A DNA stretch of 64,000 nt, taken from Basidiobolus meristosporus CBS 931.73 (lineage: Eukaryota; Fungi; Basidiobolomycota). Shown here one piece after another: positions 1-64,000 of the stretch (its first letter is position 1; the number at the start of each line of letters is the position of its first letter). The stretch covers positions 97,999 to 161,998 of the forward strand of contig MCFE01000120.1 in NCBI GenBank assembly GCA_002104905.1, given 5' to 3'. The position numbers and the translations under genes were made by a program. The notes beneath the pieces were generated by a model. The model was not told the origin of the DNA. It did no database searches and saw only the letters and a program-made list of their open reading frames with translations.

Positions 1-1100
1 CAGCAGATTCAGGTTGATGAGAATCAGTGGCCAGCAGGACTCACTGGTAGTGCCAAGGCAAAGGCATGGTTGTACATACCTTCAAATTAGCCCTTGCTTC
101 TTAGCTGTTTGTAATGTGTGCCATTGAGTATATCTAATATATCTGCACTTGATTGATACTAAGTATGCAACTTTATTGCTTCACAATATTTGTTGGACTG
201 CATGAGACTTCTTTATATGACATATAACTGGAATATATCCAGAGTGTGTACCATGTATTCTCGTAATGGTGGCATATTTCTGACAAGTTGCATACCTTGC
301 AATGGTGATAATTTCTGATGTGAATACCATGCAAATGTCAACACATGCTGGTCTCAGGATGGTCTCTGGGTCATATGCTGCCAGCTGCAAGATTGTTTTC
401 CACTTATACCATGTATATGGTAAGTTTCATCCTGGGATGATTTTGGCAAGTAGTAATAGGAAAATACTTGTTGCCCTCATTACTGATATTAGTGGAAGCA
501 TGCCACCTCTCTAACCACAATAATACATCAATCACCAGTAGATGGATTACTGGGCTCACTTGACTGCATAAAGTATCCTTACCATTTTCTTCCACAGGTG
601 TTGTCTCATTGCTTAATGGGACTTTGCTAGGTTCATGCAGAGTACTGTTGTTATGAAAGATAGGCTCAAAATCCATCATTGAGCCTGCTTCTTCAGAGTT
701 ATCACTCTGCATGCCATATTCAGAAGGCTGTGGTGAGCTTAAAGGTGTCACAAACTCTCCTGACTCAGTTTGTGCAAGGTGACAAGCACTGCCAGATGCT
801 GTTGTAGAAGTATTGAGTGTCCAGCAAGATATTGCTAGTACAGTAGTCAGTGGTGAATGGTCAAATATGACTTGCATTACAAACACAGGCTGTGCTCCTT
901 GTGATACTTCCTATGCTGTCTGCATGCTTCATGGCTGAGAGGCTTATTACAATAGCCACATGGACTTTTCTCTCTTCTCTAACGGTGTTGAATCAAAGTA
1001 ATCTTATCCATGGGACAAACACTTTGCACTCAACAACATAATACCATTATGTCCCTTTTTGTCAATACTGATGTGAACTTACGACAGTTTTGTATCTGAT
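1..1100 (-). mobile_element. Degenerate CACTA/En-Spm (tnp2-like) transposase remnant, runs off the left edge
   Basis: Manual minus-strand translation across frameshifts gives ACVDICMVFT..HCKVCNLS (~290-350), DILDILNGTHYKQLRSKG (~92-150) and SCWPLILINLNL (~2-40), matching the tnp2 motifs C..GC..F..C..C, D(I/V)FDG..Y and (S/T)WP.ILIN.NLP. The left-to-right extent is approximate. Confidence 0.55.
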
Positions 1101-1606
1101 ACATTGCACAAACATGAATGTAAGATTCAAAGATGACCTACCATAGTAAGCATTTTAAATAAAGCTGTGGCACCACATGCACATGTATATGTAGCATCAT
1201 TTCCCCTTTGGTTTGACTCACCTCCATACATATGCCACCAAAAGATAAAGTAAAGTCATCTGGCGCCCAACCAAACCCCATTGCTGACAGCAGCAGAAGA
1301 ATGGTTGGACAACAGCCTGCTTTGACATTTAGTGCAACAAGCAGAGCTATAATCAAAAAAGGTCCTGTGGACAGTTTGCCCAGCAGTGGGAATAAAGCAT
1401 ACTCCTCAGGCTTTCAGTCCAGTTGGCAATTTGGGATATCTGTGGAGCCATAAGCTGACCATATGGCTGAAACAGATGAGAATGTGGCAAAAGTGGTATC
1501 CTCCGTTCAAGACCAGCAAGTGGCCATCATAATACAACCACCACCCATATTAGCAACTATGCTGTCAGCTCATACCAAAGCATTAATAGGCAATTAGGTG
1601 CAGCAG

Positions 1607-2673
1607 TGTGTTGGTGCATAGGTCCAAGGGAGAAATATGTCCAACACTTCTTAAGTGTTTTGTGTGTGGGGTGTTCACTGGGTGCAATAACCTCTGGCAA
1701 ACCCTGCTAGGAATACTTGTCTTCTGTCTCTAATCTATTGTGAAGGGGAATAAAGCCTCAAGCTTGTCAAAAGAAAACTTTTGAGCTAAAATCCCCAACT
1801 TAGTTGGCGTCTTAACAAATGTATATGCTGGGTTCAGTGTCCTTTGTGATGACAATGTACTAAAGCTTCCAAAGTCAATACAACTGTAAACTCCACCAGC
1901 AGGGACCTGATAAAAATGCAGCTGTGGTCAATAGTCACAAAGACAGAAAAGTGTCTTTGCCTGTACAAGAACAAACCTTGCAAGGAATCAAATATAATAA
2001 AGATACCTACTCTGGGTATTCCTCACAAGTAGTGCCTCCAAGGTCAGTTGGATGTCAGCGTGGTCTCCTGGGAGTGTCCTGTGGTCTGGGGTTGGAAGTT
2101 CAGGTAGCAGCATGTAGCAGTGATCACACTAATCAGCAAGTCAGTATATTGATAAAGGGATGATGATTTATTGTTGAGGGATTGCCTCCCTCATATACTT
2201 TTCTTACTGGCTAAGTGATTACTAATCATGATGTCCCAAAAGGTTCTAGATATCAATAAATATCTTAATGACATCAGAATGACCTAATAATTTTCTAAGT
2301 GGACACCCGAAGGCTCTAAGAGGCACTGCATATCCAACCAATCAGGAATCAGTATTCTGTAGCTTGTGCAACATAGAGATACCGTATATGGTATGAAAAT
2401 GGTAGGGATGGTGACACGGGTTGACCATGTGTCACAGGTACTGGTACAGGTACTTGCCTAATATAGAAGCACTTGTAGCTACTAATCTTACATATAGTGA
2501 GGGGTAACTTATGCAATAAGTTAAGCAGGGGTTATAGTCAACTGGCTTATGGGATAGTACTGATCACGTAAGACAAATGGGATAAAACCAAAGTAAGTGT
2601 GGTAGAGATATAGGGAAGTAGAAATATGGGAACAAGCACATCTGTCAGTGGGTGTCACTGCTACCCCACTACA
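1607..2673 (-). mobile_element. Solo LTR, gypsy family B (~1.07 kb), older copy
   Basis: Homologous end to end with LTRs 7837-8907 and 12285-13354; termini TGTGTTGG...CCCCACTACA; flanks AGCAG / GTGGC, so no TSD. Confidence 0.85.
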
Positions 2674-5290
2674 GTGGCTGATAGGATAGATGCAATGGCC
2701 CAGAGAAATCAGAAAGTAGTTTAGAAGCAGGATGAGCAGATAAAAGGTATGGAGCAATCAATATTTCAGTTAGAGCAAGCAGTGTCCTTGCTGCAAAGAA
2801 GGAACTCAAGTAGCTCAATGTCACAGCCAAGAATTAAGCCATTTCCCTGTGTGACAGCAGAGGAACACTGTACAGTGTTTGAAGCACAAAAACACTCCCC
2901 AAAGATAAAGCCTACAGAAAAAATATCACAGCATGGGAGGTAGAAGATATAGTGTTTATACCAAAGCCCAAAATCAAAAGACATTGAAGATCCATGCAGC
3001 TGTTAAGTGTAATGATGAAGAGTGGGCTAGTATTCAAGTGGTCACCAAAGGTCTAGTATGAAAACACTGTAAGGCCAGCATATAATTAAACTATCAGGAA
3101 CTTAAGGCCCAGCAGAATGCACTTGACTTGCTCCATGAGAATTATCTTGGATTCAAACAAGCAAATGGCTTTTGGGCAAGCATTGCTATGCTAAGAAAGT
3201 TACTCAAGAATAGTGGAAACTATCAAAGGCAGAAAAACAAGTGTGAAATGGCTAAAAACTAGCAGCCTCCTCAAGAGCCTGTTAGAAGCAGATCCAAATG
3301 CTTCAAACAGGCATCAAAGAGGCATCAGGTAGCTGGAAGAGTGTCAAAAAGGGAAAGGCAGGCAGACACAGAATCACAAGCACAGCATATACCAAGGAAA
3401 AAGTGTAGTTCTACTCAAGAAGCACTCAGTCAAAGCAGCAGTGAAGGACCTGGCAGTGATAAACACAGGCAGTGTAGTAGGGTCACAGTGACATCAACTG
3501 ACAGATGTGCTCATTCCTGTATTTTCTACTTCCCTATATCTCTACCACACTTACTTTGGTTTTGTCCCATTTGTCTTACGTGATCAGTACTATCCCATAA
3601 GCCAGTTGACTATCACCCCTGCTTACCTTATTGCATAAGTTACCCCTCACTATATGTAAGATTAGTAGCAACAAGTGCTTCTATATTAGGCAACTCTACT
3701 GCACTTATTGTATTTTTATCACATTTGTCCTACTTGAACAGTACTATCCATAAGCTGGCTGACTATGACACCTGCTTACCTTATTGCATAAGTTATCCCT
3801 CACATTATGTAGGACTACCAGCTGTAAGTGCTTCTATATTAGGCAGCACCTGCTGCCATACCTGTGAGATATGGTCAGCCTATGCCACCATCCCTACCAT
3901 TTCTATACCATATATGGTATCCCTACATTACACAGGTTTCCAAATACTGGTTCCTGATTGGTTGGATGTGCAGTGCCTCTTAGAACCTTCTGGCACCTAC
4001 TTAAAATGCTCTTAGCTCATTCTGATATCATTAAGATTTCTATAGATCTCCAGAACTTTCTGGAACACCATTATTAGTAATATTTTAGCCAGTGAGAAAA
4101 GTATATCAGGGAGGTAATTCCTCAACAATCAATCATCATCCCTTTTATCAATATTCCAACTTTTTGATTAGTGTGATCACTGCTATCTGCTGCTACCTGA
4201 ACTGCCAACCCCAGACCACAGGACACTCCCAGGAGACCACGCTGACAGCCAACTGACCTTGGAGGCACTACTTGTGAGGAATACCCAGAGTAGGTATCTT
4301 TTATTATATTTGATTCCTTCCCAAGTTTGTTCTTGTACAGGCAAAGATACTTTTCTGTCTTTGTAGCTATTGACCACAGCTGCATTCTTATCAAGTCCCT
4401 TCTGGTCAAGTTTATAGTTGTTTTGACTTTGGAAGCTTTAGTATATTGTCATCTCAAAGGACAAGGAAGCAAGCACATACTTTTGTTACAATGCCAACTA
4501 AGTTGGGGATTCTAGCTCAAAGGTTTTCCCTTGTCAAGCTTGTGGCTTTATTCCCTATCACAATAGATTAGAGACAGAACCCATGTATTCCTTGTAAGCT
4601 TTTGCCAGAGGTTATTGCACCCAGTGAACACCCACACACATAATACTTGAGAAGTGATGGGTGTATCTCTCCCTAGCCCAGGACAGACTGAATTCTATGA
4701 TAGCCAAGAAGAGTTACCAACATGAAAGCAGCTGTTTTCACAATAGTTGGCAGTGCAGCCAGTTAGCTACACTTCAGTGAGGTAGATGAGTTTGTGGAGA
4801 AAGGCAATTTGTCTACTACAGCCTCCATGTCCTCCATTGTTGACAGTGCAGATATCCCACTGACAGACAAAGGAGCAACATCAAGAACTCAAAAGGTTAT
4901 CACACTGCCTTTGATAAAATTTTGGTATGTCAATAGGCACACCAAGAGGTTGTAGCACTTCTTCAAAAGCAGTGCTCAAGAAAACGCACTTGAATATTGC
5001 AATGACTTTTTACAAAGACTGGCAGATAGGGAGCTAGACCTTACAGTGCCAGCTGAAAACCAGGACATGTGGGAGCCAGTAAGGAACAGTGGCATGAAGC
5101 CATTACATTCCTGCCAAAGTCATAGAAAGAGAGTGGTATAGCAGAAATTCTTATTGAGTGGTGGATTTTAATGGAGTTGCTTGTTGAGCATGGGGTTGGG
5201 CTTAATGTTAGTGTAGGGTATAGTGACTTATATAGGTCAACACACTTGACAATGGAGGTACAACTGAAGTTCCCACAGAAATTAATCAAT
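2674..5290 (+). repeat. Unclassified degenerate repeat C (gag/ORF1-like), interrupted by an inverted LTR B
   Basis: 3324-3470 and 4675-5290 are homologous to 15821-16864; broken plus-strand ORFs; CpG-depleted. Confidence 0.55.
3473..4674 (+). mobile_element. Inverted LTR B copy, one end truncated, with ~154-bp internal tandem duplication
   Basis: Reverse complement of LTR B starting TGTAGTAGGG; ~20 nt missing at the far end; AGTACTATCC(C)ATAAG at 3586 and again at 3740. Confidence 0.85.
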
Positions 5291-5612
5291 TCTTAGTGCT
5301 GAAGAATAAGAGAAACAGTTGAGTCTGGTAGTAGGGAGTGTAAAAAGAGGCAATAGCCAATCAATGCACACAAACATAGAAGGCACTACAGTGTCCAGGA
5401 TCAGAAAGTGAGAAAATTGCCAGAGAACCAAGCAAAAGCCACTTTTGTATTGTAAGGATGAGAAATTTTGACCAGCTTTTTTATGATATCCGGGGTGCTA
5501 CTATTTTTTGAAAGCCTTTGCATGTTGTCCTGATGGAATCAATACCTCTTAGTCATGGGACTTAGAATTTGTGGCAGCCTTTTGATGGGATTGTTACAAC
5601 AACTCTTCATAG

Positions 5613-5962
5613 TGTTGTAAGAGTCTTGGAGATATTGGAGGTGATTTGGAGAACAAGTAGATTATGCGATTATCACTTAATGATTTATTGAATGTAAAAG
5701 TAGTATTTATACTTTTACCTGGTGTTGGCATTACAAACATCTAGAATTGGTTAAAGAAGGTCCCAAGAGCATGTGTGCAAAGTTTAGGGCTGTTTGGACA
5801 ACTTTGTGAATTTTCATATTCTGGGTACCTGGTATTTAGGTGAAAATATTCTAAGTAAATCCTGACAAGGAATTTTGGTCAGTACTCTCTAGGATTTGAA
5901 GGTGATGATCTAAGTGACTAAGTTAGGAGAATATTTGGGTGTAAATATGAATTTTTTCAACA
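5613..5962 (-). repeat. 3' LTR of copia element 1
   Basis: 350 bp, TG...CA, next to the PPT (GAGTAGGAG on minus). Confidence 0.9.
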
Positions 5963-5973
5963 CTCCTACTCAG

Positions 5974-6753
5974 CTAAATGTTCATACTGACTAGTCCTAA
6001 TTTTGACCTAAGATATTCAAACTTGTCTCTAGCTAATGGTTTTGTAAATATGTCTGCAATTATTTCATCTGTAGGACAGTAAACTAAGCTAATTAAGTTA
6101 TTCTCTATAGCTTCACATATGAAATGATGTCTAATATCTATGTGCATGGCTCTGGCATGAAAAGTTGGATTTCTACCTAATTGTATACATCCTTGATTAT
6201 CTTGAAATAAAGTAATAGACGTTTTTTGACATAGGCCTAAATCTTTAAAAAGCTTTCTTAACCACATTACTTCTTTTGTAGCTTCACAGGCTGCCATATA
6301 CTCTGCCTCTGTGGTGGAAAGTGCTATGGTTGGTGGCTTTCTTGAATTCCATGAAATTGCTCCTTTAGAGTAAAGAAAGGTGTATCCTGTGGTGGATCTT
6401 CTGTCTTCTAAATTTGGTCCCCAATCAGCATCAGAGTATCCCAAACAATCCTGTTCTGAATCCTTATAAGTGTATCTTAAGCAGATATCAGCAGTTCCTC
6501 TTAGGTATCTGAAAATCCGCTTAACTGCTGCAATATGATCAGATCCATAGTTCTGATTATGTTGGCTAACAACTCCTACTGAGTATGAGATATCTGGACG
6601 TGTTCCAAGCATGATATACATCAGACTGCCAACCATAGATTGATAAGGAAAGTCAGGGCTTTTAGATGGCACCAAGGTCTCTTGATTTGGTTGAGTTTTG
6701 ACCAAGTTGAGGCTTGTCTCCATTGGGGTAGCTGCCAGTTTACAGTCTTCCAT
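5974..6753 (-). pseudogene. Copia RT C-terminus and RNase H fragment
   Basis: YQSMVGSLMY, TRPDIS, GYSDADW, STTEAEY, DIFTKPL motifs; preceded by an in-frame TAA. Confidence 0.9.
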
Positions 6754-7836
6754 TTAGTACTTCTTTGGTATATCTTGAATATACTTGGATTAGCTTAGGC
6801 TGATAATCTGGGTACTTCTGTCTATGGTGAACTTAATCCCTAAGTAGTAACTAAGTTCTCTTAGATTGGACATCTTGAACTCTTTAGATAGGCTGGATTT
6901 AGTCTCTTCCAATGTTGCTAGATTATTGGCGGTTATAATAAGATCATCCTCATATAGAGCTAATAGAACTGGAGTTGCTCTATCTGGTTTATAGTATATA
7001 CTATAGTCAGCATTACTCCTTGTGAAACTTAAAGATTCCAAATAAGAATCTATCTTGCAATTCCAAGCTCTTGGTGATTGTTTGAGACCATATAGTGACT
7101 TTTTAAGCTTGCAGACCAAATAGGGGTTATCTTAGTCAGCAAGCCCATCAGGCTGGTCCATATACACATCCTCATCAGGTTCTTCATTCAAAAATGCAGT
7201 TTTTACATCCATTTGATGAATAAAAAACTTACATTTGGCTGCAATTGCCAAAGTTAATCTGATGGAATTAAACTTGGCTACTGGTGCAAAGGTCTCAGTA
7301 TAGTAAAGTCCTTTTGTTCAAGAGTATCCTTTGACTACAAGTCTTGCTTTGTATCTTTCAATTGTACCATCAGCCTTGTATTTTGTCTTGAAGACCCATC
7401 TGCATCCAATTGATTTTTGGTTGATTGGTAATTTGACCAAGTCCCAAGTTTGATTTTGCATCAGGGCCTGATATTCCTCAGTCATTGCAGATCTCCAAAA
7501 CTTTGTCTGAGGGCTATTTAGGGCCTCTTTTACAGTCAGGGGCTCATCAATATGAACTGAATAGGCATAGGCTAAGTTTGTACCCTCATTGATAGAGTAA
7601 TTTGAGCTATTTCTTGTCCGATTAGATCTCTGGGCATTTGATACTGGAACAATTACTTCTGGGATATTCCTGGGCACTGATTCTGGCTGAACCATGGTTG
7701 TAGAGTCCTCTGGAGTGAAAAAATTATCATTGTTTTGCTCTGATGCAATCCTGACAATTGGTGGACTTGAGATCAAATTTTTGTCATCATCTGATGCCAT
7801 TTTTTGTGAAAATTTTGAATTTTCATCAAACAATGC

Positions 7837-8907
7837 TGTGGTGGTGTATAAGTCCAAGGGAGAGATACATCCAACACTTCTCAAGTGTTTTGTGTGTGGG
7901 GTGCTCACTGGGTGCAATAACCTCTGGCAAAAGCTTGCTAGGAATACTTGGGTTCTGCCTCTAATCTAATGTGAATGGGAATAAAGCCACAAGCTTGTCA
8001 AGGGAAAACTATTGAGCTACAATTCCCAACTTAGTTGGCGTCTTAACAAAAGTATGGGCTGGGTTCAGCGTACTTTGAGATGGCAATGCACTAAAGCTTC
8101 CAAAGTCAAAACAACTGTAAACTCCACCAGCAGGGACTTGATAAGAATGCAGCTGTGGTCAATAGTTACAAAGACAGAGAAGTATCTTTGCCTGTACAAG
8201 AACAAACTTGAGAAAGAATCAAATATAATAAAAGATACCTACTCTGAGTATTCCTCACAAGTAGTGCCTCCAAGGTCAGTTGGCTACCAGTGCGGTTTCC
8301 TGGGAGTGTCCTGTGGTCTGGGGTTGGAAGTTCAGGTAGCAGCAGATAGCAGTGATCACACTAATCAACAAGTTGGAATATTGATAAAAGGGATGATGAT
8401 TTATTGTTGAGGGATAGCCTCCCTTATATACTTTTCTTACCGGCTGAGTGATTACTAATCATGGTGTTCCAGAAGGTTCTGGATATCAATAGAAATCTTA
8501 ATGACATCAGAATGACCTAAGAATGTTCTAAGTAGGTGCCAGAAGGTTCTAAGAGGCACAGCACATCCAACCAATCAGGAATCAGTATTCTGAAACCAGT
8601 GTAACATAGGGATACCTTATATGGTATGGAAATGGTTGGGATGGTGACACGGGTTGATCATGTGTCACGGGTACTGGTGCGGGTACTTGCCTTATATAGA
8701 AGTACTTATAGCTAGTAATCTTACATAAAGTGAGGGGTAACTTATGCAATAAGGTAAGCAGGTGTGATAGTCAACCGGCCTATGGGATAGTACTGATTGG
8801 GTAAGACAAATGGGATAAAACTAAAATAAGTGTAGTAGAGATATAGGGAAGTAGAAAATAAGGGAATGAGCACATCTGTCAGTGGGTGTCACTGTCACCC
8901 CACTACA
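7837..8907 (-). repeat. 3' LTR of the gypsy element
   Basis: 1071 bp, TGTGGTGG...CCCCACTACA. Confidence 0.93.
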
Positions 8908-11900
8908 TCCACCCCCCTCTCAGCTTTGAACTTGGATCAAAGCAAACTAATCTTGATGTGCAAAATTCCTATGCTTGAATAACTTAAGTTGGTTTCCAGC
9001 AACTGGTGCTCTCAACTGGGTGTTGTCAAGCTCAGATATGTAATAACTTCCATTTCCAATCACTTTGGAAATGAGGTAGGGGCCAGTCCATTTGTTGTCA
9101 AACTTGTGGCTCCATTGTTTGTCCAAGGTGGAATCATAGAGTAGTACTGGGTCTCCTAGTGATAGTGGTTTTGGTCTTGTTGGGTGAGATTTGTCAAAGG
9201 GCACCTTGTTCTTTAGTTGTGTATCCTTAAGTTGTTCAGCAGCTCTGCTAATATTCAAGTCATGGTGATCAAGTTGCTGTATGCAAGTTGCAAGGTGGGC
9301 TTCAGTCTGCATATTGGATCTCCAATTCAATGAGTTCCAAGTGACTGTGTTTAACTCAACTGGTAGTATGCAGTCATGTCCATAGAGTAGCTTGAATGGC
9401 AATAATCCAGTTGTTTGCTTGGTAGTAATTCTATCTGCCCAGAGTGCTAGATGTAATTGCTGTGGCCACAGTGTTGTGTTATTCTCACAGGTCTTGACAA
9501 GAGAGTTCACCAATGGTCCATATCCTCTCTCTATCATTCCATTGGCTTGAGGGTGGTAAGCTGTTGTAAAAGCAATGTGTATCTTGTACTTTGAGCACAA
9601 CTCCTTGATCATTTGGGATGTCATCTCTCCTCTGTCAGCAACAAACTGCTGGATGCAGCCAAATCTGCAGATGATGTCTTCAAGTGTAAATCTCCATATG
9701 GTATGGCTCTTGTTGTTGGGCAAGGCTTAAGCCTCTGCCCATCCACTAAGGTCATCTCTAGCAACAATCAGGTACTTTTTTGATCCAGCTGTTGGCATGT
9801 GGACAAGGTCAATACCAACCTTTTGCCATAGACAGATTGTGTAAGTAGGATGCAGTGGTTCTTCATAACGCTTGGAGGATCTCTTCTGGCAAGCTACACA
9901 TGACTCAACAAAGTGCTGGATATCATAGTACATGTTTTCCCAGTAGTACCTCTGAGCTGTGGTATTGTAGGTGGCTTCTTGTCCTCTATGTCCTCCTGGT
10001 TTTCCTTGGTGGATGCTTGTCATGATGTTCAGTTGCTCTTGAGGGGTAGTGACTACTCTTCTTGGCATAAGTCCAGACTTCACTTGCTCAAAGAGAAGAT
10101 CATCTTTAAGATAGTAGTGATGTGCCTTCTTCCTGAGTTTTCTAATCTCCTGAATTTCCATCCAACTAGGTTTCTTAAGTGTCCTTAGATATTCCTTGAT
10201 CAGACTCCAGGTAGTTCTCTCTTGGTCTTTGATGGCAATCTGTTGGATCTCTGCATCAATAAAATCATCAAAGTGAGGGTCCAAGTCTTCAAATAATTGT
10301 GGTCCTTTCCTGGAGAGTGCATCAGCCACAACATTTGTCTTGCCAGGGATATGTTTGACCTCAAAGTCAAACATTTTCAGCCATGCCATCCATTGGTTTG
10401 TGGCATCATCAGGTAGGTCAGGCTTGTTGATCATTCCTATAAGTGGCTTGGCATCTGTCTCCAGGATAAAATGTGTCATGTAGAGTTGTGACTTCAGTTT
10501 CCTCAGCATCTTCACAACTCCTAGTAGTTCTCTCTTAATCTGTGAGTATCTTTGCTCTCTAGGAGAGAATAGGCAGCTCTCATATCTGCAGGCATAGCGG
10601 TTGCCATCTTCATCATCTTGTCCAAGTAGTGCTCCAGCTCCTATGGGGCTTGCATCCACTGTCAAAATAGGTGGGCATTCAGTGTTTTAATAGTCAAGAG
10701 GTCTTAGAACTGGTGGAGATACTAAGGCCTCTTTCAGTAATTGCATGGCTTCTTCTTGCTCTTCTCCCCAGATAAATGGGGTGTTCTTTCTCTGTAGTTG
10801 GTAAAATGGTTCTGCTATCTCAGATAATCTTGGGATCCAGATCCTAAAGAACCCACAAGCAGCCACAAAGCCATGAGCTTGTGTGAGATTTGTGGGGGTA
10901 GGCCAGTTGCATATCTTTTGTGTCTTGGAGTCTCCAGGTGAACGACCAAAGGTGTTGCATTTTTGTCCAACAATGGATATCTCTGATACACCAAAGCTGC
11001 TTTTCTCACCACTGATGGTGAGTCCAGCTTCTTCAATGGCTCCTAATATGGCATCATTGTCTGCAATATGGTCATAAACAAACTTTCTTACTCCAGGCAT
11101 AACTTCAGTGGTGTCCCGGAATTTTGGTCCTTTGATGCCTATGTCATCCACAAAGACAGCAAGTTTCCCAGGTATAAACTGATACAGCACATTTACCATG
11201 CATCTCTGGAACTGAGCCACGGAGTTTGTAGCCCCTTGGCTGAGTCTTGTCATCCTCAACAGTCCAAATGGTGTCTGTAGTGCAAACATATCTCTTGATA
11301 TCTCATCAAGGGGGATCTAGTCATATCCTGAGTAGAGATCATATGTTGAGTAGATGGAGTGGCCACTAAAGCTTTCTGCAAAGTCATCAATAGATGGAGG
11401 TATAGCAGCATCTCTGATAGTGACAGCATTTGCAGGTTGCATGTCTTGAATGAATTGGAGCTTTCCATTCTTCTTTTTGGTCACAAACCATCTGTTAGCA
11501 TAGGGTCCATGGCAAGGTTCTAGGATACCAGCTTCTATCTTCTTCTTAAGTAGGTCATGCACATCAGCTTGGAGTCCCCTGGGCAGTGGGTAAGGCTTAA
11601 ATGACCAGGGTGTGTGGGGCACTGTATGAAACTTGATGGGTTTTTCAACCAATGTCTTTAAGAGTCCCATCTCCTTGTCATTATATGAGAAGACCTTGTC
11701 ATGCCTTTTCAAGGTCTCCTTGAATAATAGTATCTCCTCTGGTGTTAGGTTTCCATCACCAATGATAAGTTGCTTAGGTCTCTCAGGTGTAAGTTGTATA
11801 TCATCTGGTGTTTCTTCTGGTGGTCTAATATAATCAGCGGGTCAAGATCCATCAGTCAGTGGGGTAAGTGATGGTCTAATCTTCTGTTCTACTGTCTTGT

Positions 11901-12284
11901 ATTTTGCTTGAACCATAGCTGTTTGCTCCTGTATATCTAATGAGCAGCTCCAAATGTTGGGGTGTATATTGTCAGGCTCTTCATCTTCTTCCATAACAAG
12001 ATGTGCCTTCTGGCAAGCAGTATGTGTCCTCTTATTGTTGGGTGTTACACCACAAAAGGTTGACTGTAGTCCTGGATTGGATCCTTGTATGGTGTACCAT
12101 ACTGACCCATTGGAATAGTTGGTAGTTGTAGCCTTAGTACTGGTTTCCCTTGGTCTACCTAGCAGAAGGTCAAAGTTTGCCTTCTGGCAGATGAAGAGGG
12201 GAAGCCAGACCTTGATTCCTTGTACCTCAATAGGAAACTCGTGTACTACACCATAGAGTGGACTAGATCCTGAGTTTGCATTGG

Positions 12285-13354
12285 TGTGGTGGTGTATAGG
12301 TCCAAGGGAGAGATACATCCAACACTCTCAAGTGTTTTGTGTGTGGGGTGTTCACTGGGTGCAATAACCTCTGGCAAAAGCTTGCTAGGAATACTTGGGT
12401 TCTGTCTCTAATCTAATGTGAAGGGGAATAAAGCCACAAGCTTGTCAAGGGAAAACTATTGAGCTACAATCCCCAACTTAGTTGGCATCTTAACAAAAGC
12501 ATGTGCTGGGTTCAGCGTCCTTTGAGATGACAATGTACTAAAGCTTCCAAAGTCAAAACAACTGTAAACTCCACCTGCAGGGACTTGATAAGAATGCAGC
12601 TGTGGTCAATAGTTACAAAGACAGAAAAGTATCTTTGCCTGTACAATAACAAACATGGGAAAAAATCAAATAAAATAAAAGATACCTACTCTGAGTATTC
12701 CTCACAAGTAGTGCCTCCAAGGTCAGTTGGCTGCCAGTGCGGTTTCCTGGGAGTGTCCTGTGGTCTGGGGTTGGAAGTTCAGGTAGCAGCAGGTAGCAGT
12801 GATCACACTAATCAACAAGTTGGTATATTGATAAAAGGGATGATGATTTATTGTTGAGGGATAGCCTCCCTTATATACTTTTCTTACCGGCTGAGTGATT
12901 ACTAATCATGGTGTTCCAGAAGGTTCTGGATATCAATAGAAATCTTAATGACATCAGAATGACCTAAGAATGTTCTAAGTAGGTGCCAGAAGGTTCTAAG
13001 AGGCACAGCACATCCAACCAATCAGGAATCAGTATTCTGAAACCAGTGTAACAGGGGGATACCATATATGGTATGGAAATGGTAGGGATGGTGACCCGGG
13101 TTGATCATGTGTCACGGGTACTGGCGCGGGTACTTGCCTAATATAGAAGTACTTATAGCTAGTAATCTTACATAAAGTGAGGGGTAACTTATGCAATAAG
13201 GTAAGCAGGTGTGATAGTCAACCGGCTTATGGGATAGTACTGATTGGGTAAGACAAATGGGATAAAACTAAAATAAGTGTAGTAGAGATATAGGGAAGTA
13301 GAAAATAAGGGAATGAGCACATCTGTCAGTGGGTGTCACTGTCACCCCACTATA
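12285..13354 (-). repeat. 5' LTR of the gypsy element
   Basis: 1070 bp, highly similar to 7837-8907. Confidence 0.93.
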
Positions 13355-15460
13355 ATGCATTCCTGGACTTGATCAGCTTCTTTGCTTTGGTATTGTAGAG
13401 TCTGTATTCCTTACTCTCATTGCAGTAGCCCAAAAATATGCATTTTACACTTTTTGGCTCAAATTTTGACTGATTTGCGGCCAGTTCTTTGGCATATGCT
13501 GTACACCCAAAAATTCTTAGATGTTCTGCATTTGGTCTGTATCCATACCATGCTTCAAATGGAGTAGAATCATCAAGTATTCTGTTATAAATCCTATTTT
13601 TAACATATACAGCAGTGGCAACTGATTTCACCCAAAAATCATAGGATAATTTTTGATCATGGATCATATATCTTGCCATATCAATTGTTGATCTGTTAGC
13701 TTGTCCTGCTACTCCATTTTGCTGTGGGGAGTATGGTACAGTAGTCTCTTGCTTTATCCTATGAGTTTTGCAGAAGTGGATGAAGAGTTTTGAGGTATAT
13801 TCTCCACTATTGTCAGAGCATTTTTTATTTGATTTTTTCACCAGTTTCTCTCTCCACCATAGCTTTAAACTCCCTGAACTTAGACAGAGCATCTTCCTTT
13901 CTCTCCATGAATTAGACCCATGTGTATCTTGTATAATCATCAATAAAAGTGATTAAATACTTCATCCTGCCTAATAATAAATTTTGCATAGGTCCACACA
14001 GATCTGAGTGAATTAGATCTAAATTTTTCTTAGTTTTAATTAACACAGAGCTCTTGTGCGGTTGTCTGGCTTGTTTCCCATATATGCAGACTTCACAGTG
14101 CTCCAAATTAGCTGGGGGATCAATTTTCACTCCAGAAATTAGCTGATCTTTGATCATTTTGCACAAATTATCAAAATTGATGTGTCCAAATATCCTGTGC
14201 CAAAACCTTGATGTTTCTTCCTTTAAGTCACTTATATTGGCTTCCAGATATGATGGAATATAAGTCAACTTGTATAGATTCTGATCTCTGATGCCAGAAG
14301 CAATATGGGCACCATTTTGATCAGTGATCCTGCATCCAGAATTGTCAAAACTGAAACTGAGTCCTTCTTCTGTGGCCTTGCTTTCAGATAGTAGGTTCTT
14401 GCCTATTTCTGGTACATAGAGTACTTCTTTAAAGGTCAGTGTATGGCTTCCTTCACTGATTCTAAGGTTTACTTGAATATTTCCTTCTCCCACTGCATTA
14501 TGTGTTCTATTGTCACCCATGAAAACCATCTTAATTGGAATTTCTTGATATTGGGTAAAAAGTTCTTTTTGGTGTGTAAAGTGTTAAGAAGCTCCCAAGT
14601 CAATATACCATGTCTGAGAATCCTTGTTTGCGGTCATATTTAGTGCAGAAATGAATAGTCTATCTCCAGTTGTTGCAGCATCTCCATATTCAGGCTTCTT
14701 TTGCTGATTGTCTTTCTTTTTGAGAGGCCGGTCTGATGTGTGTCCTTTCCTTTTGCAGTAGTTGCAAAACAGGTTGCTGTTGCCTTTGTAGGTTCTTGGG
14801 TGCCTCCTTTGTTGGCTATCATTGCTTATTAAAGCATTTTCTTCTTCCTTCTTATTTGTGCTTGATTTTCTTAATTCTTCATCCAGGGGCCTTCCATATA
14901 TGTAATTTAAGGTCAAATCTTCAGTTCTGGACTCTAGGGCTGATACAAGGCCCTGAAACCTTTCTTTCAGGCTATTCAGGATGGTAACTATCACATCCTC
15001 ATTGGTAGTTGGTACGCCCACAGATTCCATCTCATCTACCAGCAGGGTAATTCTGTTAATTAAATTTTTCATTTCTTCTCCTGGCAGCATCTTTGTAGTA
15101 AAGAATTTTTGTCTCAGATACATCTTTGTGGCAGCTGAACATGACTGGTAGGTGTCTTCTAATGCTTTCCAGGCATTCTTTGCCATTTTTGCTCTTGAGC
15201 ATTGAATTAGCAATTTGTCCTTGACATTAAGGCAAATGCAGTTAAAGGCACATTGTTCTTTCTTCTGGTACTTTAAGGCTTCCTCTTCCACGTTTTTAGG
15301 AGGGCATTCTTCTCCCATGACAATATCTCAAAGGTCTCTCTCTTGTAGCAGCATCTTCATCTTCACCTTCCACACTTAGTAGTTAGATCCATCCAACTTT
15401 TCAGCAGAAGGAAAAATTCCAGTGATAGCAGTAGTAGCCATTGCAGAGAGTGACAGCTTG

Positions 15461-15472
15461 GGGCTCATAACC
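15461..15472 (-). promoter_or_regulatory. Primer binding site GGTTATGAGCCC (half-tRNA-iMet type)
   Basis: Flush with the 5' LTR; same motif as the Ty5/copia PBS; repeated at 24984-24996. Confidence 0.8.
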
Positions 15473-15820
15473 TGTTGTAAGAGTCTTGGAGATATTGGAA
15501 GTGATTGGGAGAACAAGTAGATTATGTGGTTTTCACTTAATGATTTATTGAATGTAAAAGTAGTATTTATACTTTTACCTGGTCTTGGCATTACAAACAC
15601 ATAGAATAGGTTAAGGAGGTCCCAAGAACATGTGTGCAAAGTTTGGGGCTGTTTGGACAACTTTGAGAATTTTCATGTTCTGGGTACCTGGTATTTTGGT
15701 GAAAATACTCTAAGTATATCCCAACAATGAACTTGGTCAGTATTCTTTAGGATTTGAAGGTGATGATCTAAGTTTCTAAGTTAGGTGAATATTTAGGTGG
15801 AAATACAAATTTTTACAACA
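15473..15820 (-). repeat. 5' LTR of copia element 1
   Basis: 348 bp, TGTTGTAA...TTACAACA. Confidence 0.9.
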
Positions 15821-16864
15821 TCAGGTAGCTGGAAGAGTGCCAATAAGGGAGTAGCAGGCAGACTTAGATGAATCAGCATAATATTTATCAAGAAAAAGTG
15901 TAGTTCTACTTGAGAAGCAGTCAGTCAAAGTAGCAGTGAAGGAACTGGCTGTGATAAGAACAAATGGCTACCTCAGGAGCTCATCACAGCATGGGCTGAG
16001 AGCTTGAAACAAGCAGGAAAGAAGTGTCAGGTTGCTTGCAGAGTGCCAGCAAGGGACAAGCAGGCAAAAACAGATGCATCCAAGCAGCAATTATCAAGGA
16101 GAAAATGTAGTTTAATACAAGAAGCACTTGGACAAAGTAGCAGTGAAAGACCTGGCAGCAATAAAGAAAAAGATAAAAAGAAAAAGTCTAATCCAGCCAG
16201 TGACATGGAAACATAAGAAAAATCTGCAGTTCCTGCCAATTAATGCTGTTAGCCCAGAACAGACTTAATCCCATCATAGCCAAGAAGAATTATCAACAAG
16301 ACAACAGCTGTTTTCATGAGAGTTTGAAGTGCAGTCTGTTGAGCTACACTCCAGTAAGGTAGATGAGTTTGCAGAGAAAGGCGTTTGTCTACCATAGCCT
16401 CCACATTCCTCACTGTTGACATAGCTGAGATCCCACCAACAAGCAAATTAACAACAACAGGAACTCAAAAGGCTATTGCAATTCCTTCAGTGGAACTTTG
16501 GAACATTAATAGGCACACCAACTGGTTGCAGTACTTCTTCAAGAGAAGTGCTCAAGAAAATGCACGTGAAAATTGCAAGGATTTATTGCAAAGACTGGCA
16601 GACTAAGTGCTAGACCTTGCAGTGCTGACTGAGGACCAGGACATATGGGAATCAGTGAATGAACAGTGGCATAAAGCCATGGGGTACCCATCAAAGTCAT
16701 GGAAACAGAGAGTTACAGCAGAAATACTTATTGAGTGGTGGATTTTAACAGAGTTACATGTTGAGCATGAGGTTGGGCTTAATGTTAGTGTAGGGTATGA
16801 GGACTTGTATAGGTCAATACAATTGACAATGGAGGTACAACTAAAGTTCTAACAGAAATTAATC
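15821..16864 (+). repeat. Second copy of unclassified repeat C
   Basis: Collinear similarity to 3324-3470 plus 4675-5290. Confidence 0.6.
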
Positions 16865-16986
16865 TATGTGCCTTTAACAGGTCTTGGATCTCTCCTTTGT
16901 TGGCTAACATTACTTATTAAAGCATTTTCTCTTTCCTTCCTGTTGGCACATGATTTTCTTAATTCTTTGTCCAGGAGTCTTCCATA

Positions 16987-17333
16987 TGTTGTAAAATTGG
17001 TAATTCCACCTAATCATTCACCTAATGTAGTAACTTAGATCATTACCTTCAAGCTCTAATGTATACTGACCAAAGTTCTTGTCAGGATTTACTCAAAATA
17101 CTTTCAGCTAAATATCTGGTACACATAACATGATAATTCTCAAAGCTGCTGAAACAGCCCCAAACTTTGCGCACATGTTCTTGGGACCTTCCTTAAGCTA
17201 CTCTGTGTGTTTATAATGCCAAGACCATATAAAAGTATAAATACCACTTTTATATCAATAAGTTATTAAGTGAGTATTACAAAGTCTACTTGCTCTCCCA
17301 ATCACTTCCAATATCTCTAAAACCCTTACAACA
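16987..17333 (+). mobile_element. Inverted solo LTR A inside gag
   Basis: TGTTGTAA...TTACAACA, reverse complement of family A LTR. Confidence 0.85.
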
Positions 17334-17612
17334 CCTTCTATATACATAATATAAGTTCAAACCTTCAGTTCTGGACTCTAGGGCTGATACATGACCCTGA
17401 AGCCTACCTGTCAGGTGGTTCAGGATAGTTACTATCAATCCTTGACAGTAGTTGGTACACCCACAAATTCCATCTCATCCACCAGCAGGATAATTCTGTT
17501 GATTAGATTTTTCATTTCTTTTCCTGGCAGCATCTTTGTAGTAAAGAATTTCTGTTGAGGATACATTTTCTTAGCAGCTGGAAATGACTGGTAGGTGTCT
17601 TCTAATGCCTTC

Positions 17613-18915
17613 TGTTGTTTTGTTTATGATTAGTTTGGGGCTTGATCTACAATGTAGAGGCTAAATAACAACATACAACAACTTCCAGTATGCCAATACT
17701 GAAAAATTTTATTAGGGGTGTGATATACCAACAGAAGATACAACTTTCACTAATATCCACAATTTTAGGCTTAAAATATGCTATAGACAGTGATTCTCAC
17801 TTCTACCGCAGTGTTCTGACCTTCTGTTGACTATTGGGCTTAATTACTTTTATTGTAACCTTTCCTTATTTGTAAGTCACTTTCCTTTCTGAGAAGCTAC
17901 TTCCTAGTACAGAAATTCTGAACTCCCCTTTAACCTAAAGGGGTGTGGTGCAGAAGTCTCTAAAGGGGTCTTTAGACCTAAGGGGTGTTTAAAAGGGAGT
18001 CTTTAGAGTAAAGGGGCTTCATATAGTAATCTCTAATGTGGACTTTACACTAAAGGGGTGCCTAAAGGGGCTTCTTAAAGAGGTCTCTAAAGGGGTCTTT
18101 AGAGTAAAGGGGCTTCATATAGTAATCTCTGAAGTGGACTTTACACTAAAGGGGTGCCTAAAGGGGCTTCTTAAAGAGGTCTCTAAAGGGGTCTTTAGAC
18201 TAAAGGGGTGTCTTTAGAGTAAAGGGGCTTCTTTGAGGGGACTTTTCCAACAGAAAAGTGATATTTTCTTGTAGAATTTAGATTGATTCTTGTGAGCTTT
18301 GCAGTTGCTTTACTGGTGTACTACCAATCAAAGTCAGAATACTCAACAGTGCAAGTGATGCAGGGAAGTCTTAAAACCTTTAAACCTGTAATTGTAGTGT
18401 GGAGATTCTGGAAAGAGTGGCTTTCCTTTTATTTTTCAGCTGGGGAAGTTGTATATATCAAAGTTCTGAAGCATCAATCTTTTTGGGTGCTTGAGTAAGC
18501 AATACACAAGATACAAAGCTAAAATCCTGCAGTGGTGCAGATCAGATATGGGTGCAGCACCTGTGATAATATTACATGATTTAATTGGCTGGTTCAAAAG
18601 CTACATGCAACCAAAGCACCATAGTAATCATAGCAATTGAGGCTTAGTATATTTAATAATTAGACTCTTTTTGTCATAACTCCTTAAGTACTGCTTCAAA
18701 TGAGCTGTAATCTGAAACATGTGTTGGCTACTGTGTGTTCTGTATGACAAAATATTCTATGGGGGATTGCTTGACCAAGTCTGGAGCACTTGTCCTTCTT
18801 AGTTGTAAATTCTTGATCTTTCACTTGTGTGTTACAATAGCAAAAAGCAAAATAAAGAAATGAGTGCAATATTGGTTTGAGACATTGTAGTAATGGAATA
18901 CTTTCCATTACCACA
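17613..18915. mobile_element. Probable solo LTR of a third family (D), 1303 bp
   Basis: TGTTGT...ACCACA termini; 4-bp TSD CTTC (17609-12, 18916-19); cleanly interrupts copia gag. Confidence 0.7.
17935..18240 (+). repeat. G-rich tandem repeat: 96-bp unit built from TAAAGGGG motifs
   Basis: CTTTAGA recurs at 18001, 18097 and 18193; more than ten (T)AAAGGGG motifs. Confidence 0.9.
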
Positions 18916-19570
18916 CTTCCCAGCATTCTTTGCCATTTTTGCTCTTGAGCATTGAAGTAGCGACTTGTCTTCAACATCAAGGCAAATACAGTTAAAGGCA
19001 CCTTGTTCTTTCTTGTGGTACATTAAGGGTTCCTCTCCCTTGTTTTTAGGAGAGCATTCTTCTCCCATGACAGTATCGCAAAGGCCTCTTTCTTGTAGTA
19101 GCATCTTCATCTTCATGTTCCACACTTGGTGGCTGGATCCATCCAACTTCTCAGCAGAGGGAGAAATTCCAGTAATAGCAGTACTAGACATTGCAGAGAG
19201 TGATGGCTTGATGTTTATAACCTGCTGTAAAAGTCTTGGAGATTTTGTAAATGCTTTAGAGTACAAGTAGATTATGTGACTATCACTTAATGATTTATTG
19301 AATATGAAGTAGTATTTATACATTTACTTGATCTTGGCCTAAAAAACATGTAGAGTAGGTTTAGCAAGGTCCCAAGAAAATGTGTGCAAAGTTCAGAGCT
19401 GTTTGGACAACTTTGATAATTATCATGTTCTAGGTACCTGGTATTTTAGTGAAAATATTCTAAGTAAATCCCAATAAGAGATATGGTCAGTATACTCTAA
19501 GATTTGAAAGTAATGATCTAAGTGATCAAGTTGTGTGAATATTTAGGTGGAGTTACATATTATCACAACA

Positions 19571-19792
19571 ATATCAAGTACCCAGCACATGATAATTCTC
19601 AAAGTTATCCAAACAGCCCCAAGCTTGGCACACATATTCTTGTGACCTTCCTAAGCCTATTCTACATTTTTACTATGCCAAGCACATGGAAATGTATAAA
19701 CACTACTTTTACATTCAATAAATCATCAAGTGAAAACCACATAATCACTTGTTCTCTAAATCACTTCCAATGGCTCTAAGACTCTTACAACA
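19571..19792 (+). mobile_element. Partial inverted LTR A directly next to LTR 19223-19570
   Basis: Reverse complement of the first ~220 nt of LTR A, ending CTCTTACAACA. Confidence 0.8.
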
Positions 19793-20310
19793 ACTCCAAT
19801 CCCATCATGAATATTACCTTCAAGTTCATCATGGTGGTGAAGAGCTGGCACATGGAGGGCAGCCAGGAGGAGGTGGAGAATATTCAGGACAGATGTGCAC
19901 ATGGAGACACCTTTGCATTTAGCATTAAGAAGCCAAGTGGCACCAATGCAGGGGCAATCAATCTAGTGATGCAAAGATTGGGTGGACCTAACATGAAACT
20001 AATTCTTACTAGGACATCTGTACCAATGAATGCTGGGTTTCTCCTGGGTATAAGCCAATTTATACAACATTCAATACAGAACTCACACAAGCAAGAACCA
20101 GAGCATACCTATAAGGGGGACTAGAATCCAGCAGGGAGAAACAATATATTGGTTTGTACTGAAAAGTGATTGCAGATACTTAGGAGGTATTAATGGCAAG
20201 AGTGATGGCAACTAAGCATATGTTTGCAAGATGTTTATGCTACCAGCAATAAAAGGTATACAGCAACTTTGCAAGTATCACACTGAAAAGCTGTAGAGTT
20301 GGGATGATAG

Positions 20311-23300
20311 TGTTGTAAGAGTCTTGGAGATATTGGAAGTGATTGGGAGGACAAGTAGATTATGTGGTTTTCACTTAATGATTTATTGAATGTAAAAGTA
20401 GTATTTATACTTTTACCTGGTCTTGGCATTACAAACACGTAGAATAGGTTAAGGAAGGTCCCAAGAGGATGTATGCAAAGTTTGGGGCTATTTGGACAAC
20501 TTATCAAATTTTCATGTTTGGGGTACCTGATATTTTGGTGAAAATATTCTAAGTAAATCCCAACAAGGAATTTGGTCAGTATTCTCTAGGATTTGAGGGT
20601 AATGATCTAAGTGACTAAGTTAGGTGAATATTTAGGCGGAATTACAAATTTTACAACACTCCCACTCAGCTAAATGTTCATATTGACTAGTCCAAATTTT
20701 GACCTAAGATATTCAAACTTGTCTCTGGCTAATGGTTTGGTAAATATGTCTGCAATCATTTCATCTGTAGGACAGTAAGCTAAGTTAGCTAAGTTATTCT
20801 CTATAGCTTCATGTATGAAATGATGTCTAATATCTATGTGCTTGGTTCTAGCATGAAAAGTTGGATTTCTACATAATTGTATACATCCTTGATTATCTTG
20901 AAATAAAGTAATAGGCGTTTTGTGACATAAGCCTAAATCTGTAAAAAGTTTTCTTAACCACATTGCTTCTTTTGTAGCTTCACAGGCTGTCATATACTCT
21001 GCCTCTGTGGTGGAAAGTGCTATGGTTGGTTGCTTTCTTGAATTCCATGAAATTGCTCCTTTACAGTAAAGAAAGGTGTATGCTGTGGTGGATCTTCTGT
21101 CTTCTAAATTTCGTCCCCAATCAGCATCAGAGTATCCCACAAGATCCTGTTCTGAATCCTTATATGTATATCTTAAGCAGATATCAGCAGTTCCTTTTAG
21201 GTATCTAAAAATCCACTTAACTGCTGCAATATGAACAGATCCATAGTTCTTATTATGTTGGCTGACAACTCCCACTGAATATGAGATATCTGGACGTGTT
21301 CCAAGCTTGATATACATCAGACTGCCTACCATAGATTGATATGGAAAGTCAGGGCTTTCAGATGGCACCAAGGTCTCTTGATTTGGTTGAGTTTTGACCA
21401 AGTTAAGGTTTGTCTCCATTGGGGTAGCCGCCGGTTTGCAGTCTTCCATTTAGTAGTTCTTTAGTATATCTTGAATATACTTGGATTGACTTAGGGTGAT
21501 AGTCTGGGTACTTCTGTCAATGGAGAACTTAATCCCTAAGTAGTGACCAAGTTCTCCTTGATTGGACATCCTGAACTCCTTAGATAGGCTGGATTTAGTC
21601 ACTTCCAATGTTGCTAGGTTATTGGTGGCTATAATAAGATCATCCACATATTGAGCTAATAGAACTGGATTTGCTCTATCTGGTTTATAGTATATACTGT
21701 AGTCAGCATTACTCCTTTTGAAACTCAAAGATTCCAAATAAGAATCTATCTTGCAATTCCAAGCTCTTGGTGATTGTTTGAGACTATATAGTGACTTTTT
21801 AAGCTTACAGACCAAATGGGGGCTATCTTAGTCAACAAACCCATCAGGCTGGTCCATATACACGTCCTCATCAAGTTCTTCATTCAAAAATGCAGTTTTT
21901 ACATCCATTTGATGAATAAAAAATTTATTTGGCTGCAATAGCCAATATCAATCTGATGAAAATAAACTTGGCTACCAGTGCAAAGGTCTCAGTATAGTCA
22001 AGTCCTTTTGTTTGAGAGTATCCTTTGGCTACAAGTCTTGCTTTGTATCTTTCAATTGTACCATCAGCCTTGTATTTTGTCTTGAAGACCCATCTGCATC
22101 CAATTGATATTTGGTTGATTGGTAATTTGACCAAGTCCCAAGTTTGATTTTCCATCAGGGCCCAATATTCCTCAGTCATTGCAGATCTCCAAAACTTTGT
22201 CTGAGGGCTATTTAGGGCCTCTTTTACAGTCAGGGGCTCTTCAATATGAGCTGAATAGGCATAGGCTAAGTTTGTACCCTCATTGATAGAGTAATCTGAG
22301 CTATTTCTTGTCTGATTGGATCTCTAGGCATTTGATACTGGAATGATCACCTCTGGGATATTCCTGGGCACTGATTCTGGCTGAACCATGGTTGTAGAGT
22401 CCTCTGGAGTGAAAAAATTATCATTGTTTTGCTCTGATTCAATCCTGACAATTGGTGGACTGGAGATCAAATTTTTGTCATCATCTGATGTCATTTTTTG
22501 TGAAAATTTTGAATTTTCATCAAACAACTCATCCCTGGACTTGATCAGCTTCTTTGCTTTGGTATTGTAGAGTCTGTATGCCTTACTCTCATTGCAGTAG
22601 CCCAAAAATATGCATTTCACACTTTTTGGCTCAAATTTTCACTGATTTCCGGGCAGTTTTTGGCATATACTGTACACCCAAATATTCATAGATGTTCTGC
22701 ACTTGGTCTATATCCTCACCATGCTTCAAAAGGAGTAGAATCACAAAGTATTCTGCTATAAATCCTATTTTTTGTTGTAAGAGTCTTGGAGATATTGGAA
22801 GTGATTGGGAGAACAAGTAGATTATGTGGTTTTCACTTAATGATTTATTCAATGTAAAAGTAGTATTTATACTTTTACCTGGTCTTGGCATTACAAACAC
22901 GTAGAATAGGTTAAGGAAGGTCCCAAGAGCATGTGTGCAAAGTTTGGGACTGTTTGGACAACTTTGAGAATTTTCATGTTCTGGGTGCCTGGTATTTTGG
23001 TGAAAAAATTCTAAGTAAATCCCGACAAGGAATTTGGTCAGTATTCTCTAGGATTTAAAGGTGATGATCTAAGTGACTAAGTTAGGTGAATATTTAGGTG
23101 GAAAATACAAACTTTTACAACATTTTTAACATATACAGCAGTGGCAACTGATTTCGCCCAAAAATCATAGGATGATTATTGATCATGGATCATAGATCTT
23201 GCCATATCATTTATTGATCTGTTAGCTTGTTCTGCTACTTCATTTTGCTGTGGGGAGTATAGTACAGTAGTCTCTTGCTTTATCCCATGAATTTTGCAGA

Positions 23301-25345
23301 AGTGGATGAAGAGTTTTGAGGTATATTCTCCACCATTGTCAGTGTGTATTTTCTTGATTTTTCACCAGTTTCTCTCTCCATCATAGCTTTAAACTCCCTG
23401 AACTTAGACAGAGCGTCTTCCATTCTCTCCATGAAGTAGACCCATGTGTATCTTGTATAATCATCAATAAAAGTGATTAAATACTTCATCCCACCTAAGG
23501 ATAAATCTTGCATAGGTCCACACAGATCTGAGTAAATTAAATCTAATTTTTTCTTAGTTTTGATTAACCCAGAGCTCTTGAGTGGTTGTCTGGCTTGTTT
23601 CCCATATATGCAGGCTTCACAGTGCTCCAATTTAGCTGGGGGATCAATTTTCACTCCAGAAATTAGCTGATCTTTGATCATTTTGCACAAATAATCAAAA
23701 TTGATGTGCCCAAATCTCCTGTGCCAAAGCATTGGTGTTTCTTCATTTAAGTTACTTATATTGGCTTCCAAATATGATGGAATATAAGTCAACTTGTATA
23801 GGTTCTGGTCTCTGATACCCAAAGCAATATGAGCACCATTTTGATCAGTGATCCTGCATCCAGAATTGTCAAAACTGAAACTGAGTCCTTCTGCTGTGGC
23901 CTTGCTTACAGAAAGTAGGTTCTTGGCTATTTCTGATACATAGAGTACTTCTTTAAAGGTCAGTGTATGGCTTCCTTCACTGCTTCTAAGGTTTACTTGG
24001 ATAGTTCCTTCTCCCACTGCATTATGTGTTCTATTGTCACCCATGAAAACCATCTTAATTGGAATTTCTTGATATAGGGTAAAAAGTTCTTTTTGGTGTG
24101 TAAAGTGTTGAGAAGCTCCAGAGTCAATATACCACGTCTGAGAATCCTTGTTTGTGGTCATATTTAGTGCAGATATGAATAGTCTATCTCCAATTGTTGC
24201 AGCATTTCCATATTCAGGCTTCTTTTGCTGATTATCTTTCTTTTTGAGAAACCGGTCTGATGTGTGTCCTTTCCTTTTGCAGTAGCTGCAAAACAGGTTG
24301 CTGTTGCCTTTGTAGGGTCTTGGGTACCTCCTTTGTTGGTTATCATTGCTTATTAAAGCATTTTCTTCTTCCTTCTTATTAGCGCTTGATTTTCTTAATT
24401 CTTCATCCAGGAGCCTTTCATAAATGTAATTTAAGGTCAAATCTTCAGTTCTGGACTCTAGGGTTGATACAAGGCCCTGAAGCCTGTCTTTCAGGCTATT
24501 CAGGATGGTAACTATCACATCCTCATCAGTAGTTGGTAGGCCCACAGATTCCATCTCATCTACCAGCAGGGTAATTCTGTTTATTAGATTTTTCATTTCT
24601 TCTCCTGGCAGCATCTTTGTAGTAAAGGATTTTTGTCTCAGATACACTTTCTTGGCAGCTGAAAATGACTGGTAGGTGTCTTCTAATGCTTTTCAGGCAT
24701 TCTTTGCTGTTTTTGCTCTTGAGCATTGAATTAGCAATTTGTCCTTGACATTAAGGCAAATGCAGTTGAAGGCACTTTGTTCTTTCTTCTGGTACTTTAA
24801 GGCTCCCTCTCCCACGTTTTTAGGAGGGCATTCTTCTCCCATGACAATATCCCAAAGGCCGCTTTCTTGTAGCAGCATCTTCATCTTCACCTTCCACACT
24901 TGGTAGTTAGATCCATCCAACTTTTCAGCAGAGGGAAAAATTCCAGTAATAGCAGTAGTAGACATTGTAGAGAGTGATAGTTTAGGGCTCATAACCTGTT
25001 GTAAGAGTCTTGGAGATATTGGAAGTGATTGGGAGGACAAGTAGATTATGTGGTTTTCACTTAATCATTTATTGATTGTAAAAGTAGTATTTATACTTTT
25101 ACCAAGTCATGGCATAACAAACACATAGAATAGGTTAAGGAAGGTCCCAAGAACATGTGTGCAAAGTTTGGGGCTGTTTGGACAACTTTGAGAATTTTCA
25201 TGTTCTGGGTACCTGGTATTTTGGTGAAAATATTCTAAGTAAATCCCAACAAGGAATTTGGTCAGTATTCTCTAGGATCTGAGGGTAATGATCTAAGTGA
25301 CTAAGTTAGGTGAATATTTAGGTGGAATTACAAATTTTCACAACA
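20311..25345 (-). mobile_element. Ty1/copia element 2 (family A), complete boundaries, dead
   Basis: LTRs 20311-20658 and 24997-25345; 5-bp TSD GATAG; PBS GGTTATGAGCCCT; PPT GAGTGGGAG; gag-PR-INT-RT (YVDD)-RH with stops and frameshifts. Confidence 0.95.
22773..23122 (-). mobile_element. Solo LTR A inserted in the integrase of element 2
   Basis: TSD TTTTT; the empty site ATCCTATTTTTAACATATAC is visible at ~13591. Confidence 0.92.
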
Positions 25346-25543
25346 GATAGAATTGTGTCAATATTAGAAAATGAGCACATATATATTGGTCAGTATCAGG
25401 AGGCCATTGATTTTTTGATTCCAACTATCTAGTACCTGATTTTCCCTAACCCAAATGTAACTAATCCCAGTTATGGTTTATTTTGCCCATCTCAAAATCT
25501 ATTTTTAGCTGTTACACCTGATCTACTTTCATGTGGTCATTAC

Positions 25544-25893
25544 TGTTGTAAAAAATTTGTAATTCCACCTAAATATTCACCTAACTTAGTCACTTAGATC
25601 ATTACCTTCAAATCCTAGAGAATACTGACCAGATTCCTTGTCGGGATTTACTTAGAATATTTTCACCAAAATACCAGGTACCCAGAACATGAAAATTCTC
25701 AAAGTTGTCCAAACAGCCCCAAACTTTGCACACATGTTCTTGGGACCTTCCTTAACCTATTCTATGTGTTTGTTATGCCATGACTTGGTAAAAGTATAAA
25801 TACTACTTTTACAATCAATAAATCATTAAGTGAAAACCACATAATCTACTTGTTCTCCCAATCACTTCCAATATCTCCAAGACTCTTACAACA
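25544..25893 (+). mobile_element. Inverted solo LTR A
   Basis: Perfect TSD ATTAC (25539-43, 25894-98). Confidence 0.93.
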
Positions 25894-26454
25894 ATTACAT
25901 CTTCAACTAATCTGCCAAGTCTTTCCAAGTAATAGATCTATCCAACCATTAAGCAGTTGCCAAGACTGATCCAGTCTCTTAGTGCTTACTAATTCAACTT
26001 GATCAGAAAAGTACAAACAAAGCTTGCTGAGCATTTTGGTTTAGTGTGTGTCTTAACAAAATTAAGTTTGTGTCTCAGCAAAAATAAGAACTCAACAATT
26101 CTGCTCTAGTTTCTGCCTAAGCCTAGCATATCTAGCACTCTCAAAAACACCAAGCCTAGCCTATGTAGCAAGCCAACTCTGTTATCTATATAGCCAAGAC
26201 TAGCTATGTCTAAGACCAATATCAGACCAGAATCTCTCCGCTAGTATCTTCACCACTCTCTGACAATTCAAAGTTTCTGTACTTAACTGTCCCTTTGGTT
26301 CAGTTAAACTATTAATGAGTTCTATTGTGCTTTTCTCTTGGATACAACAGTCACTTTGATCATTGTCTACAGATTTTAGAGAATTCTGGCCAAATTCCTT
26401 CTTGACATTTATGTAGTAACTTCTCATGTTCTGGGCACCTAATGTTTTGGGTGA

Positions 26455-26890
26455 AAATATTCTATTTGTCCAAACAGCACCAAACTCTGTGCATATGTTC
26501 ATGGGATCTTCCTAAGCATATCCTACTTGTTTGTTTTGCCAAGATTATGTATATGCATAAGCACTACCTTTACATTCAATAAATCATTTAGTGAGAACCA
26601 CACAATCCACTTGTTCTCTCAATCACTGCCAATATCTCCAAAACTCTTACCAAATATTTGTCACCTCCTGGGAGCTATATTGGTGAAATACCATAAGTTG
26701 TCCAAAGAACCCCAACCTTTGCACCCACACTGTCAGGATTGTCCAAAATATCCTCTACAGGTTTGCTTAGCCAAGACCATGTAACAGTATAAATACTACT
26801 TTTACACTCAGTAAATCATCAAGTGAAAACTCTATAATCAACTTTTACTCCCAATCACTTAAAATATCCACAAAATTCCTGCAATAATTC
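26455..26890 (+). mobile_element. Two tandem, highly degenerate partial LTR A relics
   Basis: Patchy similarity to inverted LTR A (TTGTCCAAA..., CAATAAATCAT..AGTGA, CTCCCAATCACT). Confidence 0.55.
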
Positions 26891-27709
26891 CAAGCTTCAA
26901 CGTGACCCAATGGCGGAGGAACTAGTTAAGATCTCATGAAGTCAATGGAAGGGTTGGTTAGCAATGGGGAATGGTCAAGTTGAGTTGTCAATCTAAATGA
27001 TCTCAACATCATCAAGCTCCACTGAAGCCAGAGCACTGTATCCATCAGCAAAAAGCCGATCATAAGCAGCCATTATAAGCTTGTAACATTTTCCAATGCC
27101 CACATCATATTTCTACACTTTTCCGCAGTACTTGTGACATGCAACCTGCTTCTGGTATACACAAACAGTAGTTTCCAGCATCGTAAAGGCCAACGATGCA
27201 AGAATATAAGGCATCAACTCTCATCCAGACCAGATACCAGCATAGTAGGAAATGGTTGAGACTGCTACCAAAAACCATCAAGCCACCCGATCGGATCTGG
27301 TCCACGAACCCATCGGGCTATCAGCGAAACCTATGGGGCGCATGATTCATTGACCGCTACTGGCTTTCCCCGATGCAACGATTTCTTTAGGGAGGAATCT
27401 AATAGCCTGCATCTCATCCTTCAGCCCGGATGCACCACGCTTACAATCAATTGGAGGTGGTATCCAATGGGGGGGATCCAGTTGTAGAAATGGTTTATTA
27501 AATAATGTGCGATCCCTAGTTAGGGAGAAGTCAATATCAGATGGACATACGGTAATGAGTTGCATTATATAATTCCCGAGCGAGGGAGGACAAGATCCCT
27601 ACCGGATGGATAGAGTTCACATCTCAAACCACTCGGGAAGTCTAGTGGGACATGTTAGATATCCGCGATGACGTCGAGACATTGATTCGGGCCACAGCGA
27701 CCTGAAGAT

Positions 27710-30700
27710 CTATTTCTCTTTCAGTTCCGTGTCCAGAATCACCACTGGCTGCGGCTCTCCCTCGAACGAAAGAAGTGGCTTATCCATGTGGGAAGGTACG
27801 GCGTTAGTGTATTGGGGGGTGGTTGAAGTGGGCTTGACATCGACCAGCGGATGCCCGTTGCCTCCCTTGTTGAACGAGATTAATGGTTTGATTTTTTGCG
27901 AGCGCAGATTCTTCGACAGGGCCTCCTCGGGCTTTAGATCCAGTTGGAGTAGAGGCTGACCAGGATTGCGGCGGGAGACGGTGGTTCGAGAGCGTGACAA
28001 GCCAGTCCGGTGCTGCTTGGGTGTATCATCCAGCAACGGCTTGGCCGAGGAATTATGGGGGGCGTTGCGCGTGGGACTATGAGGCATTTCGTCCAGGAGG
28101 GATCCTGAGTTGTATCTGCGAATGTCGGCCTCGGTGGTGTGGTTGATTTTAAGGCTGCGCGATCTGCTCAGACCTGAGCCACTGCGATGTAGCTGGGCCC
28201 CGGCGTACGATTCGCCGGAGCTGGATTTGTTAAAGTCGCTGTGGAGCAGGCTTCCTTCTCTGAAGGAGCTCCCCAGGCTCTCCTCTCGCTCCATCCCAGT
28301 ATACTTGTTGGAGTTCTTCCTTGACAAGCGTGGTCTGGAGACCTCGTCCAGCAATGGGCCTGCCTGTCTACCAGAAGCTTTCTGGGGTGTGCGGGATCTC
28401 CCAGCATCCTCGTGGAGCAGGCTGCCGGATTTGTAAACCGCGGATCCCTCCGGGTCAAGGTCAAGCGTTTTGTTTGCTCGCGCCGAGCGTTTACCATCGG
28501 CATGCAACAGCGTGCCAGATCTGAAAAGTCGGCCGGTCTCCTCTCTCTCCTCCGGCACCCTTGATGGCTTGGTAGACTTCGATGTGCTGCGGTGAAGTAG
28601 CGTCCCGGATTTGAACTTGGGATTGTTGTCCGAATCGAAATCCAACGCTCTTCCTTGGGATTTACTGGATTTGCCATCACGGTGCAGCAAGGTTCCCTCC
28701 CGAAAGACCGGGTTGAATTTCTCAGCTATTTCCGGAGGCTTGAATTGCGGCTTGATGTCTAAGCTGAGGAGCGTTCCCTCCTTGAACTTCACAGGCTCCG
28801 GCTTCTTTTCCTCCTCCTCCTTCGTCTCCTCGGTGGGCTGCGGGTTGAAGAACAGGAGGGACCCCGGAGTGAATGTATTGTCGCAGGGATTCCCGTTGGC
28901 CGAGGATGTTTCGGAGTCGGAGTCATTGGACCGGCTCTTCGAGTCAGCACCCACATCTGGAGATTTGCGAATGGATTTATTTCTCCCCAGACCGCCCTGT
29001 TTAAAGGGAGAAAGAGCCTGTTAGAATCACTGGCTTAGCGTGTAAACGACCCAGGATGGCATACCTCCTTCACGCGCAAGGATTTGGATCTTCCGAGGCT
29101 CCTATCATCTTCTTCGTCGTCTCTGGCAAAGAGCTCTGGGTTGGTCTCATAGATGTGGCGATTCTATCCCGAGTCAGCATTAGCCTCCATCCTCCAACCT
29201 TGGGAAGAGCTGGAACTTACCTTGGCTTGGCGAAGCCCCAGGACCCACTCCTTCAGAGCATCCCCGCTTTCCACGCAAATGAAGTGCACGAAATCCTCGG
29301 CATTCTCGAACAGGTGGACAGAGTCGGACGATTTGAGGGAAAAAATGAATTCGGTGGGGGCTTTCTTCCGGCTTTTGGTCAGGGTGTAGATATCGAAGTT
29401 GCTGAGCGCGCAGAGAAATTGCTCGTTGGTGCCCTACGATTCTGATTGTTAGTCCACGCACAACCCGGAGCTCGGAGACCACGTGCTCACCTTGATGTCC
29501 TTCGAGAAATAGATTGCCCCTTCTTTGAGCACAAAGTGCTTCTTTTGCCACTTGTGCTTCTTCATCTCCAGATACATCCAGCCAGAAAGGGTGGGATAGT
29601 GTTCGACCAGGCCCTAGAGAGAGAAATTAACCACCCGTGCTGCATGCGTGGCTTGCAAAGGAATCTTACATCCACCGTCAACGTTGATCGGAGCGTGTAT
29701 CGCCGCAGCACCAATGCGTTGCTGCTGTTGGCTTCCCATGATTCTATCGTATCAGAGATAACATCCCAATCCCTGAGGGGTCGCTCTATAGAAATGGTCA
29801 ATAAACCTTGGCTGAGAGGAGATGCCGCAAGCGGATGTTACCGATGCCGTAGTCGTTCGCCAGCTCAAACAGCGTCCACTGATCACTGCCATCAATATGG
29901 CTTTTCTCCTGCATGTCGGCGATTAAGGTTTCGGCGGTAGTCAAGGAGGTCATATGGACTATCTCGAAATGGTCGGCATCGTCGATGTAAATCCTAACAG
30001 CAAACTGGAACACAAAGCATTACTACAGGCGAGCACCATCCCAACCCAGGAGTTTGGCTCACCTTCTTGATATTCATTTCTTGGAGCTTTTGGGACGCGA
30101 TCTTGGCCTTCTCCTCATTCTGCTCTTGGCTGTCGCTTTGCGTGTCGGTCTCGTGTGGGCCCTCGGCCTTACCTGAGGAGGATTTGTGGGAGCGCTCCCC
30201 ATCCTGTTTTGCCGATTGGGAGCTGGAGGCGGGAGGATTGATGACTGAAAGTCTGGAACGGGCTCGTTTTGTGTTTCCGTGGAGGAAACGGTCCAGGTTT
30301 CGAATCAGGTCGTCAAGGTCCCCGTAATCGTCCACAGTGACATTCTCGATCTTCACTGAGGATTTGTTTTTGGTGAATCTGCTGTGCTGTGTGTTGACCT
30401 CTTCTTCATCCGAAGAAGGCTCGTGGATGGTCTCCTGGTCGTCATCGAGTTTAGCTTAGATAAGATTCGGGTTACTATTTGCTCCACGGTGAAGAGATAG
30501 CACAAAGGCAACTAACCCATTGACCTCTTGAAAACCATTTGCTGTGATTTGGCTGGTAATTGCCGGCTGTGAGGGTGGCCAGTCCCATTCACCCTTCCTC
30601 TGGAAGGGGAGTATTTCCCCTCGCGATCTGAGGGCTGTCGGCGGGAATTTGAGCGAGAAACCCCATTAGAAGTGTGGGATCGGTGAGGCTTCCTCGACGG

Positions 30701-31029
30701 GCTATCTAGTTCATTCAAGGGTTTTCCATCGGTGGAGATACTGTGGTCGACATAGATCTTGTCAAACTCCTTCTCCATTTCAGAAAGAAACGAGCCAGCC
30801 ACATTGTGTTTGGCTGGATTGTCTAAATGTCGGGAGGGTTTGTCCTATGTCCAAGAACGAGTCAGATATCCACCAAAGAGACGGAGAGACAAAACGATGA
30901 GTATCCTGGCTGGTGCGAGAGCGAGTGGACAGCACGAACACCGAGAAAAGGAAAATCACCTACCGAATAGCTGTTGACAGTTAACTGTAACTCGTCGAGA
31001 ATCTTGTCCAATTCTTTCGAGTTATTCAT
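27710..31029 (-). CDS. Ras-association plus PH domain protein (Grb7/MRL-like adaptor); ~9 exons: 31029-30964, 30844-30517, 30454-30063, 30004-29842, 29785-29670, 29613-29491, 29433-29221, 29163-29065, 29017-27710
   Basis: GT-AG introns join into one frame; RA-like FAVRIYID..WTLFE..ERPLRDWD; PH-like GWMYLEMKKHKWQKKHFVL..EWVLGLR; long disordered tail. Confidence 0.85.
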
Positions 31030-32602
31030 CGCTGGTGTGCAAGTACTCTCACTGAATAGTAGAAGCAACTATGGTGAAAGGCTTGGTATTATATCACTAG
31101 GGGCCCTCTTTTCAGGGATTTTTGATTCTTATGTAGGATACAAAGGAGGCAAATAGAGGGAATCCAAACGGGCCATAACTCAGCAACCAATCGCAATCCC
31201 AAAGTAATATTTGTTAATCATGCGTGGAGATTATTTGAAATCGATTTGAAATGGATCATTAAGTGAACAATGGAATTCTGTGGCACGACCATTGGCCGAT
31301 TCACGAATGGGACGCGCTTGCAAATAATGGCTTGTTCAGGGAAAATGTCTGAGCAGACACCCACCGAAGGAACGACAGGGATGAGCTGCATAAGATAAGT
31401 AGTCCAATCCATGGATCGAACGAAGTACGGTGGGCGTGGAACCGTCGAATATCGCAAATGGAGAATTTCCTGGCGTTGGCCCTGCACTCTACGGTCCCTG
31501 GGCGACGCAGAACCGTTTCCCGAAGGAATGCGTCAGAGCTGAGGAGATGTTCCCTAGAAGTGGTCAATGGTGCCACCGACGTCACGGCATCTGTAGTGTT
31601 GTCATTTAATTATCTTGGTGGCAATCAAGATGAATAATAGAGTTTGTACCACAGTGTGGAAATGAAAGGAATTTCTGCACATTCCCTACGCATTCTTCCC
31701 TCACTGCAGGTCCGACAGACATAATCTAGCAATGAACCCTTTTTGGGGTTCATTGGCATGCCGACACAATATTCCTTTCTACAACTGCGAAACAGGATTG
31801 CTCCTAGCATCACAAGGTTGACCTACTGTGGTACAACAAGAATGTCAAGTGGATTAGTGTGTCTGATGACTTGGATTTTCATGGCTACACATCAGCTGCC
31901 TGCTAAACAGGCTGATTCTCCTCGCCCAACCATCCTCCAATGCCATTACGGGATACTGTAAATAGGAATGCAATGCTCGGTTGGTGGCAAATGTGGCATA
32001 GAACTACCATATTCGTCACTATCGCCCTCGCCCAAATCCGCCAACTTCGTCAATTGGGTTGGAAGATTAATCACCGGAGTTGTTAGCCACGCTAGTTGCA
32101 GGAATAGTTGTTCAGTAATGGTTGGTCAAAATTTGCTCCACCCTGGGGATTGATTGGTGTACAAGTAGTTTGCAGATATGCATGGGTTAACCGCCTCAGA
32201 TTATCCTTACCATAGCCGCCTCCATCTTCATCAGCCCTGTCCTCCTCATTACTGCCTTCTTCGAGCTCCCCTAACCCTGGGACAAGAGGCAGACGAAGTT
32301 ACTAATCCGTACGAATGATCATCACGATTTCATCTAGTCCTTATTTGTCCCTTTCCTGTGCCACTGGTTCGAGCTGAGGCTCACATGCTCGAAATTCCTC
32401 AAGATTTGATAGATATTGATCAGGTTTATTTGGTGCTGATGGAGTGGGGTATAGCATGGAAGCATGTGTATTCATGTCATTAGGAGCGAATTTTCTGAGT
32501 TAACACCAGCGGGTTGGTATTTCCCATGAGAGGATGTACATTGGAGGTGATGCTGGTTAACATTGGGCAACAGCACTACGTCTGCTCAGCGATGATCTAT
32601 AT

Positions 32603-33487
32603 TTATAACTTGGCACGAATAAGCCCAGTGGGGGCGGTTTCAACCTTAACTGGATTAGATATGCGGCCAATCTTTTCAACCTCCACCTCACAGACATCTC
32701 CCTCCTTCAACCACACGGCGGGCTTGCGGGTGCCGCCGACGCCTTGTGGTGTACCGGTAAGGATCACATCTCCGGGCTGAAGGGTGGTGCCCTGCGATAA
32801 GAAGCTAACCAGCTGGGCGACAGGGAATATCATGTCCGAGGTTGAGCTGTCTTGCATGACCTCGCCATTCAAGCGGGTGGTGAGTCTCAAGGCCTGGGGA
32901 TTGGGAATCAAGGATTTGTTGACAATGCAGGGACCCAGAGGGGAGTATGTATCGAATCCCTTGGAGAAGCACCATTGTCCAGAACCAAAGGCCGGGCTTT
33001 GCCACTTGCGGGAGCTAACGTCATTGCAAACAGTGTATCCAAGGACGTAGTCCAAGGCATTTTGAGGCGACACATCGCGGCATGCCTTGCCAATGACGAC
33101 GGCAAGCTCAACCTCATAATCGGCTTCCTCGTTACTAGCTATATGAGGGACAACAATGGGCTCGCCTGGATGTTGGAGAGTGCTGGAGGGTTTGAGGAAA
33201 ACGATGGGATGTTTGGGGATAGGGCTGTTGAATTCTTTGGCATGGGCCTTATAGTTAAGACCAATTCCACGGAAAACTGGGACCTCCTCCAAAGGAGCCA
33301 GCAACTTCTTAACAGTGAGCTCACGGTCAGTCACTCGAGCTGTTCCGTCGAATAGGTTGCCGTTGATCACCTTGGCTTTCAAGTTCTCTACAGTTTTTGG
33401 CCATTGCTCGCTAGCAAGGATTGGCTCTCCGTTGTAAATTTTACCGTCCTCACGAGCGACAAAACGAATAACACGATTCCAAGACAT
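32603..33487 (-). CDS. Fumarylacetoacetate hydrolase family protein (FAHD-like), single exon, 294 aa
   Basis: IGLNY, DYEVELAVVIG, CNDVSSR, KGFDTYSPLGP, GDVILTGTPQGVG motifs. Confidence 0.95.
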   Translation of the reverse strand: MSWNRVIRFVAREDGKIYNGEPILASEQWPKTVENLKAKVINGNLFDGTARVTDRELTVKKLLAPLEEVPVFRGIGLNYKAHAKEFNSPIPKHPIVFLKPSSTLQHPGEPIVVPHIASNEEADYEVELAVVIGKACRDVSPQNALDYVLGYTVCNDVSSRKWQSPAFGSGQWCFSKGFDTYSPLGPCIVNKSLIPNPQALRLTTRLNGEVMQDSSTSDMIFPVAQLVSFLSQGTTLQPGDVILTGTPQGVGGTRKPAVWLKEGDVCEVEVEKIGRISNPVKVETAPTGLIRAKL

Positions 33488-36400
33488 GTAAGTGGTTGAG
33501 TGAAAGGATTGTCTACTGTTTTCAAGCGCTGTATCTCTACACCTGGCTAGTGGTTGGTAACAAACAATGCTGAGGCGCTAGCGAATTTATATTTGAAAAT
33601 TTGCTCCTAAAACTGTTAATCAGTGCTGTAGGTGTCATCCTATCACCACTAATACTGAGCCATAGCTGGTGATTGGAAAATCCTCGAGGATTACTCCTGA
33701 GGATTCCGATTATTTCCTCGAATCTCTGCTTATTTGACTCATCTTGACCATCTTGGGAATTGTTGGTTGAAATTCCAGCAATATGGGAAAGTCTGATTAG
33801 ATTGGATGAAGAGTGAGCGCTCAGCTAACTACTGGATGTATTACGAAATGGGCTTCTGATAAGCCACGAGAGAATCCTCAAAACTTGTTCACACTGTGGC
33901 AGCAACCAGGGATCGGGGGAATTCGGATGGCTTGGATGTGGGTAACAAGATGAGAATAGGAATCGGGACTCGTTTGCACATACCGCATGCTGGCCTGATA
34001 ATTGCGAGATGTTATGTTGATAGCACTGGATAAATGTGCGCGCATCTGTGTACAAATGCCCTCCAAAAAGATCGTGTCTAGGGCCTGAGATCCTATCCAC
34101 GATGCGCTAACTTGGCGCTTGGATGCTGCCATCTATCATCTACTGCATCTCTATCTTTGATTAAAATCTAGCAAAAGAATTGGTGCTGTTACTTGGGACA
34201 TCGTGATCTTTTCATCAGCCCCCAACCATCTTGCGAAGGTGGCACCACCATTTTCACCCGACGGAGAGGGTAGGAGGCCCGCTACCGGTAAGTGGCACGG
34301 TATCTTGATCCAGGTGGGTATCTCCCCCGATCCTCGATCTGGATGCCGTGCGGTTGACCAAGCCTCAGTGAGCATCCAAATTTGGTGATCCCCTTTATAG
34401 CCAGTCTAAGAATAATATACAAGCCAAGGGGAGTCGGATAAGACTCATCCCTTGGGAGGGAAATTTGTCCCAGGGGATATACACATTGGTTTCTGATTTC
34501 CATACCGGAATATATATCCTGCTGCTCCAAACCAGCTTTGTGAATCCATTATTGGTCTCGGAGTCCCCATGCCCAGGTCAGATGGTTGCTCTTTCCAAAC
34601 GAACCACACATGCTACGGGCAAGGCTGGATTTTGCTTGTGGTTGTAGGGCCGTGGCGAGTCCACAGTCTAATTAGGCTTACGCCGTCGGGGGTGTTTCGA
34701 TCTTCAGGATTTGTTCAATGGTTGCTCGCAACTGGTTTACACGATCTGCCTAGCTTCTACCACCCGGCCAGTTCATGGAGCGATGTAGAAGGGCCTGCCG
34801 AGGTATTGCATATTGGTACTTTGTACCTGCCAGTGTTCTCGTATCAAGCGGACTATCGAGCTGCGGCTTGAGGCGGTATGGGGATGCGTAGTGAAGCACA
34901 TGCCCAGCAGGAATTATGACCATAAATAGCTAATTTGCATTGTCATACTGGTGCTTGATTTTACTGAAGGTGCCAGCCATGGAATAAGCAACCATGACCA
35001 CTAAGATTCCCCAAAGTCCTGTGTCAAGTTAATCATTCTTCAACTGTACAGCCTGGCCCCTATGATCAACTGGGTGTCATCGGCATCCGCTGCGGCACGC
35101 AGAGCTTGAGCTCATTTGCACATTGATAGCAGTCTATTGGCATGCATCCTGTACCAAGGATAAATTATAGGCTGATGTGGAAAAGTTGCTTAAGTTCTGC
35201 ATAACATGGCTAGTCTCTGTGGCATAAATGGGCTCGAGGAAAGATCCGCCTAAATTCGAGAGATCGGACTAATACAGGCTATATCTAGCGATTGCAGGCA
35301 TGCTCGTGCGAAATTCTCCAAACAAGATATGTGCATGACAGGATTCAACTGACGAGGTGGACTGCTATATCCAATTCCCTTGGTACGAATATGCAACAGT
35401 GCTGCACAAGCGTATCTTAATTATGATCAATCTCCCAAGGGAATGTAATCAAGCATATAATTGGAAGGATTGTCTTACACAAGTCGCGAGAATGGTGGCG
35501 GGATATCAACTGTCACAGATGGTGAGTGAAGACTACCAATAAAGGCCCACTGGAGGTCGCCCAGACCAACCCACAGATAAGCATACTTGCTGATTGAGTT
35601 GGCAGTGATGCTCGCATGTCTTGCCGTATGTAAGGCATCGACCATGGATTATCTCCAGGTTCGGCGATTTATGTGGCATAGGATCGCCTGATAAGAGTCA
35701 ATATTCCAGCCAGCTTAGACCTCAGGGCCTTAGCTGCCAGGGTAGAACATGACCAATGTTGCCTTGGGATTCATCAGGATTGACCGCGACTTCAAGTTTG
35801 AAATGTAGCTTGAAACGCACATATGAAAGTGTGATTCCAGCGATGTTTAGCACGAATAAACCTCACAGCAATCGTACTAGCTTCTGAAACTACTAGCTAA
35901 TATACTGCATCCTTGCATTGTGATCTGGTGCAATTCTGCCTGTAAACGTCATTGAGCCACTATTGTGTCAACAACTGATACAATAAGGCCGATGCAACCA
36001 CATAGCCATTGCTATCGTTATGCTACAATGTCGAAAGAATCCCTTACCCAACCGTTTTTATTAGGCGATTTTTCCTTTGGGCTTCTCATCCCAGTATAAG
36101 CCCTTATTCATTAAAATATATGAAGATTCAGTCGTGAATATATGCTCTGTATATGACTAAATCTTTAATTTTCTATCCCGTCTAACATAACGTGAAACAA
36201 ATCATAGGCAACTCTGTCTTCCGATCCTTTTCAATATTTGCTCCAGATATATGTAATTACTTTCTTCAGCTGGAATTCCTCATTTATTCTTCGTAACCCT
36301 CCTTAACTCTGTTTCGATATCGTTCCCACATTGAGCCAACGGGGCCGCTGTCTCTCCTTTTCTTTTCGACCAACACAAGTAGCATTTCACTCCAATAAGC

Positions 36401-36616
36401 TTACTCATATAGCTCTGAAGTGTTACTACCTACAGAGTACCTTTCCTTGCCTAGCCTCCCCATCAAGTCGCTCTACATTGTCTGGCTAGCAAACTTGAGC
36501 TATTTGTCGGCCTTCTGCCACTCCTTTTGCTTTCAAGTTGAAGCATTGGCTTGTACAACGCTTCCCCATATCCCTGGTTTTTGTTTCGAGCACATTTCTC
36601 AGTGAGTTTTGCTGGC

Positions 36617-39505
36617 ATGAGATCAGATAGTTCTTCCAAGATATCTTTGAAGAGCAGAGCTAATCAACTGGATGACTCTAACGAAAGCTGTTTATATATC
36701 TCCTCGAAATCCTCAATATATTCTAACGCCTCAGATTCGGATGCAATGAATACCACTGAGGTGGAGAAGCTATTTCTCGATTTGTTTCAAAGTGAATTGT
36801 CACTATTCACAGACAACAGCGAGCTCCAATTCGGCCAGTTACTTCACAACACACCGGGCCAAATAGATTATTTCGACTCGGATATTCTCACTCGAAGTAA
36901 CGAAATACAGGAAACAGCTGCCGAGAATCACGAAACGAGGAGTAAATCTAGCTTCAATTCCAGATATTCGTTAAAGGGTCTCCAGCTCTTCAAAACAATA
37001 AAGAAGGTTGCTCCCTCTTTACCGCGTTCTGATTCGAATAATCCCAAAAGAAGCGATTGTGAATCCAGAGATGACACATTGGAGTATCAACAAAACGCTG
37101 GTGACGATTTTGTTGATGAGACCCGGGAAACTTCTGACAAAAAGATGGATCCAGATTTAATACATGATTATGGTGAGATTTTTGCACATTGAATTGAAGT
37201 CCCTCCACTTCATTATTAACAGTCCTGATTTTTATTAATCCAAGACGAGAGCAGCAATGCTGACTATACTGGGATATATTCAGATATAGCTAACTCAACA
37301 TCTGGTGAACCAATTACTCGCCCACTAAGATATTCATTACGAAATGAACTTACCTCAATCTCGCCACATCAACAATATGACAATCCAAGTCAAGAGCCCT
37401 CTTCTAAAAGCAGAAGGTCTTTTACAAGCATTCTTTCATCTCCTAAACTAGCAAGTGATGAGAATCTCTCTCGCAATCCATCACAGAGAAGCGACTTCTC
37501 TAATACTTCAGCAAGCTCTTGGTCCACTTACACCGACAATGACGACAACCAGGGCCTGGAGTGTTCTCAAAGCAAAATATTTGTCCCTCTGGATATTCCA
37601 AACAATCTTGGGGATTTTTCCGCTACTTCTATATTAAACGAGCTGGGCATCGTGGATGAAAAAGAAGTTAAACGTTCACAGAGTTTGAATACGCCATCGA
37701 AAACCCCTGAAGCGCACTTTCTGCGAAAGAACTCGTCTTCAGTGGATCTTCCTTTACTTAATAGTTGGAGCCAGGTAGATGTTTCTCACATGTTGGCCAT
37801 CAGAACAGTACACCCTGAATGCGCCTCACATGCACATTATTATCATGGGCTTATGCTAATCTGCCGTCTATATTCAAATAGCAAAAAGAATGCATAACCT
37901 CTAGGCAGCTGGTAAGTGCACTCCACACATAATATCCGGAGGTCAGTAGGTTAACCATATCGTGCAGAACCAAGCGTTCCGACCTGGTTGCAATGAGGCG
38001 CGATACTACGTTGCTGAGGAGATCTTCACTACTGAAATCAGCTACCTGGAGAATCTTGAAATTATTCTCAATGTAATTTCCAGAAGTAGCATAGACGCCA
38101 ACCATAGCCATACTAACTTCATTATTTGATCTTCCGTTTCCATGTAGACCTTTATGATTCCAATTCAAAATATGGCCAAGACGCCCGATCCTATCATCGG
38201 GCCTCATGATACTAAGATCATCTTCCAGGGCATTGAATCGCTGCATCAACTCAGTCAAGAGTTATGCTATGAACTAAAAACCGAGATTGAGAATTGGAAC
38301 CAACACTCACTCATTGGAGGCTTATTCTTGAAGCGACAGAGGTCTTGGGACATTTATCCCAGGTTTGTAGACAACTACTCCTTTGCGCGTGAAGCCATTC
38401 AGAGGGCTGAGGGAACCGCATCATACAATACTTTCATGAAGGTTTTCTGAGTTTCCTTACGTCGTAATTTCAGCTGTTCAATTTACTCATTATGCCTGGA
38501 TAGAGTGTGAAAAAGGACACCAAGCGCCAAACTCTCAAGGATTTTCTTATCATTCCGATTCAGCGTGTAACAAGATATACTTTGCTTCTGAAGGGTACTC
38601 CAACTGTCAGCTGTGTTAAGCTGAATTTGCACTAATCATTTCATTTCTTTAGATCTTCAGAAGCAAACCCCGGAGGATCACCCTGACTTTGGCGAGGTTA
38701 CAGAGGCTCTGACGTTCATGAAAGAACTCGCAGTAAGAGTTAATGAGGTGAAGCAAATGGAAGAGGAGCGAACCCAACTGTTTACCATCTTTAATAGCAT
38801 TCGAAACTGCCCGGTAAGTTTGTTAGGAATTTTTCGTTACCACATCTCAGTGATTGACATCTCTATAGCCTACAGTGATCAACTCAAAGCGCAGGTTTGC
38901 ATTGGAGACGGATCTTGTAGAAACCCGGACAAATCGGAAACTCCATATTGTGCTGTTTTCGGACTATCTAATGCTGGCCACCCCGAACAAAGGCAGACAG
39001 GTGAAAACAGGGGAGAAGTGGGCTTTTCTTCGGTTAATTGATCTGAGGCATATTATTCTATTTAATGTACCGGACACCAAAGGTATGTTTTCGCACAATC
39101 ACTTATCTGATGAATTGCCCATTGACTTAACGCAAAAAACCTGCCCTAGATGCTGCCAATCTTACCGTAATTTTTGTATCCAACCCGATCCCTAGTACTG
39201 ATGCAGAGGGCGCCGAACAGTCGGGGCAAAGCCTTCCAGTCAACATGACGGAGAGCCAGCAGACCTCACCACCACCTTCTCCGAAAAGTGCCACCCGCAC
39301 CAATTTCCCGGAGCCAAGAAAGCGGGCCAGCTCCAAGAAATCCATGCCGCCAAATCAATACGTCTTTCAGCACTACGATCGAAAATCCAAGGTGGAGTTT
39401 TTGATTGCCCTTGAAAATGAACTGTCCAACATTCGGAAGAAACTGGGTGGGAAGCCGCGTAATTTTATTCAAACATTCAATCACCTTCATTCCAACACTT
39501 TTTGA
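36617..39505 (+). CDS. DH-PH Rho guanine nucleotide exchange factor, multi-exon, long Ser-rich N-terminus
   Basis: Spliced exons give EEIFTTEISYLENL, LKDFLIIPIQRVTRYTLLLK, TPEDHPD and a PH-like LFSDYLML; some internal splice sites are tentative. Confidence 0.88.
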
Positions 39506-41049
39506 ACTCCCCCAGCCTTCCGCCTCTCCCCCCCACCCCGCAACTGCAGCTCGAAATCCGACTCATTTCTTTCTCAGTTATTACTGGCATATTTTTAATT
39601 TTGATCGCTTCCGAGCTTTGGTTACCTCAATCGGATGTATATTAGTTGGTATAGACTTCCCCTGATAGCGTCTCTTGTTTTTATACTCAAAATATCTTCC
39701 CCTCCACCGTCCCGTAATAATGCTCTGCAACCTACCGATTGCCCTCAAGACCTTGGCCAGCATCTCCGTGGGATGTATGGTCCAGTGTTGTTGGCAGTTT
39801 CGATCCATTAAAATGAACCAAACGATGAATGTTCAATTCCCCAATCGATTGCCATGGCGATCCCTACCAACACATGAGTATGAATGGATCGTCCAATTTT
39901 GAGTCGAGGGAGACTGAGGCCCCTCGCCCATTGACGAGCGATATAGGCCTCTTCGTACGGTGGGGGAGCATGCAGTTGGGTCTGGTTTCGTGGCTGAAGT
40001 ATGATGTAGGTGTGTCTGGTAGTCTTGCTGATCGTTCAAGATCGATTGATTGGCGATGATTCTGCTTATCCAGTGGCATCAGTAGATCATGAGGCCCAGT
40101 TTCTGATCACCCCGCGATGGATGTGCATGGGAGATGGGTGCTGATCGTTAGATCAACTGTTTCACCAATGTGTTGAATAAAGCCAACCCCTCTGCATTAT
40201 TACGAGGTCACCTACCATATGGAATGACAAGGTGCTGTCCAGCTCAAGTGGCCCCCCTCTTGATAGGGGGAATGAGGGACGATTGAGATGCAGAATCTCC
40301 CTGACACTACTCCTAGACCAGTTCAACCCAAAACGCCGTCTTCCCAACCAAATGCACAGCCATAGATGGCCAGAACATAAGCCCGACAATAGGCCAGAAA
40401 ATCCATTTGTACCTGAGTATCGCTCGGACGTGCGCGGGTTGGTCTGGTGTGTATCAGATGAGGGCTGACTCAAGAGAAATGGAGGATGCCAACCACGGAA
40501 TGGATATGCGCCGATCAGACTTGCTCTAGATTAGTCGGTGTGCCAGCTAGACAGATTAGTGCCATCGCAGAGATGTCTCCATGGCCGCTCGTGCCATCTA
40601 ATCCCAGTAATCCGAGGAATCCTGAAATGCTACCCAGTGGGTTGTGGCTCGGCGTGTTGATGGAAATGATGGCCGGTGATCATGAGCGTACATAGTCGGA
40701 CACTCTGGCCGATGTTTTGGGCCCTGCTATTCGGCAAGAGCCGAATCATACATGTTGGTTGGTTCAAGGTAGTTGATTCTTGGTCGGGTCACCCCCAACA
40801 TCAGAACATCAGTACAACATCGACCGATTCTGGAATCGATGGGTCGGAGCCATACTTGATAATGATAAAGTACAAATATTTTATTCACATCAACGAATAA
40901 TGTCGAGATTCTCGGTGTATTTGCAGCACCGCCGGTTGGCAGCCAAGAATAGTGTGTTTAAGGGTCCCGTTTGATGATGACCACGGCATGATACATATAT
41001 ACACTGGGAGGGCGGAGGGGGAAGGGGGGTGCAATGGGTAGAAAGCTTT

Positions 41050-42819
41050 CTACTCTTGTTTGGACTTGACAGACTTCATCCAATTGATCATCGAATTTCC
41101 GAGGAATTGGATCACCTCGTCGGCAGTCACGGCAATCCTGTCCTTCCAAGTGAGAAGAACTGGTTGAATCTCCTCGTATGCTTCTTTGGCAAGTCTAGGG
41201 ATCTGTGCGGAGAATTGCATTCCCATATTGGCCAACATCTGGATGCACTTCACCATCATGGGCCACATGGGCTCCAGATAGCTTTGGACCAGCTGCTGTG
41301 CGAATCTCGCGGCCTGTTCCGTGTAGACCAGACCTCTTTTGCTTATGGAGGCGATACACCTCAACTGCTCCCCGAAGTTAAACGAGAGTGGCTTCAATAT
41401 GGTGGCCAGCGATCGGAGCCCGGAGAGCATGGCGGCGCCACACGCGATCGTGTAATCCACTGCTAGTTGAAAAACGCTAGTCGCATGTTGGCAAAGATTT
41501 GAGCCTGCGATTACAATGAATCCCCATGCATGCGTCAACCCGTCTTGGAGCGGGGACCAGGCAAGCACAGCCCAACCCTGGAGCACCTTCAGTGAGTTCC
41601 AAAATGTATTTCTGAAGAACCTGTAAACTCTCAGCGACTTAATGACGGCAAGCCGATGCACTTCAATGGCAGCTTGATAAGCACTCTTCAGATTGCTGAA
41701 GAAATACTTCGAGCAGCGATATGCTTGGCACGTAAAGGAGAATGCGCCCTCGCAGAAGATGACCAGTGAACTGGTTAACATCGCCCAGGCTCTTGGCACC
41801 CCCGTCGTCCATAACCATACAATGCTCGTCTTGAGTAGGCGGTAGGTAAGTTTGCAGACCTCCCAGCCGATCATGATGGAATATTCCTGAAACATTGCCA
41901 GCGAAGAGTGATAAAAACTACGGATGCCTGAACCTAGGCGTCTGAGATGGCATTGGATGTGCCTTTCCCACGTGGGTGCAATTTTGCTGAGAAGGTTACT
42001 GCAACCGACGTACACATTCGACCAGATTCGTTCGAGATTGCGATTGATCATGGTAATTAGAGGCTTGACGGCTGGGATCAAAGAGTACACCTTTCCTGTG
42101 AAAAGGTAAAGGTCTCGAAGATCATCCAACAGGTCGAATATGAGCACCTGAAGGCATTGGATGGCTAGTTTTCCCAGGAAGCACCCTCTAGACACCACCC
42201 AAGAGGAAACATCGAACACAAGGGTGGTGAACGACTGAACAAACCGGCTTAACAGGGTGTTCTCAAGGATAGCAGCGATGGAATGGCAGGTTCGCCAGAA
42301 ATACGCCGAGCCAAGGTAACCGAGCTCAAGTGCACTACGGGCGAAGCGATTCGCAGCTGGCAGTAGGTGCTTGCCGACTTTCAGCCCGGAATCCAGGATC
42401 AAGGCACTAGGGCGTAGAACATAGCGATTCCAGTACCAGGGGGCCACACGTTTGAATGTCTCCGGTAACTGCGCCAGGTATCCAAGAAGGCAAGTGAGTA
42501 GAAAAGGGACCTTTTCTATGGCCCAGAGAATGCCGTCGACGGTGCAGAACACCCCGATCTTATACAGACCCCAAACCAACCGGAGAAAAAGATACACAAA
42601 AGCAAGTGGGAAAAATGGGATCAGAAGCGCACGGTTGCGACGAAGGGTGGTGGGCTCTGTATCGTCTGGTTTATCTTTAATTATGTTTGCTTTCCTCTCC
42701 TTCTCTAGTCTCCAGTTTGGAGTGTATTCCCTTGCAACAAACAGGAAACAACTGAGGAAAAGTAGAATGGCACCTATCACCTTAGGTGAAGAGAACAACT
42801 GGGTGAGTACTTCCTGCAT
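41050..42819 (-). CDS. Uncharacterised 589-aa membrane/amphipathic-helix protein, single exon
   Basis: Long uninterrupted ATG-initiated ORF; two or more hydrophobic N-terminal segments; no family motif recognised. Confidence 0.75.
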   Translation of the reverse strand: MQEVLTQLFSSPKVIGAILLFLSCFLFVAREYTPNWRLEKERKANIIKDKPDDTEPTTLRRNRALLIPFFPLAFVYLFLRLVWGLYKIGVFCTVDGILWAIEKVPFLLTCLLGYLAQLPETFKRVAPWYWNRYVLRPSALILDSGLKVGKHLLPAANRFARSALELGYLGSAYFWRTCHSIAAILENTLLSRFVQSFTTLVFDVSSWVVSRGCFLGKLAIQCLQVLIFDLLDDLRDLYLFTGKVYSLIPAVKPLITMINRNLERIWSNVYVGCSNLLSKIAPTWERHIQCHLRRLGSGIRSFYHSSLAMFQEYSIMIGWEVCKLTYRLLKTSIVWLWTTGVPRAWAMLTSSLVIFCEGAFSFTCQAYRCSKYFFSNLKSAYQAAIEVHRLAVIKSLRVYRFFRNTFWNSLKVLQGWAVLAWSPLQDGLTHAWGFIVIAGSNLCQHATSVFQLAVDYTIACGAAMLSGLRSLATILKPLSFNFGEQLRCIASISKRGLVYTEQAARFAQQLVQSYLEPMWPMMVKCIQMLANMGMQFSAQIPRLAKEAYEEIQPVLLTWKDRIAVTADEVIQFLGNSMINWMKSVKSKQE

Positions 42820-44133
42820 TGGAATGATGGAGAAAATACGGGTCTTAGGAGGGCTTATAATTTGGAAGTCCGTAGTACACCACCTCTTGGCAATCCATTA
42901 TAGATCAGCCCAGTCAGTGATCTCGAAACTGATCCAAAACCTCTGTTGTAGTCACTCCCGTGTTATATGTCGCTCTTATTATGTGGTGAGTGGAGCGAAT
43001 CAAGTGATCGGGATTTCTGGAATAAACCATACCGGATTCACCACGATATGCCATAATTGGTTGCAGCGTAGCTTGGCATCATGACAAACAAGGCCCAAGT
43101 GAACAGTATAGGTGCCCAACACGAAATCAGCGGTCGTTAGCCATATATACCTCTCGCATTGCTCCTACGAAAAGAGAAATTCCAACATGTCGTGTGTTCC
43201 GTCCAGGCAGACCGAACGATAAGCAACCGCAATGGATCGTTGTATGACACAAGCTGAGGCTGAATATCAATGGGAATGGGAACGGGCATAGGATATGAAT
43301 GCGAGTGTGAGTGTGAGTGTGAATACAGCGCCTTAGTTGAATCAGTCCCTTTTTCTGGCAAGCCTTGTGTCGAACATGATTCAGTTCAGATGAAGATGGC
43401 TTCGTGAAAGCAACGGCCTGAACATATCCTGCCAAATACCAAGAGCCACTCGATACATCTTTGTCCCGATTTCCTCACTGCGACTGCTCTGCAGCCATGC
43501 CATCTTTTCACAGGATGAGCCTGAATCTATCCCCATCACCCACCCGATTGGCAACATGATCAACACAACCTGTCATGTCCAACGCACTACTATTTGTACC
43601 ACATTCCCGGCAGGCTTCCATCGGCGAAATCCGCTACCCCATCGTGGTTGATGGTTGAGTGACGATGATGTCAGGAATCCTGTGGTATTGTTAGAAAACC
43701 CATAGGGTGGTGGATCTCGTTGTATTCCAAGCTAGCTTGTCGCCTTGACAAGCGGGTGTGCTGGTGGTATCTACAGGGGTTCTCAAACTCCCACATATCT
43801 TGCTTCGGAAAACACACGAGCCCGATTGCTTCCTCGACTCATGATTTCAAGCAGTGCATTCGCTGAAACAGGGATGAGCCATTCGATAAGCGCAGGCAGA
43901 TCGTGCAACAGTAATCAATCAATGGCTCATTCATGCCAGATCAGTGGCTTGATGAAGCTATCAGATGATGGAATTGGCTCGTCGTATGAGTTATTGACAA
44001 ACTCCATGAGTGGAGGAGCGAGTGGCTGATTATGTCGTCAGAAACTTACGCAGCCCGAATAGTGTTGAGACGGCATCGGAGGGCTTGTCCGCATTAAAAC
44101 TCCTCACCTCTGCTTGTGCTGCTATACTGAATT

Positions 44134-45080
44134 ATGGATCTCAACAAACTCGACCAAGCTTTGAAGAACGTTTCCGCTCCTTACTCCGGTATCTGGCATT
44201 GGGTATTACTCTTCGCAAGTGCTGCCACTCACTACTCAATATAGGCCATCGAATTGGCCCGCAAGCGGCCTCGCATATTCTCGAGTTCTATGTGGATTTT
44301 ACAGTGAGTTCTTACTCCCCTGTTCTCCGCAACATCGTTACTAAGCTCGTTTGCTCGCTCCAGTGCCCATTCTCTCGTCGACTCTTCAACAATCTCACCA
44401 AGGTAAATATAAGCCCAGTCTCCATACTCGTTTTTAGGAAGGTCATTGCGTTAATTGGGCTGGACGAACAGGAGGTGATTCCCAGTGTTCAAGCCGATTC
44501 CGACAAAAGCATCCAGTTTATCTTACGCCATCAAGTGCAACCGTGGCACCCACAGAGCACCTTGCTACATGAGGTTGGCAACCCTCCAATTCCCTTCCAA
44601 GGAATGTTTATTGAATGGGACCTAAGAACCGTTGCTTTTAGGCTTCGCTGGCAGCGGAGAAGATAGACCCCCAGAAATTCCTGGCCTACGCGGAAAAGCT
44701 GTTTGATGTTCAGCGGGAGTAAATATTCTTTTCGCTTGGTTGCTTGATAGCTGGCCCTCGACTTATCACCGGTATTTAGTTACTTTGACGAGGCATGCCA
44801 CAACCTCAGTCGCACCCAGATCTATCACTCCTTGGCCGATCATGCCGAGTCTCTGGGGATCGACCGAGAGGAATTCCTAGGGTACCTTTTGATACCAGAC
44901 GCTGAACCACGAAACAAAGGGAACAAAATCCATGGAGATCTCAAATACCACATTAAATTGGCCAGACAAAATGGGATTCATGTCTCCCCTACGGTGTTGC
45001 TTGACGGGATCATTGACTCGTCAGTTTCAAGCTCGTGGGGGCTAAACGAATGGAACGACTGGCTGGAGGCCAAGTTGTGA
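44134..45080 (+). CDS. DsbA-like thioredoxin-fold protein, ~6 exons
   Basis: Spliced: GHRIG..LEFYVDFT|CPFS, QVQPWHPQS, ARQNGIHVSPTVLLDG. Confidence 0.85.
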
Positions 45081-46503
45081 TTTCAGAGAGAAACGGCTAC
45101 GTACTTTCTACATCCTTGTAGCTCCTCACCAGCAGCTCCCTGTGCATACATTTGGATTGCTCCCGGACTCAGTGATGTGATGGCTAAGGCCTACTGAATA
45201 CTTGTGTGGAATCGATGGCCAACAGCCTCGTCCGAATTTCTCCTAATAAATCACCTGTTCCCTCTAATGCAATGGCTCACTCCATGGGCTGTAGTTGAAT
45301 TGGCGGATTAGAGAGCGCGAGGGCAGTTCGGGTGGTCAACAGTGCATTCCCTTGAATCCTGTTGTATTGTTTTTCATGCGCATCGAATCAGCGGGGCAAG
45401 CTCCTGATTCAGATGCCATTACTGTGACCATCTCCTGCCATCTATAGGTAGATTTCATTTGAGCTGGCTGGAGGGGAGATGAGACTGGAGACGTGCTATT
45501 GGTGAAGGGCGGGGTTGTTTTCAGAAGAAATCAAGGATGTGTCGCATCCTCGACCCTGGTAGGGACCCATGTGAGGCTTTCATGCCAGGCTGGCAAGCAA
45601 CATCGATCCAAGATTCACCTCGATGATGTGGCTGACCGGTGTTCTGCGAAGGGATGGGCGGATGAACCGCAAACACGCCCACATATCACCACCATTGCAA
45701 CGAAGCCAGCTGGCGCGGATGCAATTTGATTAGTTTGGTAGCATTGTCCGGGTTGAGGAGGAACAGTTCTGGCACACCGCCCTCTGTGTGTTTCACCCAC
45801 CCCTCCAGGTACATAATTCATCAGCTCTCCAAATCCTACTCTTGGTCGAGCTAATCTGTCTATATATGGCAAACAGTAACTGGTTTTTAGTTGACTTCCA
45901 CTCAGAGGGAACTTCCCAAATCTGGTGCAAGGTCGGCTTCGCGACAGGCTTATCCGAAATTCTTCTTACGACAAAACACACCACCCGCTGTTCCCCACGA
46001 GTTCCCTGTTGTGCAACAGCATGATGGTATCTGCAACCCTTGCTCTCCATGGAAGCTGGATCCTTCTACTCACCGTCACCCTGAACTTTCATTTACTGGC
46101 CATTGCAGTGCACGCTTGCTAACCAACAATGGCGTCGGTGTTGCCGAAATTTGGACGCTGGCTTCCCTGAAATAGCATCTGATACCGCTTTGGTCTCTCA
46201 GATTCACTAGCATTTGGCAAAGCACCGTAAACCCCCCCCCCCCAGCCTATCACACTTGGGATGTGGAGATACACCTAGGTGAGGCTCACTCGGTTATCAT
46301 GCTCTATGTACCTGAGAATTCCAGGAAAATCGATTAATATGCCGATGTCATGATATCACTGATATTCCTTCGGAATTTCACTGATTTTCGCTGAAAAGGA
46401 CCCCATATATACACTAGCCTCATGCTGTACGAGCCTAGTTCATCCCTTCCGTACCTATTTCTACCAAACTTGTCTGTAAATTTACTGCTTTGTTCAGCGA
46501 AAC

Positions 46504-49500
46504 ATGAAATCCTACGACATTATACGGTAGCTATTTCCCCGAACACTCCTCACCTCCCATTTCGCTAATGTGTATTCATCTTGGGCCCAACAGTGCGAAA
46601 TGGAAAGCTACCTTTGATCCGCCCTCCATCTCCCTTGAGACTTTTAAGGATCGTGGAATGTTCGGCACATCTTGTACTGAAGGGCTTAGGTCCGTCTGCT
46701 GGAAGGTATCTTTGCTCGTCTACTAGTGGACCCGCAGTTGTCAGAATATTGGCATTTACTCTGTTTATGTCCCAGATTTATTTAGATTGCTTACCTTCTC
46801 TGGACACTTCTTCCTGGGTGTTGGCTTTACAGCAACAGCGTCAGTACTATGAGGATTTAAAGAAGCGCTTCGTTTTCGATCCCAATGCCGAGGAAACTGC
46901 CCAAGAGGCGCAAAATTTGGCGGTGAACAATCCCTTGTCCCTGGACCAAGAAGTAAGTTTCTACTGTCGGTTTTACTGGCCGCCCAAAACTAAATAACGC
47001 TGCCTTTTCACACCACCAACAGAGTCCTTGGATCCAATACTTCAAAGACGGCGAGCTTCGTAAAATCATCAGACAAGATGTCGAGCGCACGTATGAATTC
47101 CAAGACCATCTCAAACTCGTATATGCTTGCGTTGACGAGTTCCCCATCTCATAGATTCCCGGATTACGAGTATTTCCACTCTACTACTGCTCAGACGCGA
47201 CTGACCGATATGCTGTTCATTTATTGTAAACTTCACGAGGATGTGTCGTACCGGCAGGGAATGCACGAGTTGCTTGCCCCTATTCTCCAGATAGTCGACG
47301 ATGAGTGCCTTGAGGTTTCTTCGCTTCCAGAAGAAGACAAGTAAGTTGAAGCTTTCTAGTGGAACTTATCATTTGCATCCTGCTGATGGACTATTAATTT
47401 GCATAAAGTGAGCTTCCCTCTGAGCTGATAAAAGAAGTGCTAAACCCCGAATATGTGGAACATGATACCTTCTCCTTGTTCACTAACCTCATGAAATCCG
47501 CCAAGCAGTGGTACGAATTCAACGACGAGCTTTCGAATCAAAGAACGCTTCGAGCGCTTAAAACGATGGGCAAGGTAATTCACCGACTACTATTGCAGTT
47601 GTGCATCGACAATTACCCTAACGCTTCATCTAGAGTTTGGATGAATCGAACCTTTTGGGTAGCCAGACGTTACCAATGGTAAATAAGTGCATCCGACCAG
47701 CGCAAAGAGAGCCTCTTATTAACGTTGACTGAATGCTTTGCAGACACCAAATCAGACTCCCATAATGGTGAAATGCACTCGTATTCACCACGAGTTGCTA
47801 AAGGTTTACGACCCTCAACTTTACGCATATCTGGAGTCACTACAGATCGAGCCTCAGCTTTACGGGATGTGAGTGGATTTGGCTGCTTACAACAACCTCC
47901 ATCATTCGCTAATCAAATTCGTGTTCGTCAGTCGATGGCTCCGTTTGCTCTTTGGACGCGAATTCCCTTTGGAGGAGCTTCCTCGGCTATGGGATGGGAT
48001 TTTTGCTGATGGGGCTGACCTAGGCTTGGTAGACTACATCTGTGTGGCCATGCTCCTGTATATTCGAGAGGACTGTGAGTGGTTTGGCCTCAGCATGGGG
48101 GTTTACAAGGCAAGCAGTACTAACCCCATTGGATATTCCTAGTGCTTGCTGCTGATTACGCGATGTGTCTACACCGGATCATGAAATTCCCCTCCGTCGC
48201 CGACCTTACGATATTTATTAAGCAGGCCCTGCATCTCCGTGACCATCCCAACTTTGATGGTGGATCGAAGATCATCTTTCAAAACGCCAGAAATGCTGGT
48301 CGTCAAGCACCCACCTTGTTCAATTATCCTAACGAGGAACCTGCGAAGCCAGGGAATCAACGAGCCCGAAGAACTCAATCGGACACCACCGGGAACATTA
48401 CCGCAGCCAAACCTCATACTGGAAGAGTGCATCCTCCCCGGAAGAGAGATGAGGCAATCGCACAGATCAACAAGGCGATGCATGACATCAAGAAAACCGT
48501 CAACCCCCTCCAAAGCTACCTGAAGCGCACCCTATCCTACAACCAAAAGGTTCAGCACGATTCCTCATCCAACGAACCAGACTTCCAAAGCATCTACGAG
48601 CACGCAATCCCTCAAAGTGTCCCCGCGAGTGAAGACCCCATCCCCGGCAAGAGCAAATCCCAAGTTGGTGCCAGTGTCGAGGCCCTGGACTCGCCAGTTA
48701 CGTTTGAGATCGGCTCGTTGGTGGACAAATGCATCGATCTACTTGAGAAAGGAATATTCGGCAAATCCCTTAGCTCAGCAGCTGAAAGTTCGGCGGAATC
48801 AACTCCCGCCAAATCCTCAGAGATCGTCAAGAACGAGATGGACATCGTTACCGCCTTGGTTGGCCTGAAACATGTTCGAGATGTATTAACTCGAGTGACC
48901 GCGGACCTGAACCCAGATATACTGAGCCAGCCATGGCCGCAGGAAGGCGATGACCATTGGGAGCTAGTGGAGCACCACAGCGACTCCGATGCCCCTCCAG
49001 CGCACCAAGACATCTCTACGCTTGGTGTTATTGTGGAGGCGAGTCCGGAATTTAGCGCGAGCGAGGTTGACAAAGACCAACCAGAATCACCTGTAGATAC
49101 CAAATCCGCCAACCCCACCACCCCGAAAGAATCGGCTTTCGTCGACCTAAGCTCCAACGATTGGAAATCGTCCAACATGGCCTCGCCGGAGCCTGAGGCT
49201 CTTCAGGATCCCTGGAAATCTGAGCCAGAAAGCTACTTGCAAACCAGTCCCGTCGTTGAGTGTGCCCCAGATGGATTGAGTGACAAGTCCACCGAAGTGG
49301 AGAATTATGTGACGGGCGATTCACCAACAGAACCACCCTCTCACACTGCGCCGCCCAAACGAGTGACCCAAAAGGCCGACGTGCTTTCTTCCTTGGAAAG
49401 CATCCTCGCCGAGGATGAACGTTCTCCCTCTACGCCCAGCCGTTTCAGCACCAACCCCAACTACAACTGGATCTTTCACGGCAACAAGGACTCGTCTTCA

Positions 49501-49740
49501 AACTTCGACAGTTGCGCCTCGATGTCGTTCTCTCGCTCCGAATCCGCTGAGAACCTCAAGGAATACACCTCGGGTAGAATGAGCCAATCCCTCGATCTCG
49601 AGAAAGAAAGGAAGCCCAAGAACCTGCCCACGCGCACCAAGAAGCTGGTAGGGAAATCCGTGTCGAACGACTCGGATGACCCGTTGAAGTCTCGTGATGT
49701 CAATCGTAGGAACCTCCGCATCTTAGACGACTACGCCTGA
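46504..49740 (+). CDS. TBC1D5: TBC-domain Rab GTPase-activating protein, TBC1D5-like, multi-exon
   Basis: GLRSVCWK, IRQDVERT, YRQGMHELLAP, EHDTF, RWLRLLFGREF motifs; long acidic/Ser-rich tail. Confidence 0.9.
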
Positions 49741-50707
49741 GCCCCACCGGTCTGACAAGAAGCCAGGTGCACGACCGATATGTATGTGTCTTGTTGATAC
49801 TTGGCAACTGGCCTTTAACCGATATCCCACGAATTACCACCCTCCACCTTGTTAAAATACGCCCCACCTTTATCCCACCCTTCGGAATACCCCGGCTCAA
49901 CTATGAATGATATTCCTCCCTAGCCATGATCAGAGGGCTCCTGTTATCAGCGAACCTCGAGATGTTGTAGTGACGACCAAGCGGCCGACTTACCAAACCA
50001 TCTCCTTTCATGGAATGTTGTTAACCAAGCATCAATAAAGGCTATGTTACTGCGTCATTTCAGCTGGCTCATGCCTCCTCCACGGCCTCACCACTGCTGG
50101 CGCATCTCCATTGTATCGCCCTAGCCTTGGTGAAACCTAGCATCCCACCATGAATCCACTGAGCGCCAATGCGTTTAATTGAAGGCTTGGATAGCGACCA
50201 ATGGTGGCCCAAGTTGCACGTCTGAGACTAGCCACCCACTGATTTGTCAACACTGGATGCAATGAATGGTCCCAGCCAAATCAAACCGGCTTCTGACCCT
50301 TCGTCAATAAAGTGTTGTCATCAAAATGGTATGGAGCTTGCCATTTACGAGACTGGGCTTTCCCGATATGGCGAGATACTTATATCACATCTACCATATA
50401 TGCAGCGGGCATTAAGACTGAATCATGCAATGCCCATGATTCACTGGTGGGTGGAGGGACGACCATGATTTCTGCCGGGGCAGGGGGTGGAGAATCCACC
50501 GTGGTGTTTGGGATGTTCACCCGGCGAAGCAGGGAAATCGCCGCATATTCCAAATCGGAGGGCTGACCCGGGTTCACCCACTGGTCTAGTATCGAGGAAA
50601 CGTATTACCGTGGAATTGAACAGCACTTCAGATTACTACTATAAAGCCAATCATCTGTGGCTCGCACCCTCATACCTTCCGGATTGTTGCCACTACCTAC
50701 AATTACA

Positions 50708-52061
<1,354 letters not shown>

Positions 52062-52704
52062 AATGGCCACGGCTATGGCGTTGCCAATGCCAGATACTGG
52101 GGATCTATGCTGGAGAACAAGGCCATCCTAGCTAAACGGACTTTTAAGATTACCTTGGACTGAATCACTCCCCAACCCCATCCACTCGTCTCTGTATTAT
52201 TCCAATTACCGTTTCTTTCGAAATCAATGCTCAAAATAAAGTTCGATGGTCACCAAGCCATCATACAACATCAATGTGTGGCCCTCCCCTTGGCACACAG
52301 GTCCCCCTGGCCAATGGTACTCGACACCCGCGGCATGTGTGTGGGTCGGTCGGAACACAGTGCACAACCCAGAATCGTGCAGTGTTGGTAGAGTTGACTC
52401 ATCATGAACCTTTGCTCCAATGCGACATTCCCATCTAAGGCTGATTATTAGTGGTGATACTGGATAATTCCCCAGTACCCTGATCGAATATTCCTGATTC
52501 CATCGTCGCACCCACCAATCATGTGCCATGAAGTCATCAGTGATCCACTAATTGGATTCGGCCAACTTTCCAAACAATCCTTCTCGATGTGGCAGAGAAT
52601 TGGTTGGGCGATGAGGGCGATGGCAGGCTGGGCAACATAAATATGCATCTGGCCTTGGGAGTGCCAACAAGTCACTGCCTCCTTTGTGCTCCAGTGTTTG
52701 CAAG

Positions 52705-53638
52705 ATGTCCACCATCAATAATCTGTTCATTTTCTCTGACTTCGATGGCACCATCACCAAAGAAGACTCGTTGAACATCTTGATCGACAAATGCATGGGC
52801 TCTGAGCCCAGACAAAGCATTGACGATGCCATTAAGCAAGGGACCATGAGTTTCAAGTAAGCCAGCTCTTTCCATTCTCAGAACCTACGCCATCGGTAAT
52901 TAAAACGTAACTCCAGGGAGGGAATGACCCGCCAGTTTGCCGGTATTGATGCATCCTGGGAAGAGGCCTCGACTTTCCTACAGTGTATGTGGACACTCAC
53001 CGACCTTGATTGGTGCAGACCAGGCTAACCGGTACTCTTTAGCTACCACTCACGTCGATCCTCACTTCAAGGAGTTTGCCCAGTACTGCGATGCCGAGAA
53101 TATTCCCCTCACCGTAGTTAGCTGGTAAGTATGGGCTCTAGCTCGCCTCCAAGGCCTACGGCGATTCTTATCCAACTGATATCACTCTTATAGCGGGATT
53201 GGGCCATTGATTAAGGAGTTCTTGAAGGGATTCGTTGGAAGCGAGTTGGCCAGCAAGATCCAGGTCGAGGCCAACAGTGTGGAGATCATCGATCAGAAAT
53301 GGATCCCAGTGTACCACGACGACAGGTAATGTTCGGCACCGCTCGCACTTGGCTTACGATCGGTAACCAACCACATGCGCTTTAGTGATTTTGGCCATGA
53401 CAAATCCTTGACCATGCGTCAGATCAAGGCAACGCTGGAGGTCAAGCCCATCTTGGTGTTCCTCGGGGATGGACTATCGGATATCTCGGCTGCCCGCGAG
53501 GCGGACATTCTATTCGCAAAGAAAGGATGTGATCTGGAGGACTGGTGTATCAAGGAGAATGTCAGTTACACCTCGTTCGAGAACTTCTCGCACGTCTTGG
53601 AGGTGCTCAAGAAATTCATCGCAACTAGAGAAATGTAA
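52705..53638 (+). CDS. HAD-superfamily phosphatase (MtnX-like), multi-exon
   Basis: FSDFDGTIT motif I; FLGDGLSDISAAREADILFAK motif IV. Confidence 0.9.
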
Positions 53639-53955
53639 TCCCCGAATACCTACCAATAAACACCAGCAAATCCCAACCGCCATCGAAAGCCGGCAATCAT
53701 TCTTTTGATCCCTGCGCGCATTATTCTGGCCTGGAATGTGAGGTGATCCATCTGTACGGACACCTAGGCCAGACAATCGGGCTCTCACATACATCCGGAC
53801 GAATTGGGGATTTGTTGAGAAACTTTATTGACTGTGCTAGATTGACAATTCTTCTGGAATGGGGACATGAGGGATAACAGGGTCTAGCCGTTTGCTGATG
53901 TATATTCGCTCAGTAAAGACAGTCAGTCGGTTCAATGTGTGATGTGGACTCGATC

Positions 53956-54381
53956 CTACTCGTACTGCATGGGCATCTCGTGCCCAAGCATTTCGTTCTC
54001 CATCATTGGGTCAAACGACATCTCTCCCCCGTACTCTTTCCCACGCATCATGGCGCTACTCATTCCTTGCATTTCCATGCTCGGGCCTGCTTGATATTTG
54101 GCATTAAAGCCCGTGTTGTGGCTTGCCTTGGCGGTGTTGAGGGTGTTATGTTGGCGGGTGACGGTGGTGAACATCTGGCGCATCAACGGGTCATAGGTAG
54201 CAGGCTTACTGATCATGTAGGGCATGTATCTGCCTCGGGTTCCGTAACCACAAAGATAGCCCCGTTTTACACACATTCTAGGAGCATATCGAGGGTACAT
54301 TTGGGTGTAGTATACCGGCACAGCAGAGCAGACTTGGAATACAAGGCCACAAAGTAGAAATAGGCAGGCGAGGAATTGCAT
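53956..54381 (-). CDS. Small putative secreted Met/Tyr-rich protein, 141 aa
   Basis: ATG-initiated ORF with signal-peptide-like N-terminus (MQFLACLFLLCGLVFQVCSA); biased composition; no homology recognised. Confidence 0.65.
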   Translation of the reverse strand: MQFLACLFLLCGLVFQVCSAVPVYYTQMYPRYAPRMCVKRGYLCGYGTRGRYMPYMISKPATYDPLMRQMFTTVTRQHNTLNTAKASHNTGFNAKYQAGPSMEMQGMSSAMMRGKEYGGEMSFDPMMENEMLGHEMPMQYE

Positions 54382-55489
54382 CGTTTGAGAGTTCTTGAGA
54401 TTGTAGAAGCTGGAGCTGAATGATTCCTCCCAGCAACAGGTGTGCTGTTTATATAGTCGGCGATACGACTTTGGTTGGTGTATTTCATGTTGTAAGCGTT
54501 AACGAAGTTGTATAACAAGCTCCGGTTTCATATTAAGGTGTAGTTCGCCATATGACTCAATCCCAGCTCCAACCAGTAGTGAAACATTATCCTGTCGTCC
54601 AATCAAGCAGTTTGGCCTGCTCTAAATTAGTTGTCAAATGTGGTTTGGTTCTGGAAAGAATACCGACATGTATCAACATCTTAGAGGGACGCTAATAACA
54701 CTTCAAAGGCAGCATCAAAGAATCAGTTGCTTGAACTAACGGATCGACTTGGCGCATGAAAAGCACCAGCCGGGGTATATAATAATCATTTGCTCAGTAG
54801 ATACTTCTACTACTACTAGTGGAAGCTTTCATATCATGGCAGGCCTCCATACTCCTAGCCTCCGTTCATAAACCACCTCATACTGATGTGACAAATGGTC
54901 TGCCAGACTACCAATCAAACTCCAACTATGCCTTGAGCTTGTAGAATTGAATTATTGGACATTTCCTCACAAGGGAGGCTTACTTCAGGACTGAAGGTCA
55001 TACTAACAATGGCAACCCGTAAATTTTGTCTTAGGCCTTAAAAGACAACTTACCCCATATGTGGATGCTGAAAGTCATCCTAAGTGAGTAGTTGTGATGG
55101 TCCAGACAGCCGTGTAAGTGCTTAGGGCACCTTGGTAAGCACAAAGGTTAGACTTATTGAAATTTTAACAGACCATATCTCAAGGGGGCTAGTCGTGACT
55201 TGGATGCAGTCTGTATGTTAGGCAGGACTAGCAAGAATAGCCTTACAGGACCTTCAGAGTGACTCAACGAATAGCCATGAACTTCAGCAGCATACCACAC
55301 AGGTATCAGCAAAATCATTCCCCGGTAAAGTTGAAACTCTCAAAAATCAAGCAGACCCATGTGTTAGTTCCTGGTACTTCCTCATAGCTTTACTAGTCTT
55401 TTAAATTTTGCAACGCTAATAGTCAGAATGAGTTGAGTGGCTTCTTTGAATATAACATTGAGCATTTGGAGTATTTAGACCTCTGTTGA

Positions 55490-55775
55490 TGTTGTAAATA
55501 TTTAGTTCACGCCTTAACCACTCATATACCTTATGATTCTATTTTGCTTATTGCTAAATTACGAGTTATTTACTGAAGATTTAGTTGGCGAATTCATAAA
55601 ATTAGCGAAGGCCGGGAAGTAATCAAGCTTTTCAAACTCGTCCAAAAGCCATCAATTTTACAATGTTTCCCTCAGTGTAAAAACTTTATTTGAACTCAAT
55701 AAAACAATAACTGAATATCATGCAATTCCCCTAATTCTCCGAATCACTTTCAACACTCTCAAGAGTCTTACAACA
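55490..55775 (+). mobile_element. Ancient solo LTR related to copia family A
   Basis: TGTTGTAA...AAGAGTCTTACAACA termini; last ~100 nt align loosely to inverted LTR A; no TSD. Confidence 0.5.
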
Positions 55776-56316
55776 GAGGACGTCTACAACATTGCCAAGG
55801 TTCAAGTGCCAAGTGGATAAGGGAAACATTCTTCCCAAGTTTGAATATGGCAATATATGAGAATTACATGAATTTCCAAGTCTGCAATGTATTAGACACC
55901 TATAGGCCATAATAACCATGAAAGGTCTACTTAACTTCAATATTCTAGATTTTGAGCACTTCAGTTGTTGGCTATGGAGATGACAAAACATGAAGGTATG
56001 CCAAGTAATTCACAGTTCTATAGACATGGAGTAAGGGTTGTGTTTACATGGCCATTGTGTCTTACGTAGATAAATTGCCGTTTGACCAGCAAAATTTGAA
56101 ACGTCGAGTATATCACATTGTCTATCTTTTTAATGCAAGGCTTATGCTAGGATACAAATATACGAGTATTAAACGTGATGCTGATTGCTAGAGTTGAGGT
56201 ACAACGGTGGTTCAAAGTGGTGTTGATTACCCTCAATATTAAGAGGGATGGTTATTGGCATTAGAGGTGAAGGATTGCTTCTAGTTATGTTAGTATTTCA
56301 CCATAAGTTGAAGGAA

Positions 56317-57047
56317 TTAATGCTGGTGTATGTTGGAAAGCTTCTTGGCTATGATACTACCGATTTCAGCGATTGGTGTGGGCCTGTCCATTTGACGGTG
56401 TTGACAGTGAATATCGTACACCTCAATATCACCAAGAACGTGTGACTTTCACAGCTCTGCAGTGATCAGCGGGATGGCTTCGTGCTCGGGAATTGTAGCA
56501 CGAAAGAAGAGCACGTCGCTGCTAACGGTGAGTGGAGTAAAGTTCTTGACAAGCTTAAGATTATTTGTGATCACGCATTCGGTTTTTTCCCATAAATATT
56601 CACCCGCATTCGGCACACCAGAAGAGAGGTGCAAGCTTTCCTTTGGGTTTGATAGGGAAAAAAACCGAGTATGAGTCATGCGGATTATGGTCTAATTTAA
56701 GTAGGAGTTGCGCAAGTTCAGCAACTGTAGTTGCTTCAAATAGTATGCGCAATGGAAGCTCAGCAAGTAGTGTGGCGTGAATACAACTAGTCATTTGCAC
56801 TGCTAACAAGGAGTATCCGCCTAGTGCGAAGAAATTATCATGGCGACCGATTCGTTCGATATTCAGCAGCTCTGACCAGATTCCTGCTAGAGTGCACTCC
56901 ATTGCACCTTGCGAAGCCTCATATGCCTGAAGTGCGAAAGCATTATGGTGGGGGGATGGTAGTGCCTGCTGATCAATCTTGCTGTTAGGAGTTAGTGGCA
57001 GCTCATCTAAGCGCACAAAGGCAGATGGCGTCATGTATTCAGGTAGC
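56317..57047 (-). pseudogene. NRPS 3' fragment: end of A domain, T (PCP) domain and internally deleted thioesterase
   Basis: LPEYMTPSAF..LPLTPNSKID, DNFFALGGYSLL, VLFFRA..EL*(W)..DIEVYDIHCQH; premature stop, frameshift, GxSxG region missing; 5' part replaced by TTAGGG. Confidence 0.88.
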
Positions 57048-57061
57048 TTAGGGTTAAGGTT
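57048..57061 (+). repeat. Telomeric repeat TTAGGG TTAAGG TT at the NRPS breakpoint
   Basis: Direct sequence. Confidence 0.75.
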
Positions 57062-57169
57062 CTAAATTCTGTTATTGAATCAGATTAAGTATTGTAATAC
57101 CATTTCAACTTGATTCAAGTTGAATAGTGCAAATTGCACAAAGTAGTTATATCTATAGTAATGTGAAGG

Positions 57170-57181
57170 TTAGGGTTAGGG
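57170..57181 (+). repeat. (TTAGGG)2 at the 3' junction of LINE copy 1
   Basis: Direct sequence. Confidence 0.85.
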
Positions 57182-58011
57182 GGGTAGCAAGAGGGGTAAG
57201 AATGATTTGTGAACAACATTAATGAGGGGAATATGTTAAGGATTGATATTCATCATAAAGGGAGTGTGCTGCTTCAGATATTGCTGCCAAAGGTCTGTCA
57301 AGTACTTAAGGTATGCCAGTTTGGGTTTTTCTGACTGCAGAATATAATGAGCAAACTTCTTGATTTCAGGATCTCCAAGTATAGCTCTCTAGCAGGAGCC
57401 AGGTGTAGTGCGGTGTGTTCTCTTCCAGGTGTCAATCAGTGGGTTGTTGCAGTGGTGAAGTCTGAGATATAATCTGGTTCTAAAGTAGAGAAGTCTGATC
57501 TTATATGGCATAAACCCAAAAGCACCAAGAATAGCATGTCTGTAGGGGCATTCAGGCAGATGAGGCACCAAGGAGGTAATACACTAGACTGCAAACTTGT
57601 CAAGCTTGGAGCAGTCTCTAGAAGTAAGAGAGAGAAGTGGTAAGCCAAATTTCAGGACAGGGAAGACAAACCGGTTGAGTAGAAGGAGGCAGCTGGGAGC
57701 TGAAGCTGTTGGAGGAATAACAGCCAGTAGCTTGTGGAGTGCTTGTCTTGCCAGGATAATTCTCTTCTTCAGGTGTGCTCCAGAGTCTAGTCCAGTAGGA
57801 GGGAAAGGAAAGCCAAGATATGTAGCAGAAACCTGAGCAGGTAGAGTGCAGTACTCCAAGCTGATAGGACAACCCAAAGGTACTGTTTTTGCAATTGAAA
57901 GATAGAGATTATTCTTCTGCAGATACTGGTGGATGGTCTGGGAGTCTTGTTGCACATTGGAGGAGGATATTCTGATGTCATCAGCAAAGAGGGTAGCCAG
58001 GCAGTCAGCTG
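57179..58011 (-). mobile_element. LINE copy 1, truncated at both ends (RT C-terminal part), about 90% identical by eye to copy 2
   Basis: Aligns to 58203-59035; contains FADD; one W-to-TAG stop at 57389. Confidence 0.92.
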
Positions 58012-58037
58012 GGTTAGGGTTAGGGTTAGGGTTAGGG
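58012..58037 (+). repeat. GG(TTAGGG)4 between LINE copies 1 and 2
   Basis: Direct sequence. Confidence 0.95.
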
Positions 58038-58094
58038 GGGAGACAGTCACCAACAGGTGAAATCTTTATTTCAGTTGAAACAAAGAAGCCAGCG

Positions 58095-60863
58095 CTACTG
58101 TTGTAGCTTTGATACAAGAGTGTGTAGCTGAGGGGAATTTGTAGGTAAGTTAATAAGAAGTGATGATAGTTCTTCAGTGCTCAAGACACTGTTCAGTGGG
58201 AAGGGGGGTAGCAAGAGAGGTAAGAATGACTTGTGAACAACATTAATGAGGGGAATGTGATAAGGATTGATATTCATCATAAAGGGAGTGTGCTGCTGCA
58301 GATATTGCTGCCAAAGGTCTGTCAAGTACTTCAGGTAGGCCAGCTTGGGTTTTTCTGACTGCAGAATAAATTCAGCAAACTTCTTGACTTCAGGATCTCC
58401 AAGAATAGTTCTCCAGCAGGAGCCAGGTGCTGTGTGGTGTGTTCTCTTCCAGGCCTTAATCAGTGGGTTGTTGCAGTTGTGAAGTCTGAGGTATAATCTG
58501 GTTCTAAGGTAGAGAAGTCTGATCTTATAGGGCATAAACCCAAAAGCACCAAGAATAGCATGTCTGTAGGGGCATTCAGGCAAATGAGGCACCAAGGAGG
58601 TAATGCACCATACTGCAAACTTGTCAAGCTTAGTGCAGTCTCTAGAAGTAAGAGAGAGAAGTGGTAAGCCAAATTCCAGGACAGGGAAGACAAACTGCTT
58701 GAGTAGAAGGAGGCAGCTGGGAGCTGAAGTTGTAGGAGGAGTAACAGCCAGTAGCTTGTGGAGTGCCTGTCTTGCTAGGATAATTCTCTTCTTGAGGTGT
58801 GCTCCAGAATCTAATCCAGTAGGAAGGAAAGGAAAGCCAAGATATGTTGCCGAAACCTGAGCAGGTAGAGTGGAGTTCTCCAAGTTGATGGGAGAGCCCA
58901 AAGGTACTGTCTTTGCAATGGAAAGCTGGAGATTATTCTTCTGCAGATACTGGTGGATGGTCTGGGAGTCTTGTTGCACATTGGAGGAGGATATTCTGAT
59001 GTCATCAGCAAAGAGAGTAACCAGGCAGTCAGCTGAGAGTCTTGGGAAATCATTCAGGAAGATGGCAAACAGTATAGGACCAAGCACAGAGCCTTGAACC
59101 ACTCCATTAGGAACTGAGAACACTGGTGATTGCTCACTTGGGTGCAGAATTTTTGCTTGTGGATCCAGAAACAGAGACCTGACAAGGAGGGTGAGAGAGG
59201 TACTGGAGAAGCATTGCAACTTGGACCAAAGCAGATTTCTGTCAACTGAATCAAAGGCCTTAGTAATATCAAACAGAACTGAGGGATACTTGCACTGGAG
59301 AGAGTGATCTTGGCTAAGTATGACTGCATATTCCAAGGAGAGGCCAGGAACAAAGCCAAACTGTGCAGGATGAAGCTTGAGGGAGTCAGAGTAGAGCTCC
59401 TGAGCAAGCAGAAGCTCAAACACCTTTCTGCAGGTGGGCAGCAGAGATATTGGCCTGTAGGAGCTAGGATCCAGGTGCTTTCCTTTACCCTTGTACAGTG
59501 GCAGAACATTTGCAAAGGACCATTCCTCAGGAGTAGAAAGCTGGGCTGAGCATTGCTGAAGCAGTGGAAGCAGAAGTGCAGACATGGCCTTGGTACTAGT
59601 CTTCAGAAGCTCATAAGAGATTGTGTCCACACCTGGAGCAGTAGAGTTGGGAAGCCTCTTGAGCACATTATGGATTCTCCTTTGATCAAGTGCAAGTGGG
59701 ATGGGCAGAGTCTTGAAGTCAGGATGAAAGCCAGGAGTTGAGTACTGCTTTGTAGAGAAGAAGATGTTAGCCAGCTGCTCTGTTGAAGGTAACTTCCTGG
59801 AAGAGGGCCTCATTGCCCTGTAGAGTCTTGATACTGTTCTTGTTATAGAGTTGGAAGATTGCAGAGGCAAGGAACTCATAATATGATCCCAGAGCTGAGT
59901 ATGCAGAGTGTGGTGAATTGCCTTGGAGTGGTGTATTGCTGTCAGGAGGAGTTTCTCTGTTTTTGGGTTAGGGAAACTCAGGTAGCTTTGTTGCAGGGCT
60001 GAAACAATGGATTCCCATTTTCTTGAGGTAACAGCAGTAGTCTTGCATGGCAGTGAGAGGGAGGCAGACACCAGAATCAGATGCTTCACAAAGAGCCAGG
60101 CATAGTTGAGATCATCTGGCAGAGAAAGCAGCAAACTGGCAAGCTTCAAGTAGTTCCCAAAGTCTTTCTTCTGATTCTTGGTAGCTTTGTGGGTGAGCAC
60201 AGTAAGTTTTGGCAGCTTCTTCTTCACAACTGGTTGCATAGAAAGGGACCAGGCTGGGTGGTCAGAGGCTCTCAAGGATCCTAGCTCAGCTCCAGAGAAT
60301 TGCTTAACTTCATTCACAAAGTAGAGGGCAGCAGCAGAAGGGCAGATCCAGTCAACACATCTTTTCTCAGATTGAGCACCTAGTGCTAGCAGATGGCTTT
60401 CTCTCAGGAAGTTCAGTAGGAATGTAGACCTTGGCTTCATTCTTGCAGTTAGAGTAGTCTTGTTCTCAGGATGGGGAATGTTGAGATCTCCAAGCAAGAT
60501 AATAGGTGTTGATATAGATTGCTGGTATTGCTGAACTTTCTGGCATATAACTTGCACTTCCTGAAGGGCAAGACTTGGAGGCAGATAGCAGAGCACCAGA
60601 CTGATAGTTGGCAACTGGAGAGCAGCACAGTAAGGGGAGTAAAGAGGAACACAGAGCTGAGGAGTATTGATGGTAGAAGAGATGAAGCAGATAGAGGAGG
60701 TATTCTTTGTTCTAGGAGTAGAAAAGCAATATAGATTAGTCAAAAGTATAGAGGGTGGCTGGACATCAATCAAACACAGGAGGGAAAATCTTGAAAGAAG
60801 TCTCTCTAGAGTTGGTCTTGATGGCTGTATGCTGTTGCAGTTAAGCAACAGAACTTCAGGTAG
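58095..60863 (-). CDS. ORF2: APE endonuclease plus reverse transcriptase; no initiating ATG, in frame with ORF1
   Basis: EN: LLNCNS, YLPP, GDLN, VDW, SDH. RT: YRPISLL, QFGF, FDITKAFDSV, GVVQGSVLGP, FADD, YLG. Confidence 0.93.
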   Translation of the reverse strand, partial: LPEVLLLNCNSIQPSRPTLERLLSRFSLLCLIDVQPPSILLTNLYCFSTPRTKNTSSICFISSTINTPQLCVPLYSPYCAALQLPTISLVLCYLPPSLALQEVQVICQKVQQYQQSISTPIILLGDLNIPHPENKTTLTARMKPRSTFLLNFLRESHLLALGAQSEKRCVDWICPSAAALYFVNEVKQFSGAELGSLRASDHPAWSLSMQPVVKKKLPKLTVLTHKATKNQKKDFGNYLKLASLLLSLPDDLNYAWLFVKHLILVSASLSLPCKTTAVTSRKWESIVSALQQSYLSFPNPKTEKLLLTAIHHSKAIHHTLHTQLWDHIMSSLPLQSSNSITRTVSRLYRAMRPSSRKLPSTEQLANIFFSTKQYSTPGFHPDFKTLPIPLALDQRRIHNVLKRLPNSTAPGVDTISYELLKTSTKAMSALLLPLLQQCSAQLSTPEEWSFANVLPLYKGKGKHLDPSSYRPISLLPTCRKVFELLLAQELYSDSLKLHPAQFGFVPGLSLEYAVILSQDHSLQCKYPSVLFDITKAFDSVDRNLLWSKLQCFSSTSLTLLVRSLFLDPQAKILHPSEQSPVFSVPNGVVQGSVLGPILFAIFLNDFPRLSADCLVTLFADDIRISSSNVQQDSQTIHQYLQKNNLQLSIAKTVPLGSPINLENSTLPAQVSATYLGFPFLPTGLDSGAHLKKRIILARQALHKLLAVTPPTTSAPSCLLLLKQFVFPVLEFGLPLLSLTSRDCTKLDKFAVWCITSLVPHLPECPYRHAILGAFGFMPYKIRLLYLRTRLYLRLHNCNNPLIKAWKRTHHTAPGSCWRTILGDPEVKKFAEFILQSEKPKLAYLKYLTDLWQQYLQQHTPFMMNINPYHIPLINVVHKSFLPLLLPPFPLNSVLSTEELSSLLINLPTNSPQLHTLVSKLQQ

Positions 60864-62372
60864 TCAGGCAGAGGTTGTAGCTTCTTCAGAGGCAGCATTG
60901 ACAATGTGACCTGCAGAGTCCCAGAGCTCTTCAAATGGTGCATCACTTAAGTCAGCAAGGAGGGAAATGGCATGGTTCTTGAGGAAGTATGCCACATCAT
61001 AGGAGGGGGCTTGTCTCTTGATGGCAGCAAAGAAAGACAGAATGGCAACATGGGCTGGAGGCTTGTTGAACAGTAGAGAGTCAGAGGATTCAGATTCTTC
61101 AGGCACTATCTTGAAGTCAGTTTTCAGCCAGTTAAGGTTCTTCTCCACAAAGGCAACAAATGGGTCAGCAATGTTTTGGTCTAGGATAACCTCCAGAATC
61201 TTCCCTTTTCTCCAGGCCAGGTTGACAATTCTTGAGAGCTGAATATTGCATGCCTTGAGTGCTCTCCTGATGTTGGAAATGGGAGTCCAGGGAACTTGCT
61301 TCAAGTACACCACAGTCCAGGTAGAAGCTGGTGGTAGGTTTGCTGGGGGCTTGTAAGTTCTTCTGTGTGGCAATGGAGCTGCAGTAGTCAGATTGGAGTC
61401 CACATTCTCAGTAGAGGGTTTTCTTGATGTGTCTTGCTGAATGGTACTGGAGCTGGATGTGCTGATAATTCTTGCTAGAACCTTGCCTGCATAAGTCTGA
61501 GGTATAGCTGAGGTGACTCTAGAGGTGGTGGCAGCTGGTGCAGGTGGAGAGGCAGAAACTGAAGCTGGAACTGAGGTCACCTGGGAGAAGGCAGTAGAAG
61601 CAGGTTTTCTGGGAGGAACAGAGTTCACTATCCAGTTGTTCTGTAAAACACTGGAGTAGCTTTTCAGTGGAACAGGATCTTGCTCTTGAACAGGAACAGA
61701 AGCAGGAGGCTGGGGCTGAGCAGTAGTGGTAAGGCAGTGGCACTCCAAGGAAGCTTTTTGCAAGGCATCTCTGGCAGTCTTCAGGGCAGTATTAGCTTCA
61801 TTCTTGAGCTTCTTGCATTGGGCATCCAGTCTCTTGTTTTCAATAGCCAGGGCAGTATTGGCAGCCTCTAAATCAGCAATTCTCTTCTCAATTGCAAGGA
61901 ATCTCTGAAGAAATGCATCAGTAGAAGTGCCGGCATCTGGGAGAGCAGTGGCAGGAATAGAGTCCATTGACAGTGGGCTTCTTGAAGGCAAGGAAAGTGG
62001 ACTGGCAGATTCAGGCACAAAAGGAGATATCCTGGCAGGAGGAGAAGGAGTATCCAAGGCAGTAACAGAGGCAATTCTTGTTGGTGAAGCAGCAGCAGGG
62101 GAGGCAAGCCTGTTCAGAAACTGGGCAGGAGAGAGTGCTTGAGGAGAGGGAGTCTTCAGCTTGCCAAGCATGTCTTCCATCAGAGTGATACCAATATTCC
62201 TGGTGCATTTGCAGAGAAAAGTAAGCTTCCTGAGTCTGCCAGCTCTTCCATTCCTTCTGATGGTTCCTTTGTTTCCACAGTTGGGGCAAGAAATCTTCTT
62301 GACAGACTTGTCAAAGCAATCAAGAACCTTCCTTTCAGGTATAGTGGGCTCCTGTTGAGGTTTTGGTGGCAT
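60864..62372 (-). CDS. ORF1 (502 aa): N-terminal Zn-ribbon-like motif, coiled coil, Pro/Ser/Ala-rich linkers, C-terminal globular (possibly RRM-like) domain
   Basis: CPNCG-x20-CKC; heptad segment IEKRIADLEAANTALAIENKRL; ATG at 62372. Confidence 0.85.
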   Translation of the reverse strand: MPPKPQQEPTIPERKVLDCFDKSVKKISCPNCGNKGTIRRNGRAGRLRKLTFLCKCTRNIGITLMEDMLGKLKTPSPQALSPAQFLNRLASPAAASPTRIASVTALDTPSPPARISPFVPESASPLSLPSRSPLSMDSIPATALPDAGTSTDAFLQRFLAIEKRIADLEAANTALAIENKRLDAQCKKLKNEANTALKTARDALQKASLECHCLTTTAQPQPPASVPVQEQDPVPLKSYSSVLQNNWIVNSVPPRKPASTAFSQVTSVPASVSASPPAPAATTSRVTSAIPQTYAGKVLARIISTSSSSTIQQDTSRKPSTENVDSNLTTAAPLPHRRTYKPPANLPPASTWTVVYLKQVPWTPISNIRRALKACNIQLSRIVNLAWRKGKILEVILDQNIADPFVAFVEKNLNWLKTDFKIVPEESESSDSLLFNKPPAHVAILSFFAAIKRQAPSYDVAYFLKNHAISLLADLSDAPFEELWDSAGHIVNAASEEATTSA

Positions 62373-62441
62373 ATCCAGAGTTTCAGCTTCAAATTTCAAT
62401 TTTTGAGATTTTTGGGTGATTTTTGATGGGCGGGATCAAAA

Positions 62442-62455
62442 TTAGGGTTAGGGTT
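62442..62455 (+). repeat. (TTAGGG)2TT just upstream of ORF1 of LINE copy 2
   Basis: Direct sequence. Confidence 0.85.
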
Positions 62456-62499
62456 GCGTGCTGTGACTGCTTTTTACGATCGCAAGGTCAGAACCTAGG

Positions 62500-62656
62500 A
62501 AAAAATAAAAATAGTTAGTAAAGGTGATTTAATGGATGGATGGATGGATTTGGAGTCAGATTCAATCAAAAAATCAAATCGTTGACTAATTTAAAGAGGA
62601 AAAAATAAAAATAGTTAGTAAAGGTGATTTAAAAAAATAAAAATAGTTAGTAAAGG
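62500..62656 (+). repeat. Three copies of AAAAAATAAAAATAGTTAGTAAAGG plus (ATGG)4
   Basis: Copies start at about 62500, 62600 and 62632. Confidence 0.85.
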
Positions 62657-62672
62657 TTAGGGTAGGGGAGGG
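62657..62672 (+). repeat. TTAGGG TAGGGG AGGG at the 3' junction of LINE copy 3
   Basis: Direct sequence. Confidence 0.75.
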
Positions 62673-64000
62673 AAAGTCACCAAGTTGGTGAAATCTTTAT
62701 TTGGGTTAAGAACTAATCTAAGTACAAATAAAGAAGCCAATTAAGAGGTCTAGAACCTCTCTAATAAGTAATGTAATTTATGTTTTGTTTCATCTCTAAT
62801 GTTTGTTTCAATAAAGTAAAGCTCATCAGGGGTAAATATAAAATTCAGGGGTTTTGGGGGAAGTACAAATTGTAGATGTTTCTGATCAATATAATCCAAG
62901 ACTGGAACCCAGCCTGGAATTAGGTGTAGTAGGAAAGGTGTGTGAACTTGTAAGTAGCTCTGCCACATAGATCTTAGATGGTCCTGAGCCAGTAGTCTTG
63001 GTTTCTCAGCTTTTTGAAGTTTTGAAGCAAGCTCTGTTACTACAGCAGAGCCAACCAGGGTGTGCCAGCAAGAAGATTTCAGGGAGGAGTTAGATTGAAG
63101 CCATTGTTTGATGGAGGGGTTATGTGATTTCTGAAGTTTGACTAGGAAGGAAGCACGGAGATAGATCATTCGGATTTGGTATGGGTAGAACCCAAAAACT
63201 CCATTAGTTGCATGGATATAGGGAGATACTGGAAGATAAGGTACCAAGGATCTGATACACTGATGGAGAAATTTATCCAGGCGGTGAAGTTCTCTGGAGG
63301 TTAGGGGTATAATGTGGAGACCAAATTCAAGTACTGGCAGTACATACTGCTTCAGAAGTATAGGGATCTTTTGAATTGGAGTGTCTGGAGTGACTACTAC
63401 CAGAAGCTTTTTGAGAGCCTGTTGGGCAAGATGGATCCTATTATTCAGGTGGAGCTTTGAGTCAATCCCATGTTGACAAAATGGCAGACCTAGATATATT
63501 GCAGTTTGTTGTGGCAGAATGCTAGTGGTCTGTATAGTTGTAGTGCACCCAATTGGGACTGTCTTGGAAATTGAGAGTGAGAGGTTGTTGGCAGCCAAGT
63601 ACTTCTCAATGATGGCAGTGTCTGCTATGGGATTAGGAGTAGCAATCTTGATATCATCCGCATAGAGAGTTAGTAGTGGATAGGGAGAGTCTGGTGAGGG
63701 GCCTTTTGGAAATAAAGGAAAGTTGTGTAGGAATATCACAAATAGTAAGGGACCTAGTACAGATCCTTGGACTACTCCATTTGGAACCTCATAAGTCTCT
63801 GATGTACAACTTGGATGCAAAATTTTGGCTGAGTTCTCACAAAATAGAGAACGTACAAGAAGGGTCATTGGTAGTGTGGTAACTGCTAATAGCTTTCTCC
63901 AAAGCAGAGCTCTGTCCACAGAGTCAAAGGCTTTAGTAATGTCAAACAGAATGGTTGGCAATGAGAATTGAAGTGAATGATCATGGCTTAGCACTACAGC
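62663..64000 (-). mobile_element. LINE copy 3, a second diverged family; RT C-terminal half, continues beyond the window
   Basis: Open ORF 62750-63994 with FDITKAFDSV, GVVQGSVLGP, YADD, YLG; 3' UTR motifs shared with copy 2. Confidence 0.92.

Follow-up and report, generated by a model that had tools for sequence, protein, structure and literature searches.

In the literature searched, the telomeric LINEs described from fungi, namely, MoTeR1 and MoTeR2 (Magnaporthe oryzae), FoTeR (Fusarium oxysporum), and Cnl1 (Cryptococcus), all use a REL-type endonuclease; the initial annotation of the present locus had listed MoTeR and Cnl1 as having REL endonucleases or none. These elements are placed in the CRE/SLACS clade, and their only ORF codes for a reverse transcriptase (RT) with a REL (PD-D/ExK) endonuclease C-terminal to it (PMC12857005). 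The Basidiobolus element described here resembles them in being found only at TTAGGG ends with the 5' end distal, in carrying telomere repeat at each 3' junction without poly(A), in forming truncated head-to-tail arrays with very short interstitial tracts and variable 5' repeats, and in having a short non-autonomous partner with a common 3' end (PMC7367193, PMC12857005). Unlike them, it has two ORFs, ORF1 and an ORF2 that begins with an APE endonuclease domain, no REL domain being found by Pfam or by eye, and it resides in a zoopagomycete, whereas the hosts of MoTeR, FoTeR, and Cnl1 belong to the Dikarya.

With respect to gene content, the element resembles TRAS and SART (Bombyx, Tribolium, and aphids; R1 clade) and Tx1-1_ACar (Anolis), which are likewise two-ORF APE LINEs specific for telomeric repeats (PMC10088271, PMC7265360); Tx1-1_ACar is included in a list of elements that have telomeric tandem repeats as their insertion sites (PMC10088271). 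The polarity of TRAS is also the same. However, TRAS and SART have a poly(A) 3' end and insert inside long tracts, whereas the Basidiobolus element ends in a C-run followed by CCCTAA repeats and is associated with tracts of 1 to 2 units; their gag-like ORF1 has CCHC zinc knuckles, which were not found by a zf-CCHC search of the Basidiobolus ORF1, and RT identity to arthropod elements is only ~30 to 35%. Endonuclease-deficient Penelope-like elements (Athena, Coprina, and a putative family in Zymoseptoria), as presented in PMC4522978 (citing Gladyshev and Arkhipova 2007), end at the 3' side in telomere repeats of reverse-complement sequence, which can pair with the G overhang, and are subterminal in a fixed orientation, with the 3' end away from the telomere, as is the case here; these elements, however, combine a PLE-type RT with the lack of an endonuclease, whereas the Basidiobolus element has a LINE-type RT and a conserved APE domain. 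Finally, HeT-A, TART, and TAHRE of Drosophila share with it the variably 5'-truncated head-to-tail arrays, the distal 5' end, a strong strand bias, and possibly an ORF1-only partner, but telomerase repeats are absent from Drosophila, where the junctions are oligo(A), in contrast to the TTAGGG junctions and ~30-unit (TTAGGG) caps found here. We describe a lineage with two or more autonomous families, A and B among them, together with non-autonomous passengers that have the same 3' module.

RESULTS

Layout of the locus. The window, i.e., the whole stretch of 64,000 nucleotides that was analyzed, ends where its contig (C225) terminates, so that positions 57048 to 64000 are the final ~7 kb of the contig. 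From left to right, a broken NRPS gene is followed by a TTAGGGTTAAGG cap, a 110-bp filler, a truncated family A copy, a full-length family A copy, and a family B copy of which only the 3' part is present, with all LINE pieces stacked head to tail on the minus strand:

56600 to 57047, minus strand: 3' remnant of an NRPS gene, comprising the end of an A domain (LPEYMTPSAF...LPLTPNSKID motif) and then PP-binding (Pfam PP-binding, E 1.6e-12)
57048 to 57059, plus strand: TTAGGGTTAAGG tract capping the broken NRPS gene
57060 to 57169, no strand: unclassified filler of 110 bp between two telomeric tracts
57170 to 57185, plus strand: TTAGGGTTAGGG joined to a G-run, junction with the truncated A copy
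57178 to 58013, minus strand: family A copy with both ends missing, covering A positions 3564 to 4397 of 4561
58014 to 58037, plus strand: (TTAGGG)4 junction
58038 to 58094, minus strand: family A 3' module
58095 to 60863, minus strand: family A ORF2, N-terminal APE endonuclease and reverse transcriptase (RVT_1, E 1.4e-24; Exo_endo_phos_2, E 2.9e-4)
60864 to 62399, minus strand: family A ORF1, 511 aa
62400 to 62598, minus strand: family A 5' UTR, with a fixed internal TTAGGGTTAGGG at 62442 to 62453
62599 to 62656, minus strand: additional 58 nt duplicating part of the A 5' UTR
62657 to 62672, plus strand: TTAGGGTAGGGGAGGG, true junction between the family A 5' end and the family B 3' end
62657 to 64000, minus strand: 3' portion of a family B LINE, with its 3' module and the C-terminal 414 aa of ORF2

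The NRPS remnant is broken off at 57047, its translated frame entering the telomeric tract, and a single 2,948-nt Logan unitig covers 56500 to 57116 with 0 differences. The TTAGGGTTAAGG at 57048 to 57059 marks a healed chromosome break. When the adjacent 110-bp filler was compared with families A, B, and E, the SINE-like element, and every fetched locus, telomere repeats were the sole match. The doubly truncated A copy (57178 to 58011) is 93% identical to the full copy and has three stops in the ORF2 frame. The full-length family A LINE measures 4,561 bp and carries ORF1 followed by the APE and RT ORF2. The family B ORF2 (62750 to 63994, minus strand) is 48% identical to that of family A, and the element continues past the contig end. 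The order of A then B is repeated on a sister contig (C191), and both contigs break off within family B.

The initial annotation had reported three minus-strand copies from two families, with TTAGGG tracts at 57048, 57170, 58014, 62442, and 62657 marking every junction. All five tracts are present on the plus strand, and the minus strand was confirmed for ORF1, ORF2 (58095 to 60848), and the family B ORF2; the count, however, has to be revised to four pieces including the filler. TTAGGG was likewise confirmed at the real junctions, but the tract at 62442 does not mark one: since the same TTAGGGTTAGGG with the same ~145 nt was seen in every copy examined, 62442 to 62453 is internal to the A 5' UTR, which, together with this repeat, is identical in at least 18 copies. 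Nor does the contig run rightward into a long (TTAGGG)n, a feature for which a check had been suggested, as it stops at base 64000 inside family B; sister contigs finish in ~20 to 40 TTAGGG units. In the window, the single TTAGGG hexamer is not enriched (27 observed versus 31.7 expected), whereas the dimer, allowing up to 1 mismatch, is (8 versus 0.23 expected; none of 100 shuffles gave as many). Six of the eight dimer matches lie within the final 7 kb, all on the plus strand. The composition is also strand biased, with 103 G3 runs versus 15 C3 runs, and the G-rich strand is continuous with the telomeric G strand.

Proteins encoded. With its LINE-type RT, N-terminal APE domain, constant 3' and variable 5' ends, and lack of LTRs, the element is an APE-type non-LTR retrotransposon. 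ORF1 consists of an N-terminal Cys-rich motif, a coiled coil, and a C-terminal domain and ends in the stop UGA followed by CUA. A search for zf-CCHC gave no match at E values up to 1, with only weak coiled-coil-type matches, and all of the only 7 homologs belong to this lineage, one of them being from Basidiobolus ranarum. The family A ORF2 is without an AUG, the ORF1 frame continuing after the single UGA. Among solved structures, its RT is closest to human L1 ORF2p (E 2.3e-12), while the nearest RTs outside the lineage are arthropod and mucoralean proteins with about 30 to 36% identity; a search of the ESM Atlas returned generic APE and RT clusters only.

The APE domain proposed in the initial annotation was borne out. 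PF03372/PF14529 matches were obtained for 4 family members. While sequence and profile searches of the PDB with the APE region gave no match at E values up to 10, a fold search did, the top Foldseek matches all being APE1, ExoIII, TRAS1 EN, or L1 EN with a probability of 1.00; the model used was a 5-sequence AF2 model with a pLDDT of 60, which replaced a single-sequence model with a pLDDT of 41. Alignment revealed the motifs N, Y, GDLN (GDxN), D, and SDH, with the Glu of motif II replaced by Asp throughout the family, and these active-site motifs are conserved in relatives of only 48 to 63% identity. With regard to a REL endonuclease, Pfam finds APE and RT only and nothing 3' of the RT, and inspection of the translation by eye revealed no Cys/His motif of the REL type. 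Several truncated copies retain a fully open ORF2 frame.

Genomic location and abundance. A DNA search with family A gave 39 matches of 91 to 100% identity, all on the plus strand and all from the 32 of 770 candidates that were scored; the 32 full or near-full A copies among them have 98 to 100% identity. In place of the dispersal through the genome that the initial annotation had named as evidence against its reading, all 20 of 20 full-length A copies lie 0.2 to 6.3 kb from the right contig end with the strand locked. The assembly is redundant and its contig orientation odd, making copy and end counts rough. The family A 3' motif occurs 921 times (835 forward and 86 reverse), 91% of the occurrences having the same strand as the TTAGGG tracts in this genome, and TTAGGGx4 occurs 7604 times forward and 81 times reverse. 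On large contigs the motif is confined to the last ~20 kb; among the first 292 contigs, ~20% carry A 3' ends, as do ~70% of the contigs of 160 to 175 kb. Of 21 sampled contig ends, 16 terminate in 112 to 238 bp of TTAGGG, and no family A copy was found in positions 1 to 57000 of the window. The elements are located exclusively at chromosome ends.

Junctions, 3' module, and 5' ends. The family A 3' module is predicted to fold as RNA (-18.1 kcal/mol, z -4.4) into a stem (CUUCUUUGUUU/AAAUAAAGA) and a hairpin (UCACC-UGUU-GGUGA), followed by a single-stranded tail, CUGUCUCCCCCC(UAACCC)n. It is kept in 9 elements from at least 4 families and in 4 other samples. At the 3' junctions, (T)TAGGG is joined to a G-run in 26 of 26 cases; poly(A), another feature named as speaking against telomere targeting, was found in 0 of 26, all ending in a C-run plus TAA(CCCTAA)n. 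To at least some extent, the TTAGGG at the junctions is copied from the 3' end of the element itself rather than representing telomere that was already there. Stacked copies share one constant 3' nucleotide and differ in their 5' truncation points, and the loose ends of independent unitigs provide more truncation points on the same 3' ends. At terminal junctions, microhomology to the repeat register amounts to 1 to 3 nt of G/T. The G6-TAGCAAG of the junction at 57170 to 57185 is also found inside the full A copy at 58201 to 58213, which places the priming of the truncated A copy at a C6 tract within the RNA. On another contig (C2), 3' ends were observed at 120-bp spacing.

In the sense orientation, the full-length family A element starts with CCTCTTTAAATT..., as do two relatives (L030 and L034); three copies (L006, L011, and L012) have 2 to 3 tandem 5' monomers of ~101 nt.

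Passengers and relatives. Two other elements, one SINE-like (~530 bp) and one with an ORF1-like frame, share the family A 3' module. ARAGORN found no tRNA in the SINE-like element, despite the T-arm-like GGTTCAAATCC. Relatives with an ORF2 48 to 80% identical are present in other samples and in B. ranarum; in those at 59 to 80% with assembled 3' ends, the 3' module has been retained along with the CCCTAA tail and the head-to-tail stacking, and the same architecture is seen in contigs of at least 5 other samples, which were assembled independently.

DISCUSSION

The data presented here support the overall interpretation of the initial annotation, and we consider it highly probable that these elements form a telomere-specific APE-type LINE family in a Basidiobolus-like zoopagomycete which spreads by a cycle of G-strand-primed addition. 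Transcription would initiate at the 5' UTR (sense CCTCTTT...), ORF1 would be translated, and ORF2 would be produced past the in-frame UGA; transcription, the true 3' end of the RNA, and activity are predicted here from the DNA. The conserved two-hairpin 3' module may then be bound by the RT, and the single-stranded tail (C6 and then CCCUAA repeats) could pair with the TTAGGG 3' end of the G strand, with cDNA synthesis being primed at a nick introduced by APE or, where a telomere is very short, at its natural overhang. As the G strand would be extended by the element antisense, the 3' end would come to lie proximal and the 5' end distal. Early stops of synthesis would be common and give the variable 5' truncations, and the new 3' end would be either re-capped by telomerase with ~20 to 40 TTAGGG units or used by the next element, leading to head-to-tail stacks. 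The conservation of the APE domain argues for nicking, for which a pure end-priming model would have no need.

It is conceivable, if somewhat unlikely, that the elements instead behave as TRAS does, with APE nicking the G strand inside duplex repeats at a specific position, followed by insertion within the tract through classical, endonuclease-dependent target-primed reverse transcription and retention of the distal repeats as a cap. The conserved active-site motifs in relatives 48 to 63% identical, the likeness to TRAS1 EN in Foldseek, the shared orientation, and the telomeric units on both flanks of the elements are all in keeping with this, and 3 repeats suffice for SART1 (PMC7265360). However, internal TTAGGG tracts have ~1 to 2 units (maximum, ~8) compared with ~30 at the termini, while random insertion should leave longer proximal tracts unless these were later lost, and many junctions hold no TTAGGG beyond what the element 3' end templates. 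The absence of poly(A), the internal C6 priming in one copy, and the replacement of the catalytic Glu of motif II by Asp in the entire family also argue against such a mechanism. The short internal tracts fit priming on nearly eroded ends, but they fit equally well the breakage loss of longer interstitial tracts, as occurs in MoTeR arrays (PMC7367193), or template jumping.

Break-induced replication copies MoTeR arrays between ends (PMC7367193), and the A-then-B order common to the two sister contigs, as well as the ~101-nt tandem monomers at some 5' ends, would be compatible with arrays that now spread mainly by such replication or by unequal subtelomere exchange, the elements being a retrotransposon-derived subtelomeric repeat. 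We regard this as improbable, since the truncation point differs at almost every junction, whereas the 3' ends are all identical, a pattern characteristic of independent reverse transcription; furthermore, 32 full or near-full copies are 98 to 100% identical, several truncated copies have an open ORF2, and unrelated passengers have the 3' module alone in common. That the fragmented assembly, with its contigs nearly all telomere-right (7604 versus 81) and its near-duplicate small contigs (C21 and C22), created the arrays at contig ends, through misjoining of repeats or chimeras among the long reads, is very improbable and was rejected on the short-read-type unitig that crosses the NRPS/telomere junction with 0 differences, the recurrence of the architecture in at least 5 independently assembled samples pointing in the same direction. 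Several LINE clades have short tandem repeats as 3' ends, and an ordinary dispersed LINE could carry a microsatellite-type tail that resembles the telomere repeat by chance. This reading is scarcely credible and was rejected on the contig-end-only location and the orientation fixed relative to the G strand; the terminal (TTAGGG)n caps that sit directly on truncated 5' ends and the adjacent 57 kb of unique DNA without copies also speak against it.

Returning to G-strand-primed addition, a further possibility, which we regard as doubtful, is that the addition of retroelements, namely, the LINE, its SINE, and an ORF1-bearing partner, constitutes a second, host-tolerated or useful way of rebuilding ends, which would prefer ends nearly devoid of TTAGGG, pair through the C-run and CCCUAA with the last G-strand nucleotides, and be followed by re-capping by telomerase.

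In summary, here we describe APE-type LINEs at fungal telomeres, which is new in that the fungal telomeric LINEs described in the searched literature are all of the REL type, and the putative telomeric Penelope-like elements of Zymoseptoria are of the endonuclease-less subtype. Telomere-specific retrotransposons are few, and each reveals a parasite settling in, or contributing to, chromosome ends. An APE and RT lineage with ORF1 and trans-mobilized passengers has come to occupy the same niche, with the same polarity and telomere-repeat tail, which is a case of independent convergence. The system is abundant (~900 3' ends), young (32 copies with 98 to 100% identity), and conserved across Basidiobolus-like genomes. 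As the host fungus is culturable, it can be addressed whether a nick or an overhang serves as the primer, how telomerase and RT share the ends, and whether the arrays explain the fragmented, many-ended karyotype of the fungus. If retroelement addition does serve as a second way of rebuilding ends, Basidiobolus would be a culturable intermediate between telomerase-only and Drosophila-type retrotransposon telomeres, at most of its many ends.

RESULTS

The array at the right end of the window begins in a broken gene. The NRPS frame (minus strand, within 56600-57059), which retains the end of the A domain and the PP-binding domain, enters the telomeric tract without a gap at 57047/57048; the break inside the A domain coincides exactly with the TTAGGGTTAAGG tract, and, in a separate read set of this sample, a 2,948-nt unitig covers 56500-57116 with zero differences. 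The continuity of the frame with the tract and the matching unitig thus indicate a chromosome end that arose from a break within the gene, and the sequence of events is a break in the NRPS gene, healing (a healed terminal deletion), and then the addition of elements. From left to right, the broken gene is followed by the TTAGGGTTAAGG tract, a 110-bp filler with no match among the loci compared, TTAGGGTTAGGG, a doubly truncated family A copy (57178-58011; A positions 3564-4397, 93% identity), (TTAGGG)4, a full-length family A element, a single TTAGGG-like unit, and the 3' part of family B, the ORF2 of which is 48% identical to that of family A.

Elements and ORFs of the array
58038-62598, minus strand: full-length family A element, 4,561 bp
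58095-60848, minus strand: family A ORF2, 917 amino acids (RVT_1, E 1.4e-24; weak Exo_endo_phos_2 match)
60864-62399, minus strand: family A ORF1, 511 amino acids
62750-63994, minus strand: family B RT ORF, reaching the window end

All five TTAGGG tracts of the initial annotation are present, on the + strand, where it had placed them. That at 62442, taken there for a junction, instead lies inside the family A 5' UTR: in a comparison with 20 other copies, TTAGGGTTAGGG is followed by the same downstream sequence (TTGCGCGCTGTGACTGC...) in every copy and, on this alignment, is a fixed internal part of the UTR. A and B in fact join at 62657. Single TTAGGG hexamers are not enriched in the window (27 versus 31.7 expected); dimers with at most one mismatch number 8 versus 0.23 expected, six of them within the last 7 kb. 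The sense-strand 5' end of family A is CCTCTTTAAATT. The full-length copy in the window carries 58 extra nt duplicating part of the 5' UTR, and at L006, L011, and L012 (loci on contigs C571, C443, and C232) the first ~101 nt of the 5' end form 2-3 tandem monomers directly beneath the terminal TTAGGG tract, comparable to the 5' VNTRs that MoTeR and FoTeR carry or to promoter monomers. The CpG observed/expected ratio is 0.05 in the array (57060-64000; 0.03 in family A) versus 0.50 in 1-57000, a near absence despite young, coding copies, and the + strand of the array has 103 G3 runs versus 15 C3 runs, with a GC skew of +0.22 to +0.29.

A DNA search of the Basidiobolus meristosporus assembly (89.5 Mb, 1,366 contigs) with family A returned 770 candidates; scoring of 32 of these yielded 39 matches (91-100% identity), every one on the contig + strand. 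All 20 of the 20 full-length copies lie 0.2-6.3 kb from the right contig end. The 28-nt motif of the family A 3' end has 835 forward and 86 reverse occurrences and TTAGGGx4 has 7,604 and 81, respectively, the contigs being nearly all telomere-right. On large contigs, all motif matches fall within the last ~20 kb, and a few reverse matches lie near left ends (e.g., C80:1371, C142:2214, and C291:2142). No copy was found in window positions 1-57000. Because copies are terminal, strand-locked, and absent from this stretch, they do not show the dispersed, poly(A)-tailed pattern with target-site duplications that had been named as contrary to insertion at, or extension of, telomeres. The expectation that the contig would end to the right in a long (TTAGGG)n failed for contig C225 itself (161,998 bases, the window being 97999-161998), which ends at window base 64000 with an RT ORF reaching its end, and held at 16 of 21 sampled ends (C1 included), with terminal TTAGGG of 112-238 bp.

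The TTAGGGx4 count corresponds to roughly 270 terminal tracts in 89.5 Mb, contig C1 is only 345 kb long, and ~70% of the 160- to 175-kb contigs finish in an array; this number points either to a large set of small chromosomes or to variable ends represented redundantly by several contigs, combined with a rule by which the assembler orients contigs. The left end of C291 (L028; C291:1-6000) holds fragments of A, E, and the SINE in an inverted array that lacks a terminal CCCTAA tract, and its right end holds a forward array; C291 may be a nearly complete 161-kb chromosome. Three family A 3' ends at C2:259984-260251 are spaced by exactly 120 bp; they may represent a tandem array of copies that are very short, or the 3' module may have given rise to a minisatellite there.

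Copies in the arrays share a 3' start nucleotide, differ in their 5' stop positions, and stand head to tail with a terminal tract as a cap. In 26 of 26 examined 3' junctions, (T)TAGGG is fused to a G-run, followed by AGACA or GGAAA and then a hairpin; poly(A) was found in none of the 26. At many junctions, the telomeric sequence does not exceed the single unit that the element's own end (...CCCCCCTAA) would template, and TTAGGG at every junction, as initially described, is therefore correct as to its presence but is partly the element's own sequence. Internal tracts mostly have 1-2 units (maximum, ~8) versus ~20-40 in terminal tracts. In the copy at 57178-58011, the final 164 nt of the element are missing, and the copy begins instead at an internal C6 tract, which the full copy also contains; this suggests that a G-ended primer annealed there. 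Terminal caps are preceded by G or T microhomology of 1-3 nt to the repeat register, and the full-length cDNA end, ...AAAGAGG(G), would be a good telomerase substrate. At loose unitig ends, the same 3' ends are joined to further truncation points; unitig depth, which does not equal copy number, is ~nine-fold lower at the 5' end of the element than at its 3' end.

The APE domain assigned to family A was borne out on several grounds. Four family members independently matched PF03372 or PF14529; a structure model (5-sequence alignment; pLDDT 60, residues 63-200 mostly 70-93) retrieved only APE1, ExoIII, TRAS1 EN, and L1 EN at a fold search probability of 1.00; and the N, Y, GDxN, D, and SDH motifs line up with those of 15 other APE-LINEs, with the motif II Glu replaced by Asp throughout the family. 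Since these motifs are kept between relatives only 48-63% identical, the domain is probably in use. Compared with the 15 APE-LINEs, the ORF2 of the family has ~9 fewer residues immediately before the conserved (K/E)KRCVDW motif (residues ~150-165; window ~60350-60400), in a region that forms a DNA-recognition hairpin in L1 EN. ORF1 ends at UGA-CUA (60849-60866), and ORF2, which has no AUG, continues the same frame; the ORFs of relatives L021 and L022 are likewise in frame. This arrangement suggests stop-codon read-through or re-initiation.

The 57-nt 3' UTR is predicted to form two hairpins with a single-stranded pyrimidine tail behind them (-18.1 kcal/mol, z -4.4), the first stem pairing the box CUUCUUUGUUU with AAAUAAAGA and the second being UCACC-loop-GGUGA. 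Families A and B, element E, and a SINE-like element all keep this module, as do five elements of other samples; the loops and apical parts vary. Element E (L001:688-1528) has an ORF1-like C-terminal region directly followed by the module and, from this layout, may be an ORF1-only partner. The SINE-like element (L001:159-687; ~530 bp) has a T-arm-like GGTTCAAATCC and an internal repeat of ~77 nt; ARAGORN called no tRNA in it. Both are stacked within terminal arrays.

Among 1.84 billion representatives scanned exhaustively with HMMER, five members of the lineage were found, beyond which identity falls to ~30-36% in the RT core only; outside the lineage, the closest proteins of named source come from arthropods and, in one case, from the mucoralean Parasitella, and all are annotated as "hypothetical." Family A ORF1 has a Basidiobolus ranarum homolog at 56% identity, and the unique ORF at 41050-42819, a neighbor of the array, has one homolog among 5.8 billion proteins, also in B. 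ranarum (46% identity). Relatives that share the 3' module, the CCCTAA tail, and the head-to-tail stacking occur on contigs of at least five other samples; in L034, two full-length elements of different families are joined by ...CCTCCCCTAACCC|TCTTTGATT...

DISCUSSION

The evidence best supports a mechanism in which reverse transcription is target-primed by a TTAGGG G-strand end, with re-capping by telomerase as a later step. The 3' end of the G-strand would pair with the C-run/CCCUAA tail of the element RNA and prime reverse transcription of the element, and telomerase would then re-cap the new end. As to the primer, we lean toward the natural terminus of a telomere that has eroded almost completely over an APE nick within duplex repeats, which we consider possible but rather unlikely. 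In MoTeR arrays, interstitial tracts of at least 3 repeats break and only those of at most 2 are stable (PMC7367193); by analogy, the short internal tracts seen here could alternatively reflect loss of longer ones by breakage.

Our literature search found no link between Basidiobolus and telomeric retroelements. The fungal telomeric LINEs MoTeR, FoTeR, and Cnl1 belong to the CRE clade and have REL endonucleases (PMC12857005), whereas family A has an APE. In Zymoseptoria, a putative endonuclease-less Penelope-like family has TTAGGG at its 3' ends (PMC4522978). TRAS and SART of insects are APE-type telomeric LINEs, and Tx1-1_ACar of the anole lizard is counted among telomere-inserting elements (PMC10088271). 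Telomere-specific LINEs are thus already known; here, APE machinery is found in an early-diverging fungus, in which the telomeric LINEs are accompanied by passengers and occupy a large share of chromosome ends.
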